Origin: an uncultured Bacilli bacterium
GTDB taxonomy: Bacteria > Bacillota_I > Bacilli_A > RF39 > UBA660
Length of the DNA: 64,000 nt
Direction: 5' to 3'
NCBI GenBank assembly: GCA_934149245.1
Contig: CAKPER010000002.1
Location: 4,879 to 68,878, forward strand
Shown: piece after piece, positions 1 to 64,000 of the stretch
Numbering within the stretch: position 1 is the first letter of the stretch
Layout of the letters: every line of letters starts with the position of its first letter
Position numbers and translations under genes: made by a program
Notes under the pieces: generated by a model
The model's database searches: none
Told to the model about the DNA's origin: nothing
The model's input: the letters and a program-made list of their open reading frames with translations, nothing else

Positions 1-1076
1 TTGGAGATTCTGTTTTATTAGTTAACGGTCTAATCAAAACTGAAGTAGTATCACTTGATAATGATGCAGACGGACAATTCAGCGGTGTAACTGTTAAAAT
101 ATTAAATGGTGGTGTTTTAGGAAACCATAAGAGTATGGCTGCTCCTGGAGTTTCTCTTGATATTCCATTTATTAGTGAAGTAGATAAAGAAGATATTACT
201 TATGCTTGTAACCATGATGGTGATTATCTAGCATTATCATTTGTTTCATCTAGAGATGATGTATTAGAAGCAAGAGAATTACTAAAAGCAAATGGTAGAG
301 AAGATATGAAAATAATTTCTAAAATTGAAAGTGTAACTGGTATTGAAAATTTAGATGAAATTATTGAAGCATCAGATGGTATTATGGTAGCACGTGGAGA
401 TCTTGGAGTAGAAGTTCCTATGGAAATGTTACCAATTTATCAAAGAATGATGATTACAAAATGTCGTGAAGCTGGTAAGTTCTGTATTGTAGCAACTGAA
501 ATGCTTGTTTCAATGAAAAAGAGCATTAGACCAACTCGTGCTGAAGTATCAGATGTTGCTAACGCAGTATTTAATGGAACAGATGCTGTTATGTTATCAG
601 ATGAGACAACTATTGGTAACTATCCAGCTGAAACAGTTAAAATTATGGCAGCAATTTGTGAGAATGCTGAAAAATATTATGATTATAATAAAAAATTTAA
701 TATCAATTGGGAATCAACTGTAACAGCTTCAATAGCTGAAAGTGTTATTACAGCTAGCAAAGATTTAGATTCAAAAGTAATTGTTGTTGCTACTATGAGT
801 GGTAAAACTGCTAGAAAAATTAGTAATTTAAAACCAGAGTGTCCAATATTAGCGACAGTACCTACTGAAAAAGTAGCTAGATCATTAGCTCTTAACTATG
901 GCGTTTATTCTAAAGTTGTTAATGAATATAACTCTACTGATGAGATTGTTACAGATGCTGTAGAGAAAGCTAAAGATTTTATTGAGTTGGATAAAGGAGA
1001 TAAAATTATTATCACTGGTGGTTTTCCTAACATTGGAGTTAAAACTACTGATTTCATGAAAATCGAAGAAATTTAA
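1..1076 (+). CDS. pyk: Pyruvate kinase, 3' portion (gene begins upstream of the window)
   Basis: Frame is open from base 3. Translation GDSVLLVNGLIKTEV..GGVLGNHKSMAAPGV..KIISKIES..IMVARGDLGVEVP..ATEMLVSM..PTRAEVSDVANAVFNGTDAVMLSDETT.GNYP carries canonical PK barrel motifs plus the C-terminal domain. Confidence 0.9.
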   Translation, partial: GDSVLLVNGLIKTEVVSLDNDADGQFSGVTVKILNGGVLGNHKSMAAPGVSLDIPFISEVDKEDITYACNHDGDYLALSFVSSRDDVLEARELLKANGREDMKIISKIESVTGIENLDEIIEASDGIMVARGDLGVEVPMEMLPIYQRMMITKCREAGKFCIVATEMLVSMKKSIRPTRAEVSDVANAVFNGTDAVMLSDETTIGNYPAETVKIMAAICENAEKYYDYNKKFNINWESTVTASIAESVITASKDLDSKVIVVATMSGKTARKISNLKPECPILATVPTEKVARSLALNYGVYSKVVNEYNSTDEIVTDAVEKAKDFIELDKGDKIIITGGFPNIGVKTTDFMKIEEI

Positions 1077-1082
1077 AGAGGT

Positions 1083-1109
1083 AAAGAAGTATCTTTGCTT
1101 CTTTTTTTT
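1083..1109 (+). terminator. Rho-independent terminator after pyk
   Basis: AAAGAAG / CTTCTTT 7-bp stem followed by a T-run, 7 nt after the pyk stop codon. Confidence 0.6.
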
Positions 1110-1178
1110 CTAATTTAACAATTAAATCTTGATAACTCCTAGATAATGTGCTATAGTATTTAGCAATTAGGGGGGATT

Positions 1179-2084
1179 ATGATGAATGTTATTTCTTTTT
1201 CAAACAGTAAGTTTAATAAACTTAATTTGCTAGATTTAGATAAAAGTGTCTTTAATACTGAAGCACAAATATATAATTATAGTTATAAAAATAATGCTAA
1301 GGTATTAAAAAAATTATACAATACAGAAAGTGGCGTATTTGCGAACAAACTTTATACAGTAGAGAAATTAGATGAAGCTAGAGAAATGCTACCAAGTTCT
1401 TTTTGTATACCTGATAACTTAGTAGTAGTTGGTGGCAGAATCATTGGTTTTACTTTACCAAAAGTTGATGGTGAAAACTTAAATTTACTTCTTGCAAATA
1501 AAAAAATTGATTTAAAAGATAAACTATATTATTTGAAGAAAGTAGGGGAAGTTTTACAACAAATGGATTACTTAAGAAAAAATCCACAACTAAAGAATTT
1601 TTATTTAAATGATTTACATGATAGCAACATAATGGTAAATCCAGTTAATGGCGATATTAGTATTATTGATTTAGATAGTGCTAAAATTGGTAAAGATACT
1701 TTCTTTGGGGCAAGATTTTTATCACCAAAGGCTCTATTTAATAATACACGTGGTAAATATAATATTATAGATCAAGAACAAAATTCATATTTGCATAGTT
1801 TGGCTTATGTTGATGCTGATAGAAATACAGACCTATATTGTTATACAATAATGATTTTAAACTTTTTATATAAAAATTATATTAATAATTTAAGTTTAGA
1901 AGAATATTATGAATACTTAAATTATCTAGAAAGTATAGGTTTAAACAAAGAACTTGTAGACGTCTTTTATTGCATAGTGTCAAACGAAGAAAATAAAAAT
2001 CCAAGTAGCTATTTAGAAAGTATAGATTATAAGCAATTGTTTATGGCTAGCGAAGGTGAGTTTGTCAAAAAACTAAAAAAATAA
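1179..2084 (+). CDS. Protein-kinase-like fold protein (aminoglycoside/choline-kinase or CotS-like superfamily), function unknown
   Basis: GGGGGG RBS precedes ATGATG. Catalytic-loop-like LHDSNIMV (HxDxxxxN) is followed by IIDLDS (DxD/DFG-like metal site). Confidence 0.45.
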   Translation: MMNVISFSNSKFNKLNLLDLDKSVFNTEAQIYNYSYKNNAKVLKKLYNTESGVFANKLYTVEKLDEAREMLPSSFCIPDNLVVVGGRIIGFTLPKVDGENLNLLLANKKIDLKDKLYYLKKVGEVLQQMDYLRKNPQLKNFYLNDLHDSNIMVNPVNGDISIIDLDSAKIGKDTFFGARFLSPKALFNNTRGKYNIIDQEQNSYLHSLAYVDADRNTDLYCYTIMILNFLYKNYINNLSLEEYYEYLNYLESIGLNKELVDVFYCIVSNEENKNPSSYLESIDYKQLFMASEGEFVKKLKK

Positions 2085-2233
2085 TTTATCTAGTAATATT
2101 AAATGAGATAGAAATATCTTATTTTTTTATGTCACTATTTGTTTACATAGATTAATTAATAAGTTGTATTAGGTAAATAACTTTTTACAATTAATAATAT
2201 AAATGTTATAATTATATAAAGGGAGGGGTCTTA

Positions 2234-3439
2234 GTGGAAAATACTTTTTTTAGAAGAGCTATCATAGTATTTCTATTATCTTTTACAATTTTAGTCATAA
2301 CATCAGCTTTTTATCTATTTTTAAACACCAAAGATATACTATTAGTTAGTGATTTAACAGCTGATTTTAGAGATAAAGTATATTTAAAAGATTTTATTTA
2401 TAAATTAGATGGTACCCTAAAAAATAATTATAAAATTGATACTAATAAAGTTGGTACTCAAGAAATAAAAGCAATATATCAAGATAAACATGGCTTTTAT
2501 AAAACAAAAAGATTTACAATTGAAGTAAAAGATGTTGTTGCTCCTACTATTATGTTATCTGGTGATTATACTGTTACTAAAGGCTATGATGGCAAACTTG
2601 AAGATGATATTTTATGTGCTGATGATACAGATGACCAAGTAGAATGTAAGATAAGTGGTAGCTATAATTTAGATGAAGTGGGAATATATCCCTTAAAAAT
2701 AACAGCAAAAGATAAAAGTAACAATAAAACATCACTAAAATTTAATTTAAATGTCGTTGATAAACAAAATAATAACACTAATTCAGACCAAGAAGATGAT
2801 ATGTCAAAGGCTACTAAATATGAGGATGTATATAAAAAGTATAAAACCAATAATACATTAGTAGGAATAGATGTATCTAAATGGCAAAAAGATATAGATT
2901 TTAATAAACTAAAAGAGCAAAATGTTGAATTTATTTTTATCAAAATAGCTGGTCAAAGACAAATAAATGGAAAAATAGAACTTGATCCTAAATTTAAAAC
3001 AAATATTGAAGAAGCTAAAAAACATGGTATTGCTGTTGGCGTTTACTTTTATTCTTATGCTAGAAGTCAGGAAGAAGCTAGAAAACAAGCAAGATATATA
3101 GTAAAAAATATAAAAAATTATGATATAGAACTTCCAATAGTTTTTGACTGGGAAAATTGGCTAGAGTATAATAAATTTAAACTTAGCTTTAATAGTCTTA
3201 ATTTCATTGCCAAAGCATTTATGGATGAAGTTGAAAAAAACGGCTATGATAGTTTAATTTATTCTAGTGAATATTACTTAGAAAATATTTGGTTTAAAGA
3301 AGATTATAATAATATCTGGATTGCTAAATATGGCAATCTAGAACATAAACCTAGCTATAAAGTATGGCAATTATGTAGTGATGGTAAGATAGATGGTATA
3401 GATAAATATATAGATATAGATGTTATGTACTTAAAATAA
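2234..3439 (+). CDS. Membrane-anchored GH25 muramidase (lysozyme) with an Ig-like (DUF5011-type) middle domain
   Basis: GGGAGGGG RBS with GTG start and an N-terminal TM helix. Ig-like segment reads APTIMLSGDYTVTKG..GIYPLKITAKDKSNN. C-terminal GIDVSKWQKDIDFNKLK..VEFIFIKI..YFYSYA..DWE is typical of GH25. Confidence 0.75.
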   Translation: MENTFFRRAIIVFLLSFTILVITSAFYLFLNTKDILLVSDLTADFRDKVYLKDFIYKLDGTLKNNYKIDTNKVGTQEIKAIYQDKHGFYKTKRFTIEVKDVVAPTIMLSGDYTVTKGYDGKLEDDILCADDTDDQVECKISGSYNLDEVGIYPLKITAKDKSNNKTSLKFNLNVVDKQNNNTNSDQEDDMSKATKYEDVYKKYKTNNTLVGIDVSKWQKDIDFNKLKEQNVEFIFIKIAGQRQINGKIELDPKFKTNIEEAKKHGIAVGVYFYSYARSQEEARKQARYIVKNIKNYDIELPIVFDWENWLEYNKFKLSFNSLNFIAKAFMDEVEKNGYDSLIYSSEYYLENIWFKEDYNNIWIAKYGNLEHKPSYKVWQLCSDGKIDGIDKYIDIDVMYLK

Positions 3440-3464
3440 ATAAAAAAATAAGGTGGTGTTTAAA

Positions 3465-4463
3465 ATGTCATTTCTTGAAAAAATTATTCCAGCAAAGTTT
3501 AAAACAATAACTAAAAATACAACTTCTACTACTACTAATACTAGTGTAAATATAAAAAAAATAGAGTCTGATAACAAACCAGAGGTAAATATTGAAGAAA
3601 TAGACTTAGGATTAGAAAATAGTTTTATGTTTAATGTTGATGCAGCAAGTGATATTGTTCATTCTAGAAAAGATGGTTTAGATATAAATAGTAGTAAGTT
3701 TTTAAGTGATGAAGATAAAGAAAGTATAAAAAAATTAATTGCTAAGAAAAATCCTGATATGACCTCTAATGGTATTGACGAAGAATTAAATAAATTGATG
3801 CAAGCTTGTAGCGATTACTCTGTAAGTCATGGTTGTGGTGCTTATAGTATCCTAGCTTTACGAAATGCTAAGTCTAACGACAAAGAGACAAAAGAATCAT
3901 TTTTTGGACATACTCTTTTAAATAGCCTAGGTACAGAAAAGTGGTATGAAATAATGGATAGACAACTTAAAAAAAATGGTGGTGGCCCATTAACAACCGA
4001 CGATATGTCAAAAGTATTAGATTATTATGGTTATAGCTACGAAAATTTAGGTCACTATACATCTGAATCTTTTTCCAAAGATGATAAAAGTGGTAACTAT
4101 CAAAAAATACTAGAACACTTAAAACAAAATAAACCAGTTGTTTTAATGGTTGGAAGAAAAGATGAAGGACTTGATAGAGGGTATAGCAGAACTACTTTTT
4201 CATCTAATGAACAAGATACATCTAAAGAGTTGGGTAAAAAAGCAAACGTTGACGATACTTGGGCGAAAAGCTTTCATTACATATTATTAGCAGGAGCAGA
4301 TGATAATAATAAAGTTACAATAATAGATTCTAGAAGTTTTGATTATGAAAACTACAAAAATATCAGATATTCAAATTATTCTAAATTAATATCCTACATA
4401 GCTTCAAATACGGAATCTACAGATCGTTATTCTAAGTATGCTGGTTGTATACTTATTGATTAA
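3465..4463 (+). CDS. Hypothetical protein, possible papain-like (C39_2-type) cysteine peptidase
   Basis: AAGGTGG RBS lies 8 nt before ATG 3465 (the track ORF starts 12 nt earlier). Candidate nucleophile is in SHGCGAYSILAL and candidate His/Asp in FHYILLAGADDNNKVTIIDS. Assignment rests on motif resemblance only. Confidence 0.4.
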   Translation: MSFLEKIIPAKFKTITKNTTSTTTNTSVNIKKIESDNKPEVNIEEIDLGLENSFMFNVDAASDIVHSRKDGLDINSSKFLSDEDKESIKKLIAKKNPDMTSNGIDEELNKLMQACSDYSVSHGCGAYSILALRNAKSNDKETKESFFGHTLLNSLGTEKWYEIMDRQLKKNGGGPLTTDDMSKVLDYYGYSYENLGHYTSESFSKDDKSGNYQKILEHLKQNKPVVLMVGRKDEGLDRGYSRTTFSSNEQDTSKELGKKANVDDTWAKSFHYILLAGADDNNKVTIIDSRSFDYENYKNIRYSNYSKLISYIASNTESTDRYSKYAGCILID

Positions 4464-4480
4464 TATAAGATAATAAAATT

Positions 4481-4509
4481 AAAGAACTTGTTGATGAGTT
4501 CTTTTTCTC
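4481..4509 (+). terminator. Rho-independent terminator
   Basis: AAAGAACT / AGTTCTTT stem followed by a T-rich tail, just after the 4463 stop. Confidence 0.55.
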
Positions 4510-4555
4510 GACATTGTTTTGAATAATTAAATATATACTTATATTAGGTGATAAT

Positions 4556-5596
4556 GTGGGGAAGAAGAAAATGAACTTAGTTAAAACTAAGAAAAAATCA
4601 AAATACAAATTAAAATATATAATATGTTTAGTAATTATTTACTTGTCTTTTTCTTATACTTTTTATAATATGATAAAAGGAAGTAAAGCAGTATCTAATG
4701 AGGAATTTATAAATATTTTAGTATCTAGTGGTAATGCTAATATATTATCTAAATATAAAACAACTAATATTATAAATGGTACTATGAAATTTCTTCTTAA
4801 TATAGATTTTACTAATCCTAAAAGCATTTTAAATAATAGTATTTTAAAATATGGTAGCACTAAAAAGGAGAAAACGGAAGCTACGATATCTATCTCTTAT
4901 AATGATGATTACAGTGATATGGATGAGTTAAAGAAAGTTAGTGATTATATAAAGGATCCTAATCCTAAAGAAATAAAAAAACCTCTTGTTTATTTATATA
5001 ATACTCATCAATTAGAAAATTATAATAATGATAATTTAGAAATATATGGTATAACTCCTAATGTTCAAATGGCTAGCTATTTATTACGAGAAAAACTTGA
5101 TAGTATGGGGATTTCTACAATAGTTGAAGATGCTAATATGAGTAATATTTTAGCAAGTAATAATTGGAATTATGCTTATTCTTATCAAGCTAGTGCTAGC
5201 TTAATAACAGATAAAAAAAATAAATATCCAACTTTAAAATATTTTATTGATATTCATCGAGATAGCATTCCCAAATCTGCATCAACTGCTTCCTTAAATA
5301 ATAAAAACTATGCTAAAATACTATTCGTTGTTGGAAAAGACTATAACACTTGGCAAGATAATTATAATTTTTCAAATAAATTAAATGATTTACTTAATAC
5401 TTACTATTCAGGAATATCCAGAGGAATTATTACCAAATCAGGAACAGGTGTTAATGGCATATATAACCAAAACCTAAGTCCTAATTGCATTTTAATAGAA
5501 GTAGGAGGAAATGAAAATACTATTGAAGAAGTTTATAATACTATAGAAGTTTTAGCAGATATTTTAAATAAGTATATATCAGGAGCAGCTAAATGA
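4556..5596 (+). CDS. spoIIP: Stage II sporulation protein P (SpoIIP family amidase/peptidase)
   Basis: N-terminal TM helix, then LYNTHQLENY, FIDIHRDS and ILIEVGGNENT motifs characteristic of SpoIIP. Confidence 0.8.
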   Translation: MGKKKMNLVKTKKKSKYKLKYIICLVIIYLSFSYTFYNMIKGSKAVSNEEFINILVSSGNANILSKYKTTNIINGTMKFLLNIDFTNPKSILNNSILKYGSTKKEKTEATISISYNDDYSDMDELKKVSDYIKDPNPKEIKKPLVYLYNTHQLENYNNDNLEIYGITPNVQMASYLLREKLDSMGISTIVEDANMSNILASNNWNYAYSYQASASLITDKKNKYPTLKYFIDIHRDSIPKSASTASLNNKNYAKILFVVGKDYNTWQDNYNFSNKLNDLLNTYYSGISRGIITKSGTGVNGIYNQNLSPNCILIEVGGNENTIEEVYNTIEVLADILNKYISGAAK

Positions 5597-5913
5597 AAAA
5601 TAAAAAAATAGCTAAATTATTTTTATACATAATATTAATATCTTTTATATTTTCCTATTTTATAGAAAAGTCAGGATATTATGAATATAACTTACAAACT
5701 AAAAGGAATTTAACGGAAAAAGAAATTAAAAAATTTGAGCAAGATGTAAGAGAAGGAAAAAAAGTTGATATTAATACTTATTTAAAAGATAGTAGAATAG
5801 ATTACTCAAATAACTTAACTAAAAAAACTTCTAATTTTAGTATAAAATTAAATAAATATATAAACGAAGCTATTAGTAATACTTTTAATATTTTTAGTAG
5901 GTTAGTAAAATAA
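5593..5913 (+). CDS. Small membrane protein overlapping the spoIIP stop by 4 nt (position analogous to B. subtilis yqxA)
   Basis: ATGA start/stop overlap with spoIIP and a single N-terminal TM helix. Function unknown. Confidence 0.5.
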   Translation: MKNKKIAKLFLYIILISFIFSYFIEKSGYYEYNLQTKRNLTEKEIKKFEQDVREGKKVDINTYLKDSRIDYSNNLTKKTSNFSIKLNKYINEAISNTFNIFSRLVK

Positions 5914-5988
5914 TAGTAACAAATAATATAGTAAATTATTAGATAATATGATATACTTATTAATAATAAGGGAGGATAAGTATATATA

Positions 5989-6594
5989 ATGAACAGAATG
6001 TATATAGATAATTCTTTTAATACTAATAAGCAAAGTAGTAAAAACTTTAAAAATATTCAGAAAATACTTGATGATCATGCCAAATGGCAGATAAGGGATT
6101 TTTCTATTTCTGATATAGAAGCTACTGTTAATAAAAAATCTAAATTTATAATCTATAAAGATAACAATACTAATAAACTAATAATAGTATCGCAAACAAT
6201 AGTTGCTTATTTTATAGATAATGATACTTTATTTAATAATGTTTACTTACCAGAAATACTAAAAATATACACTAGTTATAATAATGAAGTAGGCGATAAT
6301 GGCATATGTGATAATGAAGATATCTCTTATGGATATGTTAATAATAATTTATACATAATTAATTATAGTAGAGAATTTATTAATTATAATTTATTATATT
6401 TGAAGAGTATATCTAATAAACTTAATTATAGGCTTGAACTTAGTAAAAATTATATGGATGAAGATGAGGACGAAGTTATTGTCTCTCCACCAAAAAACCA
6501 TAGAAAAATATATAGCTATGGTTATATAAATATACTTTTTATTTCTTTTGTATTAAGTATTTTAACTATTATTATTTGTCTTGTTAGAAAGTAG
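5989..6594 (+). CDS. Hypothetical protein with C-terminal TM anchor
   Basis: GGGAGG RBS. 201-aa ORF ends in the hydrophobic helix INILFISFVLSILTIIICLV. No recognisable motif. Confidence 0.5.
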   Translation: MNRMYIDNSFNTNKQSSKNFKNIQKILDDHAKWQIRDFSISDIEATVNKKSKFIIYKDNNTNKLIIVSQTIVAYFIDNDTLFNNVYLPEILKIYTSYNNEVGDNGICDNEDISYGYVNNNLYIINYSREFINYNLLYLKSISNKLNYRLELSKNYMDEDEDEVIVSPPKNHRKIYSYGYINILFISFVLSILTIIICLVRK

Positions 6595-6681
6595 GTTTAC
6601 ATAATTATGGGTAATTATGGGATGAATATGTGCTTTATGGACAATAATAGTAAAAAATGATAGTATGAAAGTGGTGATGTT

Positions 6682-8709
6682 ATGTCAAGAAAAGTAAAGA
6701 AAAAGCCGAAGAAGATATATAAAGTATTATCTTTTCTGCTTATATTAATATCCATTATCTTTGTTGCTTCACTTATATATTTTAATAGTTTACCAATCTT
6801 ATATTTAGGAATAATAATTGCTATAATAGGAATAATTGATTTATTTCTTGTTATGTTAATGTTACATAGTAGAAAGAAAAAAACAGGAGCATTGTTTTCG
6901 ATAGTATTTTCTATTATAATGGCTATTATTAGTTTTTTTGTGTTTAAGACAGCTGGGCTTTTAGGTAATTTAAATTTAAATTATAAAACTTATAATTATT
7001 CAGTAGTTGTTTTAAAGGATAGTAAATATAAAAAAATTAATGATATAAAGGGTAAAAATTTAGGATTTTATGAAACAGAGGGTAAAGAATGTGATAAATC
7101 TATTTCAAGATTAGCTAAAAAAGTTGATACTGATAATAGTGACTATGATGATGTTAGCACTCTAGCTCAAGATCTTTTTGATAAAAAGATGGATGCTATA
7201 TTAGTTGAAGATACTTATTTAGATATTTTAAATGAAAATGGTGTTACTACTAGTAATGATAGTAGTAGTGATACACATTCTTCTAGTTCTAGTGATAGCA
7301 GTACAGATACTAAGTCATTCAGTGATAAAACAAAAGTTATTTATAAATTTAGTATTGTAGTTAAAACTAGTGATATTTCTAAAGACCTAGATGTTACTAA
7401 AAAACCATTTAATATATATATCAGTGGTATAGATACTTATGGTAGTATTTCTTCAGTATCAAGAAGTGATGTTAATATGGTTGTTACAGTTAATCCTAAA
7501 ACTAAACAAATATTATTAACTTCCATTCCTCGTGATTATTATGTACATCTTCATGGGAAGAGTGGTTATAATGATAAATTAACTCATGCTGGATTATATG
7601 GAGTGGATATGTCTATTAAAACTATAGAAGATTTAATGGATATAGAGATAAACTATTATGTAAAAGTTAATTTTACAAGTGTTATAAATATTGTTGATGC
7701 AATTGGAGGAGTTGATGTATATTCAGATTATGATTTTACTTCTCTAGATGGATATAAATATAGTAAAGGATATAATAGTGTTGATGGAAAAGAAGCTTTA
7801 TCTTTTGCTAGAGAAAGAAAATCCTTTCAAGCGGGAGATAGGCAAAGAGTAAAAGATCAGCAAGCTCTATTAGAGGCTATGTTCAGAAAATGTACTAGCA
7901 CTTCTATTATAACTAAATATAATAGCTTGTTAGATTCAGTTTCAGGAAGTTTTGTTACAAATATGCCTACTGATAGATTAAAAGCTTTAATAAGAATGCA
8001 GGTAGCTAAGAAATATAAATGGACTATTACTGCTAATAGCCTAGATGGAGCAAATTCGTCTAACTATACTTATTCTTATTCTTCTCAAAAATTATATGTT
8101 ATGGAACCTATTGAAGATAGTGTAAATTATGCTCATAAGTTAATAAAATCTGTTGAAGAAGGTGAAAAACTAGACCCAACATTTGATGGAAATGCATCTG
8201 ATGTACATAAGGTAGCTCAAAGTTCAGCAGCAAAATCAAGTAGTAGTAGTTCTAGTAGCACATCTAGTTCTAGTAATTATAGTGAAAAGAATAATGAAGG
8301 ATTAAAGGTTTCTATTCCAAGAACAACGGAAACTATTACAGAGGGTGAAAGTTATGTATATTATCCTTACACAGCTACTTATAATGGAAAAGATGTAAGT
8401 GACAGTTCAAGTATTTCTTTCACTGTAAATGGTAAAGTATTTACCTCATATTATAATTTAATTAGCTATATTAGAGATTTAAGTGCAGGTGAGTATAATA
8501 TTGTTCATAAAGTATCTTATGGAGGAGAGAATAAGAGCTTAAATCAAACACTTATAGTAAAAGCAGGTGCTAAAAAGAATAACAGCTCTACTAATAATAG
8601 TGAGCAAGGTAATGATAATCAAAATACAACTTCTACTACAACTAGTGGTGGAAATAATGGTGATAGTGTTGATGAAAATGATATTGATGATGAGGCTTTA
8701 ACACCTTAA
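6682..8709 (+). CDS. LCP (LytR-CpsA-Psr) family cell-wall polymer transferase with Ser-rich linkers and a C-terminal Ig-like extension
   Basis: N-terminal TM helices. LCP core reads NIYISGIDTYG..SDVNMVVTVNP..ILLTSIPRDYYV..NYYVKVNF..ALSFARER. Poly-Ser tracts occur at ~7260-7310 and ~8235-8280. Confidence 0.85.
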   Translation: MSRKVKKKPKKIYKVLSFLLILISIIFVASLIYFNSLPILYLGIIIAIIGIIDLFLVMLMLHSRKKKTGALFSIVFSIIMAIISFFVFKTAGLLGNLNLNYKTYNYSVVVLKDSKYKKINDIKGKNLGFYETEGKECDKSISRLAKKVDTDNSDYDDVSTLAQDLFDKKMDAILVEDTYLDILNENGVTTSNDSSSDTHSSSSSDSSTDTKSFSDKTKVIYKFSIVVKTSDISKDLDVTKKPFNIYISGIDTYGSISSVSRSDVNMVVTVNPKTKQILLTSIPRDYYVHLHGKSGYNDKLTHAGLYGVDMSIKTIEDLMDIEINYYVKVNFTSVINIVDAIGGVDVYSDYDFTSLDGYKYSKGYNSVDGKEALSFARERKSFQAGDRQRVKDQQALLEAMFRKCTSTSIITKYNSLLDSVSGSFVTNMPTDRLKALIRMQVAKKYKWTITANSLDGANSSNYTYSYSSQKLYVMEPIEDSVNYAHKLIKSVEEGEKLDPTFDGNASDVHKVAQSSAAKSSSSSSSSTSSSSNYSEKNNEGLKVSIPRTTETITEGESYVYYPYTATYNGKDVSDSSSISFTVNGKVFTSYYNLISYIRDLSAGEYNIVHKVSYGGENKSLNQTLIVKAGAKKNNSSTNNSEQGNDNQNTTSTTTSGGNNGDSVDENDIDDEALTP

Positions 8710-8716
8710 TAAAAAA

Positions 8717-8757
8717 GAAGATTATTCATAAAAATATGAATAGTCTTCCTTTTTTTT
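8717..8757. terminator. Bidirectional terminator between convergent LCP and def genes
   Basis: GAAGATTATTCATA-AAAA-TATGAATAGTCTTC 14-bp stem (one mismatch), flanked by an A-run upstream and a T-run downstream. Confidence 0.65.
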
Positions 8758-8762
8758 GTTAA

Positions 8763-9311
8763 TTATATTTCTCGCATAATATCTGCATTTTTATATGGAT
8801 TTTTAGGATCAATATGATCATAGAACAAAATACCATTTAAATGATCTAACTCGTGTTGAAACGCTATTGATAATTCTTCTCTAGCTCTAATCTTAAATTT
8901 TTTTCCATTTACATCATAAGCTTCAAATGTTGTTCTAGCATATCTTGGAACAATTCCTTCAACATCACGATTAACACTCAAACACCCTTCACCACCAGAA
9001 GTATATATCATCTCTTCTGAATGAGAGATAAGTTTAGGATTTATTAAAATATAATTTTTAAAAACATTTTCTTTCTCTTCGTAGCACACAACAAAAAATC
9101 TTTCATTTATCCCAACTTGAGGTGCAGCAAGTCCCATACCAGGTCTTAAATCATATTTTTCTGCTTCTTCTTCTATTTGAGATAAATGTAAGTGCTCTAA
9201 CATATCGTTAATTAATTTTTTTCTCTCTTTACTCAATGGAAATATACAATCAGCATTCTTAGCTCTTATTCTCTTATCCTTTTCATCTAATATATCTTTA
9301 GTTTTAAGCAT
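8763..9311 (-). CDS. def: Peptide deformylase
   Basis: GLAAPQ, EGCLS and HELDHL metal-site motifs are all present. Confidence 0.9.
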   Translation of the reverse strand: MLKTKDILDEKDKRIRAKNADCIFPLSKERKKLINDMLEHLHLSQIEEEAEKYDLRPGMGLAAPQVGINERFFVVCYEEKENVFKNYILINPKLISHSEEMIYTSGGEGCLSVNRDVEGIVPRYARTTFEAYDVNGKKFKIRAREELSIAFQHELDHLNGILFYDHIDPKNPYKNADIMREI

Positions 9312-9352
9312 AGTACCACTTCCTTCTGCGATTAATATAATATCATAAAATT

Positions 9353-9390
9353 AAAAAAAAATAAAGGGAGTTTGATTTGTATCTCCCTTT
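9353..9390 (-). terminator. Rho-independent terminator of the YjcZ-like gene
   Basis: AAAGGGAG / CTCCCTTT stem. On the minus strand it is followed by an 8-nt T-run. Confidence 0.6.
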
Positions 9391-9393
9391 ACT

Positions 9394-9579
9394 TTATACA
9401 GTTATTCTCGTACCGATTATTATTACTAATAATATGAATAGAACTAATATAATTGCAGCTCCATATCCGTAGCCACCACCTGTGTAGCCATAACCATATG
9501 CTGGATATCCATAGTTTCCTGTTCCACTACATCCACAATTATTATAACCGCTACTATAACCGCCACCATAATAATACAT
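9394..9579 (-). CDS. Gly/Tyr-rich mini-protein with C-terminal TM helix (YjcZ-like sporulation protein family)
   Basis: MYYYGGGYSSGYNN..GYGYTGGGYGYG followed by AAIILVLFILLVIIIG. GGAGG RBS and its own terminator. Confidence 0.55.
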   Translation of the reverse strand: MYYYGGGYSSGYNNCGCSGTGNYGYPAYGYGYTGGGYGYGAAIILVLFILLVIIIGTRITV

Positions 9580-9650
9580 AATATTACCTCCTTTACATAT
9601 CTAATATAGTTTACGCAAAATAGGATATTTTGACATTGTTTTGCTAACTA

Positions 9651-9679
9651 TTTACAAATAAAGCTCTATTTGATATAAT
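9651..9679 (+). promoter_or_regulatory. SigA-type promoter for tRNA-Thr
   Basis: TTTACA, 17-nt spacer, then TGaTATAAT (extended -10), ending 12 nt before the tRNA 5' end. Confidence 0.5.
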
Positions 9680-9691
9680 CAGACTAGTTAA

Positions 9692-9765
9692 GCCGAATTA
9701 GTTTAGTGGTAGAACGGAAGCATGGTAAGCTTCAAAGGGCAGTTCAATTCTGCCATTCGGCACCA
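9692..9765 (+). tRNA. tRNA-Thr (anticodon GGT), CCA encoded
   Basis: Manual cloverleaf: acceptor GCCGAAT/ATTCGGC, D arm GTTT..GAAC, anticodon stem GAAGC/GCTTC with loop ATGGTAA, T arm GGCAG-TTCAATT-CTGCC, then ACCA. Confidence 0.88.
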
Positions 9766-9936
9766 TTAATAAATTATTTCACCGTTTGGAGTATTTTTTT
9801 ATTTGTAAAAAAAGAATGTCCAAAAGTGTTGAATGTATTTAATAAATTTTTCTTGTATATTAGGAAATTTCTCAATTAATAATATTTCATAATTACGATA
9901 ATTGGTAAGTAACAAAAATATGTAAACACGACAAAA

Positions 9937-9955
9937 AGAAGGAAATGTTCCTTCT
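9937..9955. terminator. Hairpin usable as a terminator in both directions
   Basis: AGAAGGAA..TTCCTTCT stem with an A-run on one side and a T-rich tail on the other. It lies downstream of tRNA-Thr (+) and of the 10053-10559 gene (-). Confidence 0.45.
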
Positions 9956-10052
9956 TTCTAAAAATATTTATTTAGTGTTATTGTTCCTTATAAATATAAT
10001 GATATCCTCTTGTACCAACATAATCTATTGGTACTGTTTTTTTTTATTATCT

Positions 10053-10559
10053 TTAACGCTTACGTCCTTTTTCTTGTTCTTCAGTAAATTGATAAGTGTC
10101 ATTAAAATCTCTTTCTGAGATACCATACATATCATTAATATTTGTAATATTGATATACCCACCAGCTGCGATTTTTATGTTTTCTCCCCACTGATTTAAA
10201 ATAATATTATCATTTATTTGAACAAATATTTGTGGACCACCTTTTGGTTTAAATAGAGTAGGATTTTCAGGATCTATTTCATATTTTTTTCTAAAAACAC
10301 TATCTTCGATAATCCATTGATTTACATGGTTGTTATTATCTAACATAATATTTCCATCTTCATCTACTTTAGTTACAATCCATCCTGGTTGGTTAGTATT
10401 TTCATCATTTTGTACAGAAGCAACTTTTTCTTGAATTTCATGGCCTAAAGAGTCAACACTCCATGAAATAACCTTTTCTCCAACTTGCCCCTGTTTTGCT
10501 ACAATTCTAGCAAATTTTTCTGCTTCTTTAGGTATCATTGTACCATTTTTAATTCCCAT
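10053..10559 (-). CDS. Hypothetical cytoplasmic protein
   Basis: 168-aa ORF with normal amino-acid composition. No diagnostic motif recognised. Confidence 0.55.
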   Translation of the reverse strand: MGIKNGTMIPKEAEKFARIVAKQGQVGEKVISWSVDSLGHEIQEKVASVQNDENTNQPGWIVTKVDEDGNIMLDNNNHVNQWIIEDSVFRKKYEIDPENPTLFKPKGGPQIFVQINDNIILNQWGENIKIAAGGYINITNINDMYGISERDFNDTYQFTEEQEKGRKR

Positions 10560-10685
10560 ATCAACATATTGATGTACATCAACTTTTGTATAATTTTAAC
10601 ATATTTAAAGCAATTTTAAAATTGTTTTGTACTTTTTTTCTTATAATGATATAATTTATTTATATTAGTAGTAAGAGGTGGTAGT

Positions 10686-12371
10686 GTGTTAAAAAACATA
10701 TATGAAAAAGCTAAGAAATATGATTATGTGATTGTGATTTTTATTGTTTCCTGTCTATTGTTATCAACACTCTTCATACATGATAGATTTTGGGGACATG
10801 ATACTGTATTTCATGCAGCAAATATTATAGAACTATCTAAAACAATAGAATTAAATAATATTTTTGGGACTGATATATTAAAAATGCCCGCTAATAGATT
10901 TGGCTATGGAACCTATTTATTTTATCCTAAATTACCACATCTACTAAGTGCATACTTATATAAAATTTTTAAAAATGTATATTTAAGTATGAATATAATC
11001 TATTTTATAGTAATGTTTTTATCAGGAATAGTAATGTTTTTACTTTCAAATAAAATATTCAATAATAAAAAAGTAGCACTTATCTCTTCTATCATATATT
11101 TAACGATTCCATATCATATAACAGAAATGTATATTAGAGATGCTTATGCCGAAAATTTTATGTTCTTAGCTAATCCTTTAATATTTTTAGGTTTATATCA
11201 TTTAAAAGATAATAACAAGAACAAATTTTATCTCTTTTTTATACTAGGGTATGTTATAGGACTATATAGTCATCTAGTAAGTATGTTATTTACAACAATA
11301 TTTGTCTTCATATTTTTATTATATTTCCATAAAGATTATTTAAAAAAAGATAAAATAAAAGCATTATTTATAAGTATAATAATTGTTACAGCACTAGTAA
11401 GTCCATTTTTAGTTAAAGTAATAGAATATAAGGCTCTAAATATTCATGGGGTATTTTTAGATAGTAGTTTTACTAATAGAAACTTTTTAATAAATAGAAC
11501 TCTTACCTTAAAATCTTTATTTATAAAAGAAAATGTTGATAATGTTTGCTTTAATTTTAATACTATTACTATTATTATGACTATTCTAACTCTTTTGTTA
11601 TGTTTTAGTAAAAAAGTTAAGTATCAAAAAAATAGCTCTATTTTAATATTATTAAGTATTTTAACTATTATACTCTTAACCTCAAAAACATTATGGAAAT
11701 ATATGCCTAGTATATTTTTAATGCTTCAATTCTCTTGGAGATTATTAGTATTTTTAGGAATGTTAGTCTCTTTATATGCTCCATTATGTATAACTTATTT
11801 AGATAATACTAAAATTAGTAAAAAAGTAGAGTATATTCTTTATCTTTTAATAATAATTATCTTAATTTATAGTGGATTTAATTCTATCAATTACTATAGC
11901 AATTTTAAGTATAGTGAAAGTTTAGTTATCCAAAACGTTCTTGCTTTAGGATCTCAAAAAGAGTATCTACCATATAATCCTAAAGAAGATTTATATTCCT
12001 ACAATTATAATAGAGATGAAAAAATATATTCTTCTAACAAAAAAGTAAAAATAAAAATTACTGAAAATAAATTTCCAAGTATGAAGTTCAAAGTATCTAA
12101 TCTAGATAAAAAAATAAAGATAGAATTACCTAGAACATATTATTTAGGATATCATTTACGAGATAATAAGGGTAGAGAAATCTCTTTATATTGTGGTAAT
12201 AATGGTTTATTAAAAGCCAAAATTAAAAGAAATGGTTCCTATACTTTAGTACATACCAGCACCTTAGTAGAAAAAATTAGTAACATAGTAGCAACTTTAA
12301 CAATAATTATGCTAATTAGTGTAGAATGCAAGCAAAGATTAATTTGTAAAAACAATAAGAGTTTGGTATAA
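10686..12371 (+). CDS. Polytopic membrane protein, possibly a GT-C-type glycosyltransferase
   Basis: GAGGTGG RBS with GTG start. More than 10 predicted TM helices. N-terminal FWGHDTVFH loop resembles GT-C/PTPS-related membrane proteins. Functional call is tentative. Confidence 0.5.
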   Translation: MLKNIYEKAKKYDYVIVIFIVSCLLLSTLFIHDRFWGHDTVFHAANIIELSKTIELNNIFGTDILKMPANRFGYGTYLFYPKLPHLLSAYLYKIFKNVYLSMNIIYFIVMFLSGIVMFLLSNKIFNNKKVALISSIIYLTIPYHITEMYIRDAYAENFMFLANPLIFLGLYHLKDNNKNKFYLFFILGYVIGLYSHLVSMLFTTIFVFIFLLYFHKDYLKKDKIKALFISIIIVTALVSPFLVKVIEYKALNIHGVFLDSSFTNRNFLINRTLTLKSLFIKENVDNVCFNFNTITIIMTILTLLLCFSKKVKYQKNSSILILLSILTIILLTSKTLWKYMPSIFLMLQFSWRLLVFLGMLVSLYAPLCITYLDNTKISKKVEYILYLLIIIILIYSGFNSINYYSNFKYSESLVIQNVLALGSQKEYLPYNPKEDLYSYNYNRDEKIYSSNKKVKIKITENKFPSMKFKVSNLDKKIKIELPRTYYLGYHLRDNKGREISLYCGNNGLLKAKIKRNGSYTLVHTSTLVEKISNIVATLTIIMLISVECKQRLICKNNKSLV

Positions 12372-12449
12372 TATCACTTGATGAATAAACATTTTAAATA
12401 TAATTCATTATAAAATATTATAATTAAAGATAAAAGTGTAGAGGTTATT

Positions 12450-14327
12450 ATGTATTATAAAATAGAAAATGGCAGTATTACAATTGATGGTAATACCATA
12501 TTAGAAAATATTAATTTTTGTGTAAAAGATAACGAAAAAATTGGAATTATTGGTAGAAATGGTAGTGGAAAGAGTACTTTGTTAAAGGCTATCATTGGCA
12601 AGTTGGAATTAAATGATGGCTATGATAAGGTTAGAGTAGATAAAACTAACGATTTCAAGATAGGCTATGCTAGCCAGAATATTGATAGTAGCTTAAATAT
12701 AAAAATGATTGATTATATAAAAAGCGCTTATAGTAATTTAGTTAATATAGAAAAAAATCTTAGAAAACTTGAAAAAAATATGGAAGAAAACTATCAGGAA
12801 TCTGATCTTTTAAAGTATAACGATTTATTACTCAAATATTCTTATTTAGGAGGTTACAAATATATAGGAGAGTATGAGAATGCTCTTTCAAAGTTTGGTT
12901 TTAGAAGTGAAGATAAAGACAAATATTTAAAAGAATTTTCCGGTGGACAATTAACCAAATTATCTCTTATTAAAATACTTCTTTCAAAACCAGACTTATT
13001 AATTTTAGATGAACCTACTAATCACTTAGATATGACTAGTATAGAATGGTTAGAAAACTATTTAAATAATTATAAAAAAAGTATAATAATAGTAAGTCAT
13101 GATAGAATGTTACTAGATAATGTATGTAATATTATTTATAATATAGAATATGGTGTTTTAAAAAGATATAGTGGTAATTATAGTTATTTTCTAAAACAAT
13201 ATAACGAAGAATATATAAAAGCTAAAAAAGATTATAATGAACAACAAAAAGAAATAAAAAGACTTCAAAGTATTGTAGATAGATTTAAATATAAACCAAC
13301 TAAAGCTCGCATGGCACTATCTAAATTAAAACAAATTGAGAGAATGAATATAATAGAAGAACCAAAAAAAGTATCTGATAGAACCTTTAAAATTAATTTT
13401 GATCCAAATATTAATAGTTATAAAGATATTTTAAAGTTAAAAAATTTAGCTGTTGGCTATGATAAAAAACTATGTACCCTTAATTTTAATTTAGAAAGAG
13501 GAGATAAACTTGGAGTTATTGGAAAAAATGGAACAGGTAAGAGTACTTTAATTAAAACAATTCTTGGAACTATTCCTCCTCTTAGTGGTAAATGTATATT
13601 AGGTGATAGATTAGAAATTGGTTACTTTTCTCAACAATTAGATAATTTAGAATGGACTAATACTATTTATGATGAAATAGATAAAACTTTACCTGAATTA
13701 AAACCTAATGAAATTAGAAATTTACTTGGGACATTTGGTTTTAGTGGTGATGATGTTTTTAAAAAGATAAATGATTTATCTGGAGGAGAAAAAGTTCGAG
13801 TTAGTTTGTGTAAAATTTTAAGTAAAAAGCCTAATTTACTTATAATGGATGAACCTACTAATCATTTAGATATTGTTAGTAAAGACACAATAGAAAAACT
13901 ATTAAAAAACTATAAAGGTAGTGTTATTGTTGTTAGTCATGATAGATATCTCATCAAAAATGTTTGTAATAAGGTTCTAGCACTAGAAAATGAAATAGGT
14001 ACTATTTATAATGGTTATCTTGATTATTTAGAAAAAAGAAATCCTCAAACTAATCAAACACCTAATCTTAATTCTTCTATTAAAAAAGAAAAAAATCTCA
14101 AAAAAGTTGTTAAGAAAGATAAAAGTGTTAATAATAAAATTAAAAAGTTAGAAACAGAGATAGAAAAACTAGAAAATAGGGTTAAATTTTTAGAGCAGGA
14201 ACTTTTAAAAAAAGAAATTTATATGGATGGAGTTAAAGCTAAAAGTATCACTTCTGAAATAGATAGTATAAATGAAGATATAGAAAATAAAACTCTAGAG
14301 TGGGATGAATTAGCTAGTAAAATATAG
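12450..14327 (+). CDS. ABC-F family ATPase (two fused ABC domains, no TM domain, C-terminal coiled coil)
   Basis: Walker A GRNGSGKST and GKNGTGKST; signatures FSGGQ and LSGGE; Walker B LILDEPTNHLD and LIMDEPTNHLD. Confidence 0.85.
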   Translation: MYYKIENGSITIDGNTILENINFCVKDNEKIGIIGRNGSGKSTLLKAIIGKLELNDGYDKVRVDKTNDFKIGYASQNIDSSLNIKMIDYIKSAYSNLVNIEKNLRKLEKNMEENYQESDLLKYNDLLLKYSYLGGYKYIGEYENALSKFGFRSEDKDKYLKEFSGGQLTKLSLIKILLSKPDLLILDEPTNHLDMTSIEWLENYLNNYKKSIIIVSHDRMLLDNVCNIIYNIEYGVLKRYSGNYSYFLKQYNEEYIKAKKDYNEQQKEIKRLQSIVDRFKYKPTKARMALSKLKQIERMNIIEEPKKVSDRTFKINFDPNINSYKDILKLKNLAVGYDKKLCTLNFNLERGDKLGVIGKNGTGKSTLIKTILGTIPPLSGKCILGDRLEIGYFSQQLDNLEWTNTIYDEIDKTLPELKPNEIRNLLGTFGFSGDDVFKKINDLSGGEKVRVSLCKILSKKPNLLIMDEPTNHLDIVSKDTIEKLLKNYKGSVIVVSHDRYLIKNVCNKVLALENEIGTIYNGYLDYLEKRNPQTNQTPNLNSSIKKEKNLKKVVKKDKSVNNKIKKLETEIEKLENRVKFLEQELLKKEIYMDGVKAKSITSEIDSINEDIENKTLEWDELASKI

Positions 14328-14396
14328 AAATTTAAAACAATAAAAACATTTACAATTTTAATATTTAAGGCTAAAATTATAATAGGTGGTGTTAGA

Positions 14397-14900
14397 ATGG
14401 AAGATGTTAAATTAATAAAACCAACTAAAGAAATTGCTCAAAAATTAGATTATATGATTTGTAAAAAAAATAATTTAGATTGGAAACGAGGTTATTTGAG
14501 AAGTTGTTTATTCTTTGGAGAAAAACCTATAGAACAAGGTTCATTATCCGATCAAGAATATTATTTTTTAGTTAAAAATCCTGCCTTTGAGTATTATTTA
14601 CTTAAAAATGGTGAAGTTGTAGGAAGAGCAAATTTATCAAAAAGAGCTGAAGACTTTATTGATATTCAATACGTTTCAATAGAAGAAGAGTATCGCGGTA
14701 AAGGTTATGGTACTAAGTTTATTGAATTATTAGAAAAAGAAATAGCCAAAGATAGTAGTGTACAAGGAATTTTTATAGAAGATGCTAGTGCTAACGCTCA
14801 AACTGCAGCTATTGCTAGAAAATTAAATTACGAAAATATTGACAACGGAAGATTTAGAAAGTATCTTTTAAGTGATAAAAAGGGCAAAAAATTACGTTAA
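14397..14900 (+). CDS. GNAT family N-acetyltransferase
   Basis: Acetyl-CoA motif A reads VSIEEEYRGKGYGTKFIELL. Confidence 0.65.
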   Translation: MEDVKLIKPTKEIAQKLDYMICKKNNLDWKRGYLRSCLFFGEKPIEQGSLSDQEYYFLVKNPAFEYYLLKNGEVVGRANLSKRAEDFIDIQYVSIEEEYRGKGYGTKFIELLEKEIAKDSSVQGIFIEDASANAQTAAIARKLNYENIDNGRFRKYLLSDKKGKKLR

Positions 14901-15034
14901 AAACATTATATTATAATAAAAATATAGTGTTTTTTTAAGTACTCAACTTCTTCTTTAGTTAATTCAACCATACAGTTATTTATAATAATTATATATATGT
15001 TTATAATTATAAATAGAGTGGAGGTCATTATAAT

Positions 15035-16147
15035 ATGATATATTTAGATTATGCTGCTAATACTCCAGTAGATAAAAGAGTTTTAGCTAAATTTGATGAG
15101 GTAACTTTATCTTGCTACGGCAATGCCAATAGTTTACATGATAGTGGTATTTATGCTAAAAAACTTATAGATAAAGCTAGTAGAGAAATATCTTCTTATT
15201 TTAATTGTGAACCTAGTTGTGTTATTTATACTAGTGGTAGTAGTGAAGCTAACAATTTTATAATAAAAGGAGTAGCGTCACGTCACCTAAAAAATAAAGG
15301 TCATATAATTATATCTTCTAATTCTCATTCTTCTGTTATAGCTCCTTGCAATTATTTAGCTACATTAGGTTATGAAGTCGATGTTATTCCTCTAAACAAG
15401 AATGGAGTAATAGATTTAGAAAAATTAGAAAACACTATTCAGGATAACACTATTTTAGTAAGTATTACAGCGGTTGATGGAGAAATTGGTGCTATTCAAC
15501 CAATAAATGATATAAGTAAGTTATTAAAAAAAGATAAAAATATTTTATTTCATGTTGATGCAACTCAAGCTATAGGTAAAGTTTCTCTTGATTATACTGG
15601 GGTAGATTTTCTAACTTTTGCTCCTCATAAATTTTATGGTTTAAATGGAATAGGGGCTGCTATTAATTTTAATAATACCAAATTAACGCCTCTAATTCAC
15701 GGTGGCAAATCTACTACCATATATAGAAGTGGAACTCCACCAACAGCAAGTATAGTAGCTTTTGCTACAACTTTAAAAATAGCTCTAAAAAATCAGGAAA
15801 AAAGATATAATTATGTACTTTCACTAAACAAATATTTAATTTCTGAATTAAAAAATATCCCCAATATTAAGATAAATATGCCTACTAGTTCAGTAGCTAA
15901 TATAATTAATTTTAGTGTTAAAAATGCTAACGTAGTTGTAAAAAAACTATACAAACAGGGTATATATGTTTCTAGAAAATCAGCTTGTTCTAATGCTGAT
16001 AGTCCATCAAATTCTGTCTTAGCTATTACTAATGATATATCTAGAGCTACTAACTCAATTCGTATTAGTATATCTTATCTTACTACCAAAAAAGAATTAA
16101 TTGAATTTATAAAAATATTAAGGAGTGTTACAAATGAAAATAATTAG
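15035..16147 (+). CDS. Cysteine desulfurase (class V aminotransferase, NifS/IscS-like)
   Basis: PLP lysine in FAPHKFYG, HVDATQA, and active-site loop SRKSACSN. Confidence 0.85.
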   Translation: MIYLDYAANTPVDKRVLAKFDEVTLSCYGNANSLHDSGIYAKKLIDKASREISSYFNCEPSCVIYTSGSSEANNFIIKGVASRHLKNKGHIIISSNSHSSVIAPCNYLATLGYEVDVIPLNKNGVIDLEKLENTIQDNTILVSITAVDGEIGAIQPINDISKLLKKDKNILFHVDATQAIGKVSLDYTGVDFLTFAPHKFYGLNGIGAAINFNNTKLTPLIHGGKSTTIYRSGTPPTASIVAFATTLKIALKNQEKRYNYVLSLNKYLISELKNIPNIKINMPTSSVANIINFSVKNANVVVKKLYKQGIYVSRKSACSNADSPSNSVLAITNDISRATNSIRISISYLTTKKELIEFIKILRSVTNENN

Positions 16148-16406
16148 AATAAATGCTATGTGGTGTCCAGGATGTCTTATTTCTAAAAGAATATGGCAAG
16201 AGATAGAAAAAATATATCCCAATATAGAATATATAGATTATGACTATGATTTAGATATAGAAAGTGAAAATTATAATGTTGGTGATATATTACCTGTAGC
16301 TATAATAGAGAAAAATAAAAAGGAAATAACAAGAATTATTGGGGAAAAAAGTAAAGATGAAATATTAGAAGTATTAAGAGGTGTTACAGATGAAGAAATT
16401 ATTTAA
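16134..16406 (+). CDS. Small thioredoxin-like protein (CPGC)
   Basis: AAGGAG RBS lies 8 nt before ATG 16134. WCPGC redox motif. Overlaps the desulfurase stop. Confidence 0.6.
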   Translation: MKIIRINAMWCPGCLISKRIWQEIEKIYPNIEYIDYDYDLDIESENYNVGDILPVAIIEKNKKEITRIIGEKSKDEILEVLRGVTDEEII

Positions 16407-17556
16407 AATATTATTAATATTTATTTTATTAATTCCTTTAAATGGTTATGCTAAACAAAAAGAATATAAAGATATAGTTGGTAAATATTATGATATAAGT
16501 GATGATAATACTATAAATATCTATCTATTCTATAGTGCTACTTGTCCTCATTGTAAAAAAGAAGAAGCATATTTAAAAGAATTAAAAAGAAAATACAATG
16601 GTAAAATAAAAGTCTATAGATATGAGGTTACATCTAATACTAAAAACTATAATATTATGACTAAAGTAAAAAATGAAGTTAATGAAAGTAATTTAGGTGT
16701 TCCTTTTACAGTAATTGGAGATAAGTATATTTTAGGTTATACAGAAAAATACAATACTAGATTTGAAAATATTATTAATAGTTATTTAAAGACAAAAAAA
16801 AGTTCTAATACTTATGATATTCCTCTTATGGGACGTATTAATGGGAAAGGAGCTAGTATAGAACTAATAGCAATTATTCTAGGCTTTATAGATGGTTTTA
16901 ATCCCTGTGCTATGTGGATATTATTATTACTTATAAATATGTGTTTATCAATTAAAGATAAAAAGAAAATGTTATTAGTAGGTCTAACATTTATTATAAC
17001 ATCAGGAATTGTCTACTTTCTATCTATGCTTGGAATGGGCTTTGTTCTAGACTTAGGAACAGTTCTCTATCTTAGAGATCTAATTGCTATATTTGCTATA
17101 ATATTAGGAATATATAATTTATATACTTACTACAAAACCAGAAAAGATACTGGATGTCATGTTACTAATAAAAAAGCCCGAAGAGGTATTGTTAACAAAA
17201 TAAAAAATATTTTAAAAAGTAACAGCCTTTTATTTATCTTAAGTGGAACCTTTTTACTAGCAGTCTCTGTTAATTTAATAGAGTTAGCTTGTTCCTTAGG
17301 CTTTCCTACTATATTTTTAGAAATCTTATCTATAAATAAAATATATGCTTTAGAAAAAATAGGCTATCTTCTTATATATATATTATTTTATTTAATAGAT
17401 GATATTATTATCTTACTAATAGCCATAAAATCATCAAAAGTATTTGGTATTAGTACTAAATATAATAAATATGTAAATTTAATTGGTGGCATAATAATGC
17501 TTATTATGGGTATTTTACTTATTTTTAAACCAGAAATAATAATGCTAAATTTTTAA
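16390..17556 (+). CDS. Membrane thiol-disulfide oxidoreductase: secreted thioredoxin-like domain (CPHC) fused to a polytopic membrane domain
   Basis: Signal/anchor sequence, then YSATCPHCKKEE, then about 6 TM helices with a conserved NPCAMW segment. Confidence 0.6.
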   Translation: MKKLFKILLIFILLIPLNGYAKQKEYKDIVGKYYDISDDNTINIYLFYSATCPHCKKEEAYLKELKRKYNGKIKVYRYEVTSNTKNYNIMTKVKNEVNESNLGVPFTVIGDKYILGYTEKYNTRFENIINSYLKTKKSSNTYDIPLMGRINGKGASIELIAIILGFIDGFNPCAMWILLLLINMCLSIKDKKKMLLVGLTFIITSGIVYFLSMLGMGFVLDLGTVLYLRDLIAIFAIILGIYNLYTYYKTRKDTGCHVTNKKARRGIVNKIKNILKSNSLLFILSGTFLLAVSVNLIELACSLGFPTIFLEILSINKIYALEKIGYLLIYILFYLIDDIIILLIAIKSSKVFGISTKYNKYVNLIGGIIMLIMGILLIFKPEIIMLNF

Positions 17557-17562
17557 TTTTCC

Positions 17563-17592
17563 TTGACTATTAATGTCTAATTATGATAAAAA
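17563..17592 (+). promoter_or_regulatory. Candidate SigA promoter
   Basis: TTGACT, ~18-nt spacer, then TGaTAAAAA. This argues for the ATG 17645 start of the next gene. Confidence 0.35.
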
Positions 17593-17644
17593 TCAGCCCA
17601 AAAAGATAAAATTATGGTACAATTTATATACGGGGGAGATAATT

Positions 17645-18445
17645 ATGAATGAAATAGATTATAGGGATAAAGAAGTAGAAGAATATATTAATAATAAATT
17701 AGGAGAATATAAAAGAGTGTTACTACCTAGTATTTATGAATATTTAGAATCACTAGTCAACTTAGAAGTATCTGCTGTTAAAGAGCTTTTAAGTAAAGAA
17801 GATTATATTGCTATTAGTAATTTGGATATTTATAGAAAAGTAGTTATATATAATATTTATAATAAGATATTAAGAGTTATCCAAAATATTGATGATACTT
17901 TTATAAAAAGAGATATTAAAAACTATGGTAATTTAGAAGCAAGCTTAATTTTAGATGGTCATAAGTATAATTTGGTTGACTTTAAAAACAATGATTTTAA
18001 AAAAGAAAATATACTATTAGATGCTGAAAGAGATACTTTTAGTACTCTAAAGCTATATAACCATCAAGAAAAAGCAACTATTAAAGATACTGAAATAGAA
18101 AAATATGAAGAAAAATTAAATAGATTATATAATGCCTCTAATCCCTTTTTTATATCTGGAAATTCTAGAGGAGAATTAGCTTCTAGCTGGATAGAGACAT
18201 ATAATCAAAAATTACAATATTGTATTGATGTTCTTGAAGCATTAGAAGAAAAAGCTAAGTCTAGTGCTATTAATAGTAATTTAGAAAAAATTAATGATAT
18301 TAATGAATTATTGTTTAAAGAACTAGAATTAGTAGAAAGTGAATTTAAAGATAGTGGCTACGAAAGAAATACTAGTGTTTTAACTAAAAGGTTAGAAAAG
18401 AGAGTATCTGGAGTAGATATTCTAAAGTGTGTACAATATAAATAA
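17645..18445 (+). CDS. Hypothetical protein
   Basis: GGGGGAG RBS before ATG 17645 (the track ORF extends 72 nt upstream). No recognised motif. Confidence 0.55.
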   Translation: MNEIDYRDKEVEEYINNKLGEYKRVLLPSIYEYLESLVNLEVSAVKELLSKEDYIAISNLDIYRKVVIYNIYNKILRVIQNIDDTFIKRDIKNYGNLEASLILDGHKYNLVDFKNNDFKKENILLDAERDTFSTLKLYNHQEKATIKDTEIEKYEEKLNRLYNASNPFFISGNSRGELASSWIETYNQKLQYCIDVLEALEEKAKSSAINSNLEKINDINELLFKELELVESEFKDSGYERNTSVLTKRLEKRVSGVDILKCVQYK

Positions 18446-18480
18446 AGAATGCTGAAAACATTAGAATGGGTGAGATTATT

Positions 18481-19494
18481 ATGAATGAAAAAATAAAGAT
18501 TATTACTTTAAATGATAGAATTGAAGAATTTATTAGTTGGTATAATAAAGAAATGTTAAAAAGTTTACAATATGGGAAATATTCTTATTCTAAAGAATTA
18601 AAAAATTTTATAGATAAAATGGCTGTTTGGTATGAATTAAGATATCCTGATTATGAAATTGATAGAAAGTTAGATGGCTATGATACACCTTCTAAGAAAA
18701 GTCCTTTAAATTACAAAAACGAATATATAAGAAACAAATTAGAAGAAAAATTATTAAAAGGGGATAGTAATGGTTATAAAGAAGCATATAATGGTATGGA
18801 ATTTTTAGAAAGTCTAGCTTGGCCTAAACTATATAATTTAAATGCTTTTATAAGAGCTCTTCCTAAAAGTGAAAAAGAATTTCTTGCTAAAGTAAAATAT
18901 CCAGAATCATTAAGTATTAATTTAAATTCAAGTATTAAAGATTTTAAATTAACTAGTAATGGTGAAGTTAGAGAAAAGAATGATTCTAGTAATATAGTTC
19001 TAGAAGATAAGTATGGTCAAAAACTAAGTTTTAATTCTATTAACTTAGAAAAACTATTAGAGGTATTAAAATGTGATAATTTTATAATTTCTGATTATGA
19101 TATAGATAAAATAACAAGAATTATCAATAGATATAAGCTTGAACAAAAATGTTATAATGGTATTTTAGATAGTGTTATGTATAAGATAATTGAAAGAGGT
19201 AGTGATTATTACGCTGGTATAAGAGCTTATATGTTTGCTAGTGAGTTTGCAAGAGATAGAAGTGTTCCTATGATATATGGAATGGATACTAATAATCCCT
19301 ATTTGAAAAAAATAATTAATGATTATTTAGAAAGTGGTGGAAATAAAGATCTTGTATGTTATGATGGCTATATTACAAGAAGTAGTGATAGAGCATTTTT
19401 GAATGAATATAGCCTAGATGAATTACTAGAAAAGGCTAGTCTTAATAATAAAAAAGCCTCTAAAAGAAAAGTAAGAAATATAAAACATGATTAA
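18481..19494 (+). CDS. Hypothetical protein
   Basis: GGGTGAG RBS before ATG 18481. No recognised motif. Confidence 0.55.
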   Translation: MNEKIKIITLNDRIEEFISWYNKEMLKSLQYGKYSYSKELKNFIDKMAVWYELRYPDYEIDRKLDGYDTPSKKSPLNYKNEYIRNKLEEKLLKGDSNGYKEAYNGMEFLESLAWPKLYNLNAFIRALPKSEKEFLAKVKYPESLSINLNSSIKDFKLTSNGEVREKNDSSNIVLEDKYGQKLSFNSINLEKLLEVLKCDNFIISDYDIDKITRIINRYKLEQKCYNGILDSVMYKIIERGSDYYAGIRAYMFASEFARDRSVPMIYGMDTNNPYLKKIINDYLESGGNKDLVCYDGYITRSSDRAFLNEYSLDELLEKASLNNKKASKRKVRNIKHD

Positions 19495-19554
19495 GGTAAG
19501 ATATACTTTAATTATGTTTTTTACTTTTTTAGCTAAAAAATAAGTAAGTATAAT

Positions 19555-19656
19555 CTAATCATAATTATACTTACTAATATTTAAAAGAATACTCATTGAT
19601 AACATAGTTATTAGAAGACTACTTCCTCCATAAGACAGAAACGGAAGAGTAACACC
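19555..19656 (-). pseudogene. 3' segment (33 codons plus stop) of a split SEDS (SpoVE/FtsW/RodA-family) gene
   Basis: Minus-strand translation GVTLPFLSYGGSSLLITMLSMSILLNISKYNYD*. This is the universally conserved SEDS C-terminal motif that is missing from the 22596-23588 ORF. There is no start codon or RBS of its own. Confidence 0.8.
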
Positions 19657-19699
19657 CTAAGTATTGCAAATACAACTTATTTTATGTAGGAAACATTTA

Positions 19700-19743
19700 C
19701 AAAATAACTGAAAAATGATAGTAATATTTCAAAATAACTGAAA
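19700..19743. repeat. Two direct copies of CAAAATAACTGAAA spaced 30 bp apart at the left end of the element
   Basis: Exact 14-mers at 19700-19713 and 19730-19743, between the junction and the recombinase stop codon. Confidence 0.7.
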
Positions 19744-19745
19744 TA

Positions 19746-21323
19746 TTATAGTTCTTCTAATAGCTCTGGAAATTTTAAATAAACATACACTTTTTTATCT
19801 TTGTCAATTTCAATCCTATCTACAAGCCTTTTTATTTGATCTTTAGTAGGATTCTTTAAAGACATATAATCTAATACAGAATTTTTACATCCACTAAATT
19901 TAGAATTATTTGTAGTTTGTTTTTCATTAACTTCTTTTTTCTTATTTAATTCTTCTAATTTCATATTAATTCTAGTTATTTCTTTATTTGTTTTGTCGTA
20001 AATTCTTTTATACATTTCTTTATCGACTAAGCCTTTAATCTTGTCCATATATAGATTATCTATGGTAGTATATTTCGAATTTAATAGATTATTTAATCTT
20101 TCAATTTTTTTATTTATTTCTTTTATATTTTTAATAACAATATTTTCTTCAGTTTCTTCTATTCCGTTAAAATCATAATATTTGCAAAATCTTTCACAGA
20201 TATTCTGTAGATATTCTATAATATCTTCTTCAAGCCAATCATAATTTATTCTGTGTGAGGAACAAATTCCATATTTTCCTTTTCTAGTATATAAATTACA
20301 TTGAGTATAATGCCTTACACCAGATTTTAAAACATCTTCACTTATTCTTATATTGCGTCCACACTCATGACAATAAAGCATACCACCTAATAAATAATCT
20401 AACTGACGATCTGTAACCCAAGTTGTTGATTTACTATCTAATATTTCTTGAACCTTATCAAATGTATCTTTTGATATTATTCCCTCATGAGTTCCTTTAA
20501 CAATAATTATTTCGTCTTGTGATGTTTTCCTTAGTTTTTTTGAATTATAACTAATTTTATTATGAGTATTTTGTACCATATTTCCTATATACATTTGGCT
20601 TGTTAATATTCCTTTAACTGTTTGCCTTTTCCATATACCAAAGCCATCATTTTCGTGTATCTTTTTTCCTCTAGGCTCGCCCTTATGAACAATAGGTATA
20701 GGTATCTTTTTTAAAGTTAAGTATTCTGCTATTTTATTTGGACTTTTTCCATCTAAAGCCAAGTCATAAATTAACTCAATAATATGTCTTACTTCTTCAT
20801 CAACAATTAATTTATGTCTATCATTTGGATCTTTCTTATATCCATATAAAGGGAATGAGCCAATATAATCACCTTTATTTTGTTTAGCCCTTAATGAACT
20901 TTTAACTTTCTTAGAAACATCTCTTAAATATAAATCGTTAACACTTAATCTAATTCCAAGCATTGAGTCCCCAATATTAGAATCATAGGAATCATTAATT
21001 GCAATATATCTAACACCACGCTCTAAAAAGTATTCTTCTATATATTTACCAGTTTTATACATTTCACGACCAAGTCTTGATAAATCTTTTGTAATAACAC
21101 AATTAATTTTACATGCTTCAATATCTTCAATCATTTCTTGAAAAGCTGGTCTATCAAAGTTACCACCAGAATAACCATCATCAACATAATGCTTATATAT
21201 TTTTAGGTTATTAAATTTTGCAAAAGAATCAATTATGATTTTTTGACTTTGAATAGATGATGATTCATCAATTTTATTGTCGGCATCAGATAATCTATCA
21301 TAAGCACCACAAATATATTCCAT
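19746..21323 (-). CDS. Large serine recombinase
   Basis: Resolvase domain with catalytic Ser in AYDRLSD, then DDGYSGGNFDRPAFQ and DLSRLGR. Followed by a recombinase domain, a Cys-rich zinc ribbon (CHECGRN..C..C) and a C-terminal coiled coil. AAGGAG RBS. Confidence 0.9.
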   Translation of the reverse strand: MEYICGAYDRLSDADNKIDESSSIQSQKIIIDSFAKFNNLKIYKHYVDDGYSGGNFDRPAFQEMIEDIEACKINCVITKDLSRLGREMYKTGKYIEEYFLERGVRYIAINDSYDSNIGDSMLGIRLSVNDLYLRDVSKKVKSSLRAKQNKGDYIGSFPLYGYKKDPNDRHKLIVDEEVRHIIELIYDLALDGKSPNKIAEYLTLKKIPIPIVHKGEPRGKKIHENDGFGIWKRQTVKGILTSQMYIGNMVQNTHNKISYNSKKLRKTSQDEIIIVKGTHEGIISKDTFDKVQEILDSKSTTWVTDRQLDYLLGGMLYCHECGRNIRISEDVLKSGVRHYTQCNLYTRKGKYGICSSHRINYDWLEEDIIEYLQNICERFCKYYDFNGIEETEENIVIKNIKEINKKIERLNNLLNSKYTTIDNLYMDKIKGLVDKEMYKRIYDKTNKEITRINMKLEELNKKKEVNEKQTTNNSKFSGCKNSVLDYMSLKNPTKDQIKRLVDRIEIDKDKKVYVYLKFPELLEEL

Positions 21324-21459
21324 TAATAAAATTGCTCCTTATTAAGTAAATTTATAATATTATTATTTTTATATTGCATAATAAATAAATTTAATTTTAA
21401 CTTAGATAGTACCAATATTTTATGCTTTTTTATTATCATTGATTTATTAAAGAAATAGG

Positions 21460-21594
21460 CTACTTTACTTTTAAATTTTTTAAATAACACAAATATCCCT
21501 CCTTTAGTATTTCTTCAAGTTTTGTACCATTCTTTTTATAAATAAAAGTTATATTTAATTTTCTTTTGACTCCATTTTTATCTATTCGCTTCAT
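21460..21594 (-). CDS. 44-codon ORF of unknown function inside the element
   Basis: MKRIDKNGVKRKLNITFIYKKNGTKLEEILKEGYLCYLKNLKVK. Weak AGAAAGG RBS. Lies between the TA terminator and the recombinase gene. Confidence 0.25.
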   Translation of the reverse strand: MKRIDKNGVKRKLNITFIYKKNGTKLEEILKEGYLCYLKNLKVK

Positions 21595-21623
21595 AAGTAT
21601 TTACCTTTCTTTAAAATATATTG

Positions 21624-21662
21624 TAAAAAAAGAAAATAATGTCTATAACATTCCGACATTAT
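21624..21662 (-). terminator. Terminator of the TA operon
   Basis: AATAATGTC / GACATTATT 9-bp stem. On the minus strand it is followed by a T-run. Confidence 0.55.
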
Positions 21663-21693
21663 TATTTTCGTATACATTATTTAAAGATAATAT

Positions 21694-22005
21694 TTAATTT
21701 AAAATACTATTAATATCCATTTTCTGATATAAAACTCTTACAATAGTAATTATTTTATCATTTTCATTTATAGTATAAAACATAAGAAAATTTTTAACTT
21801 TAATACTTCTATAACTGTTCTCTAAATTTGAAGTTGTTATATATTCAGAAAAGCTATAAGGAAAACTTAAAATATTATTTGCACTTTCTATGAAACACTT
21901 AGCTAAATTAATTGCAGCAGTGGTATTTTGTAAGGTATTAGAGATATAATATATAATATCATCTATATCTTTTTTGGCAATTGGTAAAAATTCTAATTTA
22001 TACAT
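21694..22005 (-). CDS. Type II toxin, ParE/RelE superfamily
   Basis: 103 aa. Profile-like pattern YKLEF.P.A.KDIDDII.YI......A...........L..FP......YR...VKNFLMFY.I.E....I.IVRVLY. Starts 1 nt after the antitoxin stop. Confidence 0.8.
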   Translation of the reverse strand: MYKLEFLPIAKKDIDDIIYYISNTLQNTTAAINLAKCFIESANNILSFPYSFSEYITTSNLENSYRSIKVKNFLMFYTINENDKIITIVRVLYQKMDINSILN

Positions 22006-22006
22006 A

Positions 22007-22288
22007 CTACCCTTTATTAATAATATTATTCATACTATTTTCTATATCATTTATGGTATATCTTTTAGAAGTACTATTTATTTCTGCTTCAGCTTCTTTC
22101 AATTTTTCATAAATCATTTCATCAGCTGTACTAGCTTTTACTTCAAATGGTATTTTTTGTTCTCTCAAAACAGCTTTTATAAACATATTCACAGCTGTTG
22201 AAACATTCATTCCAACATTATTACAAAACTTTTCAAAATTCTTTTTATCATTTGCATCTATTCTGACATTTAAAGTTAATGATTCCAT
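22007..22288 (-). CDS. Type II antitoxin, RelB/DinJ family
   Basis: AGAGGG RBS before ATG 22288. LTLNVRIDANDKKNFEKFCNNVGMNVSTAVNMFIKAVLREQKIPFEV is a typical ribbon-helix-helix DinJ/RelB fold sequence. Confidence 0.75.
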   Translation of the reverse strand: MESLTLNVRIDANDKKNFEKFCNNVGMNVSTAVNMFIKAVLREQKIPFEVKASTADEMIYEKLKEAEAEINSTSKRYTINDIENSMNNIINKG

Positions 22289-22539
22289 ATTATCCCTCTT
22301 TTCTAAACTAAGTATATAATTGTTGTGTGTATTTGTCAATACAATGTGTATATATATTAATACAAAGTATTTTTGTATACGATTATTACTAAAAATATAT
22401 TAAAGCTATAATAGTAGAATAAATTTTTTCAGTAATGGGAAAATTACCCCTTATTTTTATCTGCAAAATTTTGTGTTTATCTGTATTTTTTTAATATTTT
22501 ATCATTCTTATTATTTTTATTTTTTTATCAAATCTTTAA

Positions 22540-22561
22540 AAGCCTTTGAAAATAAAGGCTT
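22540..22561. terminator. Hairpin at the right end of the element
   Basis: AAGCCTTT-GAAAAT-AAAGGCTT 8-bp stem with T-rich flanks on both strands. It sits ~35 nt downstream (minus strand) of the premature stop of the SEDS 5' segment. Confidence 0.5.
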
Positions 22562-22595
22562 ATTTTGACTGTAGTTATCAGTTATATAGTAGGAC

Positions 22596-23588
22596 TTACC
22601 CTGTTACAGGAATTAATCCTACAACCACCATTAAATTAAGTAAAGTTTGAAATGCTAATCCAAAAGTAATTCCAAAAGCCAAATATTTTCCAAATTTATT
22701 TTCACAATGTTTACTTATTCTAAAACCTCTATAAATAATAATTATAAATAAAGAAGCTACTATTAAAATACCTAAAAAACCAAATTCTTCACTAATTATA
22801 GAAAAGATAAAATCGGTCTGTGGCTCTGGTAGATAAAAATGTTTTTGAATACTATTTTTAAAACCAACTCCCATTAAACCAGCTGGTCCTATTGCATACA
22901 GGCTCTGAATTATTTGAAAACCACTACCAAGTGGATCGGTCCAGGGATTTAAAAAAGATACTATTCTTTTTAATCTATAAGGTGCCACTATTATCAACAA
23001 AACTATACCAACTAAACCAAGTAATCCCATTTTTATAAAAAATGACATATTAACACCACTTATAAATAATAATCCTACTATAGTTACAACAATTATTACT
23101 CCCGTTCCGAAATCAGGTTGTAACATAATAAGAGCAAATACTAGCATTAAAACTATTAAAATAGGTAATACTCCTGTTTTAACATTTTTTAATATTTTTT
23201 CATTTTGCGTTAAATATTTTGATGTAAAAATAATCATTCCTAGTTTTGTAAACTCACTAGGTTGAATACCAAATCCGCCTATTCCAAACCAACTTCTAGA
23301 ACCATTTCTTACAGAACCAATTCCTGGAATTAAAACTAATACTAATAATAAAATACAACTAAAAAATATTAAATTGGCTCTATTTAAATATTTAGTATAA
23401 GGAACTTTTAACATCATATACATAATAATATAACCAATTACTAAAAATATACTCTGGGTAATAACAAATTTATAAGGATTATTAAATTTGTATTCAGCCC
23501 AAACATAAGATGATGAATATATCATAGTAACACCAAATAGTGATATAATTATAATAGCAAATAAAAGAATTAAATCTATATTTTTCAT
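22596..23588 (-). pseudogene. 5' segment (330 codons) of the split SEDS (SpoVE/FtsW/RodA-family) gene
   Basis: GGAGG RBS. Multi-TM translation with SEDS motifs (GSVRNGSRSWF..GIQPSEFTKL..QPDFGT..PEPQTDFIFS). It ends ..LIPVTG and then hits an element-encoded TAA, lacking the xxLPFxSYGGSS C-terminus. Confidence 0.85.
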
Positions 23589-23794
23589 GCTACCTCCTAA
23601 AGTAATGCTAACTTTCTTAATAAATATATCTTAAATCTATTAATTTAACATTAGTTTTCTTCTCATAATCTTCTATAAAATATTATTTATAAATGATATT
23701 AAATATGCTATTTGTCTGTAAAGTTAGTTTTAGATTATTGTAAATTATGATTGAATGTGTTATATATAAAATGTATTTTTTAGGAGGTGATTTA

Positions 23795-25579
23795 ATGAGA
23801 GAATATCTTTTAAGTATCAAAAGTGAAATAGAAAGAGTTGAAGTAATAAAAAAAATAGACAGTGATAAAGAAAAATCTAGGTGTTTAGAATTAATTTCTT
23901 CTCCTAAATTAAAAGCTGATATTATCAAAAGTTTTATAAGTGATGAAGAAAAGTGTAAGTATTTGGAAATATTATCTGATGACTATATTAGGGCTACTAT
24001 TATTACAAGTTTTCATGATGATAATCTTAAAGCAAATTTTATAAGAGTTTTAAAAGATGATTTATCTAAAATTAATATTATTAGAAGTATTAAAGATAAG
24101 CAACTTAGAATAAATTGTTTAGTAAATATTAAAAATATCAAGTATATAAGAAATATAATAGATCATGCTGAATATTTAGATACAATTATTATTCCAAATA
24201 AATTAATTGAAAAATATGCTAATTATTATAAAGTCAAGTTGTCTAGACTTAATAGTTTTATCTCTAAATTTGGCTACAAAATACTATGGATGATAGATAA
24301 CGACAACATCAAAGATGCTCTAAGGCTAAACAAGACAGATTTTTATAAATATATGGAACTATTTAAAGAAATAAATCTATTTTTAAATAATAATGATATT
24401 AATAATGCTACTAATTCAATACTTCAAAGAGAATTTAGATTAAAAAGACATGATATTTATTCAGTATATGGTATCCTAGAAGCAGCAATATCAACCAAAA
24501 ATAAAGATAATATTATAAAAATAATTAATGAAATAAGTAATTATGTTGATATAGATTTATTTATAAAGCCTCTAGGTTTATCAAGACAAGACTTTTTAAA
24601 TAGTATTTTAGAAGGAAAAAATAAAAATATTTTACATGATATTACTAATAAATATATAATGTTAAAGAGAAATGAATATGTAAGAGAAAGACAAAAACAT
24701 TTAAAAAAAGAGCTAAATCTTACTCAAAAATATGATAAAAAATTTATAACCAATAAAGTTATTACAACTACATCTACTAATGATATTCTAACTCTTATAT
24801 CCAAGTGTAATAAAAATAGATTATCAAGTCAAGCTCTAGAGCTTATAAAGAATGAGAAAGTTTTAAGCGAAATAATTAACTTTAAAAAAGATCCTAGCAG
24901 GTGTCAAAATAAAAAGGCTATCTTTCCTTATTTAAAAATCTTTAATGAAATTCTAACTAATTTATATGATATGGATCTTCTAAAAACTTCTGTTAAAGAT
25001 GAAGAGTGCAAATATGTCTATATTATAGATAATGTTAGTGCTGATACTTTAGTTAGTGTTACTAGTTTTTTTAATGTTGAAAAAATGATAGAGAATATTT
25101 TTAATAACTCTGCTTTGTATAATCAGTTGCTCCAGGATTTAGATAAATATAAGTTTATAGGAAGTCTAGATATATACACTAATATAGTAAAAAATGCTGA
25201 TTTAGATTATAGTAGTAGTACTGTTGCTAGTTTTATTAGTAATTATGATAGAATAACAAAGTATATTAAGGATTATAATATAATTCCATCATTCACAACT
25301 CTTATGGAGGTTGCTGGTGTTTATGATAGTAGCTCTTATAAATATGAAATATTATTTGGTAGGGAAAATAGCAAACTATTAGTCCATAATCTACCAGCTA
25401 ATAGTGCTTCTATGTCTAAAAATCTCAGACTAGAAAATGCTATTTATTATATTAATATTATGTATAAAAGAAAGTACATAACTGTACCACCAATTGATGA
25501 AGATATATCTATAAATGGTAAAAACATAAATATTAATTTAGGAAATTTTACTGATATGATTAATTTAACTTATGGCTAA
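23795..25579 (+). CDS. Unknown protein, N-terminal part: ~26-aa helical repeats followed by a large uncharacterised region
   Basis: AGGAGG RBS before ATG 23795. Repeats of the type xIIKSFISDEEKCKYLEILSDDYIRA occur 4 times. Terminated by a single TAA that is in frame with the next ORF. Confidence 0.6.
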   Translation: MREYLLSIKSEIERVEVIKKIDSDKEKSRCLELISSPKLKADIIKSFISDEEKCKYLEILSDDYIRATIITSFHDDNLKANFIRVLKDDLSKINIIRSIKDKQLRINCLVNIKNIKYIRNIIDHAEYLDTIIIPNKLIEKYANYYKVKLSRLNSFISKFGYKILWMIDNDNIKDALRLNKTDFYKYMELFKEINLFLNNNDINNATNSILQREFRLKRHDIYSVYGILEAAISTKNKDNIIKIINEISNYVDIDLFIKPLGLSRQDFLNSILEGKNKNILHDITNKYIMLKRNEYVRERQKHLKKELNLTQKYDKKFITNKVITTTSTNDILTLISKCNKNRLSSQALELIKNEKVLSEIINFKKDPSRCQNKKAIFPYLKIFNEILTNLYDMDLLKTSVKDEECKYVYIIDNVSADTLVSVTSFFNVEKMIENIFNNSALYNQLLQDLDKYKFIGSLDIYTNIVKNADLDYSSSTVASFISNYDRITKYIKDYNIIPSFTTLMEVAGVYDSSSYKYEILFGRENSKLLVHNLPANSASMSKNLRLENAIYYINIMYKRKYITVPPIDEDISINGKNININLGNFTDMINLTYG

Positions 25580-25594
25580 AGAACAGGCTCTTGT

Positions 25595-26341
25595 ATGAGA
25601 ATAGGGGGAACAGGGGCAACTTTGTTTGATTTTTGTCTGAAAAATGATAATGGTTTTCATATTTGTTTGCGTGATAAAAATAGTATGAACTTTATTAGTC
25701 GAGTAAGTGGATTCAGAAATGGTAACACGGTCTTTTTAAATCAACTTAGAAATAGTGTTCTAGCAACTTATGATGATTATGATATAGTTAGTGCCATTAA
25801 AGTAGTTGCAGATATGTTAATTGAAAGAACTAAAGATAGTAAGTTTCCTATTGCTAATGTTATTATATCATCTGATTTTGCTATGAATAAATATGTAGAC
25901 TTAATAGAAAATTTAGAAATTAATGATAGTAGAGATGGTTATGATTATTTTTATGCTGATGTAGAAAATAGTGGTATTGTATTAGCAAGTAGTAATAATA
26001 AAAAGTTAGTTCCAATAGAATTAGGAACTAATAATTGTTCTAAATATTTAGTTAATCGAAAGAAGGTTCATGAATATGATGCTGGTGTTCAAGATGATTT
26101 TTCTGATAAAATAGCAAGTATTCAAATTATTGATCAAGTATTAGAAGATATTCCTTTTGAAGATTGTGATTATATTGTTCCAAATGGAATTGTTAAATGT
26201 TATATAGGTGAGGATTGGTATTTAACTAAAGATATAGATGGTAACATTCAGAAATATATTATGTCTAATTCTAATAATAAGGAATTAGCTCTAGAAGAAA
26301 TTAATAATATATTAGCTAAAAACAAGATAAGAAAAAGGTAA
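25595..26341 (+). CDS. Unknown protein, C-terminal part (same frame as 23795-25579)
   Basis: No RBS precedes ATG 25595. The frame is open from 25580 (RTGSCMRIGGTGATLFDF..). It is separated from the upstream ORF by only one stop codon. Confidence 0.5.
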   Translation: MRIGGTGATLFDFCLKNDNGFHICLRDKNSMNFISRVSGFRNGNTVFLNQLRNSVLATYDDYDIVSAIKVVADMLIERTKDSKFPIANVIISSDFAMNKYVDLIENLEINDSRDGYDYFYADVENSGIVLASSNNKKLVPIELGTNNCSKYLVNRKKVHEYDAGVQDDFSDKIASIQIIDQVLEDIPFEDCDYIVPNGIVKCYIGEDWYLTKDIDGNIQKYIMSNSNNKELALEEINNILAKNKIRKR

Positions 26342-26354
26342 GGAGGTAATTAAT

Positions 26355-26591
26355 ATGGTATTGAAAAGAGAAATAGGTTCTGGAAAAGTAATTGATTATG
26401 ATGGAAGCTTTGGCTCTATTAAAGATAATAATCAAAATGAATATTTATTTTCTAAAGATGATATTTTAGATAAAAAAGATATTAAAATAGGGGGAATTGT
26501 TACTTTTGAAAAAGAAATTCAAAAAAATATAGAAGTACCTTCGGTTAAGAGAGCTAGATTTGTAAGGTGTCGAAAAAAGCAAAAATATTAA
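26355..26591 (+). CDS. Small cold-shock-domain-like (OB-fold) protein with a basic tail
   Basis: AAGGAGG RBS. GKVIDYDGSFGSIKDNNQNEYLFSKDDI..IGGIVTFE aligns by eye with the CspA pattern GxVKWFxxxKGFGFI..VFVHxSxI..GxxVxFE, but the RNP1/RNP2 aromatics are degenerate. Confidence 0.5.
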   Translation: MVLKREIGSGKVIDYDGSFGSIKDNNQNEYLFSKDDILDKKDIKIGGIVTFEKEIQKNIEVPSVKRARFVRCRKKQKY

Positions 26592-26599
26592 ACTTGTAG

Positions 26600-26627
26600 T
26601 TGACAAAAACTGATTAAGTGCTATAAT
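26600..26627 (+). promoter_or_regulatory. Near-consensus SigA promoter for the amidoligase operon
   Basis: TTGACA, 16-nt spacer, then TGcTATAAT (extended -10), 25 nt upstream of the ATG. Confidence 0.6.
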
Positions 26628-26652
26628 ATTTTTCTATCAAGGGGGATTTAAT

Positions 26653-27609
26653 ATGTGGTATGATGAGTTAGAAAAACGTAATACAATTAATTTGCCATCT
26701 GATGTTACTTTTGGCGTGGAAATAGAATTTGCTAAGGCTAGTAAGCTTTATGTTGAGGATGAAATAGAAACTGGATTTAAAAATAATATTTTAAATAAAA
26801 ATTGGAAAGTTGAAAATGAAAAAACACTATATGAAAGTGGTGTTTGCTATTCTATCTATGGAGGAGAAGCAGTTAGTGATATTTTAATTGATTCTAAGAG
26901 TGATTGGAATGGTATCTCTTATGTTTGTGATTCTATAAAGAAATATAGAGGAAAAATAAATCAAAATTGTGGTGCTCATGTTCATATTGGCGAAAATATA
27001 TTTGCTAGTAATTTAAAATATTATGCAAGATTTATGAAACTTTGGACAATATATGAAGAGATTATTACAAGATTTTGTTTTGGAGAATATAGTACTCCTA
27101 GAAGAAGTTTTTATAATTTTTCAGGAACTTGCACTAATTTATTTAAACATATAGATTTGTTTTACAAGAATGATAAAGTAATTAGAAGTTTTGATGAATT
27201 TATTAGTTGTTATTCTAGATTTAAAAATGAAGCTGTTAGCTTTTATGGAGTAGATAAACAAAATATTTTAAAAAAGTATGGTTCTGATGTTGATTGGGAA
27301 CATTATAAAACTATAGAATTTAGAGCTGGGAATGGAACACTAAATCCTGTTATTTGGCAAAATTATGTTAATTTATATACCAAATTAATGCTAATATGTC
27401 TAGATGATTCTAAAGATTGGGATATGATAGATAAATTATTTTATAAAAATATTGAACAAGAAGATTTTAGTCTTGATATTAATATTCCTAAAGCTTTAGA
27501 GTTTGTTGATTTAATATTTGATAACAATATAGATAAAGAGTACTTTTTAACTCAATATCTAAAGAAAGATAAAAGTGATATTAAGAAATTAATAAAAAGA
27601 ATGGGGTGA
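26653..27609 (+). CDS. Amidoligase (Amidoligase_2 / GCS2-glutamine-synthetase-like COOH-NH2 ligase family)
   Basis: GGGGGA RBS. Motifs TFGVEIEF, CGAHVHIG and TIEFRAGNGTLN are characteristic of the 'putative amidoligase enzyme' family. Confidence 0.7.
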   Translation: MWYDELEKRNTINLPSDVTFGVEIEFAKASKLYVEDEIETGFKNNILNKNWKVENEKTLYESGVCYSIYGGEAVSDILIDSKSDWNGISYVCDSIKKYRGKINQNCGAHVHIGENIFASNLKYYARFMKLWTIYEEIITRFCFGEYSTPRRSFYNFSGTCTNLFKHIDLFYKNDKVIRSFDEFISCYSRFKNEAVSFYGVDKQNILKKYGSDVDWEHYKTIEFRAGNGTLNPVIWQNYVNLYTKLMLICLDDSKDWDMIDKLFYKNIEQEDFSLDINIPKALEFVDLIFDNNIDKEYFLTQYLKKDKSDIKKLIKRMG

Positions 27610-27615
27610 TTTACT

Positions 27616-28308
27616 TTGAAAATTATAGGTGTAGTAGGTAGGGCGTATTATAATAAAGATGATCAAAAAATTATGCAAGTAAATGAAGATATTAGAAGGG
27701 CTTTTTGTAAATATGATGATGTTACTATGATAGAAATATTACCACCAAATGATATTTATTATGTTACATCTAAGATGGGTGAAGATAAATTAGATAATAT
27801 TTCATTAAATAAATTAAATTATATTCTAGAACTTTGCGATGGTTTTATAGTACCAGGTGGTAGCTATTGGTATAATTTTGATGAATATGTAATTGAATAT
27901 GCTATTAACAAAAATAAACCTCTACTTTGTATTTGTTTAGGTTTTCAAGCACTATGTAGTAAATATTCTAAAGATAGAAATAAATTTGATATGACTAGTT
28001 CATGTAAAGACAATAGTCATTATGGAGATAGTTATTCATATATTCATGATATTAATATATTAGATAATACTAAGCTAAAGAATATCTTAAAAGAAGATGT
28101 TATAAAAGTTAATAGTATTCATAAATCTTATATAAATACAGAGTTTAACAAATTAGTAGTATCAGCTTATTCTAGCGATAATATAATAGAAGCTGTAGAA
28201 ATTCCAAATCTAAATTTTGTTTTAGGAATACAGTGGCATCCAGAATATATAATGGATGATGCTTCTATTAAAATATTTGATAGTTTTGTAGATAGTATGA
28301 AAAAATAA
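27616..28308 (+). CDS. Class I glutamine-amidotransferase-like peptidase C26 (gamma-glutamyl amide hydrolase, PuuD-like)
   Basis: GGGGTGA RBS with TTG start. Nucleophile elbow LLCICLGFQAL and His/Glu in GIQWHPE, so the triad looks intact. Confidence 0.75.
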   Translation: MKIIGVVGRAYYNKDDQKIMQVNEDIRRAFCKYDDVTMIEILPPNDIYYVTSKMGEDKLDNISLNKLNYILELCDGFIVPGGSYWYNFDEYVIEYAINKNKPLLCICLGFQALCSKYSKDRNKFDMTSSCKDNSHYGDSYSYIHDINILDNTKLKNILKEDVIKVNSIHKSYINTEFNKLVVSAYSSDNIIEAVEIPNLNFVLGIQWHPEYIMDDASIKIFDSFVDSMKK

Positions 28309-28342
28309 AAAAATATAGAAATTATTTATATTGTAAAACATG

Positions 28343-28375
28343 AAAAAGGCCTCTAAAAAAATAGAGGCTTTTTTG
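28343..28375. terminator. Bidirectional terminator
   Basis: AAAAAGGCCTCTA-loop-TAGAGGCTTTTTT lies between convergent genes. Confidence 0.65.
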
Positions 28376-28417
28376 ATACTTTCAAAAACTAGAAATAATT
28401 TTAAATTTATTAAATAA

Positions 28418-29359
28418 TTATATATCTTGTAGTTTAAATTTTTCTTTTATCCAATTATAAATATATCCCATAATGTCTTTAGAATTAGTTTCTCTTAATA
28501 TATCATGTCTTAAATTAGGATAAATTTTTAAAGTAACATCATTAATATTAGCTTTTTTATATAATTTATAAACTTTTTTTACTCCGTTTCCATTATTTCC
28601 AACTGGATCACTACCACCAGAAATTAGTAAAATAGGAATATCTTTTTCAATATTATTTATTGAAGATTTATTACAAGTGGAAATCATACTACAAAGTAAT
28701 TCTCTAAATAATCCGATTGAGAAATCACTTCCTCTATTTGGATCGTTTATATACTTATCCAATTCGATATTATTAGCACATAGCCAGTCATATTCAGTCC
28801 TATTAGGTTTAAATTTTTGATTATATGTTTCAAATGTTAATTTATGTATTAAAGGAGTTGATTCTTTTTCATTATTTTTTTTGGCTTCATTATTAACTAA
28901 TTTTAAAAGTAATTTCAAAATTAAAGGATTATTATATCCCGTTCCAACTAAAATAGTTCCATCAATTTCTTTATGATATTTTTGTAAATAATCTCTAACG
29001 GCAAAAGAACCAAGTGAAAATCCTAACAATATATAAGGTACATTAGGATATTCTTCTTTTGTCTTTTGTGTAAGTGTATGAATATCCTCAACAATATACT
29101 TCCAACTTCCTGTTGGACCACAATACATTTTCTCACTATTATCTATTAACGATTTTCCATGACCTAAATGATCGTTACCTACAACGATAAATCCCAAGTT
29201 AGTAAAAAATTCAGCAAATTCCTTATATCTTAGTATATATTCTGTTACTCCGTGTGCTACTTGTATTACCCCTAAAATTTTCTTATCAGTTGTCCATTTA
29301 ACAGCATGAATATTAGTTTTTTCATTTGCTGATAAATAATTAAATTCTTCCATCTTCAT
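28418..29359 (-). CDS. Alpha/beta hydrolase (lysophospholipase / monoacylglycerol-lipase-like)
   Basis: HGVTEY..RY..FA..GF.V...DHLGHGKS and nucleophile elbow GFSLGS. C-terminal HD for the triad. Confidence 0.75.
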   Translation of the reverse strand: MKMEEFNYLSANEKTNIHAVKWTTDKKILGVIQVAHGVTEYILRYKEFAEFFTNLGFIVVGNDHLGHGKSLIDNSEKMYCGPTGSWKYIVEDIHTLTQKTKEEYPNVPYILLGFSLGSFAVRDYLQKYHKEIDGTILVGTGYNNPLILKLLLKLVNNEAKKNNEKESTPLIHKLTFETYNQKFKPNRTEYDWLCANNIELDKYINDPNRGSDFSIGLFRELLCSMISTCNKSSINNIEKDIPILLISGGSDPVGNNGNGVKKVYKLYKKANINDVTLKIYPNLRHDILRETNSKDIMGYIYNWIKEKFKLQDI

Positions 29360-29530
29360 AATAATCCACCTTACTTTAAATATATTATGCCATAAAATTA
29401 TCTAAAATAAAAGCTCTATTTAAAATATATAAATCATTAATTATATTTTAGATTTTTATCTCTAGATTAAATTATTGATATATGGACTAAATTTCATTAT
29501 CTTTTCATATTATTTTTATAGGTGAATTGT

Positions 29531-30616
29531 ATGAAGAAAATATTAGTAAGTATAATGTTATTTTTTATCTTTATATCAAGTGCTAATGCAAGTGTGAGTA
29601 GTGCTAGTGAATATATTTTGTTAGAGCAGAAAACAGGTAGGATTTTAGAAGGCAAGAACTATAATACACCCTTATTAATTGCCTCTATTACCAAAATAAT
29701 GACAGCTGTAATAGCAATAGAATCTGGAAAATTAGATAAAGAACTTACTGTTGATGATACTATCTTAAAGGCATATGGCTCAGGTGTTTATATCGAAATT
29801 GGTGAAAAAATGACTTTAAGGGACTTATTATATGGCTTAATGTTAAGAAGTGGAAATGATGCAGCATTAATGATTGCTAAATATACATCTGGTAGCGTTT
29901 CTAAATTTGTTGAGCAAATGAATAAAAAGGCCAATGAATTAGGGATGATTAATACCAAATTTGTCAATCCTAGTGGCTTAGATAATGAAGATGGTGGCAA
30001 CTATTCAACTGCATATGACATGGCCATATTAACAAGATATGCTATGGCAAATAAAGATTATCGTGAAATTACAAAAACTAAAAGCTACAAATTACAAACC
30101 AATAAAAAGACTTATATTTGGAAAAATAAAAATAAATTATTAAATTATGATTACATAACTGGTGGTAAGACAGGATATACAGATAAAGCAAGAAGAACAT
30201 TAGTCTCAACTGCTAGTAAAAACAATATTGATTTGATAGTTGTAACTCTAAAAGATAGTGATGATTGGAATACACATAAATCATTGTATGAAAAAGCCTA
30301 TAGTGAATATAAATTATATAAATTTCAAGATAAAAATAAGTTAAATATCAAAGATAAAAATAAGTATAAAGGTAAATTGTATCTAAAAAAAGATGTGGTA
30401 ATACCAGTAAAAGAAGCTGAACTTAATAATATGAGTTCTAAAATAAAATTATTATCAACTTCTAAAAAAAAGAATAATTCTAAAGTAGGGGAGTATCAAA
30501 TATATTTAGATAAAGTTATGATTTATAAAGAAGATATTTATTTAAAAAGAAAGACTAAGAGTAATTCTAAGAAAAAGAGTTATCTTTTTGATAAGATTAA
30601 GGAGAATTTTACATGA
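29531..30616 (+). CDS. dacB: D-alanyl-D-alanine carboxypeptidase (sporulation-type PBP5*)
   Basis: AGGTGA RBS before ATG 29531. Signal peptide, then SITK (SxxK), SGND (SxN) and KTGYT (KTG). Followed by spmA-spmB as in Bacillus. Confidence 0.8.
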   Translation: MKKILVSIMLFFIFISSANASVSSASEYILLEQKTGRILEGKNYNTPLLIASITKIMTAVIAIESGKLDKELTVDDTILKAYGSGVYIEIGEKMTLRDLLYGLMLRSGNDAALMIAKYTSGSVSKFVEQMNKKANELGMINTKFVNPSGLDNEDGGNYSTAYDMAILTRYAMANKDYREITKTKSYKLQTNKKTYIWKNKNKLLNYDYITGGKTGYTDKARRTLVSTASKNNIDLIVVTLKDSDDWNTHKSLYEKAYSEYKLYKFQDKNKLNIKDKNKYKGKLYLKKDVVIPVKEAELNNMSSKIKLLSTSKKKNNSKVGEYQIYLDKVMIYKEDIYLKRKTKSNSKKKSYLFDKIKENFT

Positions 30617-31203
30617 TTAATTATATCTTTGGTATCTTTATTATAATTGGTATAGTTTATAGCTTTTTTACAGGTAATGTTGATGTTTTAAATAATAGTT
30701 TAATATCCTCTGGAGAAGATGCTATTAGTATGATTTTTAAAATGATTCCTTTATTATGCTTATGGTTGGGCGTTATGAAAATAGCAGAAGCCTCTAATTT
30801 AGTTGATAAAATATCAGGCTTTCTTTCTAAAATAATTCATCCATTATTTCCAGAACTTAAAAAAAATACTTCTTCAATAAGTTATATAGCTACTAATATT
30901 GCGATGAATATGCTAGGATTAGGTAGTGGAGCAACTCCTTTTGGATTAAAAGCTATGGAAAGTATGCAACAAGAAAATGATAAAAAAGATACTGCTAGTA
31001 GAAGTATGATAACTTTTCTTGTTATAAATACAGCATCTGTTACTATAATTCCGACAACAGTAATTAGTATGCGTATCCTAGCCGGTTCAACAAGTCCTAC
31101 AATAATAGTACCAGCAAGCATTATAACAACTATCTTATCTTGTTTTTTAGCTCTAATTTTTGATAGAATATTTTATCATATTTGGAGTGGTAAGTATGGC
31201 TAA
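30613..31203 (+). CDS. spmA: Spore maturation protein A
   Basis: Nucleoside-recognition/Gate-type membrane protein overlapping the dacB stop. Conserved dacB-spmA-spmB order. Confidence 0.75.
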   Translation: MINYIFGIFIIIGIVYSFFTGNVDVLNNSLISSGEDAISMIFKMIPLLCLWLGVMKIAEASNLVDKISGFLSKIIHPLFPELKKNTSSISYIATNIAMNMLGLGSGATPFGLKAMESMQQENDKKDTASRSMITFLVINTASVTIIPTTVISMRILAGSTSPTIIVPASIITTILSCFLALIFDRIFYHIWSGKYG

Positions 31204-31699
31204 TATTATTATACCCCTAATAGTACTTACTATAATCTTTTATGGTGTTATTAAAAATGTCTCTATCTATGACAAATTTTTAGAAGGTGTTAAAGAAGGT
31301 TTATCATTAGCTTTCAATATTTTTCCAACTATGTTTGCTATGACAATATGTATAAATGTAATTTTAAAAAGCAATATTATTAATGATTTATCTAGGTTAA
31401 TATCGCCTTATTTGTTTGGGTATCCTAAAGAATTAATTCCTTTAGCTATAATGCGTCCGTTATCAGGTTCATCTTCTTTAATTATCTTGGATAATATCTT
31501 AAAAACTAAAGGGCCAGATAGTTTTATTGGTAATGTTGCTTCAGTTCTTCAAGGAAGTACAGATACTACTATTTATATAATTAGTCTATACTTTTCAGCG
31601 GTTGGTATCAAAAAAATTAAATATTCTCTAATAGTGGGTTTACTAGCAGATTTTATGGCTATAATTATTTCTTTTGTTGTAGTAAAAATACTATTATAA
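31196..31699 (+). CDS. spmB: Spore maturation protein B
   Basis: GGAGTGG RBS before ATG 31196, overlapping the spmA stop. Membrane protein, second half of the Gate-domain pair. Confidence 0.75.
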   Translation: MANIIIPLIVLTIIFYGVIKNVSIYDKFLEGVKEGLSLAFNIFPTMFAMTICINVILKSNIINDLSRLISPYLFGYPKELIPLAIMRPLSGSSSLIILDNILKTKGPDSFIGNVASVLQGSTDTTIYIISLYFSAVGIKKIKYSLIVGLLADFMAIIISFVVVKILL

Positions 31700-32346
31700 T
31701 TTTATAAAAAAGAAAAAACAGCCTTAATTTAGACTGTTTTTAGATGAATTAAATTCATTAGTATTAGAACTACTATTACTACTTGAATCGTTACATTTAG
31801 AACCACTCATATTAGAGTTCTTAGACTTTGAATTATTATTCTTGTTGCATAAATTCTTATTAGAATTTTTCTTTTTTCCCATTTTTCATCACCCACTAAT
31901 ATTATTAACTAAAAAAAATAGATATATTCATGCTTTTTTTACTTTTTTTTATCTTTAAAAATAGCAAACACTAAAATAATTATAAGTAAATATAATATAG
32001 ACTATACACTATAAGAATAATTTATAAAAATTAACTTAAGAGAACCAAAAATAATACGAACAATAGTAAAAATACAAAAAAATAAAAATGTCAAAAAGTT
32101 AAAAATAAAAAAATAATAATTATTAAAAATATGGATTTTTTTATAAAATGTTTAAATGATAAATAGAATAGAAAAATGTGAACAAACCTTATAAAATAAG
32201 GGAAAAATGTTAAAAATAGGTATTTGACATATTTTTTTGAAAAAAACAAAAAAATTAAAAATAGAAAAAACCTAGATATTAAAAGAGTTTATTTTTTAAA
32301 AAAACTTTCAGTTAATTGAATGTTCGTATTTTTTGTAAAAATCTAC

Positions 32347-32376
32347 TTGACAATTCTAAAAAATAGAGTTTATAAT
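32347..32376 (+). promoter_or_regulatory. SigA promoter of the nrdD operon
   Basis: TTGACA, 18-nt spacer, TATAAT, ending 33 nt before the nrdD ATG. Confidence 0.55.
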
Positions 32377-32409
32377 TAGGGTGTAATTCAAAGTAGAGGG
32401 AGTAGTTAG

Positions 32410-34716
32410 ATGAGTGTAATAAATGAAAAATTATTAGAAAATTTAAAAGTAGTTAAAAGAAATGGCAAAAAAGTTGATTTTGACACAGCTAAAGTTGCTA
32501 TTGCAATAAAGAAAGGCTTTGATGGTGCTAATAAAGCTGAAGATGAAGAAGAAAGATATACAACAAAAGATATTCAAAAAGTATATCAAAGTGTAATTAA
32601 AAGAATTTTAAAAGAATATAAAGAGGAAGAAAAAATAAAAATAGAAAATATTCAAGATATGATTGAAGAGACGCTACAAAAGCTTGGCTATGAAGATGTC
32701 TATAAGTCATTTTCTGAATATAGAGATAGAAGAGCTCAATCAAGAAAGTTATTTTCTGATGAGAAAAAAATGCATAAGTTTTTAAAATCTTTAGAGGGAT
32801 TAGGACTTAAAAATGCCAAAGAAGAAGATGCTAAAAGAGAAAATGCTAATATAGATGGAAATTCTGCTATGGGTACAATGCTACAATATGGTTCAACAGT
32901 AAGTAAAGAATTTGCTAAAGCATATTTAATGAAGCCAAAATTTGCCTCATTACATGATGAGGGAGATATTCACATTCACGATATGGATTTCTTTGTAATG
33001 GGAACAACCACTTGTATGCAAATTGATTTAAATAAGTTATTTAAAGGTGGATTTTCTACGGGTCATGGACATTTGAGAGAACCACAATCAATTAATTCAT
33101 ATGGAGCTCTAGCTGCCATAGCAATCCAATCAAATCAAAATGATCAGCACGGTGGTCAAAGTATTCCTGCATTTGATTTTTATATGGCACCAGGTGTTTT
33201 AAAAACTTTCAAAAAAGAATATAAACAAGCTTTATATGAGTTGCTTGAATTTACGGATTTTATAAGTTTTGTAAATATGGACAAGTTATCTAAAGAAGTA
33301 GATAAGTTGAATTCAATAGAAGTTGATTTAGGTATATTTAGTAATTTTTATAAAGAAAGTAAAGAAGTTAGAAGAATTTTTGAAAAAGCCTATGACATAG
33401 CTTTAGCAAAAACAGATAGAGCAACTTATCAAGCTATGGAAGCTTTTGTACATAATCTAAATACAATGCATTCAAGAGCAGGAGCTCAAGTACCATTTTC
33501 TTCTATAAATTTTGGTACTGATACTTCACCAGAAGGTAGAATGGTTATGAAAAATTATTTGTTATCAATTGATGCTGGACTTGGAAAAAATGAGACACCA
33601 ATTTTCCCTATTTCAATATTTAAAATAAAAGAAGGTGTTAATTTTAACCCAGGGGATCCAAACTATGATTTGTTTAAGCTATCATGTAAAGTATCAGCAA
33701 AAAGATTATTTCCAAATTTTTCTTTTCTAGATTCACCATTTAACAAGCAATATTATAAAGGCGATTATAATACAGAAGTGTGTTATATGGGTTGTAGAAC
33801 AAGAGTTATGGGAAATGTAGTTGATCCTAACAAGGCTGTAACACCTGGAAGAGGAAATTTATCATTTACTTCTATCAATTTACCAAGGTTAGGTATCAAT
33901 CATGGAATTGTAAAAAATGAAAAAACAGATTTAGATGGTTTCTTTAATGAATTAGGTGAGCTTATGGATACTGTTAAAGATCAATTACTTGAAAGATTTG
34001 AAGTTCAGTGCAATAAAAGATCATACAATTTTCCATTTTTGTTAGAACAAGGAGTTTGGATTGATTCAGAAAAACTAAAACCTACTGATAGATTAAGAAA
34101 GGTATTAAAGCATGGTACTTTAAGTATTGGATTTATAGGACTTGCTGAATGCTTAAAAGCACTAATTGGAAAACATCATGGTGAATCAGAAGAAGCTCAA
34201 AAACTAGGATTAAAAATTATTGGATTTATGAGAAAAAAATGTGATGAATACTCTGAAAAATATAATTTGAATTTTACTTGTCTAGCAACACCAGCCGAAG
34301 GGTTGTCAGGTAGATTTGTAAACATAGATAGAGCGATATATGGAAAAATAAAAGGAGTAACAGATAGAGATTATTATACTAATTCTTTCCATGTTCCAGT
34401 TTATTATAATATTTCTATTATAAACAAGATAAAGAAAGAGGCACCATATCATGCTCTAACAAATGCTGGCCATATAAGTTATATAGAATTAGATGGTGAT
34501 ACTACTAAAAACTTAGAAGCATTTGAAAAAATAGTTCGTTTAATGAAAGAAAATAACATGGGGTATGCTGCGATTAATCATCCAGTCGATAGAGATCCAG
34601 TATGTGGTTATGTTGGTATAATTGGAGATGTTTGTCCAGGATGTGGTAGGAAAGCATACGAGGGGGTCAGTGTTGATAAAGTAAATGACTTCAAGAAAAA
34701 CTCATGCTGTAATTAA
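32410..34716 (+). CDS. nrdD: Anaerobic ribonucleoside-triphosphate reductase, large polypeptide (ATP-cone, catalytic barrel, partial Zn ribbon). It lacks the glycyl-radical motif.
   Basis: N-terminal ATP cone (VVKRNGKKVDFD). Conserved class III segments include GDIHIHDMD, TCMQIDL, GGQS, NFGT and CRTR. Ends ..PVCGYVGIIGDVCPGCGRKAYEG..NSCCN then TAA TAA. Confidence 0.9.
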   Translation: MSVINEKLLENLKVVKRNGKKVDFDTAKVAIAIKKGFDGANKAEDEEERYTTKDIQKVYQSVIKRILKEYKEEEKIKIENIQDMIEETLQKLGYEDVYKSFSEYRDRRAQSRKLFSDEKKMHKFLKSLEGLGLKNAKEEDAKRENANIDGNSAMGTMLQYGSTVSKEFAKAYLMKPKFASLHDEGDIHIHDMDFFVMGTTTCMQIDLNKLFKGGFSTGHGHLREPQSINSYGALAAIAIQSNQNDQHGGQSIPAFDFYMAPGVLKTFKKEYKQALYELLEFTDFISFVNMDKLSKEVDKLNSIEVDLGIFSNFYKESKEVRRIFEKAYDIALAKTDRATYQAMEAFVHNLNTMHSRAGAQVPFSSINFGTDTSPEGRMVMKNYLLSIDAGLGKNETPIFPISIFKIKEGVNFNPGDPNYDLFKLSCKVSAKRLFPNFSFLDSPFNKQYYKGDYNTEVCYMGCRTRVMGNVVDPNKAVTPGRGNLSFTSINLPRLGINHGIVKNEKTDLDGFFNELGELMDTVKDQLLERFEVQCNKRSYNFPFLLEQGVWIDSEKLKPTDRLRKVLKHGTLSIGFIGLAECLKALIGKHHGESEEAQKLGLKIIGFMRKKCDEYSEKYNLNFTCLATPAEGLSGRFVNIDRAIYGKIKGVTDRDYYTNSFHVPVYYNISIINKIKKEAPYHALTNAGHISYIELDGDTTKNLEAFEKIVRLMKENNMGYAAINHPVDRDPVCGYVGIIGDVCPGCGRKAYEGVSVDKVNDFKKNSCCN

Positions 34717-34739
34717 TAAAAGGAAAGAGGTAAATTAAG

Positions 34740-34913
34740 ATGAAAAAAGATGAAATTAAAGAAGTAAAGACAGTAGGAGAGGGAATTGGTTTTGAGAGAA
34801 TAAGAAGAATTACAGGATACTTAGTAGGAACTGTCGAAAAATTTAACAATGGAAAAAAAGCAGAAGAGCATGATAGAGTAAAACATGGAACAGCAGGAAT
34901 TATAGATAAATAA
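34740..34913 (+). CDS. Stand-alone NrdD glycyl-radical domain (57 aa)
   Basis: GGAAAGAGG RBS lies 9 nt upstream. FERIRRITGYLVGTVEKFNNGKKAEEHDRVKH matches the NrdD C-terminal consensus RR(V/I)xGYL..(10)..FNxGKxxExxxRxKH. Confidence 0.75.
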   Translation: MKKDEIKEVKTVGEGIGFERIRRITGYLVGTVEKFNNGKKAEEHDRVKHGTAGIIDK

Positions 34914-34915
34914 AA

Positions 34916-35476
34916 ATGAAAATAAGATTAGCAACTACAAAGCTGTCAAAAGATAGTATTGTAGATGGAGAAGGAATACGTACTGTAATTTGGACCCAGG
35001 GTTGTCCTCATAATTGTGCAGGTTGTCATAATCCAGAAACTCATGATTTTAATGCTGGTTATTTAATTGATATAGAAAAAGTTAAGAAAAATATAGAAAT
35101 ATTAGAAGGACAAGATGGAGTTACCTTTTCAGGTGGTGATCCTATGCTCCAACCATTGCCTTGTAGCGAAATTGCAAAATTTTGTCATCTACTTGGTTTA
35201 AGTGTGTGGTGTTATACAGGATATACCTATGAAAAATTATTGGAAATGTCCGAAAATAATCCTGACATTATGAGCTTTTTAAAGCAAATTGATGTATTAG
35301 TAGATGGAAAATTTATAAAGGAAGAAAAGAGTTTTGATTTGAAATTTAAGGGTTCAAAAAATCAAAGAATAATAGATGTTCCAATAAGTCTTTTAAAAAA
35401 AGAAGTAGTATTAAAATATGATTTAGATAAAAAGACTACCAATAAAGGTAGAAAAAATAAATATATGTTTGTTTAA
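34916..35476 (+). CDS. nrdG: Anaerobic RNR activating enzyme (radical SAM)
   Basis: GCPHNCAGCHN contains the CxxxCxxC cluster. GVTFSGGDP is the SAM-binding motif. Confidence 0.85.
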   Translation: MKIRLATTKLSKDSIVDGEGIRTVIWTQGCPHNCAGCHNPETHDFNAGYLIDIEKVKKNIEILEGQDGVTFSGGDPMLQPLPCSEIAKFCHLLGLSVWCYTGYTYEKLLEMSENNPDIMSFLKQIDVLVDGKFIKEEKSFDLKFKGSKNQRIIDVPISLLKKEVVLKYDLDKKTTNKGRKNKYMFV

Positions 35477-35628
35477 AATAAAAAATTGTAGACTAGAAAT
35501 TAGTATAGTTTACAATTTTTTTGATTTCTAAAATTTATTTATAATCTACATATTAAAATAATAAATATAATCAAGAAAATAAAATATTATATTAAAAAAA
35601 CTCACATATCAATATGAGTTTCTCGTCT

Positions 35629-36777
35629 TTAATTAGTAAATCTTAAGCTTTCATTTGAAATATTAAATATCATTCCAACTAGTAACATGTATGATAATAA
35701 AGAAGAACCACCATAACTAATAAAGGGAAGTGTAATACCCATTATAGGTAGAACTCCGATTGTCATTGAAATATTTTGAATCTGTTGAAATAATAATACA
35801 GCAATAATTCCACCAATAGTATACTTATCTGTAATATCTGTAGTTTTTGATACCATATGTATAAGTGTTATATCAAAAAACATAATAAGTAATATAAGTA
35901 ATGAAGCACCAATTAAACCAAAATTAGAAGCAAATACACTAAAAATAAAATCGGTTTGCATTTCAGGAAAATATATAGGAGTTTTTCCATGACCTAAAAT
36001 TCCAGCAGAACCAATAGCCGTAAGAGAATTAGTTAACTGCATACCACTACTACTAGACCAATTAACAATTCTATCAATACGATAAAGCAAACTAGTTCCG
36101 AAGATATCAATAAATAAATCACTATTAATAAAATATAATATTCCACAGCAACTAATAATAGAACCTAATATTACTAAAACAAATAAAAACCAACGTTTTC
36201 TAATTCCACCAACGAATAACATTACAAAGGTAATAATAAAGTAAATCATTACTGCTCCAGTATCTGGTTCAATAAATGTTAAAACTGATGGAATAGCAAC
36301 TATAGCAAATACTTTTAATAAAAATTTAAATTCGTCACTAACAGATGGATTTGAGTATTGGTCATTGAAATCTCTAATTAACCTAGATAAGATAATAATC
36401 AAAAAAACTTTCATAAATTCACTAGGTTGTATACTACCAATATATTTTATTTGAAACCAGCATTTAGCACTGTTAACTTCCTTACCAATAAATAGAACCA
36501 GCAATAAGGAAATAACTCCCACTATATAAAACCACCAGGCATTATTGTATAAAAATTTATTTCCTAAAAACATCATAAAATAGGCAAGTCCAAAACCAAT
36601 AACATACCAAACAATTTGCTTCATCCAGTAATTTTGAAAATCTACTCCCATAAGACTTCTTGTGCAATATATAGAGACTACGGATACTATACTAAATAGT
36701 ATAAGAGGAATTAATACAGAATTTTCAACCTTAAACTTGGATACATTTTTAATAATATCACCACTTTCTATATGCAT
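35629..36777 (-). CDS. Intact SEDS family peptidoglycan polymerase (RodA/FtsW-type)
   Basis: 382 aa, 10-TM pattern. QPSEFMK, EPDTG, PEMQTDFIFS, and C-terminal GITLPFISYGGSSLLS. Confidence 0.8.
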   Translation of the reverse strand: MHIESGDIIKNVSKFKVENSVLIPLILFSIVSVVSIYCTRSLMGVDFQNYWMKQIVWYVIGFGLAYFMMFLGNKFLYNNAWWFYIVGVISLLLVLFIGKEVNSAKCWFQIKYIGSIQPSEFMKVFLIIILSRLIRDFNDQYSNPSVSDEFKFLLKVFAIVAIPSVLTFIEPDTGAVMIYFIITFVMLFVGGIRKRWFLFVLVILGSIISCCGILYFINSDLFIDIFGTSLLYRIDRIVNWSSSSGMQLTNSLTAIGSAGILGHGKTPIYFPEMQTDFIFSVFASNFGLIGASLLILLIMFFDITLIHMVSKTTDITDKYTIGGIIAVLLFQQIQNISMTIGVLPIMGITLPFISYGGSSLLSYMLLVGMIFNISNESLRFTN

Positions 36778-36878
36778 AACTATTCTAGCATAAAATAGAT
36801 TAATTATAAAGATATTTAATTAATTATCTTTTAAAAATTGATATTTTAGTATATAATTATAATGAATGAGGTGCGTCT

Positions 36879-37337
36879 ATGAGAGTTGTTTTACAAAGAG
36901 TATTAAATTCTAGTGTGAAAGTAGAAGAAAAGGTAGTAGGGAAGATTGACCAAGGTTTACTAGTACTTGTTGCCTTTACTAAAGAAGATACCATGGATGA
37001 AATAAAATATATGGTGAATAAAATAATAAATTTAAGAATATTTGATGATGAAGAAAAAGTTATGAATAAAAGTTTAATTGATATAAATGGCAGTATTTTA
37101 TCTGTAAGTCAATTTACTTTATATGCTGATTCTAAAAAAGGAAATAGACCATCATATAAAAAAGCTCTAGAAAGTAATGAAGCAAAAAAACTTTATGAAA
37201 AGTTTAATGACGAGTTTAGAAAATTACATGTAAAAATAGAAACAGGAATTTTTGGGGCTGATATGCAAGTTTCTCTTATCAATGATGGTCCAGTTTCTAT
37301 TATACTGGAAAAGGAGAATAAAAATGGAGAAAAATAA
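36879..37337 (+). CDS. dtd: D-aminoacyl-tRNA deacylase
   Basis: MRVVLQRV.., SQFTLYADSKKGNRPS, and C-terminal NDGPV. Confidence 0.85.
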   Translation: MRVVLQRVLNSSVKVEEKVVGKIDQGLLVLVAFTKEDTMDEIKYMVNKIINLRIFDDEEKVMNKSLIDINGSILSVSQFTLYADSKKGNRPSYKKALESNEAKKLYEKFNDEFRKLHVKIETGIFGADMQVSLINDGPVSIILEKENKNGEK

Positions 37338-38382
37338 AATAAATTATAAATTAGTAAATATTTTGATAGTTATTCTAATAATAAGTCTACTATATTGGAT
37401 AAGTGGCTTGTGGGTAGGAATATTCGAAAAAGTTATTGCTATTTTACTACCATTTATTTTGGCATTTACGCTTGCTTATGCATTATATCCTATTCAAAAA
37501 AGATTAGTAAATTGTGGCTTTCCAAAGTGGTTGTCGGTTGGAATTATTTATTTTGTTTTAATTGGCTTTCTTGTTTTGATTGGTGTAATAGTAGTACCAA
37601 TGTTTTATGATCAAATAGTACTATTCTTAAGCAATATATCTGCAGTTATAACGGATATTTCATCAAAATATGAATTAGATTTAGGAATAATTCAAACTTC
37701 AGTATCAGATATATCTAGTGATGTTATTAAAGATTTAGGAACTCATATTTCATCAGGAGCAATAACTATAGTAAATACTTCAATAAGTGTAGTTACTAAT
37801 TTTATAATAGTAATGATTGTATCAGTGTATTTCTTATATGATATGAGTGATATTAGAAAAGATATAAAGAAAAAGTTGAAACATAGAAAAAAGCGTTCGT
37901 ATGCTTATGTTAAAAGATTAGATAAAGAAGTTAGTAACTACTTAGTAGGTCTTCTTAAAAATATAGTTATTCAATTTTTCGAATATACTATAGTCTTCTT
38001 TTTAATAGGTCATCCTAATTATTTAATATTAGGTATTCTAGCTTCTGTAACAACTATAATACCATATTTTGGAGGCTTAGTAGTAAATATTCTAGCTCTT
38101 GTTATCTCTTCGGTAATTAGTACTAAATTATTTATTTTAACATTAATAGTATGTTTGATTTGTCCTAATATTGATGGATATATAATAAGTCCTAAAGTAT
38201 ATGGAAAAACAAATAAACTACATCCTTTAGTTAATATCTTTGCTGTATTTGCTGGTGGAATATTGGCAGGATTTTGGGGGATTGTTATCTCGCTACCGAT
38301 TGCTATAATTATAATAGCAACTTATAAATTTTTTAAAGAAGATATAAATACTAAATTAGTAACAATAAAAGATAGTAAATAG
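37324..38382 (+). CDS. AI-2E family transporter (PerM/YhhT-like permease)
   Basis: AAGGAG RBS before ATG 37324 (the track start at 37252 lies inside dtd). 8-TM protein with the typical family layout. Confidence 0.7.
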   Translation: MEKNKINYKLVNILIVILIISLLYWISGLWVGIFEKVIAILLPFILAFTLAYALYPIQKRLVNCGFPKWLSVGIIYFVLIGFLVLIGVIVVPMFYDQIVLFLSNISAVITDISSKYELDLGIIQTSVSDISSDVIKDLGTHISSGAITIVNTSISVVTNFIIVMIVSVYFLYDMSDIRKDIKKKLKHRKKRSYAYVKRLDKEVSNYLVGLLKNIVIQFFEYTIVFFLIGHPNYLILGILASVTTIIPYFGGLVVNILALVISSVISTKLFILTLIVCLICPNIDGYIISPKVYGKTNKLHPLVNIFAVFAGGILAGFWGIVISLPIAIIIIATYKFFKEDINTKLVTIKDSK

Positions 38383-38391
38383 GGAGGAATT

Positions 38392-39402
38392 ATGAAAGTA
38401 TTATTGTATACGGAAAGTGAAAAAATAATAGGCAAATCTGGGCTAGGAAAAGCTATAAAGCATCAACAATTAGCCCTTGAAAAAGCTAAAGTTGAATATA
38501 CTCTGGATCCTAAGGATGATTATGATATATTACATATAAATACATATTTTCCAGCATCTTATGAGTTTGCTAAAAAGGCCAAGAAAAACGGGAAGAAAAT
38601 AGTATATCATGCTCATTCTACAGAAGAAGATTATAAGGATGGATTTATTTTTGCAAAACAAACAGCAACTATTTTTAAAAAATGGCTTATAAAATGTTAT
38701 AACTTAGGAGATGAAATCATAACACCAACTCCATATTCTAAAAAAATATTGGAAAGTTATGGTATAACAAAAAAAATTCATGCTATTAGTAATGGAATAG
38801 AATTAGAAAAGTTTAAACATGATGATATTTTGGCTCAAAAATTTAGAGAAAAGTATGGCTATACTAAGGAAGATAAAATAGTTATAGGTATAGGTTTATA
38901 TATAGAAAGAAAAGGAATAATAGACTTTGTAGAACTTGCTAAAAGAATGCCAGAATATAAATTTATTTGGTTTGGTTATAGCCCACTATCGGTAGCAACT
39001 AAGCCTGTTAAGGAGGCAGTAACTACAAAACTGCCTAATCTTCTCTTTGCAGGTTATGTAGAATCAAACGAAATAATAGGTGCTATGAGTGGTTGTGATT
39101 TATATCTTTTTCCAACCTTAGAAGAAACAGAAGGAATTCCTATAATAGAAGCTTGTGCTTGCAAATGTAGAGCATTAATCAGAGATATACCAGTCTTTGA
39201 AGATTGGTTAATAGAAGGAAAAAATGTTTATAAAGCAAGTACTTTAGATGAGTTTGAGGAAAAGATTAGAAAAATAATTAAAAATGAGTTGCCAGATTTA
39301 ACAGAAAAAGCTTATAAAGTTGCATATGATAGAAGAATAGAAGTTATTGGCGAACAATTAAAAGAAGTATATGAAAGTGTTATGTCTAATGAAAAGGAAT
39401 AA
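38392..39402 (+). CDS. Glycosyltransferase family 4 (GT-B fold)
   Basis: GGGAGG RBS. C-terminal EX7E-type motif PTLEETEGIPIIEACA. Confidence 0.75.
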   Translation: MKVLLYTESEKIIGKSGLGKAIKHQQLALEKAKVEYTLDPKDDYDILHINTYFPASYEFAKKAKKNGKKIVYHAHSTEEDYKDGFIFAKQTATIFKKWLIKCYNLGDEIITPTPYSKKILESYGITKKIHAISNGIELEKFKHDDILAQKFREKYGYTKEDKIVIGIGLYIERKGIIDFVELAKRMPEYKFIWFGYSPLSVATKPVKEAVTTKLPNLLFAGYVESNEIIGAMSGCDLYLFPTLEETEGIPIIEACACKCRALIRDIPVFEDWLIEGKNVYKASTLDEFEEKIRKIIKNELPDLTEKAYKVAYDRRIEVIGEQLKEVYESVMSNEKE

Positions 39403-39455
39403 CACTTTTTGTCTATTAAGTTAATACTTTATAAAAAAAATTTGTTTTCTTCTCC

Positions 39456-39484
39456 ATTAAATTGTATGGCAATCGCTTAAAAAT
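39456..39484. repeat. Target-site duplication ATTAAATTG (39456-39464) plus left inverted repeat TATGGCAATCGCTTAAAAAT (39465-39484)
   Basis: Exact reverse complement of 40674-40693. The 9-mer is repeated directly at 40694-40702. Confidence 0.85.
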
Positions 39485-40693
39485 TTTTACAAAAATATAG
39501 TATAATTAAATCAAGATAAAAGTGAGTTGATTTAATTATGAATTTATTTGAAAAATTTGAAGTTTTAGAAGATCCTAGAGATATAAGAGGAAAAAAATAT
39601 AAATTAATAGATATATTAATTATGACAATATATGGCTTATTATGTGGTTTAAAAGACTTTACGAATATCGCAGATTTTATGAAACTAAAAGAAGATTATT
39701 TCACTAAATTATTAAATTTAGAAAACGGTACGCCGTCACATGATTGTCTTTCTGATGTCTTTGCAGCTATTGATTCAAAAAAATTTATGGAAATATTTAT
39801 TGAATGGACAAAAGAAATAGTAAAAAACAAAACTGGAAAGAATATTAGTATTGATGGAAAAGCTATCAAAAGTGCTACTGATAAAATAAATAATGGTAGT
39901 ATTCCCTATATTGTATCAGCATTTATTGGAGAAATAGGACTATCAATTGGGCAAGTGAAAGTAGATGATAAATCAAATGAAATAGTAGCAATACCAAACT
40001 TGCTTGATTTGTTGGAAATCGAAGGTGCAACAATTACAATAGATGCAATTGGAACCCAAGAAGAAATAATCAATAAAATTGTAAATAAAAAAGGTCATTA
40101 TGTATTACCAGTTAAAGATAATCAGAAAGAGTTAAAAAAGCAAATAAAATCTCAGTTTGATGGTTATAACAATTTATATGGAAATAAAGATATTTTAAAT
40201 AAAAAAACATTAGAAAAAGATCATGGTCGAATAGAAGAAAGAGAATATTTTTTATGTTATGATGTATCAAAAATAAAAGATAAAATCAAGTGGAAAACAG
40301 TTAAAGCAATTGCCTATACAAAAGTATCTAGAATTTCTGATGATGAAACTATTGTAACAGAAAATTATTACATAATAGATTATCAAATTAGTATAGAAAA
40401 ATTGATAGAAACGATAAGGGATCATTGGAATATAGAATGTGGATTACATTGGAAATTAGATGTTATTTTAGACGAAGATCATTCTAGAAATAGAATTGAA
40501 AATTCAATAAGTAATTTATCAATAATGCGTAAGATAATATTTAATTTAGCAAGTTTGGATAATTCTTTTGGCAAAGTACCATTACAAAGAAAATTAACTA
40601 GGTATATGTTAGATTTTAAAAACATAGAAAAACTGATATTTGAAATAATTCCAAGTATCAGTTAACTTTAGTTATTTTTAAGCGATTGCCATA
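39465..40693 (+). mobile_element. ISAs1-family insertion sequence, 1229 bp, apparently intact
   Basis: Perfect 20-bp terminal inverted repeats, 9-bp direct target duplication, single full-length transposase ORF. Confidence 0.85.
39538..40665 (+). CDS. ISAs1 family (H-repeat-associated) DDE transposase
   Basis: N-terminal DPRDIRGKKYKLIDILIMTIYGLLCG, then DGKAIKSA, TIDAIGTQ, and C-terminal HWNIECGLHWKLDVILDEDHSR. All are typical of ISAs1 transposases. Confidence 0.85.
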   Translation: MNLFEKFEVLEDPRDIRGKKYKLIDILIMTIYGLLCGLKDFTNIADFMKLKEDYFTKLLNLENGTPSHDCLSDVFAAIDSKKFMEIFIEWTKEIVKNKTGKNISIDGKAIKSATDKINNGSIPYIVSAFIGEIGLSIGQVKVDDKSNEIVAIPNLLDLLEIEGATITIDAIGTQEEIINKIVNKKGHYVLPVKDNQKELKKQIKSQFDGYNNLYGNKDILNKKTLEKDHGRIEEREYFLCYDVSKIKDKIKWKTVKAIAYTKVSRISDDETIVTENYYIIDYQISIEKLIETIRDHWNIECGLHWKLDVILDEDHSRNRIENSISNLSIMRKIIFNLASLDNSFGKVPLQRKLTRYMLDFKNIEKLIFEIIPSIS

Positions 40694-40702
40694 ATTAAAT
40701 TG
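40674..40702. repeat. Right inverted repeat (40674-40693) plus target-site duplication ATTAAATTG (40694-40702)
   Basis: See the left-end entry. Confidence 0.85.
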
Positions 40703-40764
40703 ACAGAAAAATAAAAAATTTGTATAATTATTTTAGTAAATAAAAGAATAAAGATGGTGATTAT

Positions 40765-43128
40765 ATGAATACTATAGGTGGTTATTTTGTAGAAAATTTA
40801 GCAAATTGTAAATGTAAAAAAGATAGTATGATTATTGGAAATAAATATAGAATTAGTATTTTAACAGAAAGACTTGTAAGATTAGAATATAATCCTAAAG
40901 GGGTTTTTGAGGATAGACCAACCCAAAGAGTTATATATAGAAACTTTCCTAAAGTTAATTACACTGCTACTCAAAGTGAAACATTACTACAAGTAATTAC
41001 CTCATATTTTACCTTAGACTATGTTAAGGAGCATACTTTTGTTGGAAGTAAGATTGCTCCAAGTACTAATTTAAAGATAACTTTAAATGGTACAGATAGA
41101 ACGTGGAATTATAATCATCCGGAGGCAAGAAATTATGGAACTATAACATATTCTCTTGATAATTTTAGAGGTAAATTAAAACTAGATAAAGGGCTATATT
41201 CAACAGATGGTTTTGCTTGTATAGATGATTCTGACTCACTTGTATTAAATGAAAAGGGAATGTTTCAAAATAGAGCTGATAAAGTACTTGATCTCTATGT
41301 TTTTATGTATAAAAAAGATTTAGGATTATGTCTTCAAGATTATTATAAGTTAACAGGCTATCCTTTAATGATTCCAAGGTATGCGCTGGGAAATTGGTGG
41401 TATAAAGATAGTACTTATACTAATCAAGATATTTACAAATTAGTTAAAAAATTTGCTGAAGAAGAAATTCCCCTATCAGTATTCTTGCTAGGAAATAAGT
41501 GGCATAAAGAAAATGATTATTATACATTTAATGATAAAATAATTGACCCCCTTAAATTAAAAAAATTCTTAGATAGTAAGCAAATTAAATTAGGATTAAC
41601 CATTAATCCTAGTAGTAATATTTACCAAAATACAGAGACATATAATGCTATAGCACCATCATTATCTCAAGATAATCAACTTAATTTTTTACCAGTTAAT
41701 AATAACAAATTAAATTTGTATACATCTAATGTTATAAATAAATTAATAAATGGTGGTGTAGATATATTTAATATTGGTTATAACAATAAAGGAGATAAGC
41801 TAACTTCTAGCTTGTTTAATCAGTATCATTATGTTACTGAAGTGACAACTTTAAATAAAAGAAGTATTGTTTTAACTAGAAATCACAATGTAGCAATTCA
41901 TCGCTATGGAATAGTTGTAACGGGAAAAACTATAGTAGATTGGGAAACTTTGGCAATACTTCCAAGATATAACTATAGTGCTTCTAATATGGGAATTAGT
42001 TATGTTGCAAATGCTATTGGCGGTTATTATAAAGGAATTGAAGATTTTGAGCTTTTTATAAGATATATTCAGTTAGGGGTCTTTAGTCCTATGTTAATAT
42101 TAGCTAGTGATGATGGAGAATACTATAGAAGAGAGCCTTGGCGTTGGGATATATCTCAAAGAGAAATTATAAAGAAATATTTAAATCTTAGAAATAAGTT
42201 AATTCCATACCTTTATACAGAAGCCTATCTTTATCATACTAGTGGTAGTCCTATAATTCAGCCTTTATATTATGAATACCCTAAAATATATGATGAACCT
42301 TTATACATAAATCAATATTTCTTTGGAAGTCAAATGCTAGTATGTCCTATTACTAAGAAGAAAAATATGATAATGAATCGAGTAGTTCAAAGACTATTTA
42401 TTCCTAATGGAACTTGGTATGAGTTAGAAAGTGGTAAAAAATATTTAGGAAACAAATATTATATGAGTTTTTATCGTGATGAAGATTATCCTGTTTTTTG
42501 TAGGGAAGGATCAATTATTGTTATGTCTTTAGATAAAAATACCGATAATCCTGCTAATTTAGAAGTAGATATTTTTCCAGGAAGTAATGGCAACTATACT
42601 TTATATGAAGATGATGGCATTACAGATAGTTTTAAAAATGGGGCTGCTGCTATAACAGAATATACTTATAACTATAGCAAAAATACTTATGAATTAATAA
42701 TTGAACCAAAAGCATATCAAGGTTTAGTTCCACCAATTAGGAGCTATAAAATAAAATTTAGAAATACTAATAGTGCTTCAATTACAGTTAGTGATGGCGT
42801 TAAAAATATTAAAGCAACAGCTTCTTTAGAAAAAAATGATTTAATTATAAATATTCCAAGTGTTGCTAGTTCTAGCAAAATAATAATAACTTGTACTGGA
42901 AATGAGCTAGAAAACTCAACTATAAGATTAATAAATGATGATATCAAAGGAATATTAGAAGATTTGGAAATAGAAACGATTTTAAAAGAAAAAATAGACA
43001 AAATATTATTTGGTGATCTACCAATTAGGAAGAAAAGAATTGAAATAAGAAAGCTAAAAAGGAAAGGTTTAGAGCCAAAATTTATAAAAATGTTTTTAAA
43101 TTTACTTGAATATATTAAAACAGTTTAG
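40765..43128 (+). CDS. Glycoside hydrolase family 31-like protein (catalytic residues appear substituted)
   Basis: Overall GH31 architecture and segments (GYPLMIPRYALGNWWY, IPLSVFLL, LGVFSPML, REPWRW, LIPYLYT, PIIQPLYYEYP). The nucleophile and acid/base positions do not carry Asp in a by-eye alignment. Confidence 0.6.
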   Translation: MNTIGGYFVENLANCKCKKDSMIIGNKYRISILTERLVRLEYNPKGVFEDRPTQRVIYRNFPKVNYTATQSETLLQVITSYFTLDYVKEHTFVGSKIAPSTNLKITLNGTDRTWNYNHPEARNYGTITYSLDNFRGKLKLDKGLYSTDGFACIDDSDSLVLNEKGMFQNRADKVLDLYVFMYKKDLGLCLQDYYKLTGYPLMIPRYALGNWWYKDSTYTNQDIYKLVKKFAEEEIPLSVFLLGNKWHKENDYYTFNDKIIDPLKLKKFLDSKQIKLGLTINPSSNIYQNTETYNAIAPSLSQDNQLNFLPVNNNKLNLYTSNVINKLINGGVDIFNIGYNNKGDKLTSSLFNQYHYVTEVTTLNKRSIVLTRNHNVAIHRYGIVVTGKTIVDWETLAILPRYNYSASNMGISYVANAIGGYYKGIEDFELFIRYIQLGVFSPMLILASDDGEYYRREPWRWDISQREIIKKYLNLRNKLIPYLYTEAYLYHTSGSPIIQPLYYEYPKIYDEPLYINQYFFGSQMLVCPITKKKNMIMNRVVQRLFIPNGTWYELESGKKYLGNKYYMSFYRDEDYPVFCREGSIIVMSLDKNTDNPANLEVDIFPGSNGNYTLYEDDGITDSFKNGAAAITEYTYNYSKNTYELIIEPKAYQGLVPPIRSYKIKFRNTNSASITVSDGVKNIKATASLEKNDLIINIPSVASSSKIIITCTGNELENSTIRLINDDIKGILEDLEIETILKEKIDKILFGDLPIRKKRIEIRKLKRKGLEPKFIKMFLNLLEYIKTV

Positions 43129-43134
43129 TATAAT
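43106..43134 (+). promoter_or_regulatory. SigA promoter of the leuS leader
   Basis: TTGAAT, 17-nt spacer, TATAAT, overlapping the GH31 stop codon. Confidence 0.55.
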
Positions 43135-43140
43135 AAAGAA

Positions 43141-43335
43141 AACAAAAGGAAAAGAGTAGTAATAGAAAATAGTCACCCAAGAGAATAAGTGGTTGGTGCG
43201 AACTTAGTGACAAAATTCTATGAACTTGCTTTTCTTGTTGCAGTATCTGCCGGATGTTATCCGTTATCAAAGAAAGTTATAAGGTAGGATGGTACCGCGT
43301 AATTACGCTCCTAAAGTTTTAGGGGCTTTTTCTTT
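43141..43335 (+). promoter_or_regulatory. T-box riboswitch leader (Leu specifier)
   Basis: AGAGA box, distal-loop GGTGCGA, candidate specifier CTT at 43225-43227, F-box CCGTTA at 43261-43266, T-box GGATGGTACCGCG at 43287-43299. Terminator GCTCCTAAA/TTTAGGGGC plus T-run at 43307-43335. Confidence 0.85.
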
Positions 43336-43368
43336 TAAAAATGAAATAAGGAAAGTGGTGGTAAAGTA

Positions 43369-43716
43369 ATGAGAATCTTGTTAGAATATATAATAGTTTT
43401 TATTGTTGTATATATAATAGATTATATTATGATTGTTAACCCTAATAAAAAATATAATAGTAAAAAGCTATTACCAGAGTTAATTTATTTAAAGAAAATA
43501 TATAAAATTAAAATAAAAAAAGAAGATTATTTACATTTTCTATATATTACCTCTTTAATAAATACTTTAATTATTACAACTATTTATATAATAATAATAT
43601 ATTTAATAGAAAACTTAATCTTAAAATTTGTAATAGGATTAATACTGCTAGTACTTATGACTATAATATGCTATGGGTTACTTGGAAGATACTATATATG
43701 GAAAGAAGGAAGATAA
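43369..43716 (+). CDS. Small 3-TM membrane protein encoded between the T-box and leuS
   Basis: GGTGGT RBS. 115-aa hydrophobic ORF whose stop is 1 nt before the leuS ATG. Confidence 0.45.
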   Translation: MRILLEYIIVFIVVYIIDYIMIVNPNKKYNSKKLLPELIYLKKIYKIKIKKEDYLHFLYITSLINTLIITTIYIIIIYLIENLILKFVIGLILLVLMTIICYGLLGRYYIWKEGR

Positions 43717-43717
43717 G

Positions 43718-46117
43718 ATGTATAATTATAAAAAAGTAGAGCAAAAATGGCAAAAACATTGGGAAGAAAATAATACATATATAACAAAAATAGATAAGAA
43801 TAAGGAAAAATTTTATATGTTAGTAGAGTTTCCTTATCCATCTGGAGCAGGTTTACATGTTGGTCATGCTAGGGTATATACAGCATCTGATGTTCAAACA
43901 AGATACAAGAAAGCCTTAGGTTACAATGTTTTGTTTCCAATGGGCTGGGATGCTTTTGGGGCACCTGCTGAACAATATGCAATAAAAAATCATATTCATC
44001 CTAAAGAAGCAGTAGTAGAAAATATAAAAGTTTTTAAAGGTCAATTGAAATCTCTTGGCCTAGCAACAGATTGGTCTAGGGAATTTGCAACAACAGATCC
44101 AGAATATTACAAATGGACACAATGGCAATTTCTACAATTTTATAAAAAAGGCTTAGCCTATAAAGATGAAAAAGAAATAAATTGGTGCCCTAAGTGTAAA
44201 ATGGGCTTATCAAATGAAGATGCTCAAGGCGGAGTGTGCGAAAGATGTGGTTCCCAAACTACTAAAAAATTAAAAAATCAATGGTTACTTCGTATGAGTG
44301 ATTATGCTGATAAATTACTAGATGGCTTAAAAAATACTGAATTTTTAGAGAAAGTTAAGACAGCTCAAATAAATTGGATAGGGAAATCAATAGGAGCATC
44401 AGTTAAATTTAAAATAAAAGGTGAAGATGATTATTTAAAAGTCTTTACTACTAGATGTGATACTTTATATGGAGTAACATTTATGGTTATAAGCCCTGAA
44501 CATAAATATATTGAAAAGTATAAAGATAAAATAAAAAATATAAAAGATGTTCTTGAATATCAAGAAGAAGCTAAACACAAAAGTGAAATTGAAAGAACTG
44601 ATAATACTAAGGAAAAAACAGGAGTTAAATTAGAAGGTCTAACTGCAATTCATCCAATAACAGGAGAAGAAATTGAAGTATGGATTAGTGATTATGTACT
44701 TGCAAATTATGGTACAGGTGCTATAATGGCAGTTCCTGCTCATGATGAAAGAGATTATGCTTTTGCTAAAAAGTTTGGTATTAAAATTATTCCAGTAATT
44801 GATGGAGGAGATATTAATAAAGAGGCATATATTGGTGATGGCCTTCATATTAATTCTGATTTTATAAATGGTCTAGATAAAAATTCAGCTATAGAAAAAA
44901 TGTTAGAATATTTAACAAAAAATGATTTAGGTAAAAAAGAAGTAAATTATCGTCTTCAAGATTGGATTTTCTCTCGTCAAAGATTTTGGGGGGAGCCAAT
45001 TCCTATGATTAATTGTCCACATTGTGGTTGGGTACCAGTTCCTGATGAAGATTTACCAGTATTATTACCAAATGTTCAAGCTTATGAACCAACTGATGAT
45101 GGTGAAAGTCCATTATCTCGAATAGATGAATGGGTAAATGTTAAATGTCCAAAATGTGGTATGAATGCTAAAAGAGAAACAGATACAATGCCAAACTGGG
45201 CTGGTTCATCATGGTATTGGTTACGTTATATGGATCCTCATAATACTAAGGAATTTGCCAGTATGGAAGCTATGAAATATTGGGGAAAAGTCGATTTATA
45301 TGATGGTGGAATGGAACATGCTACACGTCATTTGTTATATGCAAGATTTTGGAATATTTTCTTACATGAACAAGGATTAGTTCCAAATAGTGAACCATTT
45401 ACAAGAAGAATCAGTCACGGAATGATTTTAGGTCCAACTGGTGAAAAGATGAGTAAAAGTAAAGGAAATGTTGTCAATCCAAATGATATGGTAAGAGATT
45501 ATGGAGCTGATAGCTTAAGAGTTTATGAAATGTTTATTGGTGATTACTCAAAAGATGCTGCTTGGAATGAACAAGGACTAAAAGGCTGTCATAAGTTTTT
45601 AAATAGAATTTGGAATCTTCAAGAAAAAGTTATTGATGGGGATAATTATTCAAAAGATATTGAAGCTTTAATTCATAAAACTATTAAAAAAGTAACTGAT
45701 GATATTGAAAATTTATCTTATAATACTGCTGTATCATCATTAATGATTTTACTTAATGCCATGGATAAAATGCCAAATATAACTAAGAAAGATTATAGAA
45801 TTATTCTTCAACTTTTAAATCCTTTTGCACCACATATAACTGAAGAATTAAATGAGATATGTAATTTAGGGAAAGAATTTACTAATAGTTCTTGGCCAGA
45901 GTATGATCCTAAAAAAACTATAGATAATGTTTTAGAAATAGGAGTACAAATAAATGGAAAATTGCGTTCTACTATAAAAATAAATAAAGACGAAAACAAA
46001 GAAAAAATAGAAGAAATTGCTCTAGCAGATGATAAAATAAAGAAAAATATTCAAGAAAAAACTATCGTAAGAATAATTATTGTTCCAAATAGAATTGTAA
46101 ATATTGTTGTTAAGTAA
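43718..46117 (+). CDS. leuS: Leucyl-tRNA synthetase
   Basis: GAAGGAAG RBS before ATG 43718. HIGH motif (LHVGHAR), CP1 editing domain, KMSKS, and Zn-binding CPKC/CERC and CPHC/CPKC pairs. Confidence 0.92.
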   Translation: MYNYKKVEQKWQKHWEENNTYITKIDKNKEKFYMLVEFPYPSGAGLHVGHARVYTASDVQTRYKKALGYNVLFPMGWDAFGAPAEQYAIKNHIHPKEAVVENIKVFKGQLKSLGLATDWSREFATTDPEYYKWTQWQFLQFYKKGLAYKDEKEINWCPKCKMGLSNEDAQGGVCERCGSQTTKKLKNQWLLRMSDYADKLLDGLKNTEFLEKVKTAQINWIGKSIGASVKFKIKGEDDYLKVFTTRCDTLYGVTFMVISPEHKYIEKYKDKIKNIKDVLEYQEEAKHKSEIERTDNTKEKTGVKLEGLTAIHPITGEEIEVWISDYVLANYGTGAIMAVPAHDERDYAFAKKFGIKIIPVIDGGDINKEAYIGDGLHINSDFINGLDKNSAIEKMLEYLTKNDLGKKEVNYRLQDWIFSRQRFWGEPIPMINCPHCGWVPVPDEDLPVLLPNVQAYEPTDDGESPLSRIDEWVNVKCPKCGMNAKRETDTMPNWAGSSWYWLRYMDPHNTKEFASMEAMKYWGKVDLYDGGMEHATRHLLYARFWNIFLHEQGLVPNSEPFTRRISHGMILGPTGEKMSKSKGNVVNPNDMVRDYGADSLRVYEMFIGDYSKDAAWNEQGLKGCHKFLNRIWNLQEKVIDGDNYSKDIEALIHKTIKKVTDDIENLSYNTAVSSLMILLNAMDKMPNITKKDYRIILQLLNPFAPHITEELNEICNLGKEFTNSSWPEYDPKKTIDNVLEIGVQINGKLRSTIKINKDENKEKIEEIALADDKIKKNIQEKTIVRIIIVPNRIVNIVVK

Positions 46118-46217
46118 ATCATTTTCTAAATAAATTTTTGATTATGTTATTGTCTTGAACTTATAGGAAAGTTAGATGATTTTTGGAAAAGAAATAAAGA
46201 AGGGATTGAAATAAAAT

Positions 46218-46961
46218 ATGAAAAATAATAATGGTAGAATAATTGGCGGGTTAATAGTAATAATAATAATATTAAGTGTATTCTGTATATTATTTGCAAC
46301 AAATACCCTAGAATTAAATTCTATTAAAGTAAAAGGTGATGATAAGAGTAAGCAGAATAATTTGGTTGAAAATAAAGATAAACAGATTGAACTTGAAGTA
46401 GTTTCAGATACAGAAGCTCTTACATTAGGTAAAGATTTATATGATAAAGCGACTGAGATATATTCTACTTGGGTACTGACACCTTATTGTGGTTATGGTT
46501 CTAATGAGCTATATAATCATGAAGGAGTAAATATTGGAGGGCAGTCAGGATATTCATATTATGAATCAATGTTTAATAATATAGATGAATTAAGAGAATA
46601 TTTATTAAAATATTTATCACAGGATATTGTTAATTCAAAGGTGCCTAAGAATGTTTTAGAAAACCAAGAAGAGATAGCCGATTATATAATTTATAATAAT
46701 AAGTTATATTGCAGGCAAGACGCTGGTAAAGGTTGGTTGTTCTCTTATTTAGGAAAATATGATATAAAGGTAAATAGTAAAGAGAGTAATAAAATATCAT
46801 ATACAATAACTTCCTACTATACTAAAAATGAGGATAAGTGCAGTAGATATGATAATTTTTGGAGCTGTGATAAGTCAGATACAGAAAACAAAGACACTAA
46901 TTTTACTATTGAAAAAATAAATGACAAGTGGATTGTTACCGATTATACACTATATGAGTGA
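46218..46961 (+). CDS. Membrane-anchored hypothetical protein
   Basis: N-terminal TM helix followed by a soluble Cys-containing domain. No motif recognised. Confidence 0.5.
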   Translation: MKNNNGRIIGGLIVIIIILSVFCILFATNTLELNSIKVKGDDKSKQNNLVENKDKQIELEVVSDTEALTLGKDLYDKATEIYSTWVLTPYCGYGSNELYNHEGVNIGGQSGYSYYESMFNNIDELREYLLKYLSQDIVNSKVPKNVLENQEEIADYIIYNNKLYCRQDAGKGWLFSYLGKYDIKVNSKESNKISYTITSYYTKNEDKCSRYDNFWSCDKSDTENKDTNFTIEKINDKWIVTDYTLYE

Positions 46962-47486
46962 TAAATAATTAAATATTTTGCTACTTTACAGTTTTATCGC
47001 CTAAAGTTGGTAAACAATAGTAAAAAAATAAAATAATTAATATTAGTATTGGTATTGATTAGGATTGTCATCTATTATGTAATCAATTAGATAATAAAAT
47101 TTTTAAAAGACAAATTTAATAGAAAAATAGATTTGAGACTACATCTATAATTTTAGGTGTAGTTTTTATTTTTCAATTTTTTTGAAACTTAGTTATTCCT
47201 TAACAAAATTGACATAACCCAGAGTTTGTAAGGTGTGATGTAAAATTATAAAGATAACTTCTAAATTTTTGGATATTGGTTTCAGTTCATCTCGAACTCT
47301 AATAATCTTTTTTGCAACTAGTGATATTTACAATAAAATATTTATAAAAGCTTGACCTAAATTAAAATAAAATCTTTCTTTAAAATAATCTTATAGGTAA
47401 TTTATTAAAAAAAAATAAAAAAATTTTCCAAATTAAAAGGAAATCGAAGATAAACAGCCAATAATTAAAGTTAGAGGAGGTAAAAT

Positions 47487-49595
47487 ATGAACAAGAAATT
47501 AGTCGTAAAACAAGATGGTTACAAGGAATGTGGAGCAGCCTGTTTGTTATCAATAATAAGGTATTATGGTGGTAATATTTCAATAAATAAATTGCTAGAT
47601 TTAACAAATACTAGTAAAAAAGGAACAACTTTCTTTAATTTAAAAGATGCATCTTCAAAGCTTGGTTTAGATGCAACTGGATTTAAAATAGAAGATACTA
47701 ATAAAAAAGAAAGTTTACAGAAAATAAATATGCCCTCAATCTGTCAAATAGTTGAAAATAATTATGAACACTTTATAGTAATATATAAAGTAAAAAAAGA
47801 AAAAATATTGATAATGGATCCGGCTAGAGGATATAGAACAATAAAGAATGATGAATTTTTTCAAATTTGGACAGGATATATAATGACTTTTGTCAAAACT
47901 ACGCAACTTCCATATTTATCTGATGAAAAATATTTGAATAAACTTATCATTGAACTATTAATAAAAAACAAAGGCATTGTCTTAAATATTGTAATATTAT
48001 CAATAATATTTACAATAATATCTTCTATATATGCCATGTACAGTGGATTCATAATAGATACAATAACGAGTACAAATACTAGTCAATTAATAATAATAAC
48101 TGAAATATTTATTACTACATTAATTATAAAAAGCATTTCAGATTTCTCACGAAACAAGCTGCTAATATATTTAAATCAAAAATTAGATTGTACTATTTTC
48201 TTAAATTCTATTAGAAAGATTATTTTACTTCCTTATAGTTATTACAAAAATAGAACAACTGGAGAAATTATTTCAAAATTAAATGATCTTGCCAATATCA
48301 AAAACATGCTTAGTAAAATTATACTCACTGTATTTTTGGATGTAATTGTTTCACTAACATGTGCTATTGTCATGATGAAAATAAATATAAAGATGTTCTT
48401 GATTTTAGTAGTAACTATTCTGATTTATATTTTGATATTCTTAATTTTTAGACCACTGATAAAAAAGTATACTAATATAAATCAGGAAAATAATGCTAAA
48501 ATAAATTCTCAAATGGTTGAATTAATAAATGGTTTTGAGACTATAAAAAATTTAAGTTTAGAAAATATTATGTATCAAAATTTTTCTGAATTGTATACTA
48601 AATCTTTACATGATGTGTATATATATGACAATATTAATAATTATGAATTTATTATAAAAGAACTAATTACCTATTTAACACTACTTCTAACAGAGTTTAT
48701 TGGTTTCTACTTTGTGTTGCATAATACTTTAACTATTGGAGAAATAATAATTTTTACAAGTTTAGCACCTTATTTTATGTCGCCAATTAGAAGTGTTATA
48801 GATTTAAGCAAGGAATATTTTTATGCTATTAATTCACTTAAAAGAGCCAATAATTTATTAGAAATAAAATCTGATGACTTGAATACTAAAACAACCTTTA
48901 CATTGAATGGAAATATTAATATAAAAAATTTAAGTTTTAGTTATAACAATTACGATAAAGTACTAAAAGGTATAAACATAAATATAGCTAAAGGGGACAA
49001 AATTTTAATATTAGGTAATTCTGGTTCAGGAAAAAGTACAATAATAAAAATATTATCAAAGTATTATACACCTAGAAGAGATAGTATATATATTGATGGT
49101 ACAGACATTAATGATATTTCTATCAGTAATTTAAAAGATAATATAACTACTATATCTCAGGAAGAAATTATTTTTAATGATACTATCAAAAATAATATAA
49201 TTTTAAATAGAAAAATAAGTGATAATAAATTTATAAAAATTTGTAGGGAATTATGTATTGATGAATTTGTAAAGAATAGTCCTATGGGCTATAATACTAA
49301 ACTTGAAGAAAATGGTCAAAACATTTCAGGGGGTCAAAGACAAAGAATTATTTTAGCACGAGCTTTACTAAAAAATAGTAATATATTGTTAATTGATGAA
49401 GGATTAAATGCTATAGATATCAATTTAGAAAGAAAGATATTAAAAACAATTTTTGAAAAATATCAAGATAAAACTATAATTATAGTATCCCATCGATTAG
49501 AAAACATGGATTTGTATAAAAAAGTAATAAATTTAAAAGATGGAAAAATAGATAAAATAGCTAATTTACCTAAAGAGGGTGATTATTATGTATAG
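47487..49595 (+). CDS. Bacteriocin-processing ABC exporter with N-terminal C39 peptidase domain (ComA/LagD/SunT type)
   Basis: GGAGG RBS. C39 Cys in YKECGAACL, His in YEHFIVIY, Asp in IMDPA. Six TM helices. Walker A GNSGSGKST, signature ISGGQRQR, Walker B LLIDEG. Confidence 0.85.
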   Translation: MNKKLVVKQDGYKECGAACLLSIIRYYGGNISINKLLDLTNTSKKGTTFFNLKDASSKLGLDATGFKIEDTNKKESLQKINMPSICQIVENNYEHFIVIYKVKKEKILIMDPARGYRTIKNDEFFQIWTGYIMTFVKTTQLPYLSDEKYLNKLIIELLIKNKGIVLNIVILSIIFTIISSIYAMYSGFIIDTITSTNTSQLIIITEIFITTLIIKSISDFSRNKLLIYLNQKLDCTIFLNSIRKIILLPYSYYKNRTTGEIISKLNDLANIKNMLSKIILTVFLDVIVSLTCAIVMMKINIKMFLILVVTILIYILIFLIFRPLIKKYTNINQENNAKINSQMVELINGFETIKNLSLENIMYQNFSELYTKSLHDVYIYDNINNYEFIIKELITYLTLLLTEFIGFYFVLHNTLTIGEIIIFTSLAPYFMSPIRSVIDLSKEYFYAINSLKRANNLLEIKSDDLNTKTTFTLNGNINIKNLSFSYNNYDKVLKGININIAKGDKILILGNSGSGKSTIIKILSKYYTPRRDSIYIDGTDINDISISNLKDNITTISQEEIIFNDTIKNNIILNRKISDNKFIKICRELCIDEFVKNSPMGYNTKLEENGQNISGGQRQRIILARALLKNSNILLIDEGLNAIDINLERKILKTIFEKYQDKTIIIVSHRLENMDLYKKVINLKDGKIDKIANLPKEGDYYV

Positions 49596-49746
49596 TGTTT
49601 ATATAATACTTAATAGAAACTCTAAAAGAATTATGAAAATATATGCCTTTTCTATAATAATTTTATTATTAATAATAACTTACTTAATATGTAAGCTTAA
49701 TCTATACTCCGTACCTAACTTTAAATTCTTTTATAAAAAAGGGTAA
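49588..49746 (+). CDS. 52-aa single-TM ORF translationally coupled to the exporter (immunity protein or remnant of an accessory protein?)
   Basis: AGAGGG RBS. The ATG overlaps the exporter stop by 8 nt. Hydrophobic core reads IYAFSIIILLLIITYLI. Confidence 0.35.
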   Translation: MYSVYIILNRNSKRIMKIYAFSIIILLLIITYLICKLNLYSVPNFKFFYKKG

Positions 49747-49837
49747 ATGCTATTTTACTAATTGGTATTATATAAATTTTTCTTTATCAAATATTACTAT
49801 AAAAGCAAAAAACAAGAATTATAAAGGAGGTCAAAAA

Positions 49838-49978
49838 ATGAAGTTAAATGAAAAACAAATGCTAGATGTAAATGGTGGTGCAGTAAAGTGGGGAGTAATA
49901 GCGGGCTTCGGAGCCTTTGCCTCATTTGTAATAGGGGTAATAGATGGATGGATGAACCCAAAAAAATGTAATGGATAA
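49838..49978 (+). CDS. Double-glycine-leader bacteriocin precursor A (46 aa; predicted mature peptide 32 aa)
   Basis: AAGGAGG RBS. Leader MKLNEKQMLDVNGG, then mature AVKWGVIAGFGAFASFVIGVIDGWMNPKKCNG with GxxxG-like motifs. Confidence 0.7.
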   Translation: MKLNEKQMLDVNGGAVKWGVIAGFGAFASFVIGVIDGWMNPKKCNG

Positions 49979-49994
49979 AAAGGAGGAAAGAAAT

Positions 49995-50156
49995 ATGAAA
50001 AAATTAAATAATGAACAACTAAATTCTATACAAGGAGGAGCTAGTTTTAGCAGTGCTGCATTAAATGCAGTTATAAGGACAGTATCAACTCTATTTTCAA
50101 TTGGACAAGCTGTAGGCTCAGCAATTAGAAGAGCTGGTTCTAGAAATTATTGTTAA
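49995..50156 (+). CDS. Double-glycine-leader bacteriocin precursor B (53 aa; predicted mature peptide 38 aa)
   Basis: AGGAGG RBS. Leader MKKLNNEQLNSIQGG, then cationic amphipathic mature ASFSSAALNAVIRTVSTLFSIGQAVGSAIRRAGSRNYC. Confidence 0.7.
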   Translation: MKKLNNEQLNSIQGGASFSSAALNAVIRTVSTLFSIGQAVGSAIRRAGSRNYC

Positions 50157-50174
50157 GTATAGTTTAAAAAAGCA

Positions 50175-50207
50175 GTTTAACACCTAGAAATATTCTAGGT
50201 GTTAAAC
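50175..50207. terminator. Perfect 15-bp hairpin after the bacteriocin genes
   Basis: GTTTAACACCTAGAA-ATA-TTCTAGGTGTTAAAC. The adjoining T-run is on the minus-strand side only, so its terminator function for the + strand is uncertain. Confidence 0.45.
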
Positions 50208-50326
50208 CAAATATTATCATAATTAGCTAGTAGTATAAAAATTGCTTTTAATAAAAAAAAATGTTACAATTAATGCACAAAATATGTTTAATGTATTAAT
50301 TAAAATAAAGTTAAGGAGTTGTTTTT

Positions 50327-53300
50327 ATGATACCAACTAAACCACAAAATGTAACATGGACTGATGAACAATGGCAAGCGATATACGAAGATAAAAAAAA
50401 TATAATAGTTTCAGCAGGTGCAGGTTCAGGAAAAACTGCTGTATTAACAGAAAGAGTTATTAGAAAATTAAAAGATGGTGTTCACATAAATGAATTATTA
50501 ATATTAACATTTACTAAAGCTGCTTCAGCAGAAATGGCAGATAGAATCAGAAAAAAAATTAATAAAATTCCAGAATTACAAGCTGAATTAAATTTAATAG
50601 ATGCTGCATATATAACTACATTTGATAGTTTTGCTTTGTCAATAGTAAAAAAATATCATTATTTACTAAACATTAGTAATAATATAAAAATAATAGATTC
50701 TAATGTCATTTTAATGAAGAAAAAAGATATTTTGGAAAATTTATTTTTAGAAAAGTATGCATCAGGCGATCAAAAATTTTTAAAGTTAATTCAAGATTTT
50801 TGTTTAAAGGATGATTCTAATATTAGGGAATATATATTAAATATTAATAGCAAATTAGATTTATTGTCTAACAAGGAAGAGTATCTAACAAATTATCTAA
50901 ATAATAATTTTTCGGAAATAATTATTAATAAAAATATTGCTGAATACTTAGAGCTACTAAAATCAAAATTAACTCTTATTCAATTAAAAATAAAAGAAAT
51001 AAGTTACATAGATAACGAGTATGCTTCTAAATTAAATTCATGTTTAGAAGAAATATTTAATGCTAGTTCATATGATGAAATAAAAGAGAGAACGAACATA
51101 AAGTTACCTGCAGTACCTAGAGGGTGCGATTTAGAATTAAAAAATTTAAAACAAACTATTACAAATACAGTAAAAGAAATAAAACTACTAACAGGATATT
51201 CAGATAGTAAAGAAATTTATAACACAATTATCTCAACTAAAGATACAGTTGAAGTTATTATAAAGATAATATTGGAATTTTCTAAAAGAATAATGAATTA
51301 TAAAAAAGCTAACAATGTCTATGAGTTTAATGATATAGCAATAATGTCAATTAATATTTTGAAAAGAAATCCTAATATTAGAGAAGAATTATTAGAAACA
51401 TTTAACGAAATAATGATAGATGAATATCAAGATACTAATGATTTGCAAGAAGAATTTATTTCTATGATAAGTAAAAATAATGTTTATATGGTTGGAGACA
51501 TCAAACAATCTATATATAGATTTAGAAATGCTAATCCATTAATTTTTAAAAATAAATATGAAAATTATAGTATAAGTGATAAAGATATAAAAATAGATTT
51601 AAATAAAAATTTTAGATCACGTGAAGAAGTTTTAGATAATATAAATATTATGTTTAACTTAATAATGGATCAAGAAATAGGAGGAGCAGATTATATAAAG
51701 GAACATCAAATGATTTTTGGAAATGGAGCTTATTTGAAAGAAAAAATAAATCATTCAAATGATATGAATATATATAGCTATGATTATGAAAAAGAAATAG
51801 GATATAGTAAAGAAGAAATAGAAGCATTTATAATAGCAAAGGATATTCTAAACAAAAAAGAAAATAACTATCAAGTATTTGATAAGGATTCAGGATTGTT
51901 AAGAAAAGCTTCATATCAAGATTTTGCTATAATAATTGATAGAGCAACTAGTTTTGGATTGTATAAAAAAATCTTTTCTTACCTTGGAATTCCATTAGAA
52001 TTATTAAAAGATGAAAAAATGAATGATTCAGCTGATTTAAATGTAATTAAAAATGTTATAAAATTAATAATAAGCATAAAAGAAAATGTATTTGATAAAA
52101 ATTTTAAATACTTATTTACAAGTGTTGCTAGAAGTTTTTTGTATAATTTACCAGATGATGTAATATTTAACTATTTTGAAAAAAATAATTTTAAAGAAAG
52201 TATTATATATCAAACTTGTTACACTATCAGTAAAAAAATAGATTACTTAACAATAAATGAATTATTGAATTTGATTGAAAAAGAATTTGATTATTATAAG
52301 AAATTGGTAACAATCGGGGATATTAATAACTGTATAATAAAAATGGAAAAAATAAAATCCATAGCTCAGAGTTTAGAAGAGATGGGATATACAATAGAGG
52401 ATTTTGTTGAGTATTTAGAAAATATAATAAAAGAAGGATATACTATGGATTACAAGTCATCTAGAAATAGTACTGATTCTGTAAAAATTATGACCATTCA
52501 CAAGTCAAAAGGATTAGAGTATCCAATATGTTATTTTTCAGGTTTATATAAAACTTTCAATATAAGTGATTTAAATGAAAAGTTTATTTTTGATAAGAAA
52601 TATGGAATTATTGTTCCATACTTTAACAATGGAATAGGAGAAACAATTTATAAACAATTACTGAAAAACAAATATTTAGAAGAAGAGATAAGTGAAAAAA
52701 TAAGGCTTTTCTATGTAGCACTAACTCGTGCTAGGGAAAAAATAATCTTAGTTCATCCAAACTATGATATCCAAGATAATAATTATAGATATACAATATT
52801 GCCAAATACTATAAAGCAAAATTATAGATCATTTCTTGATATGTTATCTTCTATTGATTTTATAATAAAAAAATACGAAAGCAAGATAGATTTAGAAAAA
52901 ACAGGGTTAACACACAATTATAATTTAATAAAACAAGAAAATTATAAAGAAAAGATATCATCAAATACTAGTTTATTAAATATTAATGAAATAAATATTT
53001 CAAACGAAAACATAAGTGATAAGTCATTTTCCAAAAAAGTTAATAAATTAATTACAAAAGCTGAATATGAAAGTATGAATTTAGGAACTAAATTACATGA
53101 GATTTTAGAGTTAGTAGATTTAAAAAGTCCTGATTATTCAAAAATGCCAGATAAATTATCAGAAAAAATTTTAAAATCATTTTTAAGTAAACCTGAACTT
53201 TCAAATATTAATAAAGCAAAAATATATAAAGAAAATGAATTTATATATAAAGATAAAGATACAATATATCATGGAATAATAGATTTGATTTTAGAATATG

Positions 53301-53461
53301 AAGATCATATAGATATTATAGACTATAAATTAAAAAATATTAGCGATTTAAATTACTTAAGTCAATTACATGGATATAAAAATTATGTAATAAAAAGGAC
53401 TAATAAATTAGTAAATTTATATTTATATTCACTTTTAGATACAAAATTAACAAAAATTTGA
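50327..53461 (+). CDS. addA: UvrD/PcrA-type SF1 helicase fused to a C-terminal RecB-family nuclease (AddA/RexA-like)
   Basis: Walker A AGAGSGKT, DEYQDT, helicase motifs through TIHKSKGLEY and LFYVALTRA. C-terminal nuclease motif HGIIDLIL..IDIIDYKLK. Confidence 0.8.
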   Translation: MIPTKPQNVTWTDEQWQAIYEDKKNIIVSAGAGSGKTAVLTERVIRKLKDGVHINELLILTFTKAASAEMADRIRKKINKIPELQAELNLIDAAYITTFDSFALSIVKKYHYLLNISNNIKIIDSNVILMKKKDILENLFLEKYASGDQKFLKLIQDFCLKDDSNIREYILNINSKLDLLSNKEEYLTNYLNNNFSEIIINKNIAEYLELLKSKLTLIQLKIKEISYIDNEYASKLNSCLEEIFNASSYDEIKERTNIKLPAVPRGCDLELKNLKQTITNTVKEIKLLTGYSDSKEIYNTIISTKDTVEVIIKIILEFSKRIMNYKKANNVYEFNDIAIMSINILKRNPNIREELLETFNEIMIDEYQDTNDLQEEFISMISKNNVYMVGDIKQSIYRFRNANPLIFKNKYENYSISDKDIKIDLNKNFRSREEVLDNINIMFNLIMDQEIGGADYIKEHQMIFGNGAYLKEKINHSNDMNIYSYDYEKEIGYSKEEIEAFIIAKDILNKKENNYQVFDKDSGLLRKASYQDFAIIIDRATSFGLYKKIFSYLGIPLELLKDEKMNDSADLNVIKNVIKLIISIKENVFDKNFKYLFTSVARSFLYNLPDDVIFNYFEKNNFKESIIYQTCYTISKKIDYLTINELLNLIEKEFDYYKKLVTIGDINNCIIKMEKIKSIAQSLEEMGYTIEDFVEYLENIIKEGYTMDYKSSRNSTDSVKIMTIHKSKGLEYPICYFSGLYKTFNISDLNEKFIFDKKYGIIVPYFNNGIGETIYKQLLKNKYLEEEISEKIRLFYVALTRAREKIILVHPNYDIQDNNYRYTILPNTIKQNYRSFLDMLSSIDFIIKKYESKIDLEKTGLTHNYNLIKQENYKEKISSNTSLLNINEINISNENISDKSFSKKVNKLITKAEYESMNLGTKLHEILELVDLKSPDYSKMPDKLSEKILKSFLSKPELSNINKAKIYKENEFIYKDKDTIYHGIIDLILEYEDHIDIIDYKLKNISDLNYLSQLHGYKNYVIKRTNKLVNLYLYSLLDTKLTKI

Positions 53462-53520
53462 TATATTTTAATTGATTAATAAAAGTTTTAATAAAATCAT
53501 ATATATTGATAGGTGATAAT

Positions 53521-54138
53521 ATGTATGAAGCAATAAAACTAGATTATACTTTAAATTCTTTGTATCCTTATTTAACTTATGATGTGTTAAATGTTCATTA
53601 TAATGATATATACTTAAAATATATTGAAGTTTTGAATAATCTTTTGTTAAAAACTAATAATTATTATGATTATAATCCAAGCATTTTAATAAATAATGTA
53701 GATATTTTTCCACTATCAATTAGAGGAGAAATATTATATAACTTATCGGCTTTTCTAAATCATAATTTGTATTTTTATAACATTTCTAATGCTAATAATT
53801 TATATCCAGTTGGTATTTTGAAGACTGATATAGACAAATCTTTTGGAAGTTTTGCAAATTTTATGACTGAGTTTAAGAAAAGCGCTAATAATTTAAAGGG
53901 AAGTGGTTATACATTTTTAGTATATAATCAGAATAAATTATCTATAATAAATATATCTAATGAAGATAGTCCATACTCATATAGAATGTTTCCAGTGATA
54001 TGTCTTGATTTATGGGAACATGCATATTTTTTAGAATATAGAGCAGATAGAGGGAAATATATCGATAATTTCTTTAAAATAATAGATTTTAGGAAAATTA
54101 ATGCTCGTTATGAAAAATTTTTGAAAGCAAATAAATAA
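53521..54138 (+). CDS. Fe/Mn superoxide dismutase family protein (divergent)
   Basis: AGGTGA RBS before ATG 53521. DLWEHAYFLEYRADRGKYI matches the DxWEHAYYL signature. Metal ligands appear retained (VHY.., ..LNH.., D..H). Second-sphere residues are divergent. Confidence 0.7.
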   Translation: MYEAIKLDYTLNSLYPYLTYDVLNVHYNDIYLKYIEVLNNLLLKTNNYYDYNPSILINNVDIFPLSIRGEILYNLSAFLNHNLYFYNISNANNLYPVGILKTDIDKSFGSFANFMTEFKKSANNLKGSGYTFLVYNQNKLSIINISNEDSPYSYRMFPVICLDLWEHAYFLEYRADRGKYIDNFFKIIDFRKINARYEKFLKANK

Positions 54139-54185
54139 AACTGTACAAATATTATTTAGGACAATGCAACTTAGGAGGAATTTAA

Positions 54186-55085
54186 ATGTCTAAAGTTGTG
54201 CTAAAATGTCAAAATTTAAATAAAAAATTAAGTAAAACTGCAAAAATATCTAATGTATCCTTTTCACTTAACGAAAGAGATATATTGGGATTTATAGGTC
54301 CAAATGGTGCTGGAAAAACGACAATTATTAAATCAATTTTAGGATTATATAAAATTGATTCAGGTAAAATAGAAATAAATGGCTATGATTTAGAAAAAGA
54401 TTTTGTTAAAGCTATATCTAATGTTGGTGCTATAATAGAAAATCCAGATTTATATAGTTATATGACGGGTTATGAAAATTTAATGATTGCTGCCAAAATA
54501 TATGACATAAAAAAAGAAAGAGTAAATCAAATAATAAAATTAGTGGGATTAGAAAATAAAATTAATCTAAAAGTTTCAAAATACTCATTAGGAATGAAAC
54601 AAAGACTAGGAATAGCTCAATCAATTTTACATAATCCCAAAATATTAATTTTGGACGAGCCCACTAATGGATTAGATCCGAGTGGAATAATAGAATTAAA
54701 TAATCTACTTTTAGAATTATCCAAAGGTGGTATGTCTATTATAATTTCTAGTCATATATTAAGTGAACTCGAAACAATATGCAATAAATTTTGTATAGTA
54801 AATGAAGGAAAAATTATATATAAAAAAACTATTGACAAATTAAAAAAAGAGCAGCAAATTAGCGAGTATATATTTGAAATTAGTGATATTGAAAAAATAA
54901 AGAATAAATTAAAGTACGAAAAAGTTGATAGTAAGCATATTAAAATAAAAACTACAAAAAATAATATAAATAACCTCATAAAAAAATTATTAGAAAATAA
55001 TATCCAAATATACGAAATAAAAGCAGAAAATTTATCTCTTGAAAGTATCTTCTTAAATACAATAAGGGGTGAATCAAATGAATAA
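54186..55085 (+). CDS. ABC transporter ATP-binding protein (ABC-2/bacitracin-type)
   Basis: Walker A GPNGAGKTT, signature YSLGMKQR, Walker B LILDEPTNGLD. Confidence 0.85.
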   Translation: MSKVVLKCQNLNKKLSKTAKISNVSFSLNERDILGFIGPNGAGKTTIIKSILGLYKIDSGKIEINGYDLEKDFVKAISNVGAIIENPDLYSYMTGYENLMIAAKIYDIKKERVNQIIKLVGLENKINLKVSKYSLGMKQRLGIAQSILHNPKILILDEPTNGLDPSGIIELNNLLLELSKGGMSIIISSHILSELETICNKFCIVNEGKIIYKKTIDKLKKEQQISEYIFEISDIEKIKNKLKYEKVDSKHIKIKTTKNNINNLIKKLLENNIQIYEIKAENLSLESIFLNTIRGESNE

Positions 55086-56544
55086 ATTAATATCTATAGA
55101 AATAAAAAAAGTATTTAAGCATAAGAGTATATTTGTAATATTACTAATAATGACAATTTTTTGTATATTAAACAATATTATATATAAAAATGATTATACA
55201 AAAACAGGTGAGTATAAATATAAAAAACATGAAAACATAGAGCAAACAATAGCAAGAGAAGAAAAAAATTTAAAGAAATATAATTTAGAGCAAGATAGTG
55301 ATAAATATATGTATATTACTACTAAAACAAAAATAGAACTTGCTAAAATAAAAAGAAAGTATAAATATTCTGATTGGCGATATATAAAAGCTCAGGACTA
55401 TTTATATAATCTTTTATATAATATTAATCTATATAAATTAGTTGATAAAAATCAGGAAAAGCTTGATGATAATATAAAAAAATATGATGAGGCAATAAAT
55501 AATTATAACGATAATAATTGGAAATATTTTGTAAGAAAAGATAAAATAATTATTAAAAATAACATTTCTGAGGTCAACGAAAAGATTGATAATACTACAG
55601 AAAAACAAACTTTAAATAGTTTGCAAAATCAGAAAAAAGAATTAGAAAATAATTTATTAATATTAAATTATAGATTAGATAAAAATATTACTTATGATGA
55701 TAATTATCTGAATAGGGCTTTAGAAGAATATAGTATGCAAAAAGAAGCAGTAAAAAAATATCAAAAAAAGAAATTAGATTATGAAGAAAAATTGGAATTA
55801 TCAAATTTGAAACAAAATATAAATATCAACAAATACATAATTGATAATAAGAAAAATCTAAAACAGGAAAACACTATTAATTACCAATTAAGAACCATAT
55901 TAGACGATTATGAACTATTTATAGTAATAATAACTATATTAGTAGCTAGTATCACTATTGGAGAAGATTTGAATAAGCAAACTATAAAATTAATGTTAAT
56001 AAAGCCATATAAGAGAAGTAAAATCATTTTATCAAAATATTTAGCATCATTAATAATTATTTTAAGTTCAATTCTTTCTTTGGTAATTATTCAACTATTG
56101 ATAGGTGGAATGTTTTTAGGTGTTCAAAGCTTAAAGCAGAATATGGTAGTTTATGATTTAGCAACTTCTAAAATAATAATATTAAATATATTTATATATA
56201 TGCTTATTAGAATTTTATTTAAATTACCAATGATTATAATTATATTAAATGTAAGTTTTGCGTTAAATATTTTATTAAATAGTGTTATCGCTCCTTTTTC
56301 AATATCAATGTTATTATATACATTCTCAGAAGTTATAAATACTATGGCTATTAATTATAATATAAAATTTATGAAATATTTTATAACTCTTAACTGGAAT
56401 TTTAATAATTATTTATTTGGAACTTTACCAAAATACCAATATTTGAATTTAAAAAATTCTATACTAATATTTCTAATTTATGATATAATGTTATTGGGAA
56501 TTATATTTATTAGTTTTAATAAAAAAAATATCAAGAATGTTTAA
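55078..56544 (+). CDS. ABC-2 type permease with a ~230-aa coiled-coil-rich extracytoplasmic insert
   Basis: AAGGGG RBS before ATG 55078, overlapping the ATPase stop. One TM helix, then a K/E/N-rich region, then 5 TM helices. Confidence 0.65.
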   Translation: MNKLISIEIKKVFKHKSIFVILLIMTIFCILNNIIYKNDYTKTGEYKYKKHENIEQTIAREEKNLKKYNLEQDSDKYMYITTKTKIELAKIKRKYKYSDWRYIKAQDYLYNLLYNINLYKLVDKNQEKLDDNIKKYDEAINNYNDNNWKYFVRKDKIIIKNNISEVNEKIDNTTEKQTLNSLQNQKKELENNLLILNYRLDKNITYDDNYLNRALEEYSMQKEAVKKYQKKKLDYEEKLELSNLKQNININKYIIDNKKNLKQENTINYQLRTILDDYELFIVIITILVASITIGEDLNKQTIKLMLIKPYKRSKIILSKYLASLIIILSSILSLVIIQLLIGGMFLGVQSLKQNMVVYDLATSKIIILNIFIYMLIRILFKLPMIIIILNVSFALNILLNSVIAPFSISMLLYTFSEVINTMAINYNIKFMKYFITLNWNFNNYLFGTLPKYQYLNLKNSILIFLIYDIMLLGIIFISFNKKNIKNV

Positions 56545-57189
56545 GTGGGTGATATTGTGCTTGATACTATAAGGAATATGATTACTGGGGTTTTGCCAGA
56601 TGTATGGCCAGTTATAATTATAATTACTGTAATATCTTGCTCTCTTAGAATAGGATATTTAATAAAGAATAAGGCTGATTTTTGTTTTTACAAAGAACTG
56701 TTCACATTAGTATTTATTCTTTATGTTATGTGTCTATTTGAAGTTGTAACATTACAGGATAATAATTATGGATTATCTAATTTTATTCCTTTTAAAGAAA
56801 TATTCAGATATCAAATTGGTTCGAGATTATTTATCAAAAATATTGTAGGAAATATTTTATTGTTTTTACCATATGGTTATTTTACTTCATATTACTTAAA
56901 TAACAAAAAATTATGGCCAACAGCTTTATTAACTATAATAGTATCATTTACAATAGAAACAGTACAATTAAAAATAGGAAGAACTTTTGATGTTGATGAT
57001 ATAATTCTAAACACTTGTGGTGGAACAATAGGTGGTTTTATTTATTCATTATCAGAAAGTGTAAGCAATAAACTACCTAAAGTTCTTAAAACAGAAGGCT
57101 TTATAAATTTTATAGTTATAATAACAATTATATTACTAATAATATATTTATTTAATATAAATGTGTTAGGGTGGTTTAATTATAGTTAG
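56545..57189 (+). CDS. VanZ family membrane protein
   Basis: Pattern NIVGNILLFLPYGYF ... TIETVQL..GRTFDVDDIILNTCGG is typical of VanZ-like proteins. Confidence 0.7.
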   Translation: MGDIVLDTIRNMITGVLPDVWPVIIIITVISCSLRIGYLIKNKADFCFYKELFTLVFILYVMCLFEVVTLQDNNYGLSNFIPFKEIFRYQIGSRLFIKNIVGNILLFLPYGYFTSYYLNNKKLWPTALLTIIVSFTIETVQLKIGRTFDVDDIILNTCGGTIGGFIYSLSESVSNKLPKVLKTEGFINFIVIITIILLIIYLFNINVLGWFNYS

Positions 57190-57198
57190 GAGTTTTTT

Positions 57199-57639
57199 AT
57201 GTTTGAAATAATTAATGAAACAGAGGAAAAAATAGGGGAATTAGATTATTTAAATAATTATATATCTTATGTTGTAAAAAAAGAAAAATTAGAGAATTGT
57301 GTATTTAATATAATATTTGTATCAAATGAAAAAATTCACGAGATAAACTTCAATTATAGAGGCGTAGATAAAGTAACTGATGTAATAAGTTTTGCTCTAG
57401 AAGATGCAAATGATGTAAAAGAACCTGGTATGAGAATATTAGGAGATATTTATATAGCAATTAATGTAGCGTATAATCAAGCTGAAATATATGGACATTC
57501 TAATATTAGAGAAATTTGCTTTTTAGCAACTCATGGAATATTACATTTGTTAGGGTATGATCATATGGAAGAAGAAGAAGAAAAAATAATGTTTACAAAA
57601 CAAAAGGAGCTATTGGAATCTTATGAGATTATTCGGTAA
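57199..57639 (+). CDS. ybeY: rRNA maturation endoribonuclease YbeY
   Basis: Zinc motif HGILHLLGYDH. Confidence 0.88.
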   Translation: MFEIINETEEKIGELDYLNNYISYVVKKEKLENCVFNIIFVSNEKIHEINFNYRGVDKVTDVISFALEDANDVKEPGMRILGDIYIAINVAYNQAEIYGHSNIREICFLATHGILHLLGYDHMEEEEEKIMFTKQKELLESYEIIR

Positions 57640-58030
57640 AAAAAATATATTTTTAAAAACTCAAGGAAAAGAAAAATTTAGTAAAAGTTTAGGTCATGCT
57701 ATTGATGGTGTTGATTATACAATTAATCATGAGCGAAATATTAAAATTGAAATATTTTTTGCTATAATTGCAAGTATTTTAGGATTTATTTTAAAAATAT
57801 CATTGATAGAATGGCTGATTATAATATTGGCAATGGGAATTGTATTAAGTGCAGAATTAATAAATACTGCTATAGAAAGAACCGTAGATTTAGTTACAAA
57901 GGATTATGAAGAGTTAGCTAAAGTTGCAAAAGATGCAGCAGCTGGTGCGGTGCTCGTTTCAAGTATATTTGTAGCAATTATAGGTATAATAATATTTTTA
58001 CCTAAAATAATAGCGATAATTAAATTGTAA
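57623..58030 (+). CDS. dgkA: Diacylglycerol/undecaprenol kinase (DgkA family)
   Basis: 3-TM protein with ELINTAIE and KDAAAGAVL motifs. Conserved position after ybeY. Confidence 0.8.
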   Translation: MRLFGKKNIFLKTQGKEKFSKSLGHAIDGVDYTINHERNIKIEIFFAIIASILGFILKISLIEWLIIILAMGIVLSAELINTAIERTVDLVTKDYEELAKVAKDAAAGAVLVSSIFVAIIGIIIFLPKIIAIIKL

Positions 58031-58100
58031 AAAAAGATGATTTTATAGAAAGGATAAGTGTAGTAAATAAAAAAATCTACACTAATTAGGTGTTTGATAA

Positions 58101-58490
58101 ATGAAAGAAAAGTTATTAGAATTATTAGAAAATTCATATAGCCCTTATTCCAAGTTTAAAGTAGCAGCTATAGCTGTTATGAAAGACGGAAAGGAATTTG
58201 TAGGAGTAAATGTAGAAAATGCTAGTTATGGAGTTTGTAATTGTGCTGAGAGGAGTGCAATATTTTCGGCAATAAGTAATGGCTATAAAAGATATGATTT
58301 TGAAAAATTGTATGTAATGTGTGATTGCGATGAGATAGGTACACCTTGTTTTATATGTAGACAAGTTATAAGTGAAATGTTTGAGCTAGAAAAAAAGGTA
58401 GTATGTATTAGTCCTAAGGGTGAAAAAAAAGAATTTAATGTATCAGAACTTTGCCCATTTCCATTTAATGATACAACATTAAATAGTTAA
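58101..58490 (+). CDS. cdd: Cytidine deaminase
   Basis: CAERSA and PCFICRQ zinc-binding motifs. Confidence 0.88.
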   Translation: MKEKLLELLENSYSPYSKFKVAAIAVMKDGKEFVGVNVENASYGVCNCAERSAIFSAISNGYKRYDFEKLYVMCDCDEIGTPCFICRQVISEMFELEKKVVCISPKGEKKEFNVSELCPFPFNDTTLNS

Positions 58491-58502
58491 GGTGAATTTA
58501 AG

Positions 58503-59393
58503 ATGAAAAGTGGATTTGTAAGTATAGTTGGTCGTCCAAATGTTGGCAAGAGTACATTATTAAATTCTATCATAAATAAAAAAATAGCTATTACTTCTAA
58601 TACAGCGCAAACTACAAGAAATATAATTCAAGGAATATATAATGATGATAATTCTCAAATTGTTTTTGTTGATACTCCTGGAATTCATAAACCTCATAAC
58701 AAATTAGGAAAAATTTTAAACGAACAAGCTTATTATTCAATGGATGGTGTTGATCTTGTTTTATTCTTGATTGATGTAACACAAGATTTTGGTAAAGGAG
58801 ATGAATTTGTTTTAAACAAACTAAAAGAATCTAATATTCCTGTATTATTAGTTATAAACAAAATAGATAAAGTAAAATATGACACAATATTACCAAAAAT
58901 TAAACAACTAAATGATGTATTTGATTTTAAAGAAATTATACCTATTTCAGCAATAAAAAAAACAAATATTGATGATTTAATACAAACAATAAAGAACTAT
59001 TTAACAGATGATATAAAATATTATGATGAAGATACTATTACAAATCATGGAGAGAAATTTAGTATTTCGGAAATAATTCGTGAAAAAGTATTGAACTTGA
59101 CTCATGAGGAAGTGCCACATTCTGTAAGTTGTATGGTTGATTTGATTGAGGAAGATAAAAGAAGTGTAAGTATAAATGCTTTTATTATAGTGGATAGAGA
59201 AAGTTTAAAAAAAATACTAATTGGAGCTAAAGGCACAATGATAAAAAATGTAGGGATTTTAGCTAGAAAAGATATAGAAAACTTATTAGGAAAAAAAGTT
59301 TACTTAGATTTAAAAGTAAAGGTAGTTAAAAATTGGAAAGATAAAAATAGCTTTTTAGCACAAGAATTAGGATTTTCTGATTTTATTGAATAA
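58503..59393 (+). CDS. era: GTPase Era
   Basis: G1 GRPNVGKST, G3 DTPG, G4 NKID, and a C-terminal KH domain. Confidence 0.92.
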   Translation: MKSGFVSIVGRPNVGKSTLLNSIINKKIAITSNTAQTTRNIIQGIYNDDNSQIVFVDTPGIHKPHNKLGKILNEQAYYSMDGVDLVLFLIDVTQDFGKGDEFVLNKLKESNIPVLLVINKIDKVKYDTILPKIKQLNDVFDFKEIIPISAIKKTNIDDLIQTIKNYLTDDIKYYDEDTITNHGEKFSISEIIREKVLNLTHEEVPHSVSCMVDLIEEDKRSVSINAFIIVDRESLKKILIGAKGTMIKNVGILARKDIENLLGKKVYLDLKVKVVKNWKDKNSFLAQELGFSDFIE

Positions 59394-59432
59394 AAACATC
59401 CAAAATGTCACATTCTTAAAATGGTGATACTT

Positions 59433-59543
59433 ATGAATAATTATGATTTATGGCTTTTATTTCAAAAAACAGGTAAAATAGAATATTACTTAAAATATAA
59501 AGAAAGTTTAAAAGAAATAATAAAAAATGATAAAAAAAATTGA
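59433..59543 (+). CDS. YqzL-like small protein (36 aa)
   Basis: MNNYDLWLLFQKTGKIEYYLKYKES.. resembles the YqzL family core (W..F..TG.I..YL.YK). Same era-yqzL-recO position as in Bacillus. Overlaps the recO start by 17 nt. Confidence 0.5.
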   Translation: MNNYDLWLLFQKTGKIEYYLKYKESLKEIIKNDKKN

Positions 59544-60273
59544 AGGAATAATAGTAAGTACAGTTGATTATGGAGAAAATAGCAAAATTTTAAATGTGCT
59601 AACAAAAGAAGATGGTATTATTGGACTATATGCCAAAGGATGCAAAAGACCAAAAAGTCTTATAGCAGCAACATCAAATGTTCTAACATATGGAATATTT
59701 CATTTTAATGAAAAAAATGAAAAGTTATCAAACTTAATGGAAGTTGATATTATTGAAAACTTTGAAAATCTAAAACAAAATTTTTCGAAAATAAGTTATG
59801 CTCTTTATGTAACAGAATTAGCCTCTAAAGTATATAAACATAGTTCAAATAATAGTATTTATCCATTATTAATAACAGCTTTAAAAAAAATAGATGCTGG
59901 TCTTGATGGTGAGGTTGTTTGCGATATAGTGGAATTAAAATTATTAGATGATTTAGGTATAAAACCAGTAATAGATAGATGTGTAAATTGTGGAAAAAAG
60001 GATAATATAGTAACACTATCTAGTTATAAAGGCGGATATTTATGTAAAAATTGTGCAAATGGAGAAAAAATCTTTAATATAAAAACTTTGAAATTAGTAA
60101 AAATGTTTTATTATTTAGACTTGGAAAAGGTAACAAAATTAGAAATTAGCGATAATATAAAAAGAGAATTATCTCTCTTTATAAATGATTACTATGATAG
60201 ATATTCTGGATTATATTTAAAAACAAAAAATTTTATCGACAAATACCAATATTTAATTAGTGATGCCAATTAG
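59527..60273 (+). CDS. recO: DNA repair protein RecO
   Basis: N-terminal OB fold (IEGIIVSTVDYGENSKIL) and zinc finger CVNCG..CKNC. Confidence 0.85.
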   Translation: MIKKIEGIIVSTVDYGENSKILNVLTKEDGIIGLYAKGCKRPKSLIAATSNVLTYGIFHFNEKNEKLSNLMEVDIIENFENLKQNFSKISYALYVTELASKVYKHSSNNSIYPLLITALKKIDAGLDGEVVCDIVELKLLDDLGIKPVIDRCVNCGKKDNIVTLSSYKGGYLCKNCANGEKIFNIKTLKLVKMFYYLDLEKVTKLEISDNIKRELSLFINDYYDRYSGLYLKTKNFIDKYQYLISDAN

Positions 60274-60486
60274 CTAAAAAAATAAAGTCCAAAATAATAA
60301 AAATAGAAAAATTAAATATTCAACCAGTAAAATCATAATATTATAAAAGCAAGGAATAAATAGACTAATTATTAATTGATAAAAAGTTATAATAGGAAGA
60401 ATAATACAAAAACCAATAGCAGCATATAGTTTAAGACCAATGCAACTTCTCATAAATCTATTAAAATTATTTCTCATGATAACCAC
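60274..60486 (-). CDS. Possible small 2-TM membrane protein
   Basis: 70-aa hydrophobic ORF with a GGTGG-like RBS (AGGTGGTT upstream). It could also be a chance ORF in AT-rich DNA. Confidence 0.3.
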   Translation of the reverse strand: MVIMRNNFNRFMRSCIGLKLYAAIGFCIILPIITFYQLIISLFIPCFYNIMILLVEYLIFLFLLFWTLFF

Positions 60487-60509
60487 CTATAATAGAATAT
60501 GAAATATAA

Positions 60510-60542
60510 AAAAATTTGTTAAAAATTTGTTAAAAATTTGTC
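60510..60542. repeat. Three tandem 11-bp units AAAAATTTGT(T/C)
   Basis: Exact units at 60510-60520 and 60521-60531. The third, at 60532-60542, has one change. Confidence 0.8.
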
Positions 60543-60631
60543 CAATTTAAAAAAAGATTTAAATACTAGTAAAATATTCTTTTTTTTTTAACTCTTTTAG
60601 TATATAATTATTATGTGAAAAGGTGATATAA

Positions 60632-61486
60632 ATGAATAAAAAGAGAAAAAAATTGGAGCTTAGATACATAATTTTAATTGTAACAGTAATATTTATAATT
60701 TTAGTAGCAATACTATCATATTCTTTAAAAACAAATAAACAGTTAAGTACATTCGAATCAATTGTAAAAGATGTTGTAGTAGAAATTCAAAAAATAACAT
60801 ACATGCCGGTTAAAAATTTTAATACTGTAATATCTGATTATAAAAGTTTAAAAAAAGTACTAGAAGAAAATAAAATTTTAAAATCTAATGTTGATAAAAT
60901 TGAATCACTTGAGGCAGAGAATAATGAATTAAAGCAAGAAATAAATGATATGAAGAATGAATTGAATATAGAACATGTTTTAAGCGATTATGATTATTTA
61001 AATGCAACAGTTGTTAGTAGGAATGCTTCCACATGGTATAATAATTTGACAATTGATAAGGGAAGTCATAATGGAATAAAAGAGGGGATGGTAGTCATAA
61101 ATTCAACAGGGGTAATAGGTAAAACCACTAATGTTTCTACATTCTCATCAGATGTAAAACTAATAACAACAACAGATACTAACAATAAAATATCTGTAAC
61201 AATTCAAAGTAATGGTAAAAAGTTAACAGGTTTAATAAATGGATATGATTACAAAACCAAAAATTTAGAAATAGAGGGTATAAGTAATACAGATACAGTA
61301 TCAGTAGGAGATCAAGTATATACATCAGGATTAGGAGGAGTATTTCCTAGTGGAATATTAATAGGAAAAGTAAAAAGCATTACTACAGATGTATATGATT
61401 TATCAAAAATAATAAATGTTGAACCATCAGCTAATTTTGAAGATATAAATTATGTAACAGTATTGAAAAGAGCTGATACAAAATGA
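60632..61486 (+). CDS. mreC: Rod shape-determining protein MreC
   Basis: TM anchor, coiled coil (ENNELKQEINDMKNEL), and beta-barrel core with GMVVINSTGVIGKT and GGVFPSGILIGKV. Confidence 0.85.
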   Translation: MNKKRKKLELRYIILIVTVIFIILVAILSYSLKTNKQLSTFESIVKDVVVEIQKITYMPVKNFNTVISDYKSLKKVLEENKILKSNVDKIESLEAENNELKQEINDMKNELNIEHVLSDYDYLNATVVSRNASTWYNNLTIDKGSHNGIKEGMVVINSTGVIGKTTNVSTFSSDVKLITTTDTNNKISVTIQSNGKKLTGLINGYDYKTKNLEIEGISNTDTVSVGDQVYTSGLGGVFPSGILIGKVKSITTDVYDLSKIINVEPSANFEDINYVTVLKRADTK

Positions 61487-61995
61487 TTATTTTAAGTGTA
61501 TTTGTTTTTTTAATATCGTTTTTATTTCAAGGATTAATTTCAAATATTCATAATTATACGATAATACATTTGTCTATATTTAGTGCTATATATTTGTTGT
61601 TAGCACTAGTTGTATTGCAACCGTATTTTGAAAACGATAAAAAATTTATTATAATGTTGTTAGTTTTTGGTATATTGTTTGACATAACATATACTAATAC
61701 TTTTGTTTTAAGTACATGTATATTTATTATAATATTTTATTTAAATAAATTTTTGAATTTTATTTTTCCATATAATTTATTTACAGTAAACATGTTTGCA
61801 CTAATATCAATGATTGTGTATCATGTTATAACTTTTATTTTTTTAACTGTTTTTAAGTTTGATTCTTATGGTTTTTTAACTTTATTAAAAATAATCATGT
61901 CTAATATTATTATGACCATTACATATACAACAATTGTTTATTATATAGTGATATTTATTTCTAAAAAATTTAATTTGAAAGTAGTTAAAGATTGA
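61483..61995 (+). CDS. mreD: Rod shape-determining protein MreD
   Basis: 5-TM small protein overlapping the mreC stop (ATGA). Call rests mainly on position. Confidence 0.65.
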   Translation: MIILSVFVFLISFLFQGLISNIHNYTIIHLSIFSAIYLLLALVVLQPYFENDKKFIIMLLVFGILFDITYTNTFVLSTCIFIIIFYLNKFLNFIFPYNLFTVNMFALISMIVYHVITFIFLTVFKFDSYGFLTLLKIIMSNIIMTITYTTIVYYIVIFISKKFNLKVVKD

Positions 61996-62241
61996 ATACA
62001 AATGTTTCTTAAATATTTAAATAAACCTTTAGCTTTAACATTTTTTGATGACTTTGTAATTATAAAATATACTAACACTATTTATTTGTATCAATCAACT
62101 TTATTTCTTAATAATATGATAAGATAAAAATGAAAAAATTCTCATGTAATTTATTCTAACAAACTATTGCTTTTATTATATTTTATTTGTTATAATTAGT
62201 AAAAGGAAAAGTAAGGGAGTAATAATTTGGAGGAATAAGTT

Positions 62242-64000
62242 GTGAATGATAAAAGATTAATTGAAAGTAAGTTAGAATTTTTAGAGGAAATGTCGAATAG
62301 ATTTCCTACTAGAGATGATGCAGCAACTGAGATAATCAATTTAAGTTCAATTTTGGCATTGCCTAGAAGTATTGAACATTTTATGAGTGATTTACATGGG
62401 CAAGCAGATGCGTTTAATCATATTCTAAATAATGCATCAGGTGGAATTAGATTTAGAATAGGACAATTATTTGATAATGTTCTTACTAAAGAAGAGGAAG
62501 ATGAGTTAGCAACTCTTATATATTACCCTAGAGAAAAAATGAATTTAGTATTAAATAGTGTTTATAACAAGGATAATTGGTATAGAGAAAATTTACTTAG
62601 AATTATTGAAGTCGCAAAGAAATTTTCATCACGATATACTAGAAGTAAAGTGAGAAAGATTTATATTGATAGTAAATTATCTTATATAATAGATGAAGTT
62701 TTAAATAATAAAATAGAAGAAGAAAATAAAAATAAGTACTATAATGCTATTATAGATACGATAATTAAACTAGGCTATGCTGATAAGTTGATAATAGAAC
62801 TTTCTTCTGTTATAAAGCAATTGGCAGTAGATGAGTTACATATAGTAGGGGATATTTATGATAGGGGACCAGAACCACATAAAATTATGGATTTATTGGA
62901 AAAATATCATACTGTTGATATAGAATGGGGAAATCATGATATATTATGGATTGGTGCAACTCTTGGAAGCGATATATGCGTTTCTGGAGTAATTACTAAT
63001 AGCGTTAGACATAATAATTTATCTATATTAGAAGATACTTATGGTATAAATTTGAGGCAACTCGCAAATTTTGCTGAAAATACTTATGATGATGCTTTAA
63101 TATGGAGACCAAGAAAAACTAGTTATGAAGATTATCATAATGATTTAGCAGTAAGACAGGCAGCTAGAATTCATAAGGCTATCTCTGTTATTATGTATAA
63201 ATTGGAAGGAAATTTAGCTTTAATACATCCAGAGTATGATATGAGCCATCGAAGGCTGTTAGATAAGATTAATTATCAAAATAGTACAATAAATATTGAT
63301 GGTAATATCTATAAGCTGGAGGATATTAAGTTTCCAACGATTGATAAAAATAATCCTTATGCTTTAACAGATGAAGAGGAGAAAATAATCAGTAATTTAA
63401 CAAAATCATTTTTAAATAGTGAGGCTTTACAGAGACATATAGCGGTATTTATTAATAAGGGATCCATGTATAAGATAGAAAATAATAATTTGATGTATCA
63501 TGCTTTAGTTCCATTATGTAGTGATGGTAGTTTAAAGAAAGTTAATATAGGTAATGTTTCGCTATCGGGTAAAAGACTTTTTGATTATATAGATGCTATG
63601 GTTAGGAAACTTTATTATAATAAACAAAATAATAGTCAGTATGATTTGGATTTAATGTGGTATTTATGGTGTGGTGCAGATTCTCCTTTTTTTGGAAAAG
63701 ATAAGATGACGACATTCGAAAGAGTACTGATTAAAGATAAAGATTCTCATAAGGAAAGAAGAAACTATTATTATACTTATCAGGAAAATCGTAAAGTAAT
63801 GGAGAATATAATGATAAATTTTGGTATAAAAGATGTTAGTAATGCTCATATAATTAATGGTCATATTCCTGTTGAGAAAATTAATGGTGAATCACCTTTA
63901 AAAGCTGATGATGCTGTAATTGTTATAGATGGTGGATTTTCTAAAGCATATCAGAAAACTACAGGAATAGCAGGATATACTTTAGTGTCTGGTTCTACTG
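62242..64000 (+). CDS. fbp: Fructose-1,6-bisphosphatase class 3, 5' ~586 codons (runs off the window; not in the supplied ORF track)
   Basis: GGAGG RBS with GTG start. Manual translation is open to base 64000. EIINLSSILALPRSIEHFMSDLHGQ, HIVGDIYDRGP, WGNHD, LWYLWCGADSPFFGKDKMTTFER, IINGHIPV and IDGGFSKAYQKTTGIAGYTL are hallmark class 3 FBPase motifs. Confidence 0.88.
   Translation, partial: MNDKRLIESKLEFLEEMSNRFPTRDDAATEIINLSSILALPRSIEHFMSDLHGQADAFNHILNNASGGIRFRIGQLFDNVLTKEEEDELATLIYYPREKMNLVLNSVYNKDNWYRENLLRIIEVAKKFSSRYTRSKVRKIYIDSKLSYIIDEVLNNKIEEENKNKYYNAIIDTIIKLGYADKLIIELSSVIKQLAVDELHIVGDIYDRGPEPHKIMDLLEKYHTVDIEWGNHDILWIGATLGSDICVSGVITNSVRHNNLSILEDTYGINLRQLANFAENTYDDALIWRPRKTSYEDYHNDLAVRQAARIHKAISVIMYKLEGNLALIHPEYDMSHRRLLDKINYQNSTINIDGNIYKLEDIKFPTIDKNNPYALTDEEEKIISNLTKSFLNSEALQRHIAVFINKGSMYKIENNNLMYHALVPLCSDGSLKKVNIGNVSLSGKRLFDYIDAMVRKLYYNKQNNSQYDLDLMWYLWCGADSPFFGKDKMTTFERVLIKDKDSHKERRNYYYTYQENRKVMENIMINFGIKDVSNAHIINGHIPVEKINGESPLKADDAVIVIDGGFSKAYQKTTGIAGYTLVSGST

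Follow-up and report, generated by a model that had tools for sequence, protein, structure and literature searches.

In the 64,000-nt stretch of DNA analyzed here (the window), which comes from an uncultured gut Bacilli bacterium, a spoVE-type SEDS gene is split after codon 330 by a non-phage element of 2,945 bp (19655-22599, minus strand). The element carries a large serine recombinase (LSR), a conserved 44-codon gene (orf44) and a RelB/ParE pair. We favor, with a probability of roughly 55%, the view that it is excised during development: the LSR and the orf44 product would rebuild spoVE, and the toxin-antitoxin pair would deter loss of the element. In the literature searched, spoVE is absent from the published targets of intervening elements, in agreement with the first-pass annotation, which named no SEDS or spoVE gene among the classic examples. 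It is an added target for a known class of sporulation-gene-splitting elements, a class in which such small elements were already known.

The minus-strand ORF at 22596-23588 encodes 330 amino acids ending in ..GLIPVTG*, and the absent tail (GVTLPFLSYGGSSLL..NYD*) is encoded on the same strand at 19654-19555. The first-pass annotation had described a SEDS gene with its tail 2.9 kb away, and this holds to the base. When the GG at 22600-22601 is fused in silico to the base that follows the GG at 19655-19656, the product is exactly the 362-aa SEDS protein that had been predicted, with a Pfam FTSW_RODA_SPOVE match that spans positions 5-354 of 356. The 5' part of the gene (codons 1-330; 22600-23588, minus strand), with the crossover within Gly330, is 99% identical to an intact 362-aa protein (P0001), and the 3' part (19555-19654, minus strand) consists of the third base of codon 330 followed by VTLPFLSYGGSSLLITMLSMSILLNISKYNYD and a stop. 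In the split state, a premature TAA contributed by the element (22596-22598) truncates the gene past residue 330, and the last 32 residues are lost, the LPFLSYGGS signature among them. Precise joining of attL with attR restores the frame, as in a skin-like element. A hairpin with a 9-bp stem, noticed earlier, is present within the left element end (22540-22561), 35 nt past the premature stop.

Read on the minus strand, the attL junction (22575-22625) passes from gene arm to element arm as ..AATTCCTGTAACA-GG-GTAAGTCCTACTATATAAC.., and attR (19630-19680) from element arm to gene arm as ..TTTGCAATACTTAG-GG-TGTTACTCTTCCG... The attL boundary was set by empty sites, and the limits of the element by such sites together with the in-silico join. 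The crossover GG is the center of a natural palindrome, TGTAACA-GG-TGTTAC, which arises from conserved codons (Pro-Val-Thr-Gly-Val-Thr) in the spoVE-type SEDS gene. The initial description of a serine-recombinase element at a dyad-symmetric site is supported. A crossover at the common AGGGT was rejected, as the resulting join is out of frame and only the GG register works.

Uninterrupted relatives, whose comparison had been proposed in the first-pass annotation, carry the predicted junction. The 81-nt attB is matched at 81 of 81 nt in eight of eight empty-site contigs of the same species (L001-L008), which are syntenic with the window and have flanks ~99% identical. Because no mismatch was found in these natural empty sites, the GG register is the natural one. 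The split is no assembly artefact: independent samples supplied at least 15 contigs on which this 330-aa allele is again followed by this element. When contigs were counted over the 15 listed members of the SEDS protein cluster, 330-aa forms were found on ~53 and 362-aa forms on ~123; the split allele thus makes up ~30% of the counted contigs, and ~70% are without the element. One occupied lineage was found repeatedly across several samples, and the split allele was seen across unrelated human samples. The split allele is therefore frequent and transmissible.

That most counted contigs are empty also fits a different explanation, unlikely in our opinion but deserving attention: a selfish mini-element of the TnpX/TndX kind, under no developmental control, would have knocked out a gene that the host can do without while growing in the gut. 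Strains with the insertion would then be asporogenous or poor sporulators, and the element would be kept by its toxin-antitoxin pair and by horizontal transfer. Element copies are 100% identical in L188 and 95-99.9% identical in L009 and L189-L192; their divergence is 3-6 times that of the host flanks, and occupied alleles are found on several host backgrounds. The element has therefore been acquired repeatedly, an observation that suits a selfish insertion, as does the nonsense codon found in the LSR gene of one strain (L189). However, the share of the split allele (~30% of the counted contigs) and its recurrence in unrelated human samples argue against a plain knockout, and so does the condition of the gene halves. 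In four lineages (the window, L009, L018 and L020), both have stayed free of damage, and the additional disabling mutations that the first-pass annotation had named as contrary evidence are absent from them. Comparison of two occupied strains yields a dN/dS of 0.04 for the SEDS 5' half.

SEDS proteins of the spoVE type are peptidoglycan polymerases for the spore cortex. The top NCBIfam model of the window protein is spoVE (TIGR02615), with a score of 417.1 bits that falls 32 bits below the cutoff (448.8). The protein passes FtsW (TIGR02614; 394.5 vs a cutoff of 337.5), and by cutoffs it would be named FtsW. SpoVE is a sub-family of the TIGR02614 model, and an FtsW pass is not discriminating. 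[quoted passage not shown] We regard this as very improbable, as SpoVE outscores FtsW for the window protein and its orthologues. SpoVE is the best model for the window, L101 and L102 proteins: the L101 orthologue (68% identical) scores 457.1, above the cutoff, and the L102 orthologue 424.1. Orthologues also adjoin mraY and a SpoVD equivalog; the L101 gene forms part of spoVD-mraY-spoVE, whose spoVD exceeds its cutoff (729 vs 688). An isolate, Erysipelatoclostridium sp. AM42-17 (L020), has the gene interrupted at identical codons in a mraY-murD-SEDS-murG-murB-divIB cluster, and dcw synteny is also seen in L014. The dcw-encoded SEDS genes of spore-forming Firmicutes are SpoVE and sporulation-specific, with a ‘mixed pattern’ in Erysipelotrichia (PMC10693644). 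Furthermore, the partner gene spoVD is likewise split in relatives.

The best model and the synteny of the orthologues (PMC10693644) thus bear out the earlier reading of the gene as spoVE-type; it is not rodA. That the element interrupts a sporulation gene is read from the split at codon 330 and the SpoVE score of the orthologue, the window protein itself being below the cutoff. The second, intact SEDS gene at 35629-36777 was confirmed and is RodA-like. Judging from gene content, the host is an endospore-former, as had been claimed: the window encodes SpoIIP at 4556-5596 (168 bits vs a cutoff of 123), a host Peptidase_S11 gene with two Gate-domain genes after it is read here as dacB-spmA-spmB, and relatives encode SASP, GerQ and SpoIVA.

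The LSR (525 aa; 19746-21323, minus strand) contains Resolvase, Recombinase and Zn_ribbon_recom domains (PF00239, PF07508 and PF13408), all of which exceed their gathering scores, and a YDRLS catalytic motif (Ser12). Residues R10 and S12 and the zinc-ribbon cysteines are invariant among 19 homologues. The LSR gene ends 90 nt from attR, at the border of the element and immediately 5' of the 3' gene fragment, in the skin-like architecture initially recognized. Directly 5' of the LSR gene is orf44 (21460-21594, minus strand), which has 35 homologues, belongs to no Pfam or NCBIfam family, and co-occurs with the LSR down to ~55% LSR identity. Its AlphaFold model (pLDDT 67, one helix) is too weak for fold comparison. 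It is coinherited with the LSR and under purifying selection, and is a candidate recombination directionality factor, a class of small LSR-binding proteins that turn the enzyme toward attL x attR recombination. Retention of a conserved small partner beside the LSR is a further argument against a selfish insertion. An inverted repeat followed by a T-run (21618-21680, minus strand), immediately 5' of orf44, is kept across the element family independently of the upstream cargo.

The cargo of the window element is a type II pair of adjacent genes, one base apart, each of which matches a family model. The RelB/DinJ-family antitoxin (22007-22288, minus strand; 93 aa from ATG 22288) scores 62.9 bits with TIGR02384 (cutoff 45.65) and 41.6 with PF04221; the ParE/RelE-family toxin (103 aa; 21694-22005, minus strand) scores 50.1 bits with PF05016 and 30.2 bits with TIGR02385 (cutoff 27.9). 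Estimated dN/dS values (LSR, 0.11-0.17; orf44, 0.08-0.24; ParE, 0.03; RelB, 0.08) point to purifying selection on each of the four element genes. No phage genes were found in the element, and no close relatives among IMG/VR contigs.

By sequence, the nearest characterized relatives of the LSR are TnpX, whose catalytic domain is the best solved-structure match (E = 1e-26), and TndX (~37% identical). SprA matches only distantly (E = 1e-11). XisF, a weak NCBIfam match at 92 bits, stays far under its cutoff of 375, and none of the named recombinase families reaches the score required for it. Kinship with TnpX favors the selfish alternative, and so does L014, a larger relative at the same site, with a conjugation-type gene that encodes a type IV coupling protein. 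Tn4451 and Tn5397 are, like the window element, small and non-phage, and these Firmicutes elements are moved by an LSR via a circular intermediate. Elements of that type carry resistance and mobilization or conjugation genes, and have a GA core and several targets. In contrast, the core is GG here, a single conserved target is used, a small partner gene is conserved, and no mob, oriT, conjugation or resistance gene was found among the ORFs and profile matches of the window element. TnpX and TndX are not known to need a directionality factor for excision or to be under developmental control.

Related LSRs, with identities of 38-94%, are found at this site in several species, in elements that range from 2.9 kb to >10 kb. 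Sister LSR clades split spoIVA and spoVD, both mother-cell morphogenesis genes, in related genomes. The existence of three separate clades, one each specialized on spoVE, spoVD and spoIVA, speaks against selfish insertion, as such a pattern could hardly last if every insertion put an end to transmission by spores. A point against the view that we favor is that insertion does not always split the gene: L101 has an intact spoVE, and the element and a second gene tail lie 3' of it. A broader, rather doubtful proposal is that, in this clade of uncultured gut Bacilli, the core morphogenetic genes spoIVA, spoVD and spoVE are recurrent, clade-specific landing sites of LSR elements that form a heritable layer controlling sporulation, with the 2.9-kb element as the minimal unit. 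If so, elements in spoIVA and in the cortex synthase pair spoVD/spoVE would control both the ability of a lineage to sporulate and the timing; the minimal unit would be made of recombinase, directionality factor and addiction module, the last of which would confine tolerable excision to the terminal mother cell.

Several developmental systems offer precedents. Like skin, the window element is an LSR element that splits a mother-cell sporulation gene and has its recombinase gene at the edge, 5' of the 3' fragment; in both, cargo and size vary from host to host, and the recombinase alone is common. The smallest skin forms have about two genes. Since minimal skin elements of 2.6 kb and 2 genes have been described (10.1101/2022.02.25.481979), and the family reported here also exceeds 10 kb, the earlier opinion that an element of ~3 kb would be unusually minimal does not stand. 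Differences are that the target is sigK in skin and spoVE here, that the cargo here is RelB/ParE, and that excision is predicted. In the gin element of Bacillus cereus gerE, also non-phage, an LSR and a small directionality factor (GirC and GirX) rebuild the sporulation gene (PMC5595907). However, gin is 28.6 kb long with three recombinase genes, and its sporulation-specific expression and in vitro recombination have been demonstrated (PMC5595907), while both are presumed for the spoVE element. SPbeta, with SprA/SprB, in spsM (PMC4191935, PMC5499854) and yin in yabG (PMC10747680) likewise combine an LSR with a symmetric site within a sporulation gene that excision rebuilds, but are prophages or prophage-like. 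Heterocyst elements (the fdxN element, XisF) are similar in that an LSR removes them from genes that only terminally differentiated cells require, though in cyanobacteria, another phylum with another developmental program.

Under the reading that we favor, a non-replicative integrative element would have entered spoVE by serine-recombinase crossover at GG, and the split gene would be silent in growth, a phase without need for spoVE. At sporulation, attL x attR recombination by the LSR, in which the 44-aa protein would probably serve as directionality factor, would rebuild spoVE in the terminal mother cell; the element would remain on the forespore chromosome and be inherited, and the toxin-antitoxin pair would penalize its loss in dividing cells. 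We infer excision during sporulation, and two observations weigh against it. No conserved sigma-E or sigma-K type promoter was found 5' of the SEDS gene, orf44 or the LSR gene, a point for the selfish alternative; a sigma-E-like motif at 23600-23629 is seen within this species only. Besides, a search of JGI metagenomes with an attP 18-mer returned chance matches only, and no excision junction was found.

The latter result also weighs against a stochastic, reversible switch, in which the LSR would excise and re-integrate the element at low frequency in growing cells, thus yielding sporulation-competent and -incompetent subpopulations. We consider such a switch quite improbable. Occupied and empty alleles do partly interleave on the flank tree, and contig L011 (3,088 nt), which covers the interval between attL and attR plus no more than 75-85 nt of gene sequence per side, fits a sample in which both states were present. 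Integrated and circular forms coexist at all time points in the case of C. botulinum yin (PMC10747680). Such assembly breaks are, however, equally explained by co-occurring strains, and a 2.9-kb circle has no replication gene, and cells that divide without it should be killed by a ParE toxin.

Additional features were detected near the ends of the element. A sigma-70-like promoter, TTGACA-17-TATACT (22311-22339, minus strand; a consensus match only), precedes the toxin-antitoxin operon. A 21-nt direct repeat (22324-22344 and 22345-22365), a possible operator, overlaps this promoter with its first copy. ATG 22288 is a more likely start for the antitoxin than TTG 22339. At the opposite end, two 26-nt direct repeats (19697-19752, minus strand) lie between the LSR stop and attR, and the same repeats are visible in L094.

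The split of a SEDS gene by an inserted element, first noticed by eye, was confirmed. In this very AT-rich window (G+C ~24-25%), the 5' part of the gene is a minus-strand open reading frame (22596-23588) encoding 330 residues of a SEDS protein that ends ..GLIPVTG-TAA, and the conserved tail, GVTLPFLSYGGSS..NYD*, is found on the same strand at 19654-19555. Between them lies an element of 2,945 bp (19655-22599). The first-pass annotation had proposed that the halves rejoin at a GG, and this register holds: when the first two G of attL are fused to the nucleotide that follows the last two G of attR (attL and attR being the element ends), the frame is restored and a 362-aa protein results, with an end-to-end match to Pfam FTSW_RODA_SPOVE. 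A join at the entire shared AGGGT core was discarded as out of frame; the GG register alone works. The predicted junctions are ..AATTCCTGTAACAGGTGTTACTCTTCCG.. for attB, the rejoined gene site, and ..CAATACTTAGGGGTAAGTCCTAC.. for attP, the circle junction.

An intact 362-aa SEDS protein (P0001), 99% identical, is encoded on eight contigs of the same species that share the gene order of the window; one such contig (L001) is 99.0-99.3% identical to the window in the flanks. Because the predicted 81-nt attB is present without a single mismatch in all eight empty-site contigs, the predicted GG join is the natural one. attB reads GTnACnGGnGTnAC in every orthologue, and all junctions fall at the same codons.

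Assignment of the split gene was then based on profile scores and gene order. In the NCBIfam ranking, spoVE came first for the window SEDS protein with 417 bits, a score below its cutoff (448.8); ftsW reached 394.5 bits, which does pass the cutoff, and rodA 310 bits. The split gene stands alone in the species of the window, unlike its orthologues. The order class B PBP, mraY, SEDS is found in the related loci L102 and L106 (81-83% identical) and in L101, a 1.49-Mb contig (OW818670.1; 68% identical). Against a SpoVD equivalog cutoff of 688 bits, the class B PBPs score 701 in L102 and 729 in L101, and the L101 SEDS protein passes the SpoVE cutoff with 457 bits. The cultured isolate Erysipelatoclostridium sp. 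AM42-17 (L020; split site on NZ_QUIN01000005) has mraY and murD, then a response-regulator gene, the SEDS 5' part, a GGDEF gene, the large serine recombinase (LSR) gene and the SEDS 3' part, followed by murG, murB and divIB. According to Shrestha et al. (PMC10693644), SEDS genes encoded within dcw clusters are sporulation-specific in spore-forming Firmicutes, with a 'mixed pattern' in Erysipelotrichia. With moderate to high confidence, we consider the split gene the spoVE orthologue. A second, RodA-like SEDS gene of the window (35629-36777) does not contain the target palindrome.

The host forms spores. SpoIIP, encoded in the window at 4556-5596, scores above its cutoff, and two Gate-domain genes that follow a Peptidase_S11 gene (29522-31699) are read together with it as a dacB-spmA-spmB-like operon. 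SASP and GerQ are encoded by relatives.

The element contains four genes. The first two are a toxin-antitoxin pair, RelB/DinJ (antitoxin, 22007-22288) and ParE/RelE (toxin, 21694-22005), each scoring above its curated cutoff. The sigma-70-like promoter motif TTGACA-17-TATACT precedes the pair, and a 21-nt direct repeat overlaps this promoter and extends upstream of it. An inverted repeat and then a T-run separate the pair from a 44-codon gene (orf44, 21460-21594), a candidate recombination directionality factor. The fourth gene (19746-21323) encodes a 525-aa LSR with Resolvase, Recombinase and zinc-ribbon domains and a YDRLS motif; two 26-nt direct repeats lie between its stop codon and attR. 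Replication, mobilisation and phage genes are absent from the element. A 55-codon open reading frame (21323-21490) was not taken as a gene, as it overlaps orf44 and is conserved only in close relatives. Small genes of the orf44 type (39-59 codons, motif ..L-x-[DE]-I-L-x-E-x-Y..) precede the LSR gene down to ~55% LSR identity; they have 35 database homologues, belong to no known family, and their AlphaFold2 model has a pLDDT of 67.

Among proteins of solved structure, the TnpX catalytic domain is closest to the LSR (E = 1e-26); SprA of SPbeta is a remote match (E = 1e-11). Annotated plasmid and phage collections held no LSR match above 40% identity, TndX being the best named match. A prophage origin finds no support among IMG/VR viral contigs, since their LSRs reach 42% identity at most and none adjoins a SEDS tail. 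LSR homologues with 52-94% identity are abundant in gut metagenomes.

The spoVE site is also occupied elsewhere. The same 2.9-kb element occupies this site in a sister strain (L009-L011), and at least 15 contigs with the exact 330-aa allele of the window carry it as well. Occupied metagenomes include ERZ27287133, ERZ28613964 and ERZ4561093. In L018, a 10.2-kb element separates the two gene halves; its LSR is 54% identical, and among its cargo are a LysR regulator, a kinase, a U32 peptidase, methyltransferases and a radical-SAM enzyme. In L020, the halves enclose a 3.6-kb element with an LSR 38% identical and a GGDEF protein as cargo. Other loci (L012/L100, L014, L015, L094 and L095) show the SEDS tail alone, immediately past the LSR gene. 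In L014 (1-6562), an LSR 83% identical to that of the window lies at the right end of the element, at the same spoVE site, with conjugation-type genes upstream (a DNA methylase, DUF7659 and a type IV coupling protein) and murG and ftsQ downstream of the SEDS tail. Such tail-only loci might be stranded relics, an explanation that we disfavour: because the halves are 10.2 kb apart in L018, and because L014 has conjugation genes on one side and murG-ftsQ on the other, they are more likely larger elements with the left end out of view, one of them (L014) with conjugation-type genes. A different arrangement is seen in L101 (6996-11745): downstream of an intact 368-aa spoVE come a 423-aa gene, a 39-codon gene, an LSR gene and a second spoVE tail with 78% DNA identity. 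This could reflect a replacement tail carried by the element or restoration of the gene via duplication.

Comparison of the window with L009 yielded dN/dS values of 0.17 for the LSR (dS 0.19), 0.22 for orf44 (dS 0.13), 0.03 for ParE (dS 0.14), 0.08 for RelB (dS 0.11) and 0.04 for the SEDS 5' half (dS 0.033). By these dS values, element copies have diverged 3-6 times more than the host flanks. Elements on the same host allele are 96-100% identical, and in a tree of the flanks the main occupied group does not include the occupied alleles L191 and L009. Together, these observations point to repeated acquisition, and therefore to an integration-competent LSR. Among 15 members listed out of the 42 in the 90% protein cluster, 362-aa forms are found on ~123 contigs and 330-aa forms (six distinct sequences) on ~53. 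One occupied lineage (window, L188, L189, L192, L193) recurs across several independent samples. In one occupied strain (L189, 6766-8343), a single-base nonsense mutation changes Tyr46 of the LSR to stop (Y46*); the element may thus be locked in place there, or the change may be a sequencing error.

Related recombinases split other sporulation genes. LSRs 36-40% identical to that of the window are found directly upstream of the spoIVA 3' part in six genome_contigs MAGs labelled Bacilli, Tenericutes or Mycoplasma (L022, L048, L051, L052, L053 and L055). The 5' part is in view in L048 (element of ~3.3 kb) and L053 (~10 kb), and the joined halves of L048 give a full-length SpoIVA (TIGR02836, 688 bits vs a cutoff of 460). 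In related species, two further LSRs (572 and 576 aa) split spoVD, the PBP gene upstream of mraY-SEDS, at different codons (~350 and ~294; L103, 196-2749, and L107, 4967-7982). The L107 element has a 47-codon gene ahead of its LSR gene, and its cargo includes type I restriction and SHOCT genes. The spoVE-, spoIVA- and spoVD-targeting enzymes form separate clades in the LSR tree. An LSR of the same superfamily abuts an open frame with repeated peptidoglycan-binding domains in L019 (11583-12490), and a collagen-like GPV-repeat stretch lies downstream of the LSRs of L032 and L044; these frames may be further split genes.

The first-pass interpretation is thus supported in part: a spoVE-type gene is split by an LSR element with toxin-antitoxin cargo, and developmental excision of the element is a plausible mechanism, albeit unproven. 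Indirect support comes from the undamaged state of the gene halves in four lineages, the maintenance of the LSR and its partner gene under selection, the frequency of the split allele and its passage between hosts, and the similar behaviour of sister LSR clades (spoIVA, spoVD). In contrast, the Y46* allele of L189, the intact spoVE with a second tail in L101 and the TnpX/TndX affinity of the LSR point against excision. A search of JGI metagenomes for the circular junction ATACTTAGGGGTAAGTCC returned four matches, which are due to chance because none resembles the element. Regular-expression scans upstream of the SEDS gene in nine loci found no sigma-E or sigma-K promoter near the start codon. 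The sigma-E-like motif previously suggested at 23600-23629 does exist; its conservation, however, is limited to the species. Upstream of orf44, CATACAAT is found exactly in the loop of L094 and L095 and is not conserved in other family members. Hence, no conserved sporulation-type promoter was found upstream of the SEDS gene (nine loci) or of orf44 (family members).

Sporulation genes known to be split include sigK, spsM, spoVFB, spoVR, gerE and yabG (PMC4191935, PMC5595907, PMC10747680), as well as cotJC and spoIIID (10.1101/2022.02.25.481979). Full-text literature searches found no report connecting spoVE, spoVD or spoIVA with intervening elements, prophages or attB. Recombinase-split sporulation genes as such are already known; what is new is a spoVE-intervening LSR element with toxin-antitoxin cargo. 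Its small size, initially judged unusually minimal, is not new, because skin elements span 2.6 to 48 kb and 2-67 genes (10.1101/2022.02.25.481979), with a minimum of 2.6 kb compared with 2,945 bp here. With the element described here, spoVE joins a short list of recombinase-split sporulation genes, and spoVD and spoIVA do so through side observations. The split allele is frequent in uncultured spore-formers of the human gut, whose transmission from host to host depends on spore formation. Annotation pipelines will call such genes truncated FtsW or pseudogenes, with possible errors in the prediction of sporulation capacity. With four genes and with attB and attP known to the base, the element is small enough to be fully testable; moreover, Erysipelatoclostridium sp. 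AM42-17, a relative available in culture, has an insertion of this kind, and the excision hypothesis is therefore directly testable. The LSR and its attB/attP pairs may also serve as compact integration tools.

Two additional observations concern other genes of the window. The divergent neighbour of the split gene (23747-26341) gave no family match. Its product has 848 aa in other strains; in the window strain and in L188, a GAA-to-TAA nonsense mutation (25577-25579) divides it into open reading frames of 610 and 248 aa. Elsewhere, a glycolipid glycosyltransferase gene and an alpha-glucosidase-like gene flank an ISAs1-family transposase gene (39538-40665, 325 bits).

Follow-up and report, generated by a model that had tools for sequence, protein, structure and literature searches.

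The amidoligase and C26 genes described here lie side by side in the window (the whole stretch of 64,000 nucleotides that was analysed) and may form a lineage-restricted, cytoplasmic metabolic operon that makes and breaks a small-molecule amide, an explanation that we place first but hold tentatively. The pair represents one version of a ligase/hydrolase theme that had been predicted before, and it does not amount to a novel system for tagging or defence. The locus is chromosomal, and the host is an uncultured spore-forming gut Bacilli bacterium with a 25% GC genome. The features of the operon, in order along the window, were as follows:

26600 to 26627, forward strand: putative sigma-70-type promoter, TTGACA, 16 nt and TATAAT with an extended -10 TG, 25 nt 5' of the amidoligase start
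26653 to 27609, forward strand: Amidoligase_2-family carboxylate-amine ligase (amidoligase), 318 aa, identified by Pfam PF12224, the fold model and invariant residues
27616 to 28308, forward strand: PuuD-like class-I GATase-fold cysteine amidohydrolase (Peptidase_C26, hereafter C26), 230 aa, TTG start, identified by Pfam PF07722 and the catalytic triad
28349 to 28374, no strand assigned: terminator-like site, a GC-rich hairpin (GCCTCTA-loop-TAGAGGC) with T-runs on both strands

The two enzymes and their operon signals

A near-consensus promoter and a strong terminator had been proposed to bracket the two genes in an earlier sequence-only reading of this DNA, and both signals were recovered. 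The promoter had 12 of 12 consensus matches, was the sole perfect site in the 5.2 kb scanned (23400-28600) and is predicted to drive the two-gene operon. One terminator-like hairpin was found where 0.5 were expected in shuffles, with its stem-loop at 28349-28368 followed by TTTTTT on the forward strand, and from these sequence features it is the predicted terminator common to the operon and the convergent alpha/beta-hydrolase gene. The amidoligase and C26 genes are located on the same strand and spaced by 6 nt with no internal terminator between them, signals by which they are almost certainly co-transcribed. The terminator scan detected no site 3' of the upstream gene for a 78-aa protein, so read-through from upstream into the amidoligase is possible. 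Both enzyme genes were intact in all conspecific contigs and under purifying selection, with pN/pS of 0.24-0.26 for the amidoligase and 0.06-0.11 for C26. Neighbours of the operon included spoVE/ftsW, the gene for the alpha/beta hydrolase and an S11 peptidase gene, after which come two Gate-domain genes.

The amidoligase matched Pfam PF12224 with an E-value of 1.7e-11 and 44.9 bits (cut-off 22) over residues 18-245, corresponding to positions 3-244 of the 245 in the profile, and contains the motifs FGVEIEF, CGAHVHIG and IEFRAGNGT. Nine residues (G21, E23, E25, E72, H109, H111, E135, R150 and E222) were invariant in 39 homologues and R224 was nearly so. The AlphaFold model (pLDDT 94.2) had top Foldseek matches to YbdK/GCS2, glutamine synthetases, gamma-glutamylmethylamide synthetase, Dop/PafA and glutamate-cysteine ligase at probabilities of 0.95-1.0, yet with TM-scores of only 0.37-0.46 and approximately 12% identity; the best structural matches, all at probability 1.0, were YbdK (1TT4 and 1R8G) and several glutamine synthetases. 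As modelled, the protein consists of a glutamine-synthetase/YbdK-type catalytic core and a family-specific C-terminal helical region (residues ~250-318), and the conserved Glu/His/Arg set, with residues mapped from the fold, would be compatible with metal and ATP binding. A PDB sequence search with the amidoligase profile returned nothing significant, and Gln-synt_C and Mur_ligase domains were not found in a Pfam search. No Amidoligase_2 member with a characterised activity or demonstrated substrate was found in the literature searched; a Klebsiella fimbrial 'amidoligase' described there is an ATP-grasp enzyme and has no bearing on this family.

The C26 protein matched Pfam PF07722 with an E-value of 9.7e-25 and 88.1 bits (cut-off 20.5) and Pfam GATase with an E-value of 2.3e-14 and 54 bits, while its best NCBIfam matches were the glutaminase domains of CTP synthase and GMP synthase. 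The motifs CICLGFQ and GIQWHPE were present, and the Cys-His-Glu triad of C107, H208 and E210 was invariant in an alignment of 24 orthologues, which together with the Pfam matches bears out the two gene identities, the motifs and the intact triad proposed from sequence alone. The TTG start was validated by the agreement of the N-terminus MKIIG... with the orthologues. The closest solved relatives by sequence were E. coli PuuD (6VTV) and Lin1909 (3FIJ), which matched only residues 92-228. Scores against curated equivalog models were far below their cut-offs, at 49.1 bits against 266 for PuuD (NF008471) and 16 bits against 400 for GatD, and orthology to PuuA/PuuD or GatD was rejected. With no Gln-synt_C domain in the ligase, the view that the pair is not orthologous to known polyamine or folate pathway genes held. 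Orthology of C26 to gamma-glutamyl-CDP-amidate hydrolase was also considered and rejected, the score again being far under the curated cut-off. Both enzymes appear to be cytoplasmic in our own reading of their N-terminal sequences.

Gene order in related lineages

Within the amidoligase clade (43-54% identity), C26 was located at most 3.7 kb downstream on the same strand in six of eight lineages. The two genes were directly adjacent in the window species and L208, separated by a dGTPase-like HD gene in L001, L128 and L207, and separated by three genes in L010. The two lineages without C26 (L008 and L011) were nested inside the clade in a rough NJ tree, which indicates that the linkage is ancestral. 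Since the HD gene lies between ligase and C26 in relatives, the ancestral unit would be amidoligase-HD-C26 and the window arrangement an HD-less derivative. The HD gene overlaps C26 in L001, L010, L128 and L207, pointing to translational coupling of C26 to HD and not to the ligase. The two lineages that have lost HD are placed apart in the rough NJ tree. The loss of a middle gene automatically brings its neighbours together. The upstream flank varied among the amidoligase lineages, with ftsW in some, DcuC in others and a recombinase in one.

Only one small clade has the pairing, and no conserved neighbour was found across 60 dereplicated amidoligase loci. The link is weak when viewed from the C26 side, because an amidoligase was within 8 kb of C26 in only 2 of 80 species-level C26 loci and 2 of 29 close orthologues. 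A dedicated ligase/hydrolase pair, as proposed in the sequence-only reading, was thus upheld as to its ancestral order in most of the clade but not as to exclusivity, given the intervening HD gene in relatives and the many C26 genes that occur without an amidoligase. Clusters of C26 at 50% identity or more numbered over 120, while amidoligase clusters numbered approximately 11 at 50% or more and 19 at 42% or more. One lineage (L129/L132) had C26 fused to a Ham1/ITPase domain, and in L127 ftsW and C26 were directly adjacent with nothing between. C26 and a convergent gene of 458-506 aa retained non-operonic synteny at the same evolutionary depth as the amidoligase-C26 order, and a Mur-type ligase gene often followed the convergent gene where the flank was available (L122, L128, L207 and L208).

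A gene order passed down by descent could thus be enough to account for the adjacency, and ordinary inherited synteny is a serious rival to the metabolic operon. The two genes might be neighbours by descent with no common substrate, in which case C26 would be a widespread housekeeping amidohydrolase partnered with (d)NTP hydrolases, the amidoligase an accessory enzyme with an unrelated substrate, and their adjacency a result of HD deletion and conserved synteny. We consider this possible, and it is in keeping with the excess of C26 clusters, the rarity of an amidoligase near C26, the HD/C26 overlap in four lineages, the single Ham1-C26 fusion, the ftsW-C26 adjacency in L127, the equally deep synteny of the convergent downstream genes and the unequal constraint on the two genes (pN/pS of approximately 0.25 for the amidoligase against 0.06-0.11 for C26). 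The persistence of the order in six of eight lineages despite changed upstream flanks and two HD losses that do not group together in the rough NJ tree argues the other way, as do the shared strand, tight spacing and absence of an internal terminator, and ligase/amidohydrolase pairs recur in unrelated Amidoligase_2 contexts (PMC3890496, PMC11318856).

A cell-wall theme was also considered, as genes for ftsW, an S11 peptidase, MurE, an M14-like peptidase, sortase and SpaA were located near various family members. It was not adopted because, by a rough estimate, such neighbours occur at about the frequency expected by chance in genomes of ~1.2-1.5 Mb and because the enzymes appear cytoplasmic.

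Proposed chemistry and comparison with known systems

A chemistry, a common substrate and a functional coupling can be proposed for the amidoligase and C26. Like its fold relatives, the amidoligase would use ATP to convert a carboxylate to an acyl-phosphate, which would then be coupled to an amine, and C26, as a stand-alone PuuD-like Cys-His-Glu amidohydrolase, would by analogy cleave gamma-glutamyl-type amides. The loss of HD from amidoligase-HD-C26 would have brought the ligase and hydrolase genes to within 6 nt of each other behind a single strong promoter, and the likeliest role for such an operon would be a PuuA/PuuD-like one, in which a small amide metabolite is made and broken, or salvaged, in the cytoplasm. 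The association of C26 with HD and Ham1 hints at a metabolite that may be phosphorylated or nucleotide-related. A bolder and rather unlikely form of this proposal is that amidoligase, dGTPase-like HD and C26 constitute an undescribed three-enzyme pathway of uncultured gut Bacilli that builds and dismantles an amide-modified phosphorylated or nucleotide-type metabolite. On that view the widespread C26 family, Ham1/ITPase fusion included, would represent a new type of amidohydrolase associated with nucleotides and a 'house-cleaning' partner of (d)NTP hydrolases.

The E. coli gamma-glutamyl-putrescine pathway likewise combines a GS-fold ATP-dependent gamma-glutamyl ligase, PuuA, with a C26 hydrolase, PuuD, the latter being the solved structure closest to the window C26 but over the partial alignment noted above. 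The window ligase is not a PuuA/GlnA homologue, as it measures 318 aa and lacks both a Gln-synt_C domain and the N-terminal beta-grasp domain, and no puuB, puuC, puuP or puuR-like genes were located near the window operon. YbdK/GCS2 and the glutamine synthetases were the best fold matches yet gave no sequence-detectable match, and the C-terminal helical domain is peculiar to the family of the window ligase.

In 2009, Iyer, Abhiman, Burroughs and Aravind (Mol Biosyst 5:1636) reportedly predicted gene neighbourhoods in which Amidoligase_2 accompanies an enzyme of the GATase or gamma-glutamyl cyclotransferase type, located in phages, prophages and conjugative elements. Relative to those pairs, the window locus has the same ligase family and the same logic of a ligase with a gamma-glutamyl- or amide-cleaving enzyme, while differing in that the partner is a class-I GATase-fold C26 in a Firmicute, that the setting is the chromosome, free of phage, plasmid or defence features, and that the ancestral operon adds a dGTPase-like HD gene. 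Pairs of this kind, all with putative functions, recur for Amidoligase_2: an amidoligase with a class II GATase is documented in LUZ24-like phages (PMC3890496) and OM43 phages (PMC10580990), and an amidoligase with a gamma-glutamyl cyclotransferase in C. clostridioforme prophages (PMC11318856). The amidoligase clade offers a compact chromosomal context of two or three genes in which to seek an Amidoligase_2 substrate. Real coupling would extend the ligase/amidase theme predicted in 2009 by a partner of the class-I GATase fold and perhaps also by a nucleotide hydrolase; without it, the locus would be an example of gene deletion and inherited synteny mimicking a dedicated enzyme pair.

The two proteins could also be subunits of a glutamine-dependent amidotransferase, as in MurT/GatD or the split GMP synthase, in which C26 would hydrolyse glutamine and ammonia would be channelled to the GS-fold subunit to amidate an ATP-activated carboxylate. 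The C26 match to the GATase class-I model, its best NCBIfam matches to the glutaminase domains of CTP and GMP synthases, the 6-nt gap suggestive of translational coupling and the GS-fold of the ligase found with Foldseek are consistent with such an enzyme, and GS-fold enzymes take ammonia or amines as nucleophiles. We nevertheless regard it as improbable. The Peptidase_C26 match (88 bits) exceeded the GATase match (54 bits), the closest solved relatives are PuuD-type hydrolases, and the GatD equivalog gave 16 bits against a cut-off of 400. C26 is mostly solitary or found with HD or Ham1, which is unexpected for an obligate glutaminase subunit of the window ligase, and because its orthologues occur alone in most species a stand-alone hydrolase fits better. 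The lipid II isoglutaminyl synthase MurT/GatD is also a two-gene unit of an ATP-dependent carboxylate activator and a class-I GATase-fold protein, but MurT is a Mur-ligase homologue whereas the window ligase has the GS-fold and the window C26 is mostly found without a ligase.

Upstream genes and the mobile-element context

The adjacent OB-fold protein or large repeat protein had been suggested as the target of a modification by the two enzymes, in a block thought to abut a serine-recombinase element. The features concerned were as follows:

22596 to 23588, reverse strand: SEDS gene spoVE/ftsW, located between the recombinase element and the block
23795 to 26341, forward strand: large repeat protein, 848 aa in relatives, interrupted here by TAA at 25577-25579
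26355 to 26591, forward strand: OB/cold-shock-like small protein of 78 aa with a CSD-like barrel in its model, outside the ligase operon

The large protein, previously counted as one ORF of ~860 aa, is split in the window into 610 and 248 aa by the in-frame TAA, which falls just ahead of the most conserved motif, GERTGSCMRIGG. Conspecific contigs (L002) have GAA at this position and an intact 848-aa gene, while in L040 the gene was recovered as two separate matching pieces with one indel. The window copy is probably a pseudogene, judging from the interrupted frame. Homologues of the large protein formed only four clusters, each of them in a housekeeping context where neither amidoligase nor C26 was present.

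The AlphaFold model of the 78-aa protein was a five-stranded OB barrel (pLDDT 81) with best PDB matches to UNR cold-shock domains, CspA, CspB and IF1 at TM-scores of 0.5-0.73 and E-values of ~3e-3. Its description as a cold-shock-like OB protein is therefore supported by the CSD-like barrel in the model but not by profile search, as there was no Pfam match and none to CSD (PF00313) even at E-values up to 10; of the three domains expected from the sequence-only reading, Amidoligase_2 and Peptidase_C26 were matched and CSD was not. The protein has GSFGSI and EYLFSK at the RNP1 and RNP2 places, where the CspA motifs are KGFGFI and VFVHF, and does not carry the CSD aromatic motifs.

In L203, L204, L205 and L206, a homologue of the 78-aa gene comes immediately after one of the large gene or overlaps with it, and these four loci, like L200-L202 with the large protein, were always without amidoligase or C26. 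The window species was the only one with the large, 78-aa, amidoligase and C26 genes at one locus, and different upstream genes were found in each of the seven remaining amidoligase lineages, contrary to the expected co-occurrence of the block across orthologue neighbourhoods. The large and 78-aa genes are an independent two-gene module that appears to be decaying in the window species. It had been stated beforehand that neighbourhoods in which the enzymes are not conserved with the upstream genes would count against the target proposal, and since the upstream genes are found elsewhere without the enzymes, the proposed targets and context fail.

The serine-recombinase element (19657-22599, 2.9 kb) was absent from contigs of 98-99% identity and is a strain-specific insertion into spoVE/ftsW, unrelated to the operon; with spoVE/ftsW intervening, the block does not abut it. 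None of the five block proteins matched PADLOC-DB 2.0 at E-values up to 0.1, and a viral-contig scan with the amidoligase family alignment found no relative. The phage collection contained only two partial matches to the amidoligase at 24.5% identity, including a Porphyromonas phage protein, and the phage profile phrog_2443 matched weakly (E-value 4.7e-8). With the loci chromosomal and the recombinase element separate and strain-specific, a defence or mobile island was rejected as the setting. Whether or not the amidoligase and C26 are coupled, neither a tagging system nor a defence island needs to be considered further at the window locus.

Reversible tagging and de-tagging of the adjacent OB-fold or large repeat protein, possibly in a defence or mobile island, is thus very improbable: PafA, which ligates Pup, and Dop, which removes it, have the same fold as the ligase, the genes are adjacent with possible read-through, and Clostridium perfringens plasmids and phages carry distant members of Amidoligase_2, but the upstream genes are absent from every other amidoligase lineage and are found elsewhere in the absence of both enzymes, the window and L040 have a disrupted large gene but intact enzyme genes, the defence and viral scans were empty and the recombinase element is a separate insertion. 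The PafA/Dop-Pup system also combines a GS-fold ligase with an amidase, and Dop/PafA structures were among the fold matches of the window ligase. The window locus differs in having no Pup-like gene and in a hydrolase of the unrelated class-I GATase fold. Pup is disordered and ends in a C-terminal Gln/Glu, whereas the 78-aa neighbour is modelled as a folded OB barrel with the basic C-terminus ...RKKQKY in place of a Gln or Glu tail.

The ligase and hydrolase genes

Four plus-strand reading units were located between 23.7 and 28.4 kb of the window, which has a G+C content of 24.9%.

Features of the operon region (window positions)
23747-25579 and 25595-26341, + strand: large ORF, split into 610 and 248 aa
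26355-26591, + strand: 78-aa ORF
26600-26627: perfect promoter, TTGACA-16-TATAAT with TG extension
26653-27609, + strand: 318-aa ORF (ligase), Pfam Amidoligase_2
27616-28308, + strand: 230-aa ORF with TTG start (hydrolase), Pfam Peptidase_C26 and class-I GATase
28349-28368: single GC-rich hairpin, then a T-run

The motifs, coordinates and operon signals described in the sequence-only reading were correct, including the promoter and the hairpin with its T-run. The hydrolase begins 6 nt after the ligase stop codon. Both family assignments were confirmed by Pfam, with Amidoligase_2 for the ligase (E 1.7e-11) and Peptidase_C26 for the hydrolase (E 9.7e-25), which also matched class-I GATase. NCBIfam had no model for the ligase, and the hydrolase scored far under all equivalog cut-offs (PuuD 49 against 266 bits, GatD 16 against 400).

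A confident AlphaFold model of the ligase (39 homologues, pLDDT 94) had its top PDB structure matches in YbdK/GCS2, glutamine synthetases of types I-III, gamma-glutamylmethylamide synthetase, Dop/PafA and glutamate-cysteine ligase. Since these had probabilities near 1 with TM-scores of 0.37-0.46 and identity of about 12%, and a sequence-based search found no solved relatives, the ligase, judging from the predicted fold, belongs to the carboxylate-amine ligase superfamily as a remote member and has no close solved relative. Residues E23, E25, E72, H109, H111, E135, R150 and E222 were invariant across the ligase family and fit a putative active ATP/metal site.

The nearest solved relatives of the hydrolase were E. 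coli PuuD and Listeria Lin1909, the match being limited to the C-terminal 137 residues. C107, H208 and E210 were kept in all 24 aligned orthologues, whose N-termini aligned from residue 1 and therefore confirmed the TTG start. Relative to two conspecific contigs, 98-99% identical, the ligase had a pN/pS of 0.24-0.26 and the hydrolase one of 0.06-0.11, so that both genes are maintained, these values being based on small counts.

Conservation of the gene pair

A total of 119 amidoligase loci were collected and dereplicated at 85% identity into 60 groups, and every ORF was searched with the window's proteins. No family-wide conserved neighbour of the amidoligase was found among the 60 groups, only three of which had a C26 orthologue within 6 kb, and the more distant amidoligases (24-37% identity) lay in housekeeping surroundings, sometimes as tandem paralogues. 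In the clade to which the window belongs (43-54% identity), the proposed ligase and hydrolase pairing held, with the ligase upstream of C26 in six of eight lineages with usable flanks. The two genes were adjacent in the window species and in a different species (L208), the order was ligase, HD, C26 in three relatives (L001, L128, L207), and in L010 a 472-aa protein and a sortase lay between the ligase and the HD and C26 genes. The remaining two (L008, L011) had no C26 within 7-8 kb of the ligase and were nested inside the clade in a rough NJ tree. The start codon of the L208 C26 gene (5455-6148) is apparently non-standard (CTG or similar) and lies behind a good AGAGGTGA ribosome-binding site, and gene callers gave only a truncated 178-aa product.

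HD and Ham1 genes joined to C26 in relatives
L001 4701-6534; L207 10989-12814; L128 6871-8693; L010 10456-12278: HD and C26, overlapping or abutting
L129 7401-8678 and L132 7401-8678: C26 fused to a Ham1/RdgB ITPase domain in two related MAGs

The HD protein was dGTP-triphosphohydrolase-like, at the TIGR01353 threshold (152.9 bits in L207 and 151.3 in L001 against 152.35), and its gene was absent from the entire window. Based on the gene orders in the clade, the nesting of the exceptions and the close joining of HD to C26, the ancestral unit is ligase-HD-C26 and the window an HD-less derivative. A real two-enzyme operon, with a ligase-to-hydrolase order ancestral to this small clade, is supported.

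C26 orthologues far outnumbered the ligase, with more than 120 clusters at 50% identity or above against about 11 ligase clusters (19 at 42% or above), counts from word-index-limited searches that are indicative only. An amidoligase lay within 8 kb of C26 in two of 80 species-level genome loci (L128 and L120, the latter on the same contig as L001), and in another, L127, C26 directly neighboured ftsW. The Ham1 fusion pair had 88% nucleotide identity and is effectively one lineage; with HD neighbours in four others, the C26 amidohydrolase family has a recurrent link to (d)NTP hydrolases.

A substrate shared by ligase and hydrolase is not proven by these data. Our tentative preference is for a cytoplasmic small-molecule cycle like PuuA/PuuD. 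The ligase, with its GS fold, would make an amide by way of an acyl-phosphate, and gamma-glutamyl-type amides would be cleaved by the Cys-His-Glu hydrolase acting as a stand-alone enzyme; given the HD and Ham1 links, the compound may be phosphorylated or nucleotide-type. It is nearly as plausible that the two genes lie side by side through common descent and that their substrates are unrelated. Downstream of C26, a convergent 458-506-aa gene was kept in synteny in many lineages, and where flank was available a Mur-type ligase gene frequently followed it; non-operonic gene order is therefore also retained at this evolutionary depth. A two-subunit glutamine amidotransferase is improbable, as the C26 distribution was solitary and the C26 signal of the hydrolase was stronger than its GATase signal. 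The tagging or defence model of the sequence-only reading is very unlikely.

Amidoligase_2 genes adjoin a class II GATase in LUZ24-like phages (PMC3890496) and OM43 phages (PMC10580990) and a gamma-glutamyl cyclotransferase in Clostridium prophages (PMC11318856), and all three reports refer back to the prediction made by Iyer et al. in 2009. In contrast, the window case is chromosomal, its partner has a class-I GATase fold and the ancestral unit also included HD; it is thus a chromosomal variant of a known, still uncharacterised theme. About 100 Clostridium perfringens plasmids carry annotated distant amidoligases (28% identity). The single plasmid region that was inspected had no annotated GATase or C26 gene beside the amidoligase, which was 28% identical to the window ligase over 93% of its length.

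Plasmid amidoligase
L209 (NZ_CP075928.1) 71036-72442: 468-aa 'amidoligase family protein' on a cpe enterotoxin plasmid (about 75 kb)

Upstream genes, recombinase element and sporulation genes

The upstream repeat protein, read as about 860 aa, is split in the window and encoded as an intact 848-aa protein in conspecific contigs. A GAA codon (GAA in L002) is replaced by an in-frame TAA at 25577-25579, truncating the protein directly before its most conserved motif, GERTGSCMRIGG, and in L040 the gene was present as two separate matching pieces with an indel. Within the species, the large gene seems to be in decay. Only four homologue clusters were found among 5.8 billion proteins, in housekeeping contexts containing neither amidoligase nor C26.

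The 78-aa protein had no Pfam match and tested negative for membership of the CSD family; the label 'CSD-like OB fold' describes its fold fairly, because its predicted five-stranded barrel best matched cold-shock domains. An exhaustive search gave 21 relatives, comprising small 66-83-aa proteins and multi-repeat proteins. As small-protein homologues overlap or directly follow large-protein homologues in four loci (L203, L204, L205, L206), the 78-aa protein belongs with the large protein and not with the ligase. In the other seven amidoligase lineages the genes upstream of the ligase are different. The large-protein and 78-aa genes form a separate module, contrary to their earlier inclusion in the ligase block.

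Two-gene module and interrupted region
Window 23795-26341 and 26355-26591; L203 2669-6884; L205 2682-6210: large repeat protein (848-1337 aa) and overlapping or adjacent OB-fold protein of about 70 aa
Window 19555-23588: interrupted spoVE/ftsW region, element at 19657-22599
Window 19555-19656, - strand: 33-codon 3' remnant of the SEDS gene

This module is conserved, and the C-terminal domain of the large protein carries the invariant motif GERTG[SA]CMR[IS]GG...SRV[ST]GFRxGNTxFLN without a Pfam match. The OB domain is also found in proteins of 730-934 aa, repeated there 5-8 times in tandem.

The ligase block had been read as abutting a serine-recombinase element; a SEDS gene intervenes, and the element is a 2.94-kb, three-gene insert, the only departure from collinearity with L002 and L040. 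One of its genes encodes a large serine recombinase, for which CcrC, CcrB and XisF were the best NCBIfam matches, and the other two encode a RelE-family toxin and an antitoxin of the RelB/DinJ type. The element is unrelated to the ligase block. The SEDS gene, intact at 362 aa in conspecific contigs, is split at ...LIPVTG | VTLPFLSYGGSS...; its best model was spoVE, where truncation of the gene kept the score under the cut-off, and the ftsW cut-off was passed. The arrangement resembles a miniature skin-like element that interrupts a sporulation gene. In L208 (1217-2998), a homologous recombinase lies beside an ftsW 3' remnant beginning at the same motif. At 29522-31699 of the window, two Gate-domain genes come after a gene for an S11 D-alanyl-D-alanine carboxypeptidase, a layout that matches the Bacillus dacB-spmA-spmB spore-cortex operon. 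Together with the spoVE-like gene, this layout suggests that the organism forms spores.

Follow-up and report, generated by a model that had tools for sequence, protein, structure and literature searches.

The class III (anaerobic, formate-type) ribonucleotide reductase (RNR) encoded in the 64,000-nt stretch of DNA analysed here, the window, from an uncultured Bacilli bacterium, is probably a functional enzyme made of two polypeptides, with the radical carried by a small, obligate subunit acting in trans; we put the probability of this reading at about 0.8. By sequence comparison, dozens of other species at the least share the two-piece NrdD of this gut bacterium. The first-pass annotation of the locus had proposed a split NrdD whose radical segment is obligatorily supplied in trans, and the recurrence of the layout, the loop-less homologues of the large chain, the conservation of the small ORF and the variability of the spacers between the two all argue strongly for it.

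Organization of the locus

All features described here lie on the forward strand, with positions numbered along the window. The large-subunit gene, nrdD (32410-34716; 768 aa), ends in ...DRDPVCGYVGIIGDVCPGCGRKAYEGVSVDKVNDFKKNSCCN followed by TAA TAA. After a spacer of 23 nt (34717-34739) carrying the Shine-Dalgarno sequence AAGGAAAGAGG comes a second ORF of 57 aa (34740-34913), the putative small radical subunit, in frame +2 relative to nrdD. As had been claimed, it has its own ribosome-binding site: GAGG at 34727-34730, 9 nt 5′ of the ATG. The start of nrdG (34916-35476; 186 aa) is 2 nt past the stop codon of the small ORF, close enough that the two are likely to be translationally coupled; this order, spacing and change of frame agree with those originally described. 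NrdG is a radical-SAM activase by profile (TIGR02491, 147.8 bits against a cut-off of 126.1; Pfam Fer4_12 and Radical_SAM), and its adjacency is that expected of a class III RNR system.

The predicted nrdD/small ORF/nrdG operon is preceded by a predicted sigma-70-type promoter (TTGACA-18-TATAAT, 32347-32376), the sole 12/12 match to the consensus between 31700 and 35700. No terminator-like sites were found on the forward strand between the three genes, an Rfam search of the leader upstream of nrdD returned no Rfam element or riboswitch, and no NrdR box was found upstream of the nrdD of the window.

A large subunit lacking the radical loop

The large ORF is made up of an ATP-cone (aa 13-109), an alpha/beta barrel, a putative zinc ribbon and, behind it, a short tail, with no radical glycine. 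It scores above the curated cut-offs of whole-protein NrdD profiles (NCBIfam NF005497, 1017.5 bits against 764; TIGR02487, 575.5 against 326), and the NF005497 alignment covers positions 3-715 of 746, which bears out the earlier description of an NrdD that stops after the zinc ribbon without a glycyl-radical motif. Pfam NRDD (PF13597) is matched with 634.6 bits over positions 1-531 of 562, the Pfam ATP-cone is matched as well, and chain 8P23_A of Prevotella copri NrdD aligns over its residues 9-705 with residues 14-748 of the large ORF (E = 4e-176). The AF2 model (pLDDT 73.5) has the NrdD proteins of P. copri, S. thermophilus, T4 and T. maritima as its top Foldseek matches (E 4e-45 to 1e-12), and in this model the chain has the ten-stranded barrel fold of RNRs and glycyl-radical enzymes.

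On alignment, the large ORF retains its catalytic residues. As in other NrdD proteins, there are a finger-loop cysteine (C462, in YMGCRTRV, aligned with Cys416 of P. copri NrdD), a second catalytic cysteine (C202, aligned with Cys171) and the substrate-binding motifs; C202, C462, the flap residues N145/N147, H188/H190/D191, N483 and E630 are invariant in 41 split and fused relatives. What is absent from this polypeptide is the C-terminal RxxGY loop of NrdD, and Pfam and NCBIfam profiles found no other glycine-loop motif in the large chain. Its 120 closest homologues are all of 692-771 aa, that is, also without the radical loop.

The zinc-ribbon half of the glycyl-radical domain is still present (aa 724-747, HPVDRDPVCGYVGIIGDVCPGCGR; 34579-34650), aligning with NHNRNRCLDCGY...CPKCG of P. 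copri NrdD. Its second knuckle is CPGC and its first is DPVC (DxxC), where the canonical arrangement is CxxC...CxxC; the single cysteine of the first knuckle (DPVCGY, not CxxCGY), pointed out in the first-pass annotation, is plainly there. All 41 relatives compared, split and fused, keep H724, D729, C732, C742 and C745, and in these alignments the DxxC knuckle is a trait of the whole subfamily, common to its fused members and unrelated to the split.

The putative small subunit and the position of the cut

The 57-aa product opens with a variable, charged leader (residues 1-12). A GEGIGF linker leads from there to the loop FERIRRITG26Y27LVGT, after which come the helix/tail segment EKFNNGKKAEEHDRVKH and, last, a short tail. 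It covers positions 710-744 of the 746 of NF005497 (E = 1.1e-11) and matches Pfam NRDD over positions 533-562 of 562 (32.3 bits, cut-off 26.2), and residues 707-738 of P. copri NrdD (8P23_A) align with its residues 18-49; the match to the NrdD C-terminus is far beyond chance. NRDD is its sole Pfam match at E <= 1, placing it outside the pyruvate formate-lyase (PFL)-type Gly_radical family (PF01228), and in PHROGs it matches only the C-terminal end of NrdD families. Gly26 (codon 34815-34817), Tyr27 and Lys34 align with Gly711, Tyr712 and Arg719 of P. copri NrdD, which contact flap and substrate in that enzyme; these contact positions are conserved on the small chain. Among 19 homologues, 30 columns of the small ORF are invariant, and its core, RRITGYLVGT..RFNNGK.AEE.DRVKH, is invariant and the same as in fused relatives. 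Across 70 loci, pN in the 32-codon core is 0.12 against a pS of ~0.88: the small ORF is under strong purifying selection, with synonymous sites near saturation. Modelled alone by AF2, the small chain has a pLDDT of 56 and no confident autonomous fold.

Three independent profile or structure-sequence alignments (NRDD, NF005497 and 8P23) place the cut exactly between the predicted zinc site and the radical loop, so that the split is predicted to run through the glycyl-radical domain and not ahead of it. The original suggestion that this domain forms a separate ORF holds for the radical loop, short helix and tail; it does not hold for the zinc-ribbon half, which both the profiles and 8P23 assign to the large ORF. 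Profile alignment of the two ORFs found no complete radical domain within the 768-aa chain.

Distribution of the split

The survey of related genomes that had been proposed as a check shows that the arrangement recurs: the nrdD/mini-ORF/nrdG layout is present in ~68 of the best 80 GTDB species-representative genomes, which include Bacilli MAGs, Oscillospiraceae, Lachnospiraceae, Anaerovoracaceae, Fibrobacter and Desulfovibrio. Complete genomes carrying the split operon include CP091739.1, OZ006970.1 and that of Fibrobacter succinogenes. The identical small protein is encoded on 423 public contigs and in 789 collection blocks. Spacers between the two genes range among relatives from -17 to 175 nt, with relative frames 0, 1 and 2; they mostly carry GGAGG-type sites, and most small ORFs with short spacers have a Shine-Dalgarno sequence of their own. 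In one relative (L065) the spacer contains a promoter-like site and an NrdR box; NrdR boxes are found upstream of 17 of 61 split operons.

A "full-length plus spare" layout was seen in one relative only (L067). Orphan small genes occur in four bacterial genomes (L045, L049, L051 and L071), the one in L051 adjoining genes for a rubrerythrin and a Crp/Fnr-type regulator. L080 is among the relatives with two nrdD paralogues.

The large-subunit tail and the origin of the split

The residues of the large subunit that follow the zinc ribbon (aa 748-768, KAYEGVSVDKVNDFKKNSCCN; 34651-34713) are identified by these comparisons as a vestigial copy, predicted to be radical-dead, of the start of the glycyl loop, ending in CC. 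A profile of such tails matches the small-ORF profile in hhalign (P = 3.4e-4), and MAFFT places DGPGFERIRRI of fused relatives under EGVSVDKVNDF. In a shuffle test of 66 tails, 80% reached p <= 0.05, and the long tails of this set align end to end with the loop, EE.DR included; BLASTP of one long tail against its own small ORF gave no alignment. The AF2 pLDDT of the tail is below 50. The terminal cysteine pair, remarked on in the first-pass annotation, is present here but proves facultative, being found in 29 of 62 tails. The idea that a Cys pair is needed on either the large or the small tail was rejected, 31 of 62 loci having neither.

Descent of the tail from the loop suggests an origin by tandem duplication. 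Two further observations point the same way: L067, where a full-length NrdD is accompanied by a second intact loop ORF, the copies differing at 8 of 96 nt, all synonymous; and a neighbour-joining tree (without support values) in which fused and split forms interleave. Together these suggest that the split began when the 3′ end of nrdD was duplicated in tandem; the downstream copy would have become an independent gene, while the upstream copy would have lost its glycine and decayed into the present tail. A single origin of the split is not supported, fused forms being interspersed in the same tree, which has no support values.

A proposed two-chain enzyme and its alternatives

The large ORF lacks a radical glycine and its catalytic residues are under selection, implying that the loop is needed from elsewhere. 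In the two-chain enzyme proposed here, the 768-aa chain would contribute the ATP-cone and the zinc ribbon, together with the barrel, in which C462 is the thiyl-radical cysteine, and C202 as second catalytic cysteine. From the 57-aa chain would come the stable-radical loop (Gly26, then Tyr27) and a short helix and tail crossing the top of the barrel. NrdG would use S-adenosylmethionine to remove a hydrogen from Gly26, acting on the peptide either while it is free or once it has swung clear of the barrel; activation of the small protein in trans by NrdG is inferred from its operon position between nrdD and nrdG. The loop would then be seated in the barrel beside C462, and the radical shuttled in each turnover as in single-chain NrdD. 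It is plausible that a 35-residue loop, held non-covalently in the barrel, binds tightly enough to bury the radical, as it would have to.

As a separate protein cheaply made between nrdD and nrdG, the radical element might be exchangeable. Several observations support this: the whole domain of P. copri NrdD is disordered with dATP and the radical still forms; the small chain has no confident fold of its own; and orphan copies of its gene occur on viral contigs. Oxygen would cleave the chain at its radical glycine, and replacing the 57-aa piece alone might then be enough, though a repair advantage of the split is at this point purely conjectural.

One alternative is that the small ORF is a facultative spare part of the GrcA/YfiD type, whose product would do no more than rescue damaged enzyme. 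The organism would then depend on a second NrdD, complete and encoded at some other locus, or on an RNR of a different class, and the large ORF without its loop would be secondary or inactive. L067 with its full-length NrdD and spare, the orphan genes (that of L051 with its rubrerythrin and regulator neighbours) and the paralogue pairs of some relatives such as L080 would fit this; the retention under selection of every catalytic residue in the loop-less large ORF, the placing of the small gene inside the operon, with nrdD before and nrdG after it, in ~68 of the best 80 genomes and the lack of the loop in all 120 nearest large-chain homologues would not, and we consider it unlikely. A partner that is genetically loop-less would make the small protein obligatory, not a repair part.

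The small protein might instead not carry the radical at all, but act as regulator, decoy or chaperone, for example as a competitive substrate titrating NrdG or as a plug for the barrel. Counting against the two-chain reading, the large chain retains a conserved tail derived from the same loop, leaving one site for both; that tail could fill the site in which the loop would sit, and the lack of a confident fold in the small chain alone would also be compatible with a non-carrier. Against this, the glycine, the following tyrosine and the whole of the core are invariant and identical to those of fused, catalytically competent relatives, and the large chain has no other glycine-loop motif, making a non-carrier very improbable.

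Finally, that the split is unreal at the protein level (through an error of sequencing or assembly, recent decay to a pseudogene, or recoding by frameshift or readthrough to a fused NrdD) would suit two adjacent ORFs collinear with the fused gene, but is refuted for practical purposes: both parts are under purifying selection; the identical arrangement occurs in assemblies made independently from many samples; every frame is closed by a stop codon around the spacer (TAA at 34714, 34717, 34731, the last of these in the small-ORF frame, and 34736), which means that no single indel can fuse the ORFs, which together with the 423 public contigs upholds the earlier argument against sequencing error; and the variation of the spacer across lineages in length and in all three relative frames, most spacers having their own Shine-Dalgarno sequence and ATG and that of L065 a promoter-like site and NrdR box, excludes recoding as well as error.

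Comparison with known systems

The closest relatives of the proposed two-chain enzyme are single-chain NrdD proteins with their NrdG (P. copri, 8P23; E. coli, phage T4 and S. thermophilus), with which it shares the ATP-cone, the barrel, a formate-type MGC finger-loop cysteine, the second cysteine, an NxN flap, HxHD, a putative zinc ribbon, the RxxGY loop, a C-terminal helix and an nrdG alongside; the closest structure, that of P. copri NrdD, is about 40-44% identical in sequence. It differs from them in that loop and C-terminus form a separate gene product and the large chain terminates in a degenerate remnant of the loop, and also in its DxxC first zinc knuckle, as in fused members of the same subfamily.

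To our knowledge, glycyl-radical enzymes are taught as single chains with the loop buried in their own barrel, the sole exception known to us being GrcA/YfiD of PFL. GrcA/YfiD acts in trans on cleaved PFL, and short peptide mimics of the glycine loop can serve as substrates of the PFL activase. GrcA/YfiD (InterPro IPR011140) and phage T4 Y06I, the PFL spare parts, resemble the small ORF in being small stand-alone glycyl-radical-loop proteins, with a phage-borne version in both cases; by analogy, activation by the cognate radical-SAM activase and docking into a barrel without a usable loop may also be shared. They belong to another homology group, however: the small ORF matches NrdD models only and not Pfam Gly_radical, and it has about 57 aa against 127. 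GrcA coexists with a full-length parent enzyme and takes the place of its C-terminus once oxygen has cleaved it, whereas in the window the partner is genetically loop-less and the small gene lies inside the operon of the enzyme.

Other RNRs have catalytic polypeptides divided between two adjacent genes with a C-terminal functional module on the second, namely class II NrdJa/NrdJb of Pseudomonas aeruginosa and other gamma-proteobacteria and class I alpha-a/alpha-b of phage Aeh1. These splits part off a redox tail/zinc-finger module or barrel halves, not the radical-storing element, and the surveys that cover them mention no split class III enzyme. Class I RNRs in general offer a conceptual likeness, with radical store (NrdB) and catalytic barrel (NrdA) on different polypeptides, but neither the proteins nor the chemistry is related: long-range transfer from a metallo-cofactor and tyrosyl radical, as against a glycyl radical directly beside the catalytic cysteine. 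According to a 2026 review, spare-part proteins are known only for formate-lyases, and, subscription-only papers aside, a literature search turned up no paper on a split NrdD, an autonomous radical protein of the NrdD type or a phage orphan small gene.

The radical loop of class III RNR appears to be detached across many lineages of gut anaerobes, with both halves under selection. The split NrdD could serve as a ready-made system for asking how an activase reaches a buried glycine, whether activation occurs inside or outside the barrel, how a radical peptide is handed over and kept safe, and how an oxygen-damaged enzyme is renewed. There are also consequences for annotation: the large ORFs pass for complete NrdD despite the missing radical loop, and the 57-aa gene has a name by homology only, or none.

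Orphan genes on viral contigs

A broader and more tentative idea, which we hold somewhat less likely than its negation, is that the NrdD-type glycyl-radical peptide of ~55 aa is a free-standing, exchangeable "radical cartridge" that receives its radical from NrdG away from the enzyme and is then inserted into NrdD barrels without a loop. It would be an obligate subunit in bacteria, with an extra or orphan copy in a few genomes; in gut phages, which would have only the cartridge gene, it would serve to recharge the anaerobic dNTP supply of the host or to bring it under phage control. If true, this would set two precedents: a glycyl-radical enzyme whose radical element is obligately in trans, and a spare-part or auxiliary system for an enzyme other than a formate-lyase. 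Orphan small genes make up 67 of the best 80 viral-contig matches, with the phage context verified for a sample of them, which suggests that the small gene is a phage auxiliary gene, so far overlooked, that helps to supply dNTPs in the gut.

Architecture of the split enzyme

As predicted from the sequence, a large nrdD ORF (32410..34716, + strand; 768 aa, C-terminus ...INHPVDRDPVCGYVGIIGDVCPGCGRKAYEGVSVDKVNDFKKNSCCN, then TAA TAA), a small ORF (34740..34913, + strand; 57 aa, frame +2 relative to the large ORF) and nrdG (34916..35476, + strand; 186 aa) form one operon. A perfect TTGACA-18-TATAAT promoter lies upstream of the large ORF (32347-32376), and there are no terminator-like sites on the + strand between the three genes. 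The 23-nt spacer between the large and small ORFs contains AAGGAAAGAGG, with GAGG 9 nt 5' of the ATG, and stops at 34714, 34717, 34731 and 34736 cover all three frames; on direct reading, the first-pass annotation was correct in all it said of these ORFs, spacer, stops and frame. The very AT-rich non-coding stretch upstream of nrdD (31700-32409, ~700 nt) is unusually long; it contains a minus-strand, Ser/Asn/Lys-rich 52-aa ORF (31724-31882) with a terminator-like hairpin alongside (31741-31714), and no Rfam matches or NrdR boxes were found between 31700 and 32409.

Profile alignments bear out the earlier claim that the large ORF lacks the C-terminal radical motif and the small ORF carries it: by Pfam the former has an ATP-cone and covers NRDD from position 1 to 531 of 562, and the latter covers NRDD 533-562, and NCBIfam NF005497 (746 positions) divides into 3-715 and 710-744. 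The third ORF is NrdG by TIGR02491 (score above cut-off). In the closest solved structure, Prevotella copri NrdD (8P23), chain residues 9-705 correspond to large-ORF residues 14-748, and 707-738 to small-ORF residues 18-49. By the P. copri paper (PMC11226230), the glycyl-radical domain of that enzyme (residues 676-739) is made up of a structural zinc site, a loop that is buried and bears Gly711, and a short helix together with a tail that is extended. The cut here thus falls inside the domain: the zinc ribbon is kept on the large chain, and the 57-aa protein is loop, helix and tail. The domain had been described as a separate ORF, which holds for these last three elements but not for the zinc-ribbon half, still on the large ORF in the P. 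copri alignment.

Gly26, Tyr27 and Lys34 of the small ORF correspond to P. copri Gly711, Tyr712 and Arg719, and C462 (in YMGCRTRV) and C202 of the large ORF to Cys416 and Cys171; these catalytic residues, the NxN flap (N145/N147) and HxHD (188-191) are invariant in 41 aligned split and fused relatives (fused meaning a single chain that includes the loop). The enzyme is of the formate type, as the MGC motif and an Asn in place of the third cysteine show; that reading comes partly from the P. copri NrdD paper (PMC11226230). E. coli M382/C384 is the other point of comparison. Modelled with AF2 (pLDDT 73.5; low confidence in the zinc ribbon and tail, 725-768, and in the flap), the large chain gives Foldseek matches to class III ribonucleotide reductase (RNR) structures (E = 4e-45).

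Distribution among bacteria

The exact 57-aa sequence occurs on 423 contigs and in 789 assembly-collection blocks, always as nrdD(768)-57-nrdG(186), and this layout recurs, among other neighbouring genes, in an 82%-identical relative. A search of 1.84 billion 50%-identity representatives gave 1985 small-ORF matches at E <= 1e-3 (492 at E <= 1e-10), the best 150 of them all 45-175 aa long; lengths in the best 120 small-ORF homologues are all 56-83 aa. At 692-771 aa, none of the nearest 120 large-ORF homologues includes the radical loop. When each GTDB species is represented by a single genome, a small-ORF relative is encoded in at least 595 genomes. Among the best 80 GTDB loci, the small ORF is directly 3' of a large nrdD in 70, seven are fused and four have an orphan small ORF (the classes total 81 because L067, fused with an extra downstream copy, is counted twice). 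Leaving out the L067 copy and the odd locus L075, this survey of related genomes, proposed in the first-pass annotation, yields ~68 true split operons, with nrdG next in most. Hosts include many Bacilli MAGs (among them the window's clade), Oscillospiraceae, Lachnospiraceae, Mogibacterium/Anaerovoracaceae, Peptococcaceae, Fibrobacter (including F. succinogenes) and Desulfovibrio.

Sequencing error, already discounted on the strength of the three-frame stops, is ruled out by the constant layout on 423 contigs and by the variable spacers of relatives. The distance between large stop and small start varies between -17 and 175 nt, every relative frame is seen, and in most short spacers the small ORF has a GGAGG-type site of its own, which excludes conserved recoding as well as error.

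Two loci are of other kinds. In L075 (4001-4261), a Saccharibacteria MAG, an 87-aa stop-to-stop ORF with zinc ribbon and radical loop, thus a whole glycyl-radical domain, sits behind an unrelated 376-aa ORF; no barrel-encoding nrdD was matched in the 5.7-kb locus, and the ORF could be a remnant, or a stand-alone domain of another type. A Mollicutes MAG with fused nrdD-nrdG (L080:4954-7047) has directly 3' a second, divergent nrdD paralogue (697 aa, CC in the finger loop, C-terminus RVVGFYRP).

Orphan genes in bacteria and phages

Around the four bacterial orphans (L045, L049, L051, L071; Anaerobiospirillum, Desulfovibrio, Ca. Crickella, Succinivibrio), neither nrdD nor nrdG is present within 4 kb. 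The orphan in L051 (4001-4123) lies between genes for a Crp/Fnr-type regulator (3275-3955) and rubrerythrin (4150-4737), an oxidative-stress context.

In IMG/VR, 558 stretches encode a small-ORF relative. The best 80 comprise 67 orphans (~47-75 aa) lacking nrdD and nrdG within 4 kb, two split operons, four fused genes, five small ORFs at contig edges, and two with a nearby non-adjacent or incomplete large gene. A sample of five loci was checked for phage context, and all have phage genes: L104 (small ORF 3992-4156; clustered with DNA methyltransferase, endolysin and large terminase subunit), L099 (4001-4153; PAPS reductase), L110 (3998-4147; PAPS reductase and exonuclease), L105 (exonuclease) and L128 (3989-4210; endolysin). 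All these copies keep the RRITGY radical-loop motif. No PHROGs family exists for the phage small genes, which match only at the C-terminal end of NrdD families; among GenBank phage records, the gene is on eleven unannotated human-faecal contigs.

Probable origin by duplication

Fused relatives read ...CPxCGRxExDGxxFERIRRITGYLVGT..., split large chains ...CPxCGRxxGEGVS(V/I)EK(L/I)... with divergence beyond, and small ORFs begin M...(V/I)GEGVGFERIRRITGY. Several comparisons indicate that the large-chain tail is a paralogue of this loop in degenerate form. MAFFT aligns the window's SVDKVNDF under the fused FERIRRI, and hhalign of tail and small-ORF profiles gives P = 3.4e-4. In a shuffle test against the loop consensus, p <= 0.05 was obtained for 80% of 66 tails, which are related, making the tests non-independent. 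Five long tails (L019, L032, L048, L066, L070) match the loop end to end, EE.DR included, with the radical Gly replaced.

A presumed intermediate is L067 (1512-4690; a Bacillota MAG), where a full-length 779-aa NrdD with intact loop is followed by a 94-aa ORF (3881-4165; N-terminal half unrelated, second loop intact), nrdG and nrdR. The 8 differences between its loop copies (over 96 nt) are all synonymous, and to judge by the genes this locus has a genuine "enzyme plus spare part" arrangement in class III RNR. In a neighbor-joining tree of 71 large chains, which carries no support values, fused forms are interspersed among split ones, a pattern compatible with recurrent differential loss, starting from a "fused plus spare" state, or with splits on several occasions.

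Possible mechanism, regulation and selection

Beyond the anatomy, conservation, distribution and duplication signature shown by these comparisons, a mechanism can be proposed: NrdG would abstract hydrogen from Gly26 of the small chain, whose loop would dock beside C462, catalysis proceeding from there as in single-chain NrdD, and the small piece would be exchangeable. This is plausible because the small chain is not confidently predicted to fold on its own, GrcA/YfiD works in trans on pyruvate formate-lyase (PFL), and PFL activase takes short loop peptides; likewise, the P. copri glycyl-radical domain is mobile, being disordered with dATP while the radical is still formed (PMC11226230). As a hypothesis for the advantage, the small piece would be cheap to replace after oxygen cleavage, and phages would supply it.

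NrdR boxes precede 17 of 61 split operons (perfect in L048 and L067). L065 (Lachnospiraceae) has an additional box inside its 171-nt spacer, the NrdR-box-like palindrome ACACAATATATTGTGG, together with a TTGACA-type promoter-like site, so that there the small gene and nrdG may have a transcript apart from that of nrdD; the L066 spacer has a promoter-like site as well. In the small protein, 30 columns do not vary among 19 homologues (74-86% identity), and across the 32-codon core of 70 split loci mean differences are ~0.88 per synonymous site, near saturation, and 0.12 per nonsynonymous site.

Comparison with known systems

Split RNRs on record are class II NrdJa/NrdJb and the class I enzyme of phage Aeh1, whereas the window's split is in class III NrdD; NrdD-NrdG fusion is on record in eukaryotes. 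The only autonomous glycyl-radical proteins on record, GrcA/YfiD and T4 Y06I, both serve PFL, whereas the small protein here is NrdD-type and its predicted partner a class III RNR. A 2021 paper speculated on spare parts for other glycyl-radical enzymes. No description of a split NrdD was found in the freely accessible full-text literature, relative to which the split predicted here appears novel; databases label the small protein "anaerobic ribonucleoside-triphosphate reductase" by homology only, or not at all.

Zinc knuckle and terminal cysteines

The first zinc knuckle, DPVC (aa 729-732, window 34594-34605), is DxxC rather than CxxC; P. copri NrdD has CLDC there. Its metal ligands may be Asp/Cys3, or H724 may take part. 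The single-Cys knuckle noticed earlier is thus real, but since all members of the window's NrdD subfamily, fused or split, have the Asp, it is unconnected with the split. The terminal CC, also noticed, is present in the window (NSCCN; tail 34651-34713) but far from universal: CC or CxC ends 29 of 62 large tails and three small ones (CSCTK, CDCSL, SCGCK), with no complementarity of the Cys pair between large and small tails among the 62. Such ends also occur in some fused relatives (ECNCD, NCNCKD), and clostridial large-chain tails have a conserved EKLxELRKKYPxMPxFxGxE motif.
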